Assembly (NCBI RefSeq): GCF_009914755.1
Contig: NC_060925.1
Direction: 5' to 3' (one strand)
DNA length: 64,000 nt
Origin: the human T2T-CHM13v2.0 reference genome, Homo sapiens
Part shown: in pieces, positions 1 to 64,000 of the stretch
How positions within the stretch are numbered: the first letter of the stretch is position 1
Layout: each line of letters opens with the position of its first letter
Position numbers and translations under genes: made by a program
The notes under the pieces: model-generated
Databases searched by the model: none
What the model was told of the DNA's origin: nothing
The model's input: the letters and a program-made list of their open reading frames with translations, nothing else

Positions 1-3000
1 GAAGGCAAGTGAGATAAGAAGGGAAAGAAAAAGAAGAAAAAAATATATCATAGGACAGGTGAAGAAATACTCTCCACTTATCATTTTAAGTTAATTTAAA
101 AAAGGGAAAGGGGAACCCAAAAATAGGTTCTGAGCTGCTTACTATGATGCAAATTAATCTCATTCACACCCCCTAATTCGCTGGGCACTTCCAAGATTCT
201 CCTGAAAAAAATCAATATTTTTTTAAGTGTTTATGAATAAGGGGCTCATTGATTTTAAAATTTGACAGCATGTAGGAAAAGAAGACTGGTTAGCAGAATT
301 TAAAATAGAAAGAATCAAAAGCCTAGGTTAGAGTTATATCCTTCAAGTTTAGACAAACTTAGCATCTAGCTTTATTTACATTTCAATGAATACTTGGGAC
401 ACCTTTTATGATGAATTTACAGGGGTCCCCAACCTCCTGGGCCACAGACTGGTACCAGGGTCTGTGGCCTGTTAGCAACCGGGCAGCACAGCAAGAGGTG
501 AGCAAGCATTACCTGCTGAATTCTACCTCCTGTCAGATCAGCAGCAGGCATTAGATTCTCATAGGAGCACGAACCCTATTGTGAACCGCGTATGCAAGAG
601 ATCTAGGTTGCATGCTCCTTGTGATAATCTAATGCCTGACGATCTGAAGTGGAGCTGAAGTGCTGATGCTAGCACTGGGAGCAGCTGCAAATACAGATTA
701 ACCTTAGCAGCGAGGTTTGGCTGCACAGAGACCATAATAAATCAACTGCTTTCAGGCTCATATCAAAACCCTATCAGTGAGTGGCAAGTGACAAATTAAG
801 CTGCATCTGGTGGCAGGCTTTACAGTGACGAGTGAGTTGATGTATTTCAATTGTACAGCTGCATTTAATGTCAGGCTTTAAGTCAGAATCAGACGCATTT
901 TATTCCGCTTATGGCCCGCCCATTATTTTATTTACCACTTCCATTCATGCCTCTTTCCCACACTGCACACTTGTCTCAGTCACAGTTTTGGTAAGCCCAC
1001 GAGCTAACCCTAGCCACAGTGAGTAAAAAACAAATATCACTGGAGAGCTTCTTGGAAAAGGGGAAAAGACCCAGTGATGAGACAGCAGAAGACTCTAAGA
1101 CTGCCAACAAAAAGTTGCATTTAAAAGAAGATACCGAGACTTAAATTACAGGTTCATTCCAACAGGTGATTCACATTCTCCAAGCTGGCTTTATATATGT
1201 GGTGACTGGCTACCCAAAGAAGCCATGAAACCTTCAAAACTTCTTCACCACATGCAGACCAAGCACCCTGCATTAAAAGACAAAACTTTTGCATCTTTCA
1301 AAAGAAAAATAATGTGAACATGAAGAACGGTAGCAATTATTGAAGGCCACCACTTCATCAAATGTGTCTGCACTGAGAGCATCATTCTCAGTGGCTAACG
1401 GCACTACTAAAGCAAAGAAATCCTTTACTATTGGTGAAGAGTTGATCCTGCCTGCTGCTAAGGACGTTTGCCATTAACTTTTAGGAGAGGCTGCAGTTCA
1501 AAAGGTGGCACATGTTCCTCTTTGGGCCAGCACCATATCTAGATGAACGATGAAACAGCAGAGGATATTGAGGCACCACAGTTAGAGAGGATTATTGAGT
1601 CACTGTGGTATGCAGTCCAAGTTGAGGAGTCTATCAGTGTTGACAACAAGGCAACAATGCTTGTTTTTGTGTGATGTATTTTTTTCAGGAGCATGTGCAG
1701 GAGGATATTGTCATGCGCTTCCGTGTGAAGAGACCACCAAACAGGCTTTGTGTGAACAATAAAGGTTTTTAATCACCCGCTTGCAGGCAGGCTGAGTCTG
1801 AAAAGAGAGTCAGCGAAGGGAGATAGGGGTGGGGCCATTTTATAGGATTTGGGTAGGTAGTGGAAAATTACAGTCAAAGGGGTTTGTGTTGTCGCTTGGC
1901 TGCCTCTTCTCTATTATTGTACACTTTGAAGGCAAAGTTAATTAAGTCCTGTTGTGGGGTTTGAGGGCCGGAATCTAATTTTTGGAGTTTTATTTAATGT
2001 CAGGAGCGGATTGAGTAATAAAATGCATATTGAGAATAAGACGGCCTTCTGACCTTTTATGATCTAGGGCTGTAAAGCGTCTCAGGGTTGCTGCCAAACA
2101 AGCCATGAACTGGGCTGGGTTTTTATATTTGATGAAAAAGAGCCTAAACACTAACTGATTTGGGAGAGGTCAGCTAAAGAAAAAGGAGCATTAACCTTGA
2201 CTATGCCTCTAGCTCCAACCACCTCTTTAAGAGGAAATTGTTGGGCAGGTCGGGGAGGGCTAGTCGCCGAACAAAACCATAAGCCAGACCAGGTGTGAGG
2301 AGGGCAGGTGATAGAAGGATTATAGGGTGGGAGAGCCGAGGCTGAGGAAGAATTAGAGCCTGATTCAGCCTGGTGGGGAGTGACCTGAGGAAGAGCAGTC
2401 TGGGGAGGAGGGGAGAGGTCAGATGGATCAGTAGAAAAGGGAGATTGAAAAGACTCATCAACGCTTTGGGGTTGGGACTGAGGGACAGGTGGGAGGGAAA
2501 GGAGGAGGATTTGGGACGAGTCTCATTGGGAACAGAGACTAGGGCATGACCGATGTGTCAAAGAATGCCTGGACATCAGGCACCTCAGACCATCTGCCCA
2601 TTTTATGACAAGAATTATCTAGATCTTGTAGGATGGAGAAATTGAAAGTGCCGTTTTCTGGCTATTTGGAACAATTGTCGAGTTTGTATTGGGGTCAAGC
2701 GGCATTGCAGAAGAAAACAAGGCATTTAGGTTTTAGATCAGGTGTAAGATGACACAGGCTAAGGGAGAAGAAGGAGGAACGGAGGGTGGAAGGTTGCCCA
2801 TAGTGAAGGAAGCAAGCCCAGAGAAAAGAGAGGGCAGCGACACGGAGAAGCGGGTGGTGAGCAGCCCTGGGCTGCAATGTGGGTGAGCTGCCAAAGTAAG
2901 CGTCCCGGCAATTGATTTGCCACCAAGGGAATGTGGGTGAATGACTAAGGCAGGCATCCCTGCAGTGATCAGACACCAATGGAGTGTGGGTGAATAATCA

Positions 3001-3347
3001 GGCGGGCGTCCCCGCATGATTAAACACCAAGGGAAGACTGTCTTCCTGAGTCCGTGACCGGCGCGGAGTTTTGGGTCCATGGATAAAATGTGTCTCCTTA
3101 TCTCTATTAGAGAGGAAAAAGAACTGAAATTGGAAGGACAGGGAGATTGAAGGGTAGTGAGAGAGGGAGATTCAAGGATAGCGAGAGAGGCTGGAGAAGA
3201 GAGTGAAAAGAGGCCGCTTACCCAATTTAAAATTGGTGAGATGTTCCTTGGGCTGGTTGGTCTGAGGACCAGAGATCATAGGTGGATCTTTCTCACGGAG
3301 TAAAGGGCAGAAGGACAAGGGATTGATCTCCCAAGGGAGGTCCCCCG

Positions 3348-3365
3348 ATCCGAGTCACAGCACCA
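3348..3365 (-). other. tRNA-His primer binding site of HERV-H
   Basis: Minus strand TGGTGCTGTGACTCGGAT, one mismatch to the complement of the tRNA-His 3' end (TGGTGCCGTGACTCGGAT). Confidence 0.9.
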
Positions 3366-3367
3366 AA

Positions 3368-3732
3368 TGTCAGGCACGTCCATGTGAAGAGACCACCAAA
3401 CAGGCTTTGTGTGAGCAATAAAGCTTTTTAATCACCTGGGTGCAGGCAGGCTGAGTCCGAAAAGACTCAGCAAAGGGAGATAGGGGTGGGGCCGTTTTAT
3501 AGGATTTGGGTAGGTAGTGGAAAATTACAGTCAAAGGGGATTGTTCTCTGGCAGGCAGGGGCGGGGGTCACAAGGTGCTCAGTGCGGGAGCTTCTGAGCC
3601 AGGAGAAGGAATTTCACAAGGTAATGTCATCTGCTAAGGCAGGAACCTGCCATTTTCACTTCTTTTGTGATTCTTCAGTTGCTTCAGGCCATCTGTATGT
3701 ATACATGCAGGCTTGGGCTCAGAGGCCTGACA
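3368..3732 (-). promoter_or_regulatory. HERV-H 5' LTR (LTR7 family), potential promoter firing leftward
   Basis: Minus strand begins TGTCAGGCCTCTGAGCCCAAG (LTR7 start) and is followed directly by the PBS. Confidence 0.85.
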
Positions 3733-6700
3733 GATATGTTGTGTTTACTTTTGTTGCCAACCAACACCACAGCTGCAGAACTATTCAAGTCTTTATATGA
3801 TTACATATCAGGAAAACTGAATTGGGCGTTTTGTGTTGGTATATGCACAGACAGAGTGGCTGCCATGACTGGATGGCTTTCTGGTTTCACTACCCGGATC
3901 AAAGAGGTTGCTTCTAAATGTTAGTCTATACACTGCATCTTCCTATAGAAAAATTCTGGCTAGCTAAAAAATGTCACCTGACCTTAACCATGCTTTGCAG
4001 GATGTGATTAAAATTATCAACCACATTAAAGTACATGTCCTTAACTCACATCTTTTCACACAGCTCTGTGAGGAGATGGATGCAGAGCACAAGCATCTTT
4101 TCTTATACCCAGAAGTGAGATGGCTTTCTAAAGGTAGATCACTGAACAGAGTTTCTCAGTTAGGAGAGCCACTCCAGAGATTTCTTTTAGAAAAATGATC
4201 TCCATTGGCAGCACATTTCAGTGACCCAGAATGAATCACAAAACTTGCTTACTTGTGTGACACATTCAACCTGCTCAATGAACTCAATCTGCCAGTTCAT
4301 GGGAGAACAACCACTGTGTTCAAGTCAGCAGATAAAGGGGCTGCATTCAAAGCCAAATTGGAATTATGGGGGCAACGAGTGAACATTGGGATTTTTGACA
4401 TATTTCAAACATTAGCAGAGATTTTGAAAGAGACTGAGCCAGGGCCTTCTTTCTCCCACCTGGTTCGTGATCTCCTATCTCAGCTTTCAAAAGAGTTTGA
4501 GCATTACTTCCTAACCACAAAAGACCCCCGAAATGGAAAGGAATGGATCTGCAATCCATTTGTGAATAAGCCAGGTGAATCGACTTTGTCTGTGCTAGAA
4601 GAGGATCAACTGCTTGAGATCGCAAATGACTGTGGCCTTAGAAGTGTGTTTGAGACATTAAATCTCCATATGTTCTGGATTAAAGTCAAGATGGAATATC
4701 CTGGGATTGTCACAAAACCACTGAAAAGCCTACTTCCATTTCCAACCTCCTATCTTTGTGAAGCAGGGTTTTTTGAGTGACAGCAACCAAAATAAGATTC
4801 CAGAGTAGACGGTACATAGCAACATACTTTGGGTGTTACTGTCTCCCAACAGTGTCCCATCTGTCACCCCCAGATGGGACCATCTAGTTGCAGGACTATA
4901 AGCTCAAGGCTCCCACTGATTCTACTTTATGGTGAGTTGTATAATTATTTCATTATACATTACAATGTAATAATCATAAAAATAAAGTTCACAATAAATA
5001 TAATGCCCTTGAATCATCCCTAAACCATCCCCCTACCCCATTCATGGAAAAGTTGTCTTCAGTGAAACTGATCCCTGGTGCCAAAAAGGTTGGAGACTGC
5101 TGACTTAGAACTTTCTCAAGTCCTTTAACCACCATCAAATTATTCACTTGTTGCTAGCAGGGCATAAGATTTTTTTACAGTTCCTTTTATTTGTTTGATC
5201 CAAGCACTGTAGTTTTCATCACCTCACTTTTTATAAAGGGTGAGGTGCTAGAATCCTATAGTATCTTAGAAGGTACAGGAGATACTGGATGGGAGATGCT
5301 ATAATCTACATTCGTGATTAATGGTATCATTAGCACCAGTCTGCAAATGGAGACCAGACCGAGTCTTTAACGTTAGAGTTAACAGCCCGTAAACTGGGTA
5401 CTCACTCAATGAATAACTGCAATAAAACATAAAGGGTAGAAAGAAGAAGATAAGCATTGATTATAATTTTAAGACATAAAGAGGCAGACATCTAATCAAA
5501 TATAGATTACAAACAGCTGCACCAAGGAAAAGATCAAATTTCGGGGAAAGGAGGAACATGATCCTCTCTGGACTGAAAGATGGGAATAGGCTCAGATGTG
5601 TCAATGTGGGAGCTCGCAACGGGTCACCAGGTCACCCTAGCTCTGGGTTAACGGGAATCAGGGCCTGATCTTTAGATCCTGGAGCGATGAAACCTTTATG
5701 GCCCCCCCCCACCCCCACCCACCTTCAAAAACACCATATCGTATACGATGTGTAAAAAAAAAAATCCCATGATAATCCAATTTTCCATATAAATATTGTT
5801 TTTAATATTTTTCTCATTTTATGATGCTTGTTTTGACATAACTTAGCTTGCCTAATAGACACCTCTTCTATAAGGAGGACTTGGTCATATGCCCACAGTC
5901 AGGAAGCACTGTTAGACCCTCTGATTCTGAGGAAATTGAATACCATATATTCTCATCGACAGTGGGAATCTAATTAGAAATCGAAGATGAATTTAAGATT
6001 TGAGCTACAATTTCTGTGGCACTCACTCCCAAGGCTACTGGACCTTTTTGTTCACTTTTCAAATTGAAAATGGAAGCACGAGATGGTCTTGGGGATCTCT
6101 TCCTGAAGTTTTACACGGTCATGAATCTAAGAGCACATTTACAAAGGGCCATGGAAGGAGAAAGAAACGGGGTTCTAAATATGCTTCCCCTTCCCCTTCC
6201 CCTCAAAATAGCATTTTGGCCATAAGCTCACAGTTCTTCTCACCCTAGGGCACTCTCTGCCCCTTCACTCTTTCAGAGTTCTTACCCCAGGGCATAGGCA
6301 TCCACACCCCAAGTTTATTGCAAATGAGAGTTTTAGTCATCTAGACACTTCTTCTAGATCAAGTCTGTGGGGCAGAAAATGAGAAAAGTCCCATATTGGA
6401 AGTCTGAATTCATATCCCCATAGAATCATTGTTATGCCGCTGGGTTGAGTTTTCTATTATTTCATTGTGTTAAGGATTAAATAAGCATTTGGGAACATAA
6501 TTTCTATTTAGAAGATTAATTCCAAAGGAAGCTGTATTCTGAGTTCCAAACAGTGAAGCTAAGTCACAAAGAAAATTAACAAGTTCACTTTCAGTGAATA
6601 TATATAGCACAGTTTTAAATTTGAATAATATATAGGAGAGGAGGGAACCTTAAAGTTTTATTATGGCCCTGCCAGGGTTAGGGTGGCAGCAATGGAAATG

Positions 6701-9516
6701 CAAAGAAGGTGATGATGAGTCATCGCAGAGGTAAACGAACTCCGCAAGACAGCCACAGAGTGTAGGAGGAGAAAGCAGAGGACGACTCAAAGATGACTAC
6801 AACATTTAGTGTTTGGTGAGTATTACCAGAAAGGGAACAGGTAAGTCAGGAGGAAAGGCGTGAGCATATTTTGGGCCACAGTAGCTTTAAAAATATCTAG
6901 TTTAAAGTTATCTACTGAACTTTAAAAAGTTCAGTAGGTGGTCGGGCAGGAAACTGGGAGAGAAACCAGACCTTCAGAGTCATCTATATAGATGTGTGAG
7001 TTAAACCTGTATGAGAATGGAAGTGGCTAATAAAGAAAATAGAACATCACTAGAAAGGAAGCAATGTTATGCTCCTTAAATGTCATATAATTTTTTCTTA
7101 TTTTCATCCTCACAGGATTAAAGCCTTGCTACTTCTCATTATGTGTATGGGAGAGGACTGAATATAGATAATTCAGTGAGGATGTGTGAATGGGAGGCAG
7201 AAAAGACAGCACAAGTGTAGAAAAACATTTCTTTTATCATTTTCCCAGTGGCTTGTATGAGAACCTGGATTCTTCCTGAATACAATTATGGGCAGTCTGT
7301 TTCCAGGTTCTATGGAAAATAGGTTAACATGTTTCTGAAGATGTCTCACTCCTGTGTGTGGGCAGAATGTGAGAGGATAACAGAGTGGTCCCAAGGACAC
7401 TGTGGGAAGAACAGGTAGGCTGAAAGCCGTGATTCAGAAGACAACTAAGTCATCACTCAACTATGGCAGGAAGATGTCACCAAAAAGCCACAGATGAAGA
7501 CATAAGTGAACCAGAGTCACCTTCAGTTGGGGTAAAACACAGGGTGGAGGAAAAAAATGGGGAAAATACATGGGGGTGTTACAATAGCCATGTTACCTGT
7601 TTCACAATTTTGTTGTGTCATTTTATGTGAAAACATTTTAGAAAGAAGTTTGAGGAGACTGGTTTAGGAGCTGTTAATCTGATGACCACATGAAGCCTGT
7701 CCTAATATCTTTTTAAATGTCTATAAGATGCAGAATAAGTGAAATATTCTATGAGAATAAAAGTAAGTTGATGTCAGAATCTTAGAGGGTTTGATTCCAA
7801 TTATAAGTCTAATGAAGCTGAGCTGAGTGAAAATATTCTATCCTTATCTCCCAGTACACCCTGGCCACTTCCTGAAAAGGAGATGAACTGAATAAAAAAA
7901 AATGAGAAGTATTCATATTTTTATGTCCTTTGTCTATGATTCTGCTACCCAGGTTCAGTACCAACAGAAAGGCTAAAGTGCTTCTCTACCATTTGGAAAT
8001 GAATCTGGATCCAATGAGCCCAAGCACTAATCTTCCCATTTGCCTCCCTCTACTCCCTCCCCACACCCATCAACCAATTGTGTTTATTTTCCCCATCTTT
8101 CTACAATCAGGCAATCCAGAAAATTAACCCAGAAATTAAGTTGACAGAAAACAGTGGGGAATAAGTAGTGGCAGCATGCTTTCGGAGAAGCGAAGCTCCA
8201 TGAAACTAATGTCATTGTGAATATAAAAGAAATACCCTAGTTGAATGAGATCATGGAAATTACACTCTTTCCATCACATTATATCTCAAAATACCAAAGA
8301 AGCAGATAATACAAGTAGAAGAATACCAAAACAATGGTTGAAAAAAAATTACACCAAGATTTATTCAAATCTCTCCTCCAACCCCAACCTCCACTGAAAT
8401 GGTTCGTTCTGAGGCTAACTTATATGTTAGGAAATTCATTTTTATAGGTATAAATCTAACTTTTTCTCCCCTCCAAATGAATAACAAACCACCATTTGTT
8501 GACTAATCCAATTTCCTATTAAATGGGATGCTTCCTTTATCATTTACTTTATTTCATATATATGTTGGTCAGGTTCTGAATTCTTCACTCTGTTTTCTGT
8601 TTTTCTTTCATTCAAACATTAATTGAGTTCCTAGTATGTGCCTCGTGCTGTTTCAGGTGCTTAGATACATCAGTGAACAAAAAGATCCCTGTCCTCATTC
8701 AAGCTTATATGATAGCAGGGGAAGACAAATAATACACAATAAGCATAATAGCTAAGTAATTTACCTGATATGTTAGAAAGTGATCATTGTTATGAAAGAA
8801 AAAGAAAAAAGATAATAAGAGCAAAGGAGGTTCTGGGAGCTGGGGAAATTACCATCTGAAATTGAGTGGTAAGCCTAGGCCTTATTAGCAAAGACTTGAA
8901 GGAGGTGAGAGAATTAACAAAGAAAATACCTGGAAAAATAGTATTCAGGAAGCAAACATATCAAGAGCAAATTTCTTAATTCTGAGTTATGCATAGTGAG
9001 TTTAAGGTATAGCAAGGAGTCCAGAGTAGTTGGAGTGAGAGGGTAAAGAAAAAGAACGATAATGATAGATAAAGCAGATTACGTGGGGTATTGTAGGCCA
9101 TTGAGAGGATTTTGGCTTTATTCTGGTGAAATGGGTAATTGCTACAGTGTTTTAAGCTGTAGGAATATATAATCAGACTTACTTTTTCAATGTATCACTG
9201 TGGCTAATTATCTGAAAATAATTTTGTATGAGTACCAGGAGAGAAGTAGGGAGACCTATTAGAAAAAAATTGAAGTAATCAGGAAAGAGATGATGGTGGT
9301 ACCTACCAATCAGCAATGTAGGCAGAGAGAAGTAATTCAGATCCCACGTATATTTTGAAAGTAAGGCTACCAGACTGTCTTAATGGATTGGATGTGGGGT
9401 ATGAATAAGAAACTGTCTGAAATGACTCAAGGTTTCTTGGCTTGAGCAACTGGGATGAGCTGATAACCTGTAATTGCTCAGCTGCAATGGAAAAGGCTGC
9501 TGATACAGCAGGTCTT

Positions 9517-9577
9517 TGCGTGCGTGCGTGCGTGCGTGCGTGTGTGTGTGTGTGTGTGTGTGTATGAGAGAGAGAGA
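9517..9577. repeat. Compound microsatellite (TGCG)6(TG)11...(AG)n
   Basis: Read directly from the sequence. Confidence 0.95.
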
Positions 9578-9924
9578 AAGCAGGGGTTTGTTGTTTAGGA
9601 CATGTTGAGTTTGAGATGTCTATAAGACATTCAATTGGAATAATTCGTTGACAGTTGAATATATGAGTTGGAGTTGGAGAAAGGAATCTGAGCCAGAGAT
9701 ATAAATGTGGGGTTCACTGGCAAATAAATATTTAAAGCCATGGATAAACATAAGATCACCACAGTAGACAATGTAGATACAGCTGGGAAGAGGAAAAGGG
9801 CTCAACTGTGGAGCATTCCTACACTAAAAGCATGAGAAAAGGAAAACCCTGCAAAGGAGTGAGTGGCTAGTGGAGCAACAGAAAATTCTGGAAGCCATGT
9901 GAAGAAAACTTACCAAAGCAGTAG

Positions 9925-11250
9925 TGAGAGATGACAGCGTGCTGGCAGTCCTCACAGCCCTCACTCGCTCTCTGCGCCTCCTCTGCCTGGGCTCCCACTT
10001 TGGCGGCACTTGAGGAGCCCTTCAGCCCACCGCTGCACTGTGGCAGCCCCTTTCTGGGCTGGCCAAGGCCGGAGCCGGCTCCCTCAGCTTGCAGGGAGGT
10101 GTGGAGGGAGAGGCGCCAGCGGGAACCGGGGCTGTGTGTGGCGCTTGCGGCCAGCTGGAGTTCCGGGTGGGCGTGGGCTTGGCGGGCTCCGCACTCGGAG
10201 CAGCCGGCCGGCCCTGCCGGCCCCGGGCAATGAGGGACTTAGCACCCGGGCCAGCGGCTGTGGAGGGTGTACTGGGTCCCCCAGCAGTGCCAGCCCACTG
10301 GTGCTGCGCTCCATTTCTCACCGGGCCTTAGCTGCCTTCCCGCGGGGCCGGCCTCGGGACTGCAGCCCGCCATGCCTGAGCCTTCCCCCGCCTCCGTGGG
10401 CTCCTGTGCAGCCCAAGCCTCCCCGACAAGCGCCGCCCCTGCTCCACGGCACCCAGTCCCATCGACCACCCAAGGGCTGAGGAGTGCCAGCGCATGGCAT
10501 GGGACTGTCAGGCAGCTCCACCCGCAGCCCTGGTGTGGGATCCACTGGGTGAAGCCAGCTGGGCTCCTGAGTCTGGTGGGAACGTGGAGAACATTTATGT
10601 CTAGCGCAGGGATTGTAAATACACCAATGGGCACGCTGTATCTAGCTCAAGGTTTGTAAACACACCAATCAGCACCCTGTGTCTAGCTCAGGGTTTGTGA
10701 GTGCACCCATTGGACACTCTGTATCTAGCTGCTCTGGTGGGGCCTTGGAGAACCTGTGTGTCCATACTCTGTATCTAACTAATCTGATGGGGACATGGAG
10801 AACCTTTGTATCTAGCTCAGGGATTCTAAACGCACCAATCAGCGCCCTGTCAAAACAGACCACTTGGCTCTACCAATCAGCAGGATGTGGGTGGGGCCAG
10901 ATAAAAGAATAAAAGCAGGCTGCCCGAGCCAGCAGTGGCAACCCACTCAGGTCCCCTTCCACACTGTGGAAGTTTTGTTCTTTTGCTCTTTGCAATAAAT
11001 CTTGCTACTGCTCACTCTTTGGGTCCACGCTGCTTTTATGAGCTGTAACACTCACCGCGAAGGTCTGCAGCTTCATTCCTGAGCCAGCGAGACCATGAAC
11101 CCACCAGAAGGAAGAAACTCCGAACATATCCGAACATCAGAAGGAACAAACTCCAGACACGCCACCTTAAGAACTGTAACACTCACCGCGAGGGTCCGCG
11201 GCTTCATTCTTGAAGTCAGTGAGACCAAGAACCCACCAATTCCAGACACA
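9925..11250 (+). mobile_element. LTR12C (ERV9) solo LTR
   Basis: Starts TGAGAGATGACAGCGTGCTGGCAG and ends CCAATTCCAGACACA. 4-bp TSD GTAG (9921-9924 and 11251-11254). CpG-rich U3, tandem CCAAT enhancer repeats, GATA/TATA-like region near 10900 and AATAAA near 10994. Confidence 0.93.
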
Positions 11251-12593
11251 GTAGGAGTGATCATATGGCAAATACTGATGATAGAGTCGAGTGAGATGAA
11301 AACAAAGATTGACCACCAAGGTTAGCATCATGAAGTTACCAGTGATCTTGAGAGCAGTTTCCACGCAGTGATGTCAAATACCTGTTGGCATGGTTTTAAG
11401 AGAAAAGGGAAGGAGAGAATTTGGAGACAGTGAATACAGACAATCCTCTTAAGGAGGTATGTTGCAGAGGGAAGCAAAAAAATTGAGTGGTATTTGTTGA
11501 GGGAAGTAGAGTCAAGATACTTTTGTGTGAAGTAATTGGAATGATCCAGTAGAAAGTGAAAAAATGATAATGAAGGAAAAAGAGGAAAGAATTGCTAGAA
11601 TGTTCTCTTTGAGTAGACAAGTAGAGATAGCAAATAACGAACAAGCAGAGAAACTGGCTTTAGATAGGAATACGGTTAGTTCATCTGAGGTAACAGGTAG
11701 GAAGGCGGAGGGAGGTGCCAGTGCTTTTAAGTAAGTAGATGTTGTGGTGGGCATCCATGCAAGTTTTCTTCTGATTGCTTCCATTTTCTCAGTAAAGGAG
11801 AAAGCATGGTCATCAGCTGAGCATAAGAGACATGTTGGAGTTTCAGCAAAATGGAAAAAGTCTGAAATAATCATCCTGAAGGCAAAAGACAGATGGACTA
11901 AGGATGTAGAGGTTTACCTGACAGCATTAAGGGCCTACTTGAGATTCGTGATCATGAATTTCAAATGCGATCAAGAAACTTGGTTGAGTGTTTTCCTCTA
12001 GTCTCCACTTTAGGTGATCAGGTACAGGTTCAGAATAATAGAGAGCTGGACTTCACTAGAAAGTGGTAATAGTTCTGCCAAAAGAATGGTAAAAAGTGAG
12101 AGAAAGGCAAAAGAATTAAGGGTGTATGAAAAAGAAGGCTTACAATAATTGCCTACGAAATTTAGGGTGGGAAAAGAGAAAATAAAAATATCAGAGAGAA
12201 ACAGTGAAAAAGTGGTGTGATCAGTGGAAATGAGAGTTCCAAAGGGGTCAAAAGATTGCTGGGATTACGAAGCTGGAAAGAGTGAGATGGGAGAAGGGAA
12301 GAGATGGTGTTTAGAGTGAGAGACATGAAATTCAGGTTATACAGAAGATCCAGTTATTGGTGATGATAAAAGTCATGAGGGCTCCTACAAGGAGCATCGC
12401 TGACTGAAGGAGAAGACGTCAAAGAACTGAGTAACCAGTTCTTTGTTATTGAAATCATCAAGAACTAGTGGCAAGAGTTGTGCTAGAATAAATTATACTA
12501 TTTGAAGTTAAAAGTGTAAAGAAATAAGGAGTGTTAACAATGATGAATCACATAATCTGATTACATGAGACTCAAAATCAGCAAGTTTTAAAA

Positions 12594-12886
12594 TCTTTTA
12601 ATTTTTTTAATAGACAAATAATAATTATACATATTCACCTAGGTTGATTCCATATCTTGCCTATTGTGAATAGGGCTGCAATGAAACTGGGGATGCAGAT
12701 GTCAGTTCAATACACTAATTTCCTTTCCTGTGGATAGATTCTCAGGAGTGGGATTGCTGGATCATATGGTAGTTCTAGTTGTATTTTTTTTAAGGAATCT
12801 CCATACTCTTCCCATAGTGGTTGTACTACTTTACATTCCCACCAACAGTGTATAAGAGTTCTCTTTTCTTCACATTCTCACCAGCA
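12594..12886 (-). mobile_element. Short, internally deleted L1 (L1M-type) 3' fragment
   Basis: L1 3' sequence flanked by a direct repeat CAAAATCAG(C/T)AAGTTTT(T)AAAA at 12573 and 12887. Confidence 0.75.
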
Positions 12887-13299
12887 CAAAATCAGTAAGT
12901 TTTTAAAAGGAAAAGAGGGAGAATGAGAGAAGCCACAGTGAGCAAAGAGGACAAGACCTGTCCAATTTCCAAGCTCAGTGGGAGGAAAAAACAGCCTGGA
13001 TGGCTGGGCAATGTTGTCAGGGAAGAGTCATATTTTCATTAGAGCAAGGAGAAAGAAACATTTAAAAACTAGGTTGCAGACGCAGGAGATTTTACTAATA
13101 ATGGGCCATAAATTACACTGTGGATGCTGTAGAAGAGTTGCCAGAGTAAAGGAGAGGTGGAGAAGGATACAAGGAGTCTAAGAGTAATTAGAATGAGGAG
13201 GATAAGAGATGAGCTGGGAGTCTGTGGTGTTTCATGGCACATAACTAGGTATAAAGAGCATAATGAGCTTAATTCTTCATTTGTCCATTCCACCTCATA

Positions 13300-13912
13300 T
13301 CCACATTTGCCTTCCAACTGTCAGTTCTCCATTACAGAAAGTGTGATCTTATAAAACTCTGACCACATCATTCTGCTGCTCAAACCCCTTTAACGGCTTC
13401 TATTGATCTTAGTATAAAGACCAACATCATTGGTATAATTCACAAAAACCTGCATAGTCTGGCTACCTCTCCAACTCTATACATGCATTTGCTTTGTACA
13501 TCCTGGTCATGTTGGCCTTTTTAATGTTTCTAAAGCACTAAACTTTCCCCTCTCACAGCCTTTCTATTCCCTTCTGCCTAGAATACCTTCCTCTACACAC
13601 AACCCCCAGGTTTTGTCTATTTAACTCCCACTTGTCTTTCAGATCTCAACTCAAACTGTCCCCAAATAGGTCAGGTTCTCTTGTTGACAAGATCACAAAA
13701 CCCTATTTTCATATACTTACACTGGCTTGTAATTATATGTTTGTGACTGTGACTCATGTATCTCAATCTCACCCAGTTTACTGAATGGTAAGCTCCGTGA
13801 AGACAAAAAACACGTCTGTTGTTTTTACCATTATATGTCCAGAAACTCACTAACCACCCGACACTTAGTATTGGGTAATAAATATTACTTGGTAATAAAT
13901 ATTTATTAAATG
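13300..13912 (+). mobile_element. L2 fragment
   Basis: L2-like motifs (CTGACCACATCATTCTGCTGCTCAAACCC..., GTAAGCTCCGTGAAGAC...). Confidence 0.55.
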
Positions 13913-14231
13913 ACCTGATCCACAGGACATTGTCCTCATCACTACAACCAGATAAATATCCTTATTCTTTTTTTTTTTTTTTCGTCAGTAGAGGTTTTAC
14001 TACTTGACTCAAGTAAGGAGGCCATGGGGAGTATTCTCCAAAGCAGTGTCTCTCTGAGGCAAAGTGACAGGAGGGTTTTCTGAGGCCATGGAGAGGGGAG
14101 AGGGTGCGTCACCACATGTAGAGGAGGGAGTTTCAGTGGCACACATGCACTGAGCCGTTCTGCCAGTATAAGGTCTCATGAGATGGTCATGAGCTATAGC
14201 TCCTCCCTGAGTGGAGATTTTAGCATCGTCA

Positions 14232-14704
14232 TGTCAGGGGCCTTTGAACAAGCACAACTCCCATCTTGAAGGGGGGCTGGGTAAAATGAGGCTGAGACCC
14301 ACTGGGCTGAATTTCCAGGAGGTTAGGTATTTTAAGTCATAGGAGGTCCGCACAGATACAAGTCATAGAGACCTTGCTGATAAAACAGGTTGTGGTTAAA
14401 GAAGGCGGCCGAATCCCACCAAAACCAAGATGGTTTTGACAAGTGACATCTGGTTGATGCGAGTAACATCTGGTTGTCCTCACTGCTGATTATACACTAA
14501 TTATAATACATTAGCATGCTAAAGGACACTCCCAGGACCACCATGACACTTTACAGATGCCATGGCAATGTCAGGAAGTTACCCTATATGGTCTAAAAAG
14601 GAGAGGAACCCTCAGTTCTGGGAATTCCTCCCCCTTCCTTGGAAAACTCATGAGTAATCCTCCCCTTGTTTACCATATAATCAAGAAATAACTATAAGTA
14701 TCCA
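14232..14704 (+). mobile_element. MER41 LTR fragment (3' truncated) inside the retrocopy 3'UTR
   Basis: TGTCAGGGGCCTTTGAAC...CCATCTTGAA...GGCTGGGTAAAATGAGGCTGAGACC matches the MER41A/B 5' end. GAS motif TTCTGGGAA at 14616-14624. Confidence 0.82.
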
Positions 14705-15394
<690 letters not shown>

Positions 15395-15811
15395 TCAAGT
15401 TGATTGGATTCCTGTAATCCCGGGAGACTCTACCTGTCTGCCTACAGAGATTTGAACTCGCTTAGATAAGCAGCTGGCTGCACCCACAGTTCACAAGGAA
15501 AACTCACATTCAGAAGGCAAAACACATTCCCAAGCTTGGGCTGAAATGGAGCCCCAGAGCAGATCCAGCCCCATTGCCAAGGCAGGGACGTGTAAGAATT
15601 TAACTCTGGGAAGTTAACATGCCCACCTCTCCCTCACAGTGTGGAAATACCCCCTCCTTCAAGACTTCAAGACTTTCATTTTCATCTGAAAGGGTCTCTC
15701 ACCCACAGAGTCAACTTAAGGTTCTGACATATGAACACTGTCAAATTCATAAACCTTTCTCCAGGAGGCAATCCAAACAAGTCTTTGTCTAAGCACAAAC
15801 TTCACAGACTT

Positions 15812-16122
15812 TATATATATATATTTTTTTAGAAACGGGGTCCTGCTCTGTCACCCAGGCTGGAGTGCAGTGGCAGGATCATAGTTCACTATAGTCTTGA
15901 ATTCCTAGGCCCAAGCGATCCCCTGGCCCCAGCTTCCTGAGCAGCTGGGACCACAGGCACCCACCACCACACCACACCTGGCTAATTTGTTTGCATTCCT
16001 TCAGAGACAAGGGGTCTTGCCATGTTGCCCAGGCTGGGCTCAAACTCCCGGGCTCAAGTGATCCTCCCACCTCAGCTTCCCAAAGTGCTGGGATTACAGG
16101 TGTGAGCCACCACACCCAAGCC
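15812..16122 (-). mobile_element. AluJ-like element
   Basis: Antisense Alu with flanking CACAGA(C/T)TTT repeats. Confidence 0.93.
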
Positions 16123-16209
16123 ACAGATTTTCTTAAGGGATATGAAGACTGTTCTTCACGGTGCTGCATGTTATATATTCTGTAAAAAGACATGTAAAAC
16201 ACGTATCTA

Positions 16210-16514
16210 GTCCGGGCATGATGGCTCATGCCTGCAATCCCAGCATCTCTGGAAGCAGAGGCGCGCAGACCACATGAGGCCAGGAGTCTGAGACCAGCCC
16301 AACCAACATGGTGAAACCCCATCTCTACTAAAAATACAAAAATTAGCTGGGCATGGTGGTGCACACCTGTAATCTCAGCCACTTGGGAGGCCGAGGAAGG
16401 AGAATCACCTGAACTCAGGAGGCAGAAGTTTCAGTGAGCCAAGTTCATGCCACTGCACTCCAGCCTGGGGGACAAAGCGAGATTCCATCTCAAAAATAAT
16501 AATAATAATAAATA
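16210..16514 (+). mobile_element. Alu (S-type), inverted partner of 15812-16122
   Basis: Dimeric Alu with an (AAT)n tail. Confidence 0.93.
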
Positions 16515-16625
16515 GAGTAATTGTTAAAATTGAAAACGTTCCTGTATTTTCCAGACTACTAACATTTCCATCCAGTGTGCATTCTTCAATTTACATCGTC
16601 CATCTCCACAATACCCAGCCTTCTT

Positions 16626-16706
16626 ATGTTGCCCAGGCTGGTCTCAAACTCCTGGGCTCAGGTGATCCCCCTGCCTCAGCCTCCAAAAGCACTGTCTGCG
16701 CCTGGC
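16626..16706 (-). mobile_element. Alu fragment supplying the end of the ZNF101-type CDS
   Basis: Minus strand AGCCAGGCGCAG..CAGTGCTTTTGGAGGCTGAGGCAGGGGGATCACCTGAGCCCAGGAGTTTGA. Confidence 0.8.
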
Positions 16707-16731
16707 TAAATGAGTTTTTTTCATGTTGTCA

Positions 16732-16872
<141 letters not shown>

Positions 16873-17662
16873 TCAACTATGAGTTTTTTCATGTCTTCGA
16901 AAACAACTGGGATAATTGAAGGTTTTACCACGTTTATTACATTCATAAGGTCTCTCTCCAGCATGAGCTCTTTCATGTGCTTGAAGGGACATGGGACATC
17001 TAAGACTTGGTCACATTTTTGACGTTCATAGAGTTTTCCTCCACTATGGGTCCTTTCATGTCTGCGAAGGGAACTGGAACGACTGAGTTTCTTCCCACAT
17101 TCCTGACATTGGTGGGATTTCTCCAGCGTGAGTTCTGATTTCATGTGTCTGAACGTAAGTTGTACCACATTCTTTACATTTGTGAGGTTTTTCTCCAGGA
17201 TGACATGAATTTGAAATAAAGTGGGATAATCAAAAGGTTCTCCACAGTATTTACATTCATAGCGGTTTTCTCCAGTGTGCATTTTTCCATGTTTTCGAAA
17301 GTAACTGGAAATAGTAAAGGCTCTCATGATTTTCCTACATTTATAGGCCGTCTCTCCAGTGCGAGTTCTTTCATGAATTTGAAATAAATTGGGAGAATTA
17401 AGGGCTTTCCCGCACACCCTGCATTCATAAGGTTTCTTTTGAGTTGGTGTTACTGTGCGCCTTGGACCACTATTGGGGGAAATGGAGGCTTTCCCACATT
17501 GTTTCTGTTTACAGGGCTTCTCTCCCCATTCCCCATCACACTGGTAGCGTTTCTGTCTGGCGTGAGCTCTCATGTCCCTGTCCAGGAATGAATGACAGAG
17601 GAAGACTTTCCCACACACGCTGCATTTGCATGGTTTTACCCCAGTATGACTTTTCTTCTTCA

Positions 17663-18166
<504 letters not shown>

Positions 18167-19096
18167 TTAACATACCAAAAGAAAAATAAGTATATCACAG
18201 GTACTTCATTAAAAAAGAAATATAAGTGGCCACTAAACACACAAAAGATTAACTCCACTAGTAATCAAGGAACATAAAAACACAAAGAACACTACTACTG
18301 TAGAGATAACAACTACAAGTTATTTTTCTATTTTTCTTGAAATTCGTATTTCTGAAAAATAATTGTTAACCAGTAGTAAAGCTTGAAAATTTTTACACTG
18401 TAGAAATGAACAGAGAAGAAATTTCAGTGTCTAGTAATGCTGGCCCAGTAGCCGACTAAATCTCCTGCTTAAAACAACTTTTTAAAAATAAGATGAAATA
18501 AAGAACAAGGTACAAATAAGATAGTATGGAATTACCAGGCCACAGAGAAGAGAAAAGAACAACCAAGAGAATCAAGGGAATATGAAAGATGTGTTTGCAT
18601 CTACCAAACTCTGAAATTTTAAACTTTCATTTTTACAACCTCTCAGGTCAAAAGGAATAGAAATCAAAGCTCTGTCTCTCACAAAATAACAGTCTGTTTG
18701 GAGACCCTCACTACAAAGAAAAAAAAAAAAACACTGGGACTCCAAAAGACTACATATTTAGGATTAGGGACAACAATACTTAAACCAGCCTTTCAACCAT
18801 AGTCTTGTTGTCCAGGTTTTCATCACTTGTGTCAGCCAGGAAACCTCAGGTCTTCAACATAGATTAAGGGTATCCCAAACTTGCTGAGACTTCAGCTCCC
18901 TGGTATAAGGAACGTAAGTCTTCTTTGGAGGAAGGTACCTTTATCTTAGCCTCAAAATATTCCTACAAACAATTTCTCAAGACCATTAGATAAGAAGGTG
19001 CACATGCATACACACACACACGCACACGCTTGCACACACACACAAAGACAACTTGAGAAAACCACAAAAATAAAAAACAGATCCTTTAAGACTTTA

Positions 19097-19473
<377 letters not shown>

Positions 19474-20599
19474 TAGTATGAAAAAGGCAAAATGAAGGCC
19501 AATATTACTCATGATCCAGTAGCAAAAATCCTAAAAAGAATTTGAGCAAATAAAATCTAACAATATAGAAAAATGCCTACTATAGCAGGAACAAATTAGG
19601 TTTATCCAAATAATGTGAAGTGAGTTTAACATTGGAATTGTCTGTGTTGAGATCAGAAATACTCAGGCATTTAATGGATAAGACTTCCTCTAGACAAACT
19701 TCAATATAACTATGACTGTATTATATCTTCACTTCTATAGTTGACCTTTCCTTTTTGAAAGCTCCTTCTTGAATTAGATATGTCATAAAATATTAATATC
19801 TTCAAATATGTTATAGCATAGATTGCAAAGTTGAGACTTTGGATCAAATTCAACTCACAGATTGTTTACTTTGGCCTTCAGTGTTTTAAAGAAATTGAAC
19901 ACAACATTTACAAATTGGAAAACTTCAATGAATCTAGATTTTTGGCTTCTCTCAAAAAACGAGACTATCTGACAAAACTGGGCTTTTCTTTTCACCTGGC
20001 AACAATCAACTACACCTGAGGAATGGCTGCCCCATCTAGCTAGAGTGTGTGTTCTCCTGTTTGCCATAGTCCCTGCCACTCCAGCCACGTGTCACTTGCC
20101 ATTAACCTGTGTGTGTTCTTCCATCCCCCAATAGTAAACTCGAAAGAAAAACAAATCTTTATTGTTCTATCTCTCAGATGAGGGAAAACAGAAAATTGGA
20201 CAAAGAGGTACCAACCTGTCAAGAAAAATGGGAAAAGTACACATATTTGTGAGAGAATATTACTTCCTATTTAGTTTGCTACTACCTGGTCACCTTTACC
20301 CCTTTATATTACCTGCTTGACCCTGTATGTAGAAGTTTGTAACTTCTAAGTTATAGTCACTTTCAAATTGCCTAGGAGTGGCCTACCTCTTTTTAGTGAT
20401 TTTCTGTATTTATGCTGTATGTGTTAGGTGTTAACCTTTCAATTTAATTTTCAGAATGTAGTCTCATTTCCTTAATTCCCAAGTTCCAGGAAGCACTTTA
20501 CTAGCCCCCAAACGCTGATAAAACTTCAAAGTAGCAGGGGGGTCTTTCCAAGACAGTGGATTGGAAGTTTTGTTAGCACATTTCACTTTCTTAGAAAGA

Positions 20600-25510
<4,911 letters not shown>

Positions 25511-25621
25511 TTGAACCTAAACTGAAATCCAGTTAATACCTTTGTTCTTTTTTTCTTCCCTTATCTTTTCCCCAGAAATAAGCTGTTACTGAATCTGAAA
25601 AAAAAAAAAAACATAAACAGA

Positions 25622-25909
25622 ATTTTTTTTTTGAGGCGGAGTCTCGCTCTGCCGCCAGGCTGGAGTGAAGTGGCACAATATCGGCTCCGCAACCTCCGCC
25701 TCTCGGGCACAAGCGATTCTCTTGCCTCAGCCTCCTGAGTAGCTGGGACTACAGGTACATGCCACCACACCCAGCTAATTTTTATATTTTTAGTAGAGAC
25801 AGAGTTTCACCATGTTGGCCAGGATGGTCTCCATCTCTTGACCTCATGATCTGCCCGCCTCGGCCTCCCAAAGTGCTGGGATTACAGGTGTGAGACACCG
25901 TGCCGGGCC
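25622..25909 (-). mobile_element. AluS
   Basis: Antisense Alu with TSD AT(A/G)AACAGAA. Confidence 0.95.
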
Positions 25910-26002
25910 ATGAACAGAAATTTTTATATTGTGTTCACAACATCTAATAGTAAGTTGGAGTCTCAAGTGGAAGTTGATCTTCATAAACTTATGTTCAAAC
26001 TA

Positions 26003-29000
26003 CAGGCATACCTCAGAGATATCACAAGTTCAGTTGCAGACTACCACAGTAAAGCAAATATCAGAATAAGGGGAATCACATAAATTTTTTTGGCTTTCCA
26101 GAGCATACAAAAGTTATGTTTACACTATACTGCAGTCTATTAAGTGTGCAATAGAATTATATCTAAAAAATTCACATACCTTAATTAACAAACACTTTAT
26201 TGCTTAAAAAAGCGTTAGCAATCATCTGAGCCTTCAGTGAGTCAGAATCTTTTTGCTGGTGGAAGGTTTTGCATGGATGTTGATGGCTGCTGACTAATCA
26301 GTGTGAAGATCGATGAAGGTAGTAGTGGTCTGGTAATTTCTTAAAATAAGACAACAGTTAAGTTTGTCACATCAATTGACTCTTCCTTTCACAAAAGATT
26401 TCTCTGTAGCATGCAATGCTGTTTGCTAGTATTTTATCCACAGTAGAACTTCTTTCAAAACTGTAGTCCTCCTAAACCCTACTTCTACTTTATCAACTAA
26501 GTTTATGTAATATTCTAAATAATTTCTTGTCATTTCAACAATGTTCACAGCCTCTTTACCAGGAATAGATTCTATCTCAATAAACTGCTTTCTCTGCTCA
26601 TCCATAAGATGCAACTCCTCATCCATTCAAGTTTTATCATAAGTGTGCAGTAAGTCACTCACATCTTCAGGATCCACTTTTAATTCTAGCTTTCTTGCTA
26701 TTTCTTCCACATCTGCAGTTACTTCCAACTCAGAAGTCTTGAATCCTTCAATGTTATCCATGAGGGTTGGAATCAACTTCTTCCACACTCCTGTTAATGT
26801 TGACATTTTGGCCTTCTCCAATGAATCATGGATGTTCTTAATGGCAAATATAATGGTAAATCCTTCCCTTGAGGATTTTGATTTAATTTGCCCAGGTCCA
26901 TCAAAGAAATCTCTTTCTATGGCAGCTATAACTTTATAAAATTTATTTCTTAAATTGTAAGACTTGAAAGTTGAAATTATTCCTTCATCCATTGGCTACA
27001 GAATTAGCTGTGTTAGTAGGCATGAAAAAAAATTAATATCCTCATACATCTCCATGAGAACTCTTGGGTGACCAAGTGCATTGTCAATGAGCAGGAATAT
27101 TTTGAAAGGAATTTTTCTTTTTTCTGAGCAGTAGCCCAAAAGTGGGCTTAAGATATTCAATAAACCATGCTGTAGACAAATGTGTTCTGTTTTCTTCCAT
27201 TTCTAGAGCACAGGCATATTAGATGTAACATAATTCTTAAGAACCCTAGGATTTTTCAGAATGGTAAATGAGCATTGGCTTCAACTTACAGTCACCAGTT
27301 GCATTCACCCTTAACAAGAAAAATAGTCTGTCCTTTGAAGCTTTGAAGCCAGGCATTGACTTCTCCTCTCTAGCTATGAAAGTCCTAGATGGCATCTTTT
27401 TCCAATATAAGGCTGTTTTCTGAATTCTGCCAGAGGTACAAAGAAGAAATAGTACTATTCTTACTGAAACTATTCCAAATAATTGAAAAGGAGGGACTCC
27501 TCCCTGACTCATTCTATGAGGCCAGCATCATCCTGAAACCAAAACCTGGCAGAGATACGAAAAAAAAAAAGAAAACTCCAAGCCAATACCCTTGATGAAT
27601 ATTGATGCAAAAATCCTCAATAAAATATTGACAAACCAAATCCAGCAGCACATCAAAAAGCTTATCCACTGCTATCTAGCAGGCTTTATCCCTAGGATGC
27701 AAGGTTGGTTCAACATACCAAATCAAATAAGTGTGATTCATCACATAAACAGAACTAAAGACAAAAACCATGTGATTATCTCAATAGATGCATAAAAGGC
27801 TTTCATTAAAATTCAACACCCCTTCATGTTAACTCTCAATAAACTAGATATTGAAGGAACATATCTAAAATAGTAAGCTATCTATAACAAACCCACAGCT
27901 AACATTGTATTAAATGGGCAAAAGCCAGAAATATTCCCCTTGAAAACCAATACAAGACAAGCACTCCCTCTTCACCATTTCTACTCAACATAGTATTGGA
28001 AGTCCTAGCCAGAGCAATCAGGCAAGAGAAAGAAAGAAAGCACATCAAAACAGGACGAGGAAGTCAAAACTATTTCTGTTTGTAGGTGACATGATTCTAT
28101 ATCTTGAAAACCCCATAGTCTCAGCCCAAAAATTCCTTCAGCTGACAAACAACTTGAGCAAAGTTTCAGGATACAAATCAATGTACAAAAATCACTAGCA
28201 TTCCTATACACCAACAACAGGCAAACCAAGATCCAAATCAGAAAAGCAATAACATTCACAAGTGCCACAAGAAGAAGAAAATACCTAGGAATACAGCTAA
28301 CTATGAAGGTGAAAGATCTGGCTAGCCACATGCAGAAAATTAAAGCTGGACCCCTTCCTTACACCATATACAAAATTCAACTCAAGATGGATTGAAGACT
28401 TAAATGAAAGAACCCAAAACTCTAGAAAACCCTAGAAGACAACCTAGGCAATACCAACTGGACATAGGAACTGGCAAAGACTTCATGACAATGATGCCAA
28501 AAGCAATCACAACTAAAGCAAAAATTCACAAATGGGATCTAATTAAACAAGAGCTTCTGCACAGCAAAAGAAACTATCAACAGAGTAGACAGACAACCTA
28601 CAGAATGGGAGAAAATATTTTCAAACTATGCATCAGACAAAAGTCTAATATCCAGCATCTATAAGGAACTTAAACAAACTTACAAGAGAAAAACAGACAA
28701 TCCCATTAAAAAGTGGGTAAAGGGCATGAACGGACACTTCTCAAAAGAAGAGATACGTGAGGCTAACAAAAGTATGAAACAAAGCTCAATATCATTGATC
28801 ATTAGAGAAATGCAAATCAAAATCACAATGACATACCATCTCATGCTAGTCAGAATGGCTATTATTAAATAGTCAAAAAGTAACAGATGCTGGTGAGGTT
28901 GCAGCAAAAGGGGAACACTTAAACACTGTTGGTGAGAGTGTAAATTAGTTCAACCATTGTGGAAAGCATTTGCTCAAAGAGCTAAAAGCAGAACTACCAT

Positions 29001-30200
29001 TCGACCCAGCAATACCCAGCAAAATATAAATAATTCTATCATAAAGACACGTGCACATGAATGGATCACTACAGTGCTATTCACAATAGTAAAGATACAG
29101 AACTGGCCTAAATGCCCATCGATGACTGATTGGATAGAGAAAATGTGGTACGTCTATACCATGGAATACTATGTAGCCATAAAAAAGAATGAGATCATGT
29201 CTTTTGCAGGAACATGTATGAAGCTGGAGGCTACTATCCTTTGCAAACTAATGCAGAAACAGAAAACCAAATACCGCATGTTCTCACTTACAAGTGGGAG
29301 CTAAATGGTAAGAACTTATGAACACAAAGGAGGAAACAACAAACACAGGGGTCTGCTTGAGGGTAAAGGGTGGGAGGATGAAAGCAGAGCAGAAGATATA
29401 ACTATTGGGTACTGGGCTAAACCCTGGATGATGAAATAATCTGTAAAACAAGTCCCTGAGACACGAGTTTACCTGTGTAACCAACTTTCACATGCACCCC
29501 TGAAGCTAAACTGAAAGTTAAAAAAAAAAAAAAAAAAAAAAAAGAATGCCGTAGCCGGTTTGATCTTCTATCCAGACCACTCACATTTTCTCCATATCAG
29601 TAATAGGACTGTTTCATTTTCTTATCATTCATGTGTCCATTGGAGTAGCACTTTTAATTTCTTTCAAGATCTTTTCCTTTGCATTCAGAACTTGGCTGTT
29701 TGGCACAAGAGGCCTAGCTTTCAGCCTATCTTGGCTTTTGACATGCCTTCGTTACTAAACTTAATCATTTCTGCTTTTGGTTTAAAGTGTACAATGTACA
29801 ATGGTTATTAATTAGCCTAATTTCAATATTGTTGTGTCTCAGGGAATAGAGAGACCCAAGAAGAGGGAGAGAGACGTGTCAGTGGAGCAGTCAAAATACA
29901 CACAACAGTAAAGTTTGCTGTCTTACATGGGCATGGTTCATGGCACCCCAAAACAATTACAATAGTAACATCAAAGATCACTGATTACTGATCTCCATAA
30001 CAGATATAGTTGGCAAAAAGTTTGAAATAGTACAAGAATTACCAAAATGTGATATATGGACATGAAGTGAGCACATGCTATTGGGAAAATGGCACCTGTA
30101 GACTTGCCTATTGAAGGGTTGCCACAAATCTTCAGTTTGTGAACAACACAGTATCTATGAAGTACAATAAAGTGAAGCACAGTAAAACAAGGTATGCTCA
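26003..30200 (-). mobile_element. Tigger1 (pogo/Tc1-mariner) DNA transposon, split by an L1PA
   Basis: TA|CAGGCATACCTC at the left end and AGGTATGCTCA|TA at the right end. Transposase peptides [30 protein letters not shown] and MDEGIISTFKSY on the minus strand. Confidence 0.92.
27420..29543 (+). mobile_element. 5'-truncated, internally deleted L1PA inside Tigger1
   Basis: RT-region peptides ([27 protein letters not shown]), an internal jump near 28320, L1 3'UTR and an A tail ending at 29543. Confidence 0.9.
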
Positions 30201-31038
30201 TAGATGAACATTATTACAGCATACGGGGACAAACTAGTCCTATTTTAGACTGTTTTGTCTAATACACTGGTAACAGTTACTAATACCTATTGTGTAGGGA
30301 AGTTATTCCCAGGGCACGTTATAATCCCCAGGTTAAAACCCAGCCCAAGGCTGTAGAATAGTTGAGAAAACATGATACAGAGCAAGATATGTCTTTTCAC
30401 CCATGTAACCCAAATACATAGCATTGAGCATGACTCAGAGTAGATAATGTATACTTTTTGATTGAATGAATTAATGAATGAACAAGCAGATGTTCAGCCT
30501 ATCTTCAATCTTGCCTCATCTATTATAATAAAAGGATTCATGTGGTATTTCTAATAGTTCTTCTCTCCTGATATTTACTGATGCTAAAATATGTAATTCG
30601 AAACTTTTAAAATGGTAATCCTATCACTAGGCTCCAGAATTGTCTACATTTATTTAAAGACATATCTAGAAAAGAGTTGATTTTCCTTTCTGTGAATACA
30701 TTTGGAAAGAAGCTATAAAGATTGTGTGTACAGATGACTAGATACCAAGATGCAGATGCTCCATCAGAATAAGTATTGTTTACACTAGCTTATACTCTAT
30801 ATCATCTTGGAAGTTAGAATTAGCAAAAAGGATCACATCAAGACAATAGTATAAGTTACATTTATGAGCTTATGAAGTTGTTATTGGAGGGAAAATAGAT
30901 TCCCAAAGTGTTGTCAAAATAGCTAAGGAAATATGACAAAACTTTTCCTAAACTTCAAATGTGTTCTTTAAAAAAGCTTTATAAGTCTGATTTCTTATGT
31001 TTGGATTCAACCATAACAGAAAAAGAGAGGTCTAGAAA

Positions 31039-31044
<6 letters not shown>

Positions 31045-31097
<53 letters not shown>
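31045..31097. repeat. (AG)n microsatellite
   Basis: Read directly from the sequence. Confidence 0.97.
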
Positions 31098-31100
<3 letters not shown>

Positions 31101-31910
31101 TCTAATACAATGAAGTTTTAATAGAGCAATATTTGTTTTAAGGTTTAGTTGTATAAACAGATGTGAAAGCCACCTGTTTGCTCTATAAGTGCTATTTGAA
31201 AATTACAACAAAGGAAAGGACAAAGTGCATTTCAGCAGATAACAGGATATAAGCAAAGATCACACAATAGTTAATAGACTAGCAGGACTAGAATCCCAGG
31301 TCCCCTAAGTCCAAATCCAGTAGTCTGTTCTCCAACTTACTACAACATAGGGTTACAATTTTAGAATAAAAGAATATGCACAAAGTCCACTGTCTTATCT
31401 GTGAAGTTGTGTTTACCAACCTCAATAAAATTGGCAAGAAAGTACAGTTCTTAGAATGGCCATAGAGGCTAGAGTGAGCAAGTTACTCATGGAAGATGTA
31501 ATGAGGCTACTTAAGTTGGCACACCATTGTTTTTTATTACAAACATTAATTCAAGTAAATTTCTGCCTGAAATCTGAAGAGTAACTGCATCACCCAAGGT
31601 GTTCACTGTATAAGCAATGCAGCCACTCCAATAACTATCCTGTATGCCCTAAGAGAAAAACTTTTCACGTTGTACCAAGTGTGCAGAGCATTCTAAACAA
31701 GTAAGTTAGATATAGGCTATTTCAGGCATAAGATATTAGGAAAGGTCATATTGGCATTATTAGAATAGAAATACTGATTCCTCATACACTGATATTACAT
31801 AGATTATAGGAAATAGTCCCCTCATCTAGAGACAGTCTGAAAAATTAGATTAAGCAGTCTCTCCAGATGTCACTAAAAGGCCAGATTAGAAAAAAATTAA
31901 AATCAAATAA

Positions 31911-32203
31911 TTTTTTTTTTTTTTTGAGACAGAGTCTCACTCTGTTGCACAGGCTGGAGTGCAGTGGTGCAATCTCGGGTCACTGCAACCTCTGCCTCCT
32001 GGGTTCAAGCAGTTCTCTGCCTCAGCCTCCCGAGTAGCTGGACTACAGGCACATGCCACCACACCTGGCTAATTTTTGTATTTTTAGTAGAGGCGGGGTT
32101 TCACCATCTTGGCCAGGCTGGTCTTGAACTCCTGACCTAGTGATCCACCCGCCTCGGCCTCCCAAAGTGCTGGGATTACAGACGTGAATGACCACGCCTG
32201 GCC
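31911..32203 (-). mobile_element. AluS
   Basis: Antisense Alu with TSD AAATCAAATAA. Confidence 0.95.
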
Positions 32204-32377
32204 AAATCAAATAAATTTAAACTTAAATTATAACACATTTGAAAACACTTGTTGACACAAGAAAGGAAGCAGGGAAATGTCAACCAGAAAAGTGATAATT
32301 ATGAAGTTTAAAATTTTGTCATTGTGTCTCTAGCAGTAGAAGCATGCAGTAACAATTTGATCAAGGAGGTGTGTATT

Positions 32378-32558
32378 GTGGCCAGCTTGATCCTCTATCC
32401 AGGCCACTCACATTTTCTCCATATCAGTAATAGGACTGTTTCATTTTCTTATCATTCATGTGTCCACTGGAGTAGCACTTTTAATTTCTTTCAAGATATT
32501 TTCCTTTACATTCAAAATTTGGCTGTTTGGCACAAGCGGCCTAGCTTTCAACCTATCT
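32378..32558 (-). repeat. Local 181-bp duplicate of the Tigger1 segment 29551-29731
   Basis: Ungapped alignment with about 12 mismatches in 181 bp. Confidence 0.88.
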
Positions 32559-33256
32559 ACAGGCAGATTTGGTTGGTGTCTAACACGGCAAACCATGTCA
32601 CAGGCTATCATAGCAAGTATCTTTAAACAACAAATAATTTCCTTTGGTCCAGTTCTATAGTCAACTAACCTTCTGGCCTTAATTCGGTTTCCTTGGTAAG
32701 TTTATCTACCAGGGAGACAATGTGTCAATAAGCTGACAGAAATGTCTGGTCTGCTGGCAGTTATAATTGTAAAGTAAATTAATAGATTGTTTTTCAGGTG
32801 TACATTAGTCTCCTGCAAGTTTTATTAAGTTGGCTTAACTACCCAAAGTCCTTATCACCTTCAATGAGTATACTCAAATCATAAGCTGAAAGGGCAGATC
32901 CTGGACCTTGGTAACCTCACTTGGAGACAGCCTGGGAGGCCCAACCTGGATCGCTTGTTAGCCTCTAATCGAAATCCTAATTACCAGCCCTCAGGGAGCC
33001 ACTGGATCTCAGAGCTCATAGTTACCACTTACTCTTGGCATTCCTTAATAACTCAGCAAAGGTCATCAATGTCTCCTACAAAGCTTCTAATAAATCCGGA
33101 GATAGTTTTTTCACATAAACACCTCCATTGTACAATTCTGTCCATAATGAAATTTTACCTCTAAGAATCATTTTTATGAGAAGAATCGTGGAAGTATATA
33201 AAGGATGTGTGCAGCTGAGCATCACAAGAAATTACCATAAAGAAGAAAGGAGAGCA

Positions 33257-33557
<301 letters not shown>

Positions 33558-33908
33558 GGGGAAGAAGAAGAAAGAAGGGAAGGATGAAGGATGGAAGTGT
33601 GGCGGGGGGAGGAAGGAATGAAGGAATGGAGGGAGGGAGGAAGTGAAAGAGAGAAGCACGAGTTCAAGTTTGAATCCTAGATCTACTACTTACTGGCTGT
33701 ATGAACTTGGGCAAGTTACTTATACTTTCATTTTCCTTAAAAATAAGTCACAGACATCCTTCCATATTAATACATAGACATTCATATTCTTTTCAATGAC
33801 TGCCTAGTATTCCAATACACCATAACTAATGTACCCATTGTCTTTTGTTGTGCTTTAGTGTCCCTCATCTGAAAAATGGGGATAACGTGACTTATTTCAT
33901 ATCTGTGA

Positions 33909-34309
<401 letters not shown>

Positions 34310-34431
34310 TCACATCTGGCTACTAAAATTGTAGAAGTCCTAAAACCAATTTTTTAAATTCAGAAAATAAAACACAATGCCTATTGATTATGGAGACAAT
34401 AATTATTTCCATAAGCATAAAAATAACTGAG

Positions 34432-34610
34432 ATTATCTGTCAAATTTTAATGTGCATAAATGTAATTTAATCAACTGGGCATCTTTTTAAAATGCAGATT
34501 CTGATTCCAATGTTCTGGGGTGGGACTTCAGATTCTGCATTTCTAACAAGTTCTGAGGTTATGCTCATTGCTGCTAGTCTGCAGATCACCCACTGAGTAC
34601 TCAGAACACA
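34432..34610. mobile_element. MER5-type hAT MITE
   Basis: TAAAATGCAGATTCTGATTC...CTGGGGTGGG...TTCTGCATTTCTAACAAG. Confidence 0.65.
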
Positions 34611-35102
34611 GATGGTTTGATTCAAAGGGAAAAGGTATATAGAAGGAAAAAAGCAGATATCTTTTAAGTATTAAAATGAAGTTAATACTTACCTCATAAG
34701 ATTGGTGTGAAGATAAAGTGAAATATATCTAAAATGTTAGAATAGCCATCAATGGGGAACACCCTACAATCATATTTTATAGCTTTATTGCAGGATTGCA
34801 CAATAAATATATTACTCATATATAATATGTAATTTACAGAGGAACTGTGTATTATACATTTGTCTAATGATTGTAATACGCATATTGCATATTATGTATG
34901 ACAAAATTTTATTTGTTGGCTTGCTGTCTCTTAAAGTTTTATGGTGTCTGTTGCCTTACAGAAATTTTTAATTTTTATACTGTCAAGTATTTCTCTTCTG
35001 GGTTCTTTTATGTTTTCTTTGGTGCTTAGGAAGCTTTTCCCTGTCCCTAAGTAATAAAATATTCTCCCAAATTTTTTCAAGTAATTTCATTGTTTTCATT
35101 TG

Positions 35103-35380
35103 TTTTGTTCTGAGATAGGGTCTCACTCTCTTATCCAGGATGGAGTACAGTGGCTGATCACAACTCACTGCATTCTCGAACTCCTGGCTCAAGGGACCTT
35201 CCAGCCTCAGTCTTTTGGGTAACTGGGACTATACGCACATATCACCTCCATACCCAGCTATTTTTTTTTTTTTAAGAGACAGGGTCTTGCCATCTTGCCC
35301 ACACTAGGCTTGAACTTCTGAGCTTCTGCCTCAGCCTCCCAAAGTGCTAGGAGTACAGGTATAAGCCACCAGACCCAGCC
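35103..35380 (-). mobile_element. AluJ
   Basis: Diverged antisense Alu. Confidence 0.88.
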
Positions 35381-35459
35381 TGTTTTAGTCTTAATGGTTA
35401 TAATGGGAGGGCGGGGGACAGTTCAAAATGTTTTTTAAAAATACACCTACATGAGACTT

Positions 35460-38400
35460 TCCCCACTGGTTTTATGGTTTATTCAATATTATATTATCAT
35501 TGCTACAAGAAAGAATCAAAGAAGCATATTACATAAAATATATGGATAAGCTAAAAAGTAAATAGAGCAGTAGTCCTAGGCATTTCCATATATCTTTTAT
35601 TCAACCCATTTTCATATTGACACTCCAACATTAATAAACCATTTAACCATCAAACATGATTGCAAATTAATATTCTTAATTATTGCACATTGGTTCTGCC
35701 TATATGCCTATATGCAATCCACTTGTACAGTGTTAGTTCAGTACTAGAGAAGTTCTGCCTATATGCCTATATGCAATCCACTTGTACAGTGCTAGTTCAG
35801 TACTAGAGAAAAAATTATCTTCATTTAGGTCTCTACTTAAAGTACATCTCATTAATGGGATCTTCCATGACCATTCTATCAAACCTCAGCTCCTCCCACC
35901 CCTTTTCCCTATTTTTTTTACCATTCATACTACTATTTGAAAAGTTGTATTACATACTTATTATCTGTCTCACCATGAGAGCAGGGGCTTTTTCCTGTTA
36001 TACTATCCTCTAGCATCTAGAACAACTCAGATGTACCTCATAAGATTGGCTGAATAAATCACTGAATAGTTTTCAAAAAGTTAATGTAATCAAGTCAAAA
36101 ATAAAAAGTGCCCAGTATGCTAGAAGTGGTGAATCTTTACCATGTCAGTCATTGGATTTAGGCCAGTTAACAATATACTAAAGAACAAACTAAATAACAT
36201 GCATGTTTGACTGATCTAGGAATTCATACTACTCTAAAAAACGCAGTATCATTCTAAAAATATAACTATCCAGTTTGTCTGTTTTAGGCATTTAGGCATA
36301 GAAGGTTTAACTTTTCTGCATTCCAGTGCACAGTCATTAAGTGTTACAGCAGGTTCCTCATTCCTTGAACACAACTACTGCAACATGTTCTAACATTAAT
36401 AGTTCCAACAGTGAACTCCCTGACTGTTGCAAAAGTGAGCAGTTCCCTAGGTACACCAATACTGTATGTTTGGATGGGAGTAATCTCTGGAGACTTAAGC
36501 TTGAAACCGCTCCTCCAAACCTTCCAATGATTTTGTAAGAAACTATGTAGTTTCAAAACTCCCAATATAAATCTGCATTCCTCTTCAAATAGCTAGAGTG
36601 GTTTGTTTCCTGAAAATTTGTATATGATCAAGTTTAAAAATAATATAAACTTCATAGAACTATTTCAGACTATGGGGAGGGCAAGCAAGACTAACACACA
36701 AAAACATATGTGTACACATGAGGAAAAAGGATCACTAAATACATAAAATGTTAATGTGCTCATCCCTGTAAATAGAAATATGGTAATTTAAATTTTATTT
36801 TTACTTATCTGTTTTCTCTAAATGGTTTTTGAGGAGAATACATTAAAAGCCCTTTTTTTCCCTCAAATAAACAAAATCCTCCTACAGGATAAAAATATCT
36901 AAATGCATCTTGAAATGTTAACGTTACAGGCAACTAGGAGGATTAATTGAAAGTATTAATCTGCATGTAACACCATAATATACACACAAATATGTACCAT
37001 GGTCCTAACTGGGGGAGCAAGTCCCCGTGGTTGTGATTCCCGAGCAAATATTTGTCTGTTTTAGTGGCACAGTCGAGCTGACTGCTGTTCGGAAAAGGGC
37101 AAGCTATCTTGGGAACTAAACATATAAGGTGAGAGTAGCCAGTGCCGCAGCTGTTGGCAAGGTTTTTGTTGATAATAACAGAAGTACATCCCTTAGAATT
37201 GGCTATTTTGAAGGCTTAAAATAGAATGGAAGCGACTTCACCTACCCAATAATTAAATAAAATTTTAGAAAAGACTAAATATGAAATGAGCAAGATTTTC
37301 TATAAAATATCATTTAAAAAAAACTTTCCAAATAGCATTTATCTATTTATGGGTTGCTCTTTATTCTTCCATTTTCTCTACCCTCTAGCTTCATGACTTA
37401 ATTTCAAACCAGCAACATATAGCACCCAGACAAGTCACACTTCTTTATTCACAGACAGAAGTAATCATGAAGTATCACAAGGGATTTGCAATCACCAAAG
37501 AAGATGCAGATAAAATAAACCACTCTTAAGCTATGGAAATTCCTATTAAGGAATTTTATTAGATTAATAAGAAAAATCCTTATACCTATTAATATAGTCA
37601 TTTTACAAGGATATTTTTCAAATGTCATTTGATATTACTTTTGTTAACACTTTCAATGACAATTCTGATGAGCTCTAATTTTGGATCTTTTATGGTTACT
37701 GCTTTCTGTGACCTAAGAAACCTTTGGCTAACCCCCCAAGTCACAAAAATATCATCTGTTTTCAGTTAAAAAGCTTCATACTTTTAAAATATTACATTTA
37801 GGTCTATGATTCATCTCAAAGTCATTTTTGTGAGGTAGGGGGTCATTGTTCACTTTTTTCTATATGGATATTCAGCTATTCTATTCTGGCTCCATTTGTT
37901 GAAAAGACTTTCCTTCTCTGTTGAATTGTTTTGCCACCTTTGTCGAAATCAAGTGATCATATAAACGTTGATCTGTTTTCAGGCTCTCTCTTCTGTTCCA
38001 TTGCTTTATTTGTCAATCCTAGTGCCAGTATCACACTGTATTGATTACTAAATACAACTTACCACAATAATCCTCACATTGCTTAACAAAATTTAAGCCT
38101 CAATAGGAAAGAATATATAAATTAAGCTGAAATAAACGAATGAGATCAAGATGAGCCTTCCTTAAAAATCTATTTTTAAAAATTATATCATGGCTTTGAA
38201 AACACTCCATAATTATTACTGTATCAACAGCAAAACATATTTACCCACAAATAACTGAGAGACTACATATTTTCCATTACCTCCAACTGAAATTATGTAT
38301 GAAAAATATTTCATTCGTTTTTCTATCAATTTCCTATCAGGTTTTTCTCCATTAGTTCTAAGTCATTTAATACCACAATTACTAAGCTTAAAAACAATCC

Positions 38401-39558
38401 TTAAAAATGTGCTGAAGCTGGAAGATGGGTACACATTCTCCCTAATAAAATAAATTATGCTAAATTGATTTTACAATAAATAATAAAATGTTAAAGTCAT
38501 GTATCAACCTCAGAAATATTCTTGATAAAGAAAAAAGTAGGTTACTTCCTTTAAAAAAGAAAGCTTTATAAAGTCTTCTTTAAAGTCTGACTTGCAAAGG
38601 AAGATTAGAAGCAGAAGATTATTACAAAGCAACTCCCAAATCAATTTTTAAAAATCAATTGTGAGCAAATTACATATGGCTCTTGAAAACTGCAGGCTGT
38701 ACGAAATTTATTCAAATTGGCATAGAAAGACCCCCATCACCACTACCATCTTTTTAAAAAAGCAGATAACATGAACTGTCAGACCTCCAGTTTTTTTATA
38801 CACAGCTTACAAGCTTGAAACAATATTCCATTGAGAGTAACACCAACATTCTTTAAGATTTACAATTTCTTCTTAACCTGAAATTTTGCTTTGAAGCATA
38901 ATACTCAGACCTTCCTGAAACAATTCTCTAATACATAAACAAATAACCCCAAACACTTGAAGAAAATTTACTAAAATAAAATTGAGATGTTTATTACTTT
39001 TCTACTGACAGCAGTGAAAATCACTGGAAATTATACTTTTGTCCTTTTTAAATGATTTACATTAAAATCATACTTTCTCAAATAACTGGTATAGCAGATA
39101 AAATTCAGTTTTAAAATCCTCAAAACACTTAGATATCAAAGATAGAAATACTGATTTTTTTTCCGTTAATGATGAGAAGAAATAAGACAACCAGTTTAAT
39201 CAAGATCTGACAATTGCAAATTTTAAGTATTTAAATTACAGATAAGGAATATCGTTTGTGCATTTTCTAGCTTCATATGGTAGTTAGACAACCAGAAAAC
39301 TAACAGTTGTCAGACTCAATGTCAAATAATGGAATTTGGGAAAGCATTCTTAATATCACTTTCATTTAATATGCACTACATGCACATGATGCAGGTAGGG
39401 AAGAAGTTTATGAATCCATGCATTAAAGACAAGACAGGCTGGCACTATTGCCAAACGTGCACTGAGCCAATTAGGATGTTGCTCTAAGTTCTTTATACAT
39501 AATGGTTTCCATGAAAATATGTGCAGAAGCAGAAATGTGTACATATCTGAAAACATCT
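35460..39558 (-). other. UCHL5: UCHL5 3'UTR (long form inferred) with several AATAAA signals
   Basis: Minus-strand AATAAA at 38990-38995, 38707-38712, 37555-37560, 35596-35601 and 35478-35483. The distal end is inferred, not proven. Confidence 0.55.
35693..35810. repeat. Tandem duplication, 2 x 59 bp
   Basis: GTTCTGCCTATATGCC...CAGTACTAGAGAA repeated twice with one mismatch. Confidence 0.95.
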
Positions 39559-39603
39559 TCATTTGGTTTCCTGAGCTTTCTTTGCGTTCTGTTTTTCTTT
39601 TGC
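39559..39603 (-). CDS. UCHL5: UCHL5 last coding exon (AKEKQNAKKAQETK*)
   Basis: Acceptor ttttag|GCA; TGA at 39561-39559; matches the UCH37 KEKE-like tail. Confidence 0.96.
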   Translation of the reverse strand, partial: AKEKQNAKKAQETK

Positions 39604-42019
39604 CTAAAAATTAAAAATAGTATGTTACAAAATTTTAAAAGTCAGTTTTAGACTATATTAGAATAAAATGTGCCTAAGAGGGTATTCTCAAGCTGAAAGG
39701 CTTGAAATACATTGTTTATAAGACTTCTAAAGCATTATGTTTTATAACTTGAGACTTATAACAAACTTTTCCTGGACAATTACATAGTTATTCTTTGCCC
39801 TAAGAAAGGATCATGTTTGGTTTGCAGTTCTTTCCTATCTGAAGGTGAAATGAATTATTATAATTGTAATAATTTAAAAATTCCATAAAGTCAAACTCAT
39901 TCATGAGTATTCCAAAACAATATATATACACATATTTGCCCATTTCCTATTCACATGAGCATAAGAAAAATCTTACATTAGTTTCTGCAAATGTGAATAA
40001 ATGAGTTTAACATAACAGTTTAAGTGACTTTAACATAATGTCACTAAAGGATTATGTATCCTTGGTGTCAACAAACTTTATTTATATGACCTAAAAAAAA
40101 ATGTTTTTACATACTAGTTCAATAGATCTTCATTACAATTATATAGCTTGAACACAGTACTTGTTTTATTCTTTAGCAAATGAAAAAGCCAGAGCTTATA
40201 GATGTTATCAAGCTTGACCAAAGTCCCACAGCTAGTATACAGTAAGTCCTCAATACAGATCAAAGACATATGCTTTATAGCATTGCTTCTCAATGTATAT
40301 ACCAATGACTTAGAGACCCTGTTAAAATGCAGACTGATTTAGTAAAATGCCTGAGGTTCTGTATTTCTAACAAACTCTCAGATGATGCCAGTTCTGCTGG
40401 TGTTCAGAAGACATTTCTAAAAGCAAGATTTTAGAGTACTACAATGCAATATTTTTCCACTGTGCCACTTCAGAAGAGTCAATGAATTAGACTTCTACAT
40501 TATACAACTTTTTTTAAAACGTCCTTAAATAAAAAATACAGCAATTAAAACAATTACAATCTCTTTTTGTAATGTATTAGGTAGTATAATTATTATTTAA
40601 CAGTATGATAAAACAGTGCTGTGCCTTAGAATGAATAAGAGCAAATAGTCTGTGTGTCATATTAAAAATAATAAAGTTAATTGCCAACATCAACGTTTTT
40701 AGTTAACAAGCATAATTTGTAATTTGATATGTGTATCGCATCTCATACAAAGTTTTCTGTCCTCAAATAATAAATATAATTTGGTTTTAGGCATAATTTA
40801 AAATAAAAGTATGTGCTTCTTTCCTTATTGATCTGAGTATACTTAATAGAATATTGAGAAGGATTAACAAGAAATAAATTTACTGGTTTCTGATATAAAC
40901 TTTACAACATAATTAAATGAGCAAACACATATAAGGCAGAGTGTCTATACATTTATTAAAATTAAAAATAATTATCACAATTAATTGAGCACTAATTTAT
41001 ACACTTTACAGATATGATCTCATTTAATCATCAAGAATGTGAAGTAGGTATGATTCCCAGTTTACAGATGAGAAAGAGGTTATAAGAAAGTAAATAGTGC
41101 CTAAAAGCTCCAGCTAATAAGTAACATATATATAAGATTTAAATTCAAAGCCTGTATTTTGGTCTGTTTTTGTTAAAAAATAAAAATAAAATCATATAAA
41201 TAACATGGAAAAATATATACTGTTAAAAATACTTTCCTTCTATACAGTGTACCAATGATATTAAAAAGTACTGACTCAAATCAGATAATTCTGCATTAAT
41301 AGATACTAATGTAGATATTGTTGTGATTAGCCTTAACTATTCTTCTACCTTATTTCTATTAAGAAATAGAAAAAGATCTGAAGCTTACTTATTACCAATT
41401 GAATCACAAAGTCATAGTAAAATGTGGACAAAATTCAATATTGTGAAGTTGTTTGGATTTCCCCATAGCAATGGAATTTATGATTTTACATCACGTTAAG
41501 TTATTGGTAGTTAAAAATTTAAGATAGACAATGATTCATAATTACATACAAATGTGTAGACAAAAATTTGTTAATCATAAATATACCTGAATAAATAGAA
41601 GTCTCACAAATGTAATCTTAAACTAGATAATTTTATTTTATATTTTAAGAAAGAGATTTGGTACATAATACAAGAAGTTTTATAACTATATATTTTTGGA
41701 TTACCTCCTAGGCAGTTTTTAAATGTGGTGTGTATTCAACGAATTCATCGGTTAAAAAGTCTCACATAACAAAAACATTTATAGGTTCTAACCAAGTTCA
41801 TTATAGCCATGCCGAGGGAGAATCACTTTTTATTTATTATTTTGCAAATAAAAAGATTTTAGGTCAAATACTTTTATGTCATCACAGATTATAGGCAACT
41901 GCCTCAGCTATTCAAAAATCTCATCCTGTAGAATCTCAGCATATAGTAGCACTGCATGGTGCAGCCATATCTTTCCTGTTTGTTTCCTTCTATTCCTTCT
42001 CACACCTTGTTCTTTTATC

Positions 42020-42028
42020 CTATTTTCC
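42020..42028 (-). CDS. UCHL5: UCHL5 alternative terminal exon coding GK* (UTR to about 41810)
   Basis: Strong acceptor tgtgttttgttttcag|GGA AAA TAG in phase 0; overlapping AATAAA hexamers at 41829-41838. Confidence 0.72.
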   Translation of the reverse strand, partial: GK

Positions 42029-43550
42029 CTGAAAACAAAACACAGTAAGATCCACTATTCCAACTTATCTATTTCTGAATTCTATAGGTAATTTTTCTTA
42101 GAAGTATTACCATTAAGTAATTAACTATCACTGGTAAAGATTTTATATAATTATAAAATCTAATCTTTATTCTAACAGTTTTTCAACACGCTTTATTTTT
42201 TAAATTTGCATTTATCTGCAGAAAATGATATTTTAATATGGTATCTTTTTTTTCCAAAATAAGATGAACAAAAATATATTCTTGCAAAGGAAACGGATAT
42301 AGTGCTACAGATTAAGCACTTAATTCCCACCACATATTTAAAACTTTATGGATGTGAAATTTTAAGTGGCTATAAAGCTATTTAGGAGCTACCCTGTGCT
42401 TGCTGGGGATCTTTAGCCTGACTTTATCCTGGCATTTATCAAAATAATACTATTTAGCACAATACCATAATTGTTCATTTATTCCTTTCCCAAATTGTAC
42501 CATGAGTTGCTTAAGAGAAAATAATATGTCTCAGTTATGTATACATCCCTAGACCTTAACAGAGTGCCTGGAATATCCTCGCAGCTAGATAAATGTTTGA
42601 TGAATAATTTAAAACATTTCAACAATTCCAATTAAATGAGTCTAAGCTCCTTCAGAACCTAGGAGAATAATAGTTATTGCATGTATATAAGAAATAAATC
42701 TATCTCAATATTGCTTCTGGAATATTAATAAAAGAACAGCTTAGAGAAATAAGCAACTAGAAGGTCAATAACTACTTTCCTTAAGAAAATGAAGGCAAAC
42801 ACAACAGAGTTGGTGTTCCACTAACATCAGGTATTTATATGCTGCCACCTTGTGTCCAAAAAATGTGAACTAAGGAATAATTATTCTAATGTTAAGCTGA
42901 CAAGCTGTTGTTCTCTAACTATGCTCTCAAAAAAATCTGGGGATATAGTGTAATTAAAAATCAAACAACAGTGGTTCTTTTACTTACTAATTTGCACACA
43001 CAAAAAATTCTGTTCACAGATCAATTTTAATGCAAAATTTATACATTTAATATTTATCTAAGGGTCCTAGTCCCTAGTAACATTTATCTAACTTAAAATC
43101 TGATGTATCACATATTTAGCACATTTTATAGTTATTTTAATATTTTTAACAGAAAAACATTTGATATGATTAATAACATCATATCTAGGTATTCTTGTTA
43201 ACCAAGCAATTTTGAGAACCACAGGACCCTGTATTAATCTAAAACTTTAAAAACAGTTTCCCATCTTAGAATACACCCTGAGATGCATGAACAGAAAAAC
43301 CTATAATGGAAAAGAGAAGATTTAGCAGTCTTCTGCAATAATTTTTACATTTAATGCTAAAAGTTGGGTCACATGTTTCAATCAATAAGGTAATATACAC
43401 AAAAAACTTATTAGCTCACATCTCATATTATTTAGAATGTATAACATGAAACAGCTTGGTTGAAATCAATCTTTGCTTTGTAAACTTTAAAATTAATAAG
43501 GAAAATATACCTACCATGTATTCTCGTCTTTAAGTTAATGGTCCAAAATT

Positions 43551-43589
43551 TTATTTGCCTAGTAGTGTCTTCTCAAAGTGTTTCTCAAA
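43551..43589 (-). CDS. UCHL5: UCHL5 alternative C-terminal exon FEKHFEKTLLGK* (MER5-derived acceptor)
   Basis: Branch-like CTAAT, then ggtctgtgtaccacag|TTT GAG AAA CAC TTT GAG AAG ACA CTA CTA GGC AAA TAA; possible donor ATG|gtaggt at 43514. Confidence 0.65.
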   Translation of the reverse strand, partial: FEKHFEKTLLGK

Positions 43590-43730
43590 CTGTGGTACAC
43601 AGACCAGTTGCATTAGAATCACTTGGGGAACTTATTAAAGAATCCTTCCCCTATATCAGAATATCTGGGGAGGGGCCAGGTAACATGTATTTTAAAGAGT
43701 ATCCACTGATGTTCACTTTCAGAAACACTG
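43565..43730. mobile_element. MER5-type hAT MITE
   Basis: TTTCTCAAACTGTGGTACACAGACCAG..CATTAGAATCAC..GGGGAACTT...CTGGGGAGGGGCCAGG...AGAAACACTG. Confidence 0.75.
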
Positions 43731-44304
43731 ATTTACAGTATGAACTTAAAAACAATTTAACTGCATTTTACTTATTCAACAAATATTTTATTGTTACTTA
43801 TGAAAAAAATCATAGAAATCAGAATTCTTCACTAACTTATGCTAGTTTTCCCTCAGTGGAATGGATACTAAATTAGAAATAAGAAAACCTATTTCGTAGT
43901 ACAGGCTATTTTTTTTTTAAACCCAACAATGTCCATTCTACTTTTAAATTCTGTTATATCAACTCAAATTTTTGCTAAATAGGAAAATATTATTTCAATT
44001 ATCAGCATTAAAAATCTACTTTTGCTTAAAGGAAGTGTTTTAAATTTTATTTTAATACAGCATAACCTGAGGTCTTGACACTAAGAATCTGGAAGCCTAA
44101 AGCAGTGGGGTAATTCTTTATTTTTGTTTTACAGTCTCAATTGAACTAATTCTTACAGAGTAGAAAACAAGAGGCAAAAGCAAAAGAATAAAAACGTACA
44201 AGCTTCCAAAAATTTTACCTCTATTCAAGCAAAAAATAAAAAATACATTTTATGTTTTTGGAGACTCTAAACTTAATTTAAGTATCTACCAATAAAATAC
44301 TTAC

Positions 44305-44403
44305 CTTTTCTACTAGTGGTATTAACTGCTGGTGTTCTGCTAAAGTCTTTAACAATTCCATAATGAAAGGCAGATAATTATGCTTCCTTCTGATATTCTC
44401 AAT
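44305..44403 (-). CDS. UCHL5: UCHL5 exon ([33 protein letters not shown]), ULD domain
   Basis: ttttcag|ATT ... AAG|gtaagt; 99 nt, phase 0/0. Confidence 0.97.
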
Positions 44404-45438
44404 CTGAAAATAAAACATCAATCCACACTAACTACATTTCTGCTAATTTTGATATTTTATTCTTTGCATCCAACTCAAAATAGAAATGGTATATCCATTC
44501 TCATAAGAAAATGATTTTAGAAATAATGAGATTCCATTCCCACTGAGAATAAAAATTAACACAATAAAACATGTGGAGGGAGTTTCTTGGGCAAGGGCCT
44601 CCTGCCCCTGACTTAGCAAATAATAGAGGCCTTTAAAAGTCCAATCTAACATTACTTATGAAAATGTCATTTATAAAAACAACTAAACATCTACAAGCTA
44701 AATTAACATTTGCTACTTCACCTGTGCAAATAATCAGGCAAAGTCTAATGAGACCAGCTTTATTTTGTGATCAAGCACAATCTTTCCTTCAGATTATTTT
44801 TTATCGAAAGGGGGTACACTGCAGGAAAAAATTTCTACTTCAGTGGAAAACTATGCACTGTCTAGATAACATCCTCTCAAGTTATGTGATTCTAGGCTTT
44901 TACTGCCACTGACCTATTATATATTCTGCCTGGTAGAAGTATAATTGATTGCCCTTCCATAGAAAGTTTCCATCTCTTATAAATTCATTTAAACTTCATA
45001 TAAATTTGAGCTTCTCTGACTTCTCCTTTAACTAGAGTTCCTTCAGTTAATTAATTAAATTAAAGCTTAACATGTTTGTTTTATAGCAGTATGACAATCA
45101 TTTTATCTTTTTTTAAACAAAGCATTCCCAAACAATAAAGCAGGACACCTTATGGAAGTTATGGAAACTTTGTGTTGTATTTTGGGCAGATATTAAAAGT
45201 TAGTTAATTACATAATAAACACATAAGTATATATAAAGATGGGTAATTTACTTTTTTTAATATCATGTGAAATGGAAAATAATTGGGAAAGCTATTATTT
45301 TTTCCTTCCCTATCTCCATGAACTTGTCCCTCCCTTTTTCCCGCCTGGAATACTCTAGAGCCTGCCTGCCTGCCCCTACCACTTTCACCTGAAGAAATCC
45401 TACTAGTTTAAGGCCCATTCATTTCACTTAACAATCAC

Positions 45439-45494
45439 CTGTTGTCTGTTAAGTATGATGCAAAGTATCTGTTGTCTGTTAAGTATGATGCAAA
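45439..45494. repeat. Tandem duplication with a 30-bp period
   Basis: CTGTTGTCTGTTAAGTATGATGCAAA twice. Confidence 0.9.
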
Positions 45495-45616
45495 ACACTT
45501 TACTGACACTGTGGGGAGCAACAAAAAGGACAGTTCTTGCCTTACACTGAGGTTCAAATGAAAAATAATCCTTTACTACCATAACACATGACAAATGACA
45601 TATACATTCCACATCC

Positions 45617-45935
<319 letters not shown>

Positions 45936-46134
45936 CTATTCCTAATAATATTTTACAAAAATAAAAATGAAAGACATCTCACTACTTATCTTTGTAGGGT
46001 ATCAGAGAATCAACAAATTATTTGAAATCTGGTAAATGATAGGAGGGAAAGCCATCAGATATTCAATGTACCTTCATCTTGAAATATACTGCTCTATATT
46101 AAAACATTAAAGGAACACATTTTTAAAAACATAC

Positions 46135-46248
46135 CTTGTATCTTTTTAATTTCTGTACTTCTTCTTCAATAAGCATCTGATTTTTGGCAACTTCTGACTG
46201 AATAGCACTTAACATACTATTACCTTGATCTGTATCCATGGGTTCCTC
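46135..46248 (-). CDS. UCHL5: UCHL5 exon (EEPMDTDQGNSMLSAIQSEVAKNQMLIEEEVQKLKRYK)
   Basis: cccccaag|GAG|GAA tandem acceptor; AAG|gtatgt donor; 114 nt. Confidence 0.97.
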
Positions 46249-47052
46249 CTTGGGGGAAGGAAAAGAAATAGCACACCCTAATAATTGAGGCTTACATTCA
46301 GAATATTTTAAAATGATAAACACAGTATGATTATTTTCAAATTTTTACTCTTCATATTGATAGCAGCATGCCCGCCTAACAGCAGCATTAAAGGATAAAA
46401 GCCCCAAAATAGTACCTTCCATATTTCTATGTTCTAATAATACGAATTTTCATCTAAAAACAACCTACGCTGTAATATACTCTATTGCCATATTCTCCTA
46501 ATACACTATAAAATAAATTTTCTTAAATATACTCTTAAGAAAATGTGCTCAAAGGATTGTAAAATAAACTTTGTCTATTAATCTCTTCTCCAATGACATT
46601 TACTATAGAAAGGTAATCATAGACTAGTAAAGACTACATGTGACTCTAAATATACCCAGTTAACTCTTTGAGAATTAACTTGCTTAATTATATAATGAAG
46701 TCACAGAAAATAGTTAAAATAGTTCATTCCTAACACTTATTTAGCATTTACCATTTGTTAGTCATTAAGTGATTTACACATAATACTTCATTTACTCCTC
46801 ATGACAATATTCTAAGGTAAATACTATTTATTATTTTTATGCTATATGAAGAAACTGAGGCACAAGGAAATATACTCAGATTCCTATATCCACTAAGTGC
46901 AAAGCCAGGAACCGAATCTAGGCAGCCTGAATCCAGTGTGTATTCGCTTAGCCACCATTCAGACCACTTGATTATATATATATTTAAAGTAAATACTTTT
47001 CCTGAGAGAATAACCAAGCTAGAACTTTGTACTTAGAAACATGGCCACGAAC

Positions 47053-47155
47053 CTCTGCAAGTTGTCTTTGTAACTCTGCTATCTTCTGCTCATATATCAT
47101 TTTTCTGTCAGACACAATGGCCATTAAATTAAATCGAATTTCACCTTCACTGTAC
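47053..47155 (-). CDS. UCHL5: UCHL5 exon (K-YSEGEIRFNLMAIVSDRKMIYEQKIAELQRQLAE)
   Basis: ttctag|G TAC ... GAG|gttcgt; 103 nt, phase 2/0. Confidence 0.97.
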
Positions 47156-47309
47156 CTAGAAGAAAATTATTTAAGTTTATAATGTAATAAAGAATTGTAC
47201 AACTATTACCGTTAAGATAATCCATCGTGATTCCCCTCTTGATTTTCTAGTATAAACAAAAGTCTATCAATTGGCTAGCAATAAAAATGGACACTTTTAA
47301 AAAGCTTTC

Positions 47310-47468
47310 AGGTCAGGCACATAGGTGCCTCCCAGCTACTTGGGAGGCTCAGGAGCGGAGAGGATCCTTTGAGTTTAGAAGCTGGAGGCTGCAGTGAGCT
47401 ATGATAGTGCACTATACTCCAGTCTGGGCAACAGAACAAGACCCTGTCTCTTAAAAAAAAAAACAAAA
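47310..47468 (+). mobile_element. Alu monomer (FRAM/AluJ right arm)
   Basis: TSD AAAAGCTTTCA. Confidence 0.85.
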
Positions 47469-48109
47469 AAAAGCTTTCATATAGGAAAGACAACTGTAGA
47501 AAAACAAAATTGGCTAAATTCCATCAATCACAAATGTTTTTTAAATATTCTAAAATAATGTCATAAAACATTTGAAATAAAAAACATTTTCATCAATTTC
47601 CCTACCTTTATAAGAAATATGGCAACACATTAACTTAAGAGCTCAGAAAAAAACAAATGGAGACTCCATATTTCTTAAATTATTTAGACTGGCATCTTGA
47701 TGGGTATTAACTATGCTCCGTATTATATAATTTTTTCCAAGTCATGATGAACTTTCTATTTTTAATTTATATATTTTAAATTTTATCTTATATGTAAATA
47801 AATATAACATATTTTATTAATATAATATATAATTATATCGTATAGTAAAATTTCTGAATGTTTGATTTTCACTACTCTGATATCAATGAAGCATCTCATA
47901 ACAAGCTGGTTCATGGTAGCAACTGACATTAAAAGCATTATTCATAACACTATGTAAATGGCATTAAGATGAAAATATATAGAAAATATGAGCCCATTTT
48001 GCATTAGTTTATCTCTAAGAGTTTCTCATACACAGTTCTATTCACTGAAAACAAATGGCCCCAACATAACTATAGTAATTTGAACTATGTAAAAATGTCT
48101 TTAAAACAC

Positions 48110-50550
48110 TGATTGTGGGACTTCCATGTCCCTATCCCTGCCAGTAAGTACAACTAAAAACCCTGGACATAATATGTTTTTTAAAAAGAGCAAGCAAGAA
48201 CATTCTGAAAGGTAGAAAAAAAGCAGACAAGCTGGGGAACTCAGGAACCAAGAATGATACAATAGTGAATTTCCTGAGGTTTTTTTCTGCCTCATATATC
48301 CCAGAATTGGAGCTGAAGAAACCAGCAACCCAGAAATACCAACAGGCACAGACAAAAAAAAGCCCCAACAAAAGTCTGCTCTCTCTAGCCAAATAGAAAA
48401 GGTGCAGCCTCAGAAGACAGAAAACTTTTAGACAATAATCATTCCACTATAGCCAAACATGATTGAAAAATCTGTGACCTCACCCCTACTCAAAACCAGT
48501 AAAAGCAGAATAGAGAGCTGGACTTCCAGTCTTGTCTTCCAACCTTTAACAAGGTTCCTAGGTTGGTATTTAAAAAGGCTGGGTAGGGAATGGGGACTTT
48601 CATCCCTGCCATGTGGTAATGACAACACCCATTTGTGGTATCAAAGGACACAGAATGGGAAGCCAAAATTGTCACTGCCATCCAGTGGCAAAGTAGCCTC
48701 ATCCACTTCAGTATGAGTGGAAAGCAATAGCAAGGCACTCCTACCCCTCTCAGCCAGAGTGGTATCAACAGAAACTCTGCTGGGGGCTAGAACACCCATC
48801 TCTGCCCAGCAATAACAAGGAGCCTTATTCCATTTCAGTTGTCACTGAAGGCCTAGTAGGGAAGCTGGACTTCTACTCCCACCTGGTGTAATGAGGTGGC
48901 ACCCACAATTTACATTTACCCTGTCAGAGCCATGTCCATAAAAACCAGCTCACACAGAAATTTTAAATAAGATCCAAAGTCTTACTTTTATAGATATAGA
49001 GAAGATTATACTAAAATTTATATGGGAAGGCAGAGGAACTATAGTAGTTAAAACAATTTTGAAGAGAAGAATACAATGAAAGGCATCGGTCTACCTGATT
49101 TCAAGACTTAGAGTTACAGTAATCAACACAATGTAGTACTGGCAGAGGAACAGATAAATGGAACAATGGACAGACTAGTGAGCCCAGAAATAGACCCACA
49201 CCAATATGCTCCATTTTTGCAAAGGTGCAGGAGGAATTCAGTGGAGGAAGGATAGCCTTTTGAACCACCGGTGCCTGAGTAATTGAATATGCATAGGCAA
49301 AAAAAAAAAAAAAAATGACCCGTGATCTAAATGTCATACCATATACAAAAATTAACTCAAAATACATCATAGACTTACATGTAAAACATTAAACTATAAA
49401 CTTTTAAGAAAATTACACAGGAAAAAAATTTTGGTATCTACACCGAGACAAAGAATTCTTAGACTGAAAACAAAAACACAATTCATAGTGTCAAATATTG
49501 ATAAACTGTACTTCATCAGGATTAAGACCTTTTGCTCTGTGAAAGACCATTTTGGGAGTACAAGTGGATGGGCTACAGACTGGGAGAGAATATTTGCAGG
49601 CAATGTGTTTGATGAAGGATTAGTATCTAAAATACGTAAAGAACTTCAGACTCAAGAGTCAAAAAACAATCCAATCAGAAAATGAGCTAAAGGCACGAAA
49701 AGATTTTCAACATCATTAGTCATCAGGGAAATGCAGATTAAAACCACAATGAAGTATCACTATACATCTATTAGAATGGTTAAACTAAAAATGGTGGTAA
49801 CACCAAATGCTAAAAAGGATGCAGAGGAACTAGACCGTTCATATATTGCTGGTAGAAATATAAAATGGTACAGTCACTCTGGAAAAGAGTTTGGTAGTTT
49901 CTTAAAAAAAAAAAAAAATATCCATTTACCATGCAACCCAGCAATGCAACACATAGGCATTTATCCCAGAGAAATGAAAACTTGCAGTCACAAAAAATCT
50001 GCACAAAAACGTTTATTGTAGCTTTATTCTCAGTAGCCAAAAAATAGAAAACAATCCAGATGTCCTTCAATGGATGAAGAGGCAAAAAGCTGGTATATCC
50101 ATACCACAGAATACCATCTATGAATAAAAAAATGAACTACTGATACACTTAAAAACTTGGAAGAATCTCCAAGAAATAAACTGAGTGAAAAAGCTAATGC
50201 GAAAAGGCTACATATTGTAAAATTCATATATAACATTCTTTAAATGACAAAAATTATAGAATTAGGGATTAAGAAGTAAAGGAAAGGGAAAGGCAGCAGG
50301 GAGAGAAGTGGTTGTGCCTAAAAAGAACAATACAAGGGATCTTTGTGGAGAGCAAATTTTGCTGTATCTTGACTACATCAATGCCAGTATCCTGGCTGTG
50401 ATATTACACTATAGTTTTGCAAGATGTTGCCACTGAAAGATAAAAAATACACAAGATGTCTCTGTATTATTTCTTACAACTGAATATATATATAATTATC
50501 TGAAATTGAATATACAATTACCCCAAAATAAAGAGCTTAATATTAAAAAT
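48110..50550 (+). mobile_element. Old L1M fragments
   Basis: Degenerate ORF2 C-terminal peptides (MQIKTTMKYHYT.IRM) and an L1M 3'UTR. Confidence 0.72.
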
Positions 50551-50559
50551 AAACCCTCA

Positions 50560-50976
<417 letters not shown>

Positions 50977-51048
50977 CTACTACATGAAATTTAGAGATTT
51001 TCTGAAATAGACTTCTTAAATGCATTAACCCAATCAAAAGTAGATGTT

Positions 51049-51188
51049 TGGCTGGGCACAGTGGCTCACGCCTGTAATCCTACCACTTTGGGAGGTCGAG
51101 GCAGGCGGATGGCTTGAGCTCAGGAGTCTGAGACCAGCCTGGGCAACATGGTGAAAACCCGTCTCTACGAAAAATTAAAAAGAAAAAA
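51049..51188 (+). mobile_element. Alu left monomer (FLAM-like), antisense to UCHL5
   Basis: TSD AAAAGTAGATGTT. Confidence 0.9.
51084..51164 (-). CDS. UCHL5: Candidate in-frame Alu-derived cassette exon of UCHL5 ([28 protein letters not shown])
   Basis: ttttaatttttcgtag|AGAC ... AAGTG|gtagga; 81 nt, phase 2/2 matching the host intron, no stop codon. Confidence 0.6.
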
Positions 51189-51293
51189 AAAAGTAGATGT
51201 TCAATGCACACTGCTAAAATAACAATAAAATACAAGTTTAAAAAATACTTAAAAAACAGAATATTATGCCAATGAGATTAGCTGAGCATTTAC

Positions 51294-51357
51294 TTTTGTA
51301 TCCTTTTTTCTATGACAGGCCTTACTGCACTGATCCAATCATCTTGATTGCATGCAC
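51294..51357 (-). CDS. UCHL5: UCHL5 exon (G-ACNQDDWISAVRPVIEKRIQ-K)
   Basis: ttctag|GT GCA ... CAA AA|gtaaat; 64 nt. Confidence 0.97.
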
Positions 51358-52387
51358 CTAGAAAGAAATTTTAAAACAGTTAACACAAATAAAAATAAGA
51401 ACAATCAACTTTAAAATGCAAAAGTTTGGCCCAAAATATTTTTTTACAAATATTTTAATAAATTTAGAGCAGTAAAACTCTTTTTAGTATAATTATGTTG
51501 TTTCAATTCCATAAATAAATTTTTATAACACACATAGAAAAATAAATATTTTTAAATATAGAGGCAGCATGTAAATCTGCATTGGATAAACTATTGGTTC
51601 TACGCATGGGGCATGGCAAAAAGTACAAACAAAATGCACCCATGTTAATTTTTTTAAAATCTAAAAGTATAAAGTTTTATGAATAGCCTATAACATTAGA
51701 TTCAACTAAAACAAGTTGTGTTGGACTTCAAACCTATTATTAAAAAAAGAAAAAGAAAATTTAATGAAGTCAAAATAAGGAGTTAAAATTATTTTGTGAA
51801 CCTATTATTTCAGTAATCTTTCAGAGCCACAGATTGTACCTTCAACTTTGATAAGTGTTTATCATTTTTTGCTCAGCATTAGAGACGGGGTAGGATCAGA
51901 ACAATCTATGTTTTTGCAGAAAGGATAACACATTAACGCACTATTTAAATAGAGAAATTTTAAGAAAAATATTTTCTTGATTGCAAAACAATAAATTATC
52001 CAATTCCAAATGAAAATACTTTAATACGGATGTTAAGAAATGCTTGCTATCCCTTACGAATGGGTTAAAAATGACAAGAGTAACTATTTACGTTCACTAA
52101 GGGTAGTTTTTAAATGTTAAATGGAAAATAAAATATAAATTATGTAACCTATAGGTTAAAAAATAATTTTACTTGGGAAAAACTCAAAGGCATCAACTGA
52201 ACTATGGTAGTCAAGATGTCCTTCCTATATATTAATATAACACACTGAAGAGCTTAAGGCCTTCATTATATTATGTTACCTCATAGTCACTTTTACCTTG
52301 AAAATTTAAGCAGCACTGAATGAGGGTAAATACCCAACAGATTTTCCCCTGTCAAAAGTGAAATATCAGGAACAGGAACTGCATTAC

Positions 52388-52518
52388 CTAAATCAATCGG
52401 TCCTTCTCTTAATCCATCTAATTCATACAGTCTCCCATTAACAGGAACATAACTGACAAAGTGAAAAGCATCTTCTTCTTTTGCTGATGTCTTCGTATCA
52501 AATTCAAACATTTGCTGT
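52388..52518 (-). CDS. UCHL5: UCHL5 exon with catalytic His164 and Asp179 (R-QQMFEFD...[28 protein letters not shown])
   Basis: tgtag|A CAG ... TTA G|gtaatg; 131 nt; UCH motifs FHFVSY and YELDG. Confidence 0.98.
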
Positions 52519-52596
52519 CTACAGTAAATAAAAAAATAGTGAAACTCAAAGAAGCAAAGAAAGAAACAGTATTTATTTAACATAAAGTCTCTTTAC

Positions 52597-52658
52597 CTGG
52601 CGAAACTGTTGTGTACTTGTCGAATCACATCTGAATTGCTCAGTGCCAAGCCTTTCAT
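52597..52658 (-). CDS. UCHL5: UCHL5 exon (MKGLALSNSDVIRQVHNSFA-R)
   Basis: ttttag|ATG ... GCC AG|gtaaag; 62 nt. Confidence 0.97.
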
Positions 52659-52740
52659 CTAAAATAATTTTTTAAAGTAGCCTATTAATATACAAACTTT
52701 CACAAATATGACATTTTAGGAATAAGAAGATTGTACTCAC

Positions 52741-52866
52741 AGCTGCATCAAAACTTTGTGAAAATTCTTTAAACTCTGATAATGTCTCGCCTAAATGGAC
52801 ATCCTGGTGGGTACAGTTCAGTAACACACTCACTATGGCTTGAGTAGCACAAGCATTATTAATTAC
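52741..52866 (-). CDS. UCHL5: UCHL5 exon with catalytic Cys88 (VINNACATQAIVSVLLNCTHQDVHLGETLSEFKEFSQSFDAA)
   Basis: ttatag|GTA ... GCT|gtgagt; 126 nt; peptidase C12 motif NACAT. Upstream exons lie beyond the window. Confidence 0.98.
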
Positions 52867-55466
52867 CTATAAAATATAAAAGTGAAGATATCAATGTGTT
52901 TAAAAAAATAAAAAATGGTTTTTAACTGGTGACAATGGCCCCAAAACATGAACAGTTTTCAAATTATATTTTATGAAGTCTCAGCATAAACAGAATAAAT
53001 ATGTTTAATTTCTATCCTAATCTATTTTCAGAAATTTGCTGCACTTCTGGAGTTGAAAATTCTAGGAAACCAAATGAACTCAATGAACTCATAATATTAC
53101 CAAAAACCAATCCAGTTAGGGTAACAAGATCAATCATCCTGATGGAAAACATAGCTGATTAAGCCAACAGAGCTTGTCCCCCTCTCCTATTCATTTCCTC
53201 CTAGACTCATTTCTACCTATTCAAATTCAATTAGTATTTTATAACCGAGCATAAGCTTCAATTCACCTGTGTGATTGTAGAGAAATTCTGAACCCAACTC
53301 ACATTAGTTTCCACCCTCATTTAAATTCCCAAACAGGGTATACAATGTCCACATATTTTTTTTCACTCAATCATCTACAGTCTTTACATTGCTATCATCT
53401 AGCTATAATCATTTAACAAATTATCTGGACCTTACATTCTAGCCAAAGGAAAAAACATTTAGATAGCATTTACTATGTGCCAGTTACTTTTCTAGGCACT
53501 CTACATGCATTATTTCTTTTAATCCTCTCAACAACTTATGCAGAAGGATTACTATTATCATCTTCATTTTAAATTTGTAGAAGCTGAGGCACAAAGAGGT
53601 AAGTGCCCAAGGGCACACAGCTGATCTTGTTCTAGAATTTGTGTACATAGCCATCATGCTAGGCTATCTCTGTACATACACGTGGTCTCTCCAACAAGAT
53701 TATAAACCACTTTATGAACAGCAGTTTCTTCCACACTGCCTAAGCACCTATGGTATTGAGATCATGAAGCTGGAAAGAACCTTAGATGATCAGTGTGAAC
53801 ACCAGCAAGGTTAATCACAGAGCTGAATAATTTTTTAAATTACAGCTTAGTCCTACTACAGTATTATGTTACTATATTGTAATTAGTCTTTCCAATAATG
53901 CTAATTAGCTTATGATTTTACATTTTAGTAAATTATCTATTTTTATCCTGCCTGATTTCAGAAGAAAAAAATTCAATTATTTTCCTTCTTTAATTCTTAT
54001 AGTTCTCTATTTCTCATGTTGGTAGAGGTTTTTAAGATCTTATGAATATCTACCAGTTCCTGAACTGTTGACTGAAGTATATTTGAGAAATTCCTTAATA
54101 AGACTGCACTCTCCATTACAGAATAGTCTCGTACTCCTAATTCTCAATAACTATAACATCACCATGCTTCTACAATTCTTCTCTTTAAGCATTTTGTATT
54201 CAAAACTGTCTTAAAATTGATGAATTAGGAAAAAGTAGTGATAGATCCAGAATCCAATTAGCATTGCTGCTGACTTATACGAATATGTATTTTGATCCGA
54301 ATCACAGTTCTTTAGTAAATTTGGATGCAAACTTTAATGATTAAAGAGGACTTTATAAATGTGGTTGACTAAAACACTGTAACACTTAGTACTCCCTTAT
54401 CTTAGGTCTAAATTACCTAAGGTGAAATTATCTGAGGATAGCACAGTGGGAGGAGTAAAGTTAGGAGAAGTTAAAATTTATACTTATTAACACATTCTTT
54501 CAAAATCAAGACACCTTAAAGATTTAATATATACCCAATGCTAAACTAGGCAGTGAGGCTACGGCAGAAAAGATTATCAAACATTTCTATAATCTAAGGA
54601 CTTCAAATTTGTAATCCATTATTTTAGGATTTTAAGAAGTAGAAAAAATTCTTGTGGTTACTTTCTTTTTTGATGTCAATAATAATTTACACTGTCCATG
54701 ATATATTAGAACTCATTTTGTATGTGTCTGTGAGAAGAAAAGTTACAATGTACATGGGTATGAGAATATTGTCTTCAAGTTTTAAAATGAGTTTAGTGCC
54801 ACCAAGTGGTTATGCTATACATAGTACAAAATTAACAAAAAACAAAAGAAAATTTAAAGGTGTACAGCCATTCATTCATTCATTCAAATAATACTTACTG
54901 AGCACCTACTACGTGCCAGACATTGTAATAAAGGCTGAACAGTGAATAAGAAAGATGTGGTCCTTGTCCTCCTAAATCTCACATAAAAATAATCTTATAT
55001 ATAGTCAAAGTTCTATTTGAAAGAACTGTAACTCACGTCACAAAAAATCTATTGCAGTATGAATTATTTAGGTAGTTCTCAACTTTAAAAATCTTTAGCT
55101 TACCTAAGTGTTCTACTTTAACTCTGGCTTTTAAGATAATTTAAAATAAAGCAGTAGAGTTCAATAATAGAAATGAGGCTAGAGCAGAGGGTCTCAAGTA
55201 GGACTGACCCAGAACCTTAAGAGTTTGGTTTGAATTCCTACGCCAGGGTATATAGTCTTTAGTTTATCAGGGCACTTCTACTCTCTACTTCTTACACACA
55301 ATCCAATTCACACATTCATGATGACAACCTGATACTGAAGGCATTTGATTTTGTAATCCCCAGACTAGAGAATTTCTTTTCAAAGCTTATACAAAAGAAG
55401 AGTAGATGTCCAGAGGAATAATATAAAAATAGCTTAAAGTACTGCCTATATAAATTATAGTCAATC

Positions 55467-56754
55467 AAAAAACAAGCAATGGGGAAAGGATTCCCTATTT
55501 AATAAATGGTATTGGGAAAACTGGCTAGCCATATGCAGAAAACTGAAGCTGGACCCCTTCCTTACACCATATATAAAAATTAACTCAAGATGGATTAAAA
55601 ATTTAAACGTAAGACCTAAAACTATAAAAACTCTAGAAGAAAACCTAGGCAATACCATTCAGGACATAGGTATGGGCAAAGACTTCATGACTAAAACACC
55701 AAAAGCAATTGCAACAAAAACCAAAATTGACAAATGGGATCCAGTTAAACTGAAGAGCTTCTGCACAGCAAAAGAAACTATCATCAGAGTGAACGGGCAA
55801 CCTACAGAATGGAAGAAAATGTTTGCAATCTATCCATCTGACAAAGGCTAATACACAGAATATACAAGGAACTTAAACAAATGCAGAAGAAAAAAATAAA
55901 CAACCCCATCAGAAAGTGGGCAAAGGATATGAACAGACACTTTTCAAAAGAAGACATTTATGTGGCCAACAAACATATGAAAGAAAGCTCATCATCACTG
56001 GTCATTAGTGAAATGCAAATCAAAACCACAACAAGATACCATCTCACGCCAGTTAGAATGGCGATCATTAAAAAGTCAGGAAACAACAGATGCTGGAGAG
56101 GATGTGGAGAAACAGGAAAGCTTTTACATTGTTGGTGGGAGTGTAAATTTGTTCAACCATTGTGGAAGACAGTGTGGCAATTCCTCAAGGATCTAGAACC
56201 AGAAATACCATTTGACCCAGCAATCCCATTACTGGGTATATACCCAAAGGATTTTAAATCATTCTACTATAAAGAAACATGCACATGTATGTTTATTGCA
56301 GTATTGTTCACAATAGCAAAGACTTGGAACCAACCCAAATGCTCGTCAATGATAGACTGGAAAAAGGAAATGTGGCACATATACACCATGGAATACTATG
56401 TGGCCATAAAAAAGGATGAGTTCATGTCCTTTGCAAGGACATGGATGAAACTGGAAACCATCATTCTCAGCAAACTAACACAGGAACAGAAAACCAAACA
56501 CCACATGTTCTCACTCGTAAGCGGGAGTTCAACAATGAGAACGCATGGGCACAGGGAGGGGAACATCACACACCGGGGCTTGTCGGGGGGTTGCGGGCAA
56601 GGGGAGGGATAGCATTAGGAGAAATACCTAATGGAGACGATGGGTCGATCAGTGCAGTAAACGACCATGGCACGTGTATACCTATGTAACAAACCTGCAC
56701 ATTCTGCACATGTATCTTAAAGTATACAATATATATATATATTAAGTTAAAAAA
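55467..56754 (+). mobile_element. L1PA 3' fragment (antisense to UCHL5)
   Basis: ORF2 C-terminus ORF at 55881-56612 followed by the L1 3'UTR. Confidence 0.93.
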
Positions 56755-59700
56755 ATTATTGTCAATCTTCATTGAGTCACAGCTATAGCAATATAAATAC
56801 ATACAATTTTAAATTTTTTAATAGTCAAGGAAAAAGGTTGAGAATGTAACAGTAGCTTTCCCAAGAGAAAGTGATACTGAAAAAAAGTATAAATGTCCTG
56901 CTCATGAAGACTCTATAAAGAAAGATACACAGAAAAAAGGGATGAACACCAGAAAAACAAAATAGTAAAGGAAAAAATCATTTTATACTGGAGTATCAGA
57001 GAAAGTTTTTTCACAAATGTGAAATTTTAATAGGGGTTTGAAAGCTTGGTAGGAACTAGAGAATAGAGAAGGAAATTCACTTTAAAAAGTGAGAACAGTG
57101 TGAACAAAAGAACAAATTAAGATGTTTGATGTGCTTGTTGTTCAAGAGACAATGAGCATATTGGTCATTTGTACTAGTGTGGTTATAGTCATAGTGGGGT
57201 TATTCTTTACCTTGTTAAGTCACTGGCCTTGAGTAATTAGGAGTTTACCCAAAGAGTAAGACATTTTGAATATAGAAATAAAATAATCAAAACAGTGGTT
57301 CAGAAAGATTCAGTTTAAGTCAATTTACAGGAAGGACTGAAGGCGGCTAAAAGGAGAAATAAGATCAGCCAGGTTCCTACCCTAATAAAAGTATGAAATA
57401 ATAAAGAGTGGTAGGTTAATATAATACATAAAACCACTATCACACAAACATGCAAGTGAGAAATCTAGGAATTAGAAATATAACTAAAAATAAAATAAGA
57501 TTTAAAAGAATAAAAGAATATTAATAACAACCGTATGAAATGATTTTGAAAATTTAAGCTGAAATGAAGAAATCTTTTAAAAAAATACATCTTACCAGAA
57601 CCAACTCAAGAAAAAATAAAGAGCCACAATAGTCCCTTAACTACTGAAATGAAGCAGTATTTTAAAATATTCTCGCAAAGAAAATACCAGGCCTACATGG
57701 ATATACAGGTCAATTCTACAAAAATTTGAAGAAGTATATCACCTTAATTTTACACAAATTGTTCAAGGCACTAAAAATAAGAGAAAATTCCAACTCATTT
57801 CATGAAGCCAGAATAACCTTAATACTAAAACGAGTCAAAGCCATTACAGAAGAAGAAAAATTAAGACACATTTCATTCAAAAATTTAAATGCAAAAACCT
57901 AAACAAAATACTACTATATTTAACCCAATAGTGCATAAAAAGAGAATACACCCTGACCAAGTGGGCTTATCCCAGGTTTGGAAGAATGATTTAATATTAG
58001 AAAAATCCGAACATAATTAACTGCATTAACCTAGCAAAAGGAAGAAAATACAGAAGATCATCTCAATAGAGGCAGAAAAAGGATTTGAAAAAATTTAATA
58101 TACTTTCATAATAAACACACTAATTAATAACAGAACATTAAAAATAAAAAAGCTGGAGTAAACATCATCCTAAATGGAGAAATGGTAAGAGGCATTCTCT
58201 TTTAAGTTGCAAGTGGTTTTATTGGAGGGTCTTAGCTAGGAACTAAGACAAGAAAAATAAATTAGAGTCAAAAGGATTATAAAGGAGGAAATAAAACTAT
58301 CATTATTTATACCTGATATGGTCATTTTGATAAAAACACACCCACTCAAGAAAAAAAAACAAATTATTAGTGATAATAGAAAAGTTTAGCAGGATGGCTA
58401 AATATAATATTAATAGATGAAAGTGAACTGCCTGTCTTTATGCCAAAGGCAACAACCTAAAAAATAAAACTACCCAAAGAAAACTACTCCAAGTCATATA
58501 ATAATCAAACTCTCAAAGGTTAAAGACAAAGAGAGGATCCTAAAGGCAGTAAGGGAAAACAAGCAAACAATATCTAAAGGTGCTTCAATTCATCTAGCAA
58601 CGGGGTTCTCAACAGAAACCATACAGGCCAGGAGGGAGTGGGATGAAATTTTCAAATTCTAAAAGAAGAAAAAAAAAACACCATCCAAGAATACTCTCTC
58701 CAGCAAAGCTATCCGTCAAATATGAATGAGAAGTAAAGTCTTTCCCATACAAAAGCTGAGAGAAGTGGCCACAACGAGACTTGTTTTATGAGAAATGCTA
58801 AGGGCACTTCTTCAATCTGAACAGAAAAAAACACTAATGCGCAAAACCAAAACATTTTAAGGTCTAAAATCCACTGGTAAAAGTAAATACACAAAGAAAC
58901 CCAGAATAATATTGTCACTATGGTATGCAGTCTGCTCATAACTCTGATATAAAGCCCAAAAGACAAATCTACCCCAAACAGCAATACCAATAGCAACCTG
59001 TTGAAACAGACAATATAAGAAATACGTATATTGACAAAACACAAAGTCAAAATATAAGGGGTAAAAAGTTAAAGTGTAGAGTTTTTTTCTTTGCTTCTAT
59101 TCTTTTCTTTATAATCTAAGTTGTTACCTCTTTATAATAACATGTCATATGTATATGTTTTGTAAGCTTCATGGTAACCGCAATGCAAAAACCTGTAATA
59201 GATTCACTAAAAATAAAAAACAACAAATTAAAACATACAACCTGAGAAAATTTCTTAACAACAAAGGAAGACTGTAAGAATGGAAGAGACCAATTACAAA
59301 ACAACCAGAAAACAAGCAACAAAATGGGAGTAATAAGTCCTCACTTATCAATAATAACACTGAATGTAAATAGGCTCAATTCTTCAATTAAAAGGCATAG
59401 AGTCTCTGAGTTCATAAAGATATAAAACCCCATAATATGGTGGGTACAAATAACCCACCGCATCTATAAAGATATATAGACCAAAAGGGAAAGGGTGGAA
59501 GAAGATATTCTGTGCAACTGGAAACCAAAAAAAAAAAAAAAAAAAAAAAAAGAACAGGAGTACTATCCTTATATCAGATAAAATAGACTACAAAGCAAAG
59601 ACTATAAAAACAGACAGAGAAGGTCACTACATAATGATAAAGGGGTCAATCTAGCAAGAGAATATAACAATTATAAATATGTATACGCCTAACACCTGAG

Positions 59701-61007
59701 TTCCCAAGTGTATAAATATAAAGCAAGTGTTTATAGATCTAAAGCAAATACTACTATCTACTCTCTCTGACAGATCATGCAAACAGAAAACCAACAAAGA
59801 AACATCAGAGGTTAACTACAGACTAAACCAAATAAACCTAACTGACATTTACAGAACATTTCACCCAACTGCTGCAAAATACACATTATTTTCACTATTT
59901 TCATCAGCATATGGATATCCAGCATACACCGAGGATAGACCATGTTAGTCCACAAAACAAGTTCTCAATAAATCACTGAATAATATGATTTATAGTAAAA
60001 TAACATACCAAGTTTCTCTTCAGACCACAATGGAATAAAACTAGAAATCAATAATAGAAACCTTGGAAACTACACAAACACATAGAGATTAAACAACATG
60101 TTACTAAATGATGAATAGGCCAATAAAGAAAATAAGAAAAAAATTTAAAATGCATTGAAACAAATAAAAATGGAAATACAGCATACCAAAATCTATGAGA
60201 TATGGCAAAAGCATACTAAGAGGGAAATTCATAGCGAAAATATCAAAAAAGTAGAAAGACTCCAAATAAACCACCTAATTATATACCCCAAGGAACTAGA
60301 AAAGCAGGAACAAACCAAACCCAAAATTATTAGAAGGAAAGAAATAATAAAGATCAGAGCAGAAATCAATGAAATCGAGACTTAAAAAAACAATATTAAG
60401 ATCAAGGAAATGAAAAATCTTCAGGAAAGGTAAACAAAATTGACAAACCTTTACCCAGGCTAAGAAAAAAGAAAGACGATCCAAATAAATAAAATCAGAA
60501 ACAAAAAAGGACACATAACATCTGAAATCACAGTAATACAAAGAATCATTAGAAACTATTATGAACAGCTATATACAAAAAAATTGGAAAACCTAGAAAT
60601 GGACAAATTCCTAGATACATACAACCTACCAAGACTGAACCAGGAAGGAATAAAAAAATCTAAAGAATCTAATAACAAGTAATGAGATCAGAGCCATAAT
60701 TAAAAGTAAAGCAAAGCCCAGGATGTGACAACTTCATTACTAAATTCTACTCAACATTTAAAGAAGAATGAATGCTAATTTTACTCAAACTCTTCAAAAA
60801 AATTGAAGAAGAAGGAATGCTTTCCAACCCATTCTACAAAATCAGCATTATTCTGATACCAAAACCAGGCAAGGACACAACAAAAAAACTACAGACCAGT
60901 ATCACTGATGATAATAGATGCAAAAATCTTCAACCAAATAGTAACAAACCAAATTCAAAAGTAACAAACCAAATTAAATAATACCACATTAAAAAGATTA
61001 TTTACCT

Positions 61008-61115
61008 AATGGGTGCAGCACACCAACATGGCACATGTATACATATGTAACAAACCAAACCTGCACGTTGTGCACATGTACCCTAGAACTTAAAGTATTA
61101 AAAAAAAAAAAAAAA
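61008..61115 (+). mobile_element. Tiny young L1PA 3' tail inserted in the older L1
   Basis: ATGGGTGCAGCACACCAACATGGCACATG...CTTAAAGTA plus poly(A); TSD AAAAG(A/G)T(T/C)ATTTACCT. Confidence 0.88.
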
Positions 61116-61383
61116 AAAAGGTCATTTACCTTGATTAAGTAAGAGTCATCCAGGGATGCAAGATGGTTCAATATGTGCTAATCAATAAATGTGATACCAA
61201 GAAAAAAACTACCTAATTATTTCAACAGATGCTGAAAAAGCATTTGATAAAATTTAACATGCCTTTATGACAAAAACCCTCAATACACTGGATATGGAAG
61301 GTACATACCTCAACACAATAACAGCCACATAAAACAGACTCACAGCTAATATCATACTGAATTTAAAAAAAGTTAAAGTCTTA

Positions 61384-61679
61384 GGCCGGGCACCGTGGCT
61401 CACGCCTGTAATCACAGCACTTTGGGAGGCCGAGGCGGGCAGATTACGAGGTCAGGAGATCAAGACCATCCTGGCTAACACGGTGAAACCCTGTCTCCAC
61501 TAAAAATACAAAAAATTAGCTGGGCATGGTGGCGGACGCCTGTAGTCCCAGCTACTCGGGAGGCTGAGGCAGGAGAATGGCGTGAACCGGGAGGCGGAGC
61601 TTGCAGTGAGCCGAGATCGCGCCACTGCACTCCAGCCTGGGCGACAGAGTGAGACTTCATCTCAAAAAAAAAAAAAAAA
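61384..61679 (+). mobile_element. AluY
   Basis: AluY diagnostics (GAGATCAAGACCATCCTGGCTAACACGG, GAATGGCGTGAACC, GGAGCTTGCAG). Confidence 0.93.
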
Positions 61680-61922
61680 CCACAGTCTTTCCTCTAAGAT
61701 CAGGAACAAGACAAGGATGATCATTTTTACCATTTTATTCAACGTAATATTGCAAGTCCTGCCTAGAGCAACCAGGCAAGAGAAGGAAATAAAAGGCATC
61801 CAAACTGGAAAGGAAGAAATAAAATTAGCACTGTTCATAGCTGACATAATCTTAGAAAAACCTAAAGACCACCAAAAAACTCTTGGAACTGATAAACGAG
61901 TTCAGTAAAGTTGCAGGATATA

Positions 61923-62207
61923 ACCAAGCACAGTAGCTCACACCTGTAATCTCAGCACTTTGGGAGGCTGAGGCAGGAGGAATGCTTGAGCCCAGGAGTT
62001 TAAGACCAGCTGGTCAACATAATGAGACCCTGTCTCTACAGAAAATTCTAAAAATTAGCCACCTGTGCTAGTGCACACTTGTAGTCTTAGCTACTCGGGA
62101 GGCTGAGGCAGGAGGATTGCTTGAGCCCAGGAGCACAAGGTTATAGTGAGCTATGATTGTGCTACTTCACTCCAGACAGAGCAAGACCCTGTCTCAAAAA
62201 CAAAAAA
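61923..62207 (+). mobile_element. AluJ
   Basis: Diverged dimeric Alu. Confidence 0.88.
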
Positions 62208-62326
62208 GTTGAAGAATATAAAATCAGCATACAAAAATCAGCTGCTATTATATATGCCAACAGTGAATCTGAAAAAGAAATTAAGAAAAAAATCCTATTT
62301 AAAAGAGCTACAAAGAATATAAAGTA

Positions 62327-62630
62327 GGCCAGGTGCAGTGGCTCAAGCCTGTAATCCCAGTACTTTGGGAGCCCAAGGCGGGCAGATCACTTGAGGCCAA
62401 CCTGGCCTCAAGTTTGAGACCAACCTGGCCAACATGGCAAAATCCTATCTCTACTAAAAATACAAAAATTAGCCTGGCATGGTGGCACATGCCTGTAATC
62501 CCAGCTACTCAGGAGGCTGAGGCACAAGAATAGCTTGAACCTGGGAGGCAAGGCGGAGATGAGCCAAGATCGTGCCACTACATTCCAGCCTGGGTGACCT
62601 AGTGAGACTATGTCTCAAAAAAAAAATAAT
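62327..62630 (+). mobile_element. AluS
   Basis: Dimeric Alu. Confidence 0.9.
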
Positions 62631-64000
62631 AATCTAAAATACCTAAGAATCAATTTTACCAAAGAAGTGCAAGATCTATACAAGGACAAGTATAAAGCAC
62701 TGATGAAGAGTTCACCAAAAACTGGATATTCCATCCTCATGAACTGGAAGAATTAATATTGTTAAAATGACAATTCTACTGAAAGCAATGGACAGATTCA
62801 ATGCACTCCCTATCAAAATACCAACGGCATTCTTCATAGAAACAGAAAAAGCAATCCCAAAATTTATACGGAACACAAAAGACCCGAGATGGCCAAAGCA
62901 ATCCTGAGCAAAAAGAACTAAACTGGAAGAATCACATTATCTGACTTCAAAATAGACTACAAAGCTATAATAACCAAATCAACAGGATTCTAGCATAAAT
63001 ACAGACACATAGACCAATGGAACAGAATAGAGAATCCAGATATAACTCCATGCATTTACAGATAAATCATTTTCAACAAAGGTGCCAAGAATATACAATA
63101 GAGAAAGGGTAGTTCCTCCAATAAATGGTTCTGGGAAAACTGGATAACCATTGCAGAAAAAAGAAACTAGATCCCAGTGTCCCACCGTACACAAAAATCA
63201 AATCAAAATGGATTAAAGACTTAAATATAAGACTTGAAATTATGAAGCTACTATAAGAAAACATTGGGGAAAATCTCCAGAACACTGGTCGGGGCAAAAA
63301 TTTTTTAGTAAGACCTCAAAAAGCACAGACAACAAAAGCAAAAATAAATGAATAGGATTACATCAAACTAAGAAGCTTCTGCATAACAAAGGAACCAATC
63401 AACAAAGTAAAGCGACAACCCACAGAATGGGAGAAAATATTTGCAAACTACCCATCTTATAAAGGATTAACGACCAGGATATATAAGAAGCTCAAGCAAC
63501 TCAACAGGAGAAGATAAAAAAAATCAGATTTAAAAATGGACAGAAGATCTGAATAGACATTTCTCAAAAGACATACAAATGGCCAACAGGTATATAAAAA
63601 AATACTCAACATCATTAATCATCAGAGCAATGCAAATCAAAACCGCAATGTTATCATCTCACCCAAGTTAAAATGGCTTTTAACAAAAAGGGAATGACAG
63701 ATAAGTGGTGAGGATGTGGAGAAAGGGGAACCCTCATAAACACTATTGGTAGAAATGTAAATTAGTATAGCTACTATGGAAAACTGTATGGAGGTTATGC
63801 AAAACTAAAAAATGAACTATTGTATAATCCAGCAATCCACTACTGGGTATACAGATCCGAAAGAAGGGAAATAAATATATCAAAGAGATATCTGCACTCC
63901 TTGTTTTTATTATGGCACTATTAATAATAGCCAAAATATATAATCAACTTAAGTGTCCATCAATGGATGAATGGATAAAGAAAATGTAGTATATACATAC

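What the first reader, a model, noticed from the sequence alone, without database searches (positions are those of the whole stretch)
15812..16514. Possible fossilised ADAR A-to-I hyper-editing in the inverted Alu pair of the ZNF101 retrocopy
Seen: two head-to-head Alus about 88 nt apart in the retrocopy 3'UTR. Against Alu consensus recalled from memory, both show many plus-strand T>C changes (A>G on the mRNA strand) although they face opposite ways. Sites in the minus Alu: 15843, 15911, 15922, 15929, 15942, 15952, 15994, 15998, 15999, 16002, 16049. Sites in the plus Alu: 16235, 16270, 16288, 16300, 16380, 16392, 16409. Reciprocal A>G changes are rare, and the neighbouring tandem Alus (14705-15301) show no such excess. 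Many sites lie in UAG/UAC/CAG/AAG contexts; some lie in less favoured GAG/GAU. Known: close inverted Alus form dsRNA edited by ADAR, and reverse transcriptase reads inosine as G. Inference: the DNA records the editing state of one ancient germline ZNF101 mRNA molecule.
Basis: partly seen in the sequence, partly recalled or inferred. Interest (0 to 1): 0.85.

Follow-up and report, generated by a model that had tools for sequence, protein, structure and literature searches.

The report
ADAR editing fossil in ZNF101 retrocopy
Two back-to-back inverted Alu repeats inside an old processed copy of a ZNF101-like mRNA carry about twenty A-to-G changes, all on the mRNA strand, which is best read as RNA editing of one ancient transcript frozen into DNA when it was reverse-transcribed.

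Summary
I compared both Alus with subfamily consensus sequences built from 225 full-length Alus of the same genome, leaving out CpG columns.

- **Strand bias:** the minus Alu (15821-16117) has 10 plus-strand T>C and 0 A>G changes. The plus Alu (16213-16503) also has 10 and 0.
- **Controls:** in 223 control Alus neither class exceeds 5 and their difference never exceeds 4.
- **Locality:** the two tandem Alus next door, 14 other Alus in the window, the retrocopy's coding part and the adjacent 89-nt UTR piece show no such bias.
- **Structure:** on the mRNA strand the pair folds into a roughly 300-bp duplex, and all 20 sites are paired.
- **Retrocopy:** it is spliced, ends in poly(A) and is flanked by a 17-nt target-site duplication. 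It spans 13969-18009, three times the annotated ZNF101P2.

ADAR editing of the template mRNA, fixed by LINE-1 (L1) reverse transcription, is the best explanation (about 0.85).

Two caveats remain. Human ZNF101 no longer carries this distal 3'UTR, so no direct comparison with the parent is possible. The usual lack of G before edited sites is also not seen.

The mechanism has been reported for new insertions in cultured cells (PMC11702581). This would be an old germline example.

The parts
13953..13969 (.). Left copy of the 17-nt target-site duplication TAAATATCCTTATTCTT
   Evidence: Longest exact match between the two flanks, 13953 and 18010; sequence read.
13969..13983 (-). Poly(A) tail of the retrocopy (a T run on the plus strand)
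   Evidence: Sequence; it directly abuts the left TSD.
13969..18009 (-). Full processed retrocopy of a ZNF101-like mRNA, about 4.04 kb. RefSeq annotates only 16618-17995 as ZNF101P2.
   Evidence: Three parental exons are joined without introns: chr19:19806346-19806478, 19815374-19815500 and 19816692 onward. The last coding exon is 88% identical to the parent. Poly(A) and TSD bound the whole stretch.
15821..16117 (-). AluJ-type element, sense in the mRNA; 3' arm of the duplex. Inferred edited sites (plus-strand C, consensus T): 15843, 15911, 15922, 15929, 15942, 15952, 15994, 15998, 16002, 16049, and possibly 15999.
   Evidence: Profile hit; placed in cluster 3. 10 A>G and 0 T>C in Alu sense, out of 55 non-CpG consensus A.
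16118..16212 (-). Spacer between the two Alu 5' ends; forms the loop of the hairpin
   Evidence: No homologue in the ZNF101 region. The genome search of the whole pair gave only Alu matches. The one locus that bridged the spacer (chr14) has an unrelated spacer.
16213..16503 (+). AluS-type element, antisense in the mRNA; 5' arm of the duplex. Inferred edited sites (plus-strand C, consensus T): 16235, 16247, 16249, 16270, 16280, 16288, 16300, 16380, 16392, 16409.
   Evidence: Profile hit; placed in cluster 2. 10 T>C and 0 A>G in Alu sense, out of 43 non-CpG consensus T. The consensus base is T in 103-121 of the 122 cluster members at these columns.
16520..16608 (-). Last 3'UTR stretch that still matches human ZNF101 (85% over 89 nt)
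   Evidence: Parent-to-retro A>G 2, T>C 2, so no bias.
14712..15298 (+). Two tandem Alus, antisense in the mRNA; internal controls without the signature
   Evidence: Plus-strand T>C 0-1 and A>G 0-2 for the first, 0 and 0 for the second.
18010..18026 (.). Right copy of the target-site duplication

Best explanation
A ZNF101-like mRNA, transcribed in the sense of the window's minus strand, carried two inverted Alus about 95 nt apart in its 3'UTR. The first was an antisense AluS and the second a sense AluJ. The two Alus paired into a roughly 300-bp RNA duplex.

An ADAR enzyme deaminated about one adenosine in five on both arms of that one molecule. LINE-1 ORF2p then reverse-transcribed the polyadenylated mRNA at a nicked target site. 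It read each inosine as G, and the copy became fixed in the germline.

The DNA therefore shows G on the mRNA strand (C on the plus strand) where both Alu subfamilies have A.

Shown here:
- the retrocopy's architecture;
- the strand-specific excess and its restriction to the Alu pair;
- the predicted duplex.

Inferred:
- that ADAR was the enzyme;
- that the changes were made on RNA before reverse transcription;
- that the source gene was ZNF101 itself rather than a lost close copy of it.
For: 1. Strand bias. Plus-strand T>C vs A>G at non-CpG columns is 10 vs 0 in the minus Alu and 10 vs 0 in the plus Alu. In Alu orientation these are opposite classes (A>G and T>C). On the mRNA strand they are the same class.
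2. Controls. In 223 of 223 control Alus the maximum of either class is 5 and the maximum difference is 4. Poisson P(>=10) is about 4e-6 and 9e-6.
3. Robustness. The bias holds against all five reference consensus sequences, and under the strict filter it is 11 vs 0 and 8 vs 0.
4. Confinement.
- Tandem Alus 520 nt away: at most 1 vs 2.
- 14 other window Alus summed: 19 vs 17.
- Retro-lineage changes in 1119 nt of coding sequence, polarised with the chr10 copy: A>G 10 vs T>C 7, against 20 in about 98 adenosines in the pair.
- Adjacent 89-nt UTR: 2 vs 2.
5. Duplex. Region 15812-16514 on the minus strand folds at -393.9 kcal/mol, z = -21 against 20 shuffles. All 20 sites are paired: 17 as G.U and 3 as G-C. 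Among the other 151 G of the two Alus, 26 pair with U. Restoring A at the sites gives -396.7 kcal/mol with 19 of 20 paired to U.
6. Other classes are unremarkable. Plus-strand C>T and G>A are 7 and 3 in one Alu and 4 and 6 in the other, so there is no APOBEC-type bias.
7. Neighbour preference. U or A precedes 12 of 20 sites, or 13 if 15999 is counted as an edited A. It precedes 32 of 109 unedited adenosines. Fisher P = 0.004 for the 13-of-20 version.
8. Retrocopy hallmarks. Introns of 8.9 kb and 1.2 kb are removed, there is a poly(A) tail, and a 17-nt TSD encloses the Alu pair.
9. Precedent. 3 of 235 new pseudogene insertions in L1-expressing cells had clustered T>C changes restricted to inverted Alus of the 3'UTR, which the authors attributed to ADAR (PMC11702581, passages read).
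Against: - **No parental sequence to compare.** Homology to human ZNF101 ends at about 16520. The spacer, 15300-15812, 14230-14704 and 13984-14230 find nothing in 210 kb around ZNF101. They have no close copy elsewhere in the genome, though only 40 candidates were scored per search. The ancestral state at each site is therefore inferred from subfamily consensus, not observed.
- **The 5' G depletion typical of ADAR is absent.** G precedes 6 of 20 sites, against 36 of 109 unedited adenosines. The 3' G enrichment, 10 of 20 vs 41 of 109, is not significant.
- **Some calls are weak or background.** From the control means, about 2-3 of the 20 changes are expected to be ordinary later transitions. 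Four calls rest on weaker consensus columns: 120, 127 and 163 in the 30-member AluJ cluster, and 71 in AluS.
- **The tandem Alus are unedited.** They are also inverted relative to the AluJ. This needs an extra assumption: that the nearest partner wins, or that they inserted after retroposition.
- **No other primate genome was available.** The age of the insertion and whether the G's are shared are untested.
Confidence: 0.85

Rival explanations
1. The editing fossil is real, but the template was not the canonical ZNF101 mRNA. The distal 2.5 kb, including the Alu pair, would come from a since-lost ZNF101 duplicate, from an alternative or read-through 3' end later deleted from the parent, or from a second RNA joined by template switching during reverse transcription.
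For: Homology to human ZNF101 stops at about 16520. At that point the parent has a different Alu in the opposite orientation. Nothing distal is found within 210 kb of ZNF101 or elsewhere in the genome. The retrocopy also lacks about 1 kb that the parent has between the stop region and the last shared stretch.
Against: There is no internal poly(A) run at the point where homology ends, as a template-switch chimera would usually show. Part of the distal UTR (15445-15823) has its only weak relatives, 65-74% identical, in the chr19p13.2 zinc-finger cluster. That fits a zinc-finger gene UTR. The KRAB exon is 96% identical to ZNF101. This rival changes the name of the source, not the editing mechanism.
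Confidence: 0.2
2. A DNA-level, strand-asymmetric clustered mutation process made the changes after or during integration. Candidates are error-prone repair synthesis with a bias towards A>G after A or T, or transcription-coupled asymmetry from read-through of the minus-strand gene UCHL5.
For: U or A on the 5' side in 12-13 of 20 sites, with no G depletion, would also fit a polymerase with a WA-type preference (recalled knowledge). UCHL5 lies upstream on the same strand (annotation supplied with the finding).
Against: No strand bias appears in 14 other window Alus (19 vs 17), in the tandem Alus 520 nt away, or in the coding part and adjacent UTR of the same retrocopy. Twenty one-strand changes within 567 bp (15843-16409), all scored inside the two arms of a predicted duplex, is what dsRNA-specific editing predicts. 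Whether the 95-nt spacer is free of such changes could not be tested.
Confidence: 0.05
3. Chance decay together with unrecognised subfamily-specific bases: the G's were already present in the source Alus.
For: Consensus inference from 30 AluJ and 122 AluS copies is imperfect, and a few columns are polymorphic.
Against: None of 223 control Alus comes near the bias. It survives every choice of consensus and the filter requiring at least 85% agreement. No genomic Alu is more than 85% identical to the plus Alu or more than 78% to the minus Alu among the 40 scored of 13,849 candidates, so no subfamily sharing these bases is seen. Two unrelated Alus would have to show the same mRNA-strand class by coincidence.
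Confidence: 0.01
4. The two Alus inserted into the retrocopy after it had integrated, so the pattern has nothing to do with the mRNA.
For: They are absent from the present human parent.
Against: Alu RNA editing before insertion could only give A>G in Alu sense. The plus Alu shows T>C in Alu sense, 10 vs 0, and this scenario offers no source for that. The sequences on both sides of the pair are also missing from the parent, so the parent's lack of the Alus reflects loss of the whole segment rather than later insertion.
Confidence: 0.02

Closest known systems
ADAR-type T>C clusters in new L1-mediated processed-pseudogene insertions in cultured human cells (PMC11702581, bioRxiv 2024; passages read)
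   Same: A processed pseudogene, an inverted Alu pair in the 3'UTR, clustered changes of one class restricted to those Alus, and attribution to A-to-I editing read as G by the L1 reverse transcriptase.
   Different: Those are somatic insertions a few days old, in an L1 over-expression system, compared directly with the known source gene. This one is fixed in the germline and carries about 5% later divergence. Its source segment no longer exists in the human genome, so the ancestral state is inferred from Alu consensus.
A-to-I editing of inverted Alu pairs in human 3'UTRs (Athanasiadis 2004, Kim 2004, Levanon 2004; known to me from recall and from the reference lists seen)
   Same: The substrate geometry is the same: a close inverted Alu pair forming a long duplex. 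Both arms are edited, and many sites are edited per molecule.
   Different: That editing is seen in RNA or cDNA and leaves the genome untouched. Here the pattern is in genomic DNA.
APOBEC3 G-to-A DNA editing footprints in genomic retroelements (PMC4866542; methods passage read)
   Same: A deaminase signature frozen into the genome through retrotransposition, detected as clustered, one-directional, strand-biased mismatches against a consensus.
   Different: A different enzyme, substrate and step: C deamination on first-strand cDNA, giving G>A. That class shows no excess here.
Nuclear copies of plant mitochondrial genes that resemble the edited mRNA (recalled; no paper read here)
   Same: Genomic DNA that records the edited state of an RNA intermediate, used as evidence that the transfer went through RNA.
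   Different: C-to-U organelle editing at specific functional sites, not promiscuous dsRNA editing of repeats.

Membership tests
L1-mediated processed retrocopy | Parental introns are absent | tested here: met
   Three chr19 exons, separated in the parent by 8.9 kb and 1.2 kb, are contiguous in the window.
L1-mediated processed retrocopy | A 3' poly(A) tail and a flanking target-site duplication | tested here: met
   A 15-nt A run on the minus strand at 13969-13983, and a 17-nt exact duplication at 13953 and 18010.
ADAR editing footprint captured by retroposition | The repeat pair forms a long dsRNA on the transcript strand | tested here: met
   MFE -393.9 kcal/mol, z = -21, a near-continuous duplex of about 300 bp. 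This is a prediction, not an experiment.
ADAR editing footprint captured by retroposition | An A>G excess on the transcript strand only, in both arms whatever the repeat orientation | tested here: met
   20 vs 0; 223 controls reach a maximum of 5; robust to the choice of consensus.
ADAR editing footprint captured by retroposition | The excess is restricted to the double-stranded part | tested here: inconclusive
   Absent from the coding part, the adjacent UTR, the tandem Alus and the other window Alus. The spacer and 15300-15812 could not be scored because no parental or consensus sequence exists for them.
ADAR editing footprint captured by retroposition | ADAR neighbour preference: G depleted on the 5' side and enriched on the 3' side (preference as recalled) | tested here: inconclusive
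   5' U or A is enriched: 12-13 of 20 vs 32 of 109, P = 0.004 for the 13-of-20 version. 5' G is not depleted: 6 of 20 vs 36 of 109. 3' G is 10 of 20 vs 41 of 109, not significant.
ADAR editing footprint captured by retroposition | The source gene has A where the retrocopy has G | not testable with these tools
   The segment is missing from human ZNF101 and from the rest of the human genome. No other primate genome is held.
APOBEC3 DNA-editing footprint | Clustered G>A on the element's sense strand | tested here: not met
   mRNA-strand G>A vs C>T is 7 vs 3 and 4 vs 6, within the control range.

The most novel reading that the evidence does not exclude
This retrocopy would be a natural, germline-fixed snapshot of one hyper-edited mRNA molecule from an early anthropoid germ cell or embryo, tens of millions of years old. 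It would also be the only surviving copy of an ancestral ZNF101 3'UTR that the human gene has since lost.

If so, it shows that heavily inosine-containing inverted-Alu mRNAs reached the L1 machinery in the germline. It would also mean that retrocopies with inverted repeats can be mined as a record of past editing.

Six literature searches found no report of such a germline example. They found only the cell-culture cases.
Probability: 0.6. Interest if true: 0.7.

Novelty: new member of a known kind. Interest (0 to 1): 0.6.

Why it matters
RNA editing normally leaves no trace in the genome. A retrocopy that froze the edited state of one transcript gives direct evidence on several points:

- ADAR acted on inverted-Alu 3'UTRs in the primate germline soon after the Alu expansion.
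- A molecule edited at about one adenosine in five was still polyadenylated and available to L1 ORF2p.
- Editing followed by retroposition is a real, if rare, source of clustered point changes in genomic DNA.

It also suggests a cheap genome-wide test. Retrocopies whose 3'UTRs hold inverted repeats can be compared with their parents for A>G bias on one strand, giving a sample of ancient editing. For annotation, ZNF101P2 is three times longer than listed.

Tried and rejected
- **Direct parent comparison.** The retrocopy aligns to human ZNF101 only down to about 16520. A sensitive BLAST of the five non-Alu UTR segments against 210 kb around ZNF101 found only the 89-nt proximal piece.
- **Whole-genome searches.** Searches with 15300-15810, 13980-14700 and the Alu pair found no source copy. 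Each scored only 40 candidates.
- **The one locus that bridged the spacer.** The chr14 hit proved to be an unrelated head-to-head Alu pair with a non-homologous spacer.
- **Paralogue test of the distal UTR.** I asked whether the distal UTR lies beside a zinc-finger exon in a chr19p13.2 paralogue. One 5-kb stretch showed the 65.6% match but no zinc-finger coding sequence within it, so the result is uninformative.
- **Clustering method.** Average-linkage clustering of the Alus failed to separate subfamilies. K-means on 100 informative columns was used instead.
- **Rejected explanations.**
  - APOBEC-type bias: no excess of G>A.
  - GC-biased gene conversion: it would affect both strands, and 20 vs 0 excludes it.
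  - Hairpin-templated correction in DNA: it would increase complementarity between the arms, whereas these changes turn A-U pairs into G.U.
  - Regional transcription-coupled asymmetry: other window Alus give 19 vs 17.
- **Not available here:** catalogues of known editing sites such as REDIportal, and other primate genomes.

Full report
**What is at the locus.**
The window's minus strand carries a processed retrocopy of a ZNF101-like mRNA.
- Three exons of the chr19 gene are joined without their 8.9-kb and 1.2-kb introns: 19806346-19806478, 19815374-19815500, and 19816692 onward.
- The last coding exon is 88% identical to the parent and the KRAB exon 96%.
- A 15-nt A run lies at 13969-13983, read on the minus strand. 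An exact 17-nt duplication, TAAATATCCTTATTCTT, lies at 13953 and 18010. Together they bound a 4.04-kb insert.
- RefSeq's ZNF101P2 (16618-17995) covers only the part that still aligns to the parent's coding region.

Read 5' to 3' on the mRNA, the 3'UTR holds these elements:
- an old Alu fragment;
- an 89-nt unique stretch (16520-16608);
- an antisense AluS (16213-16503);
- a spacer of about 95 nt;
- a sense AluJ (15821-16117);
- about 510 nt of non-Alu sequence (partly an interspersed repeat, see the observations noted in passing);
- two antisense Alus in tandem (14712-15298);
- an LTR-like repeat (14230-14704);
- about 250 nt of unique sequence, then the tail.

**Checking the observation.**
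I did not use a recalled Alu consensus. I collected 319 Alu matches with a profile built from the data: the window, 210 kb around ZNF101, and 15 other loci. I kept the 225 that cover at least 255 profile positions and aligned them to the profile. K-means on 100 informative columns split them into four clusters of 34, 39, 122 and 30 members, which look like an AluS variant, AluY, AluS and AluJ. The names are my reading of the consensus sequences.

I excluded 57 columns that are CpG in any cluster consensus. Against its own cluster, each Alu then shows the following:
- **Minus Alu:** 24 substitutions in 220 columns, of which 10 are A>G in Alu sense and none T>C.
- **Plus Alu:** 25 substitutions, of which 10 are T>C in Alu sense and none A>G.

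On the plus strand both sets are T>C. On the mRNA strand both are A>G, 20 against 0.

Site 15999 falls in an indel-rich linker that was not scored. Three further sites appear in the plus Alu.

**Is it more than chance?**
- Among all 225 Alus only these two have a difference of 10 between the two classes.
- The other 223 reach at most 4, and at most 5 of either class.
- Summed over all 225, A>G and T>C are equal (309 and 310).
- With cluster means of 1.48 and 1.64, the Poisson tails for 10 or more are about 4e-6 and 9e-6.
- Against any of the five consensus sequences the minus Alu keeps 10-15 A>G against 0-4 T>C. The plus Alu keeps 9-11 T>C against 0-1 A>G.
- Using only columns where at least 85% of all 225 Alus agree, the counts are 11 vs 0 and 8 vs 0.

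**Is it local?**
- The tandem Alus 520 nt away give 0-1 and 0-2, and 0 and 0.
- Fourteen other full-length Alus in the window sum to 19 plus-strand T>C and 17 A>G, so there is no regional strand bias.
- In 1119 aligned nt of the coding part, changes were assigned to the retrocopy lineage using an older chr10 copy as outgroup. They include 10 A>G and 7 T>C out of 60.
- The adjacent 89-nt UTR stretch has 2 and 2.

The rate in the Alu pair is 20 of about 98 non-CpG adenosines.

**Structure.**
- The 703-nt mRNA-sense stretch folds into one long hairpin of the two Alus: -393.9 kcal/mol, against a mean of -237 for 20 shuffles, z = -21.
- All 20 sites are paired, 17 of them as G.U and 3 as G-C. Of the 151 other G in the two Alus, 113 pair with C, 26 with U and 12 are unpaired.
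- Setting the 20 sites back to A gives -396.7 kcal/mol with 19 of 20 paired to U.
- Changing 20 random other G to A gives -319.5 +/- 9.9 kcal/mol.

The changes therefore turned A-U pairs into wobble pairs. Editing does this. A DNA hairpin-correction process would not. The pairing result is partly implied by the consensus inference, so it is not fully independent evidence.

**Sequence context.**
- On the 5' side there is U at 7 of 20 sites, A at 5, C at 2 and G at 6.
- For the 109 unedited adenosines of the two Alus the counts are 12, 20, 41 and 36.
- G follows 10 of 20 sites, against 41 of 109.
- U or A before the site is enriched. Fisher P = 0.004 when 15999 is counted as an edited A, giving 13 of 20.
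- The depletion of G before the site that I recall as the strongest ADAR preference is not seen.

I count this as inconclusive and as the main internal point against the ADAR reading. Long, near-perfect duplexes are edited with weak selectivity (recalled).

**The parent.**
- The retrocopy matches ZNF101 down to about 16520.
- Beyond that point the parent has a different Alu, in the opposite orientation, and unrelated sequence.
- None of the four distal non-Alu segments is found within chr19:19654000-19863999.
- Genome searches find no close copy of them or of the Alu pair. Each search scored 40 candidates: of 63, 3411 and 13,849.
- The only relatives of 15445-15823 are 65-74% matches in the chr19p13.2 zinc-finger cluster.

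I read this as loss of the ancestral distal UTR from the human gene, or as origin from a lost close duplicate. The poly(A) tail and TSD that enclose the whole insert, and the editing pattern itself, argue that the pair was in the template RNA. An Alu inserted later as DNA cannot acquire a bias that follows the host transcript's strand against its own orientation.

**Mechanism and rivals.**
The best explanation is ADAR editing of one mRNA molecule, followed by L1 target-primed reverse transcription that reads inosine as G (confidence 0.85). The rivals are:
- The same mechanism on a template that was not the canonical ZNF101 mRNA (0.2). This overlaps the main reading.
- A DNA-level, one-strand clustered process (0.05). 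The locality tests speak against it, but the unscorable spacer means it is not excluded.
- Chance or hidden subfamily bases (0.01).
- Later Alu insertion (0.02).

**What is known.**
A 2024 preprint on L1-induced rearrangements reports that 3 of 235 new pseudogene insertions in L1-expressing cells carried clustered T>C changes restricted to inverted Alus in the 3'UTR. The authors attribute this to ADAR (PMC11702581; passages read; its supplementary figure S8 was not seen).

A 2016 review states that roles for ADAR editing in Alu evolution had not been determined (PMC4982230; passage read). A study of ADAR1 and L1 found no editing in more than 2.5 kb of L1 RNA (PMC5224506; passage read).

Six full-text searches turned up no report of a germline-fixed example in a reference genome. 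Subscription journals are largely outside that library, so an earlier report cannot be excluded.

**Age.**
Sixty of 1119 coding-part positions (5.4%) changed on the retrocopy lineage. By recalled primate substitution rates this suggests some tens of millions of years. This is an inference and was not tested against other genomes.

**Verdict.**
It is a new, old and natural member of a kind recently seen in cell culture. The interest is moderate to high for people working on RNA editing and retrotransposition.

Noticed in passing
window 13969-18009 vs annotated 16618-17995: The RefSeq span of ZNF101P2 covers about one third of the retrocopy. Poly(A) and a 17-nt target-site duplication put the true ends at 13969 and 18009.
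   Followed up: yes
L021 3836-4876 (chr19:19817835-19818875) vs window 16608-16618: The parent has about 1 kb that the retrocopy lacks. It consists of an Alu dimer flanked by its own direct repeat AAGAAGGCCCCATATC, the rest of an older Alu, and about 240 nt that looks like decayed zinc-finger repeats. Some of it was inserted into the parent later. The rest was either deleted from the retrocopy or spliced out of the template.
   Followed up: partly
window 15445-15823: The only relatives of this non-Alu UTR stretch are 65-74% matches at several places in chr19:12.28-12.68 Mb, the zinc-finger cluster. The one locus inspected had no zinc-finger exon within 5 kb.
   Followed up: partly
window 15300-15448 and 14230-14704: Two further interspersed repeats lie inside the UTR. 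One is a roughly 145-nt element with many 75-83% copies. The other is a roughly 470-nt LTR-like element with at least 39 copies at 76-80%. Neither family was named here.
   Followed up: no
L011/L012 (chr10:28370428-28372123): A second, older ZNF101-like copy on chr10, 78-82% identical to the retrocopy. It was used only as an outgroup.
   Followed up: partly
window 15843-16409: The inferred edits are staggered between the arms. On the 5' arm (antisense Alu) 7 of 10 lie in the half near the loop. On the 3' arm (sense Alu) 9 of 10 lie in the half away from the loop. Whether this reflects how ADAR binds the duplex was not examined.
   Followed up: no
L021 3845-9848 (downstream of the ZNF101 stop codon): The present human ZNF101 downstream region holds many Alus in both orientations. 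The modern transcript may therefore be an editing substrate through different Alus. This was not tested.
   Followed up: no
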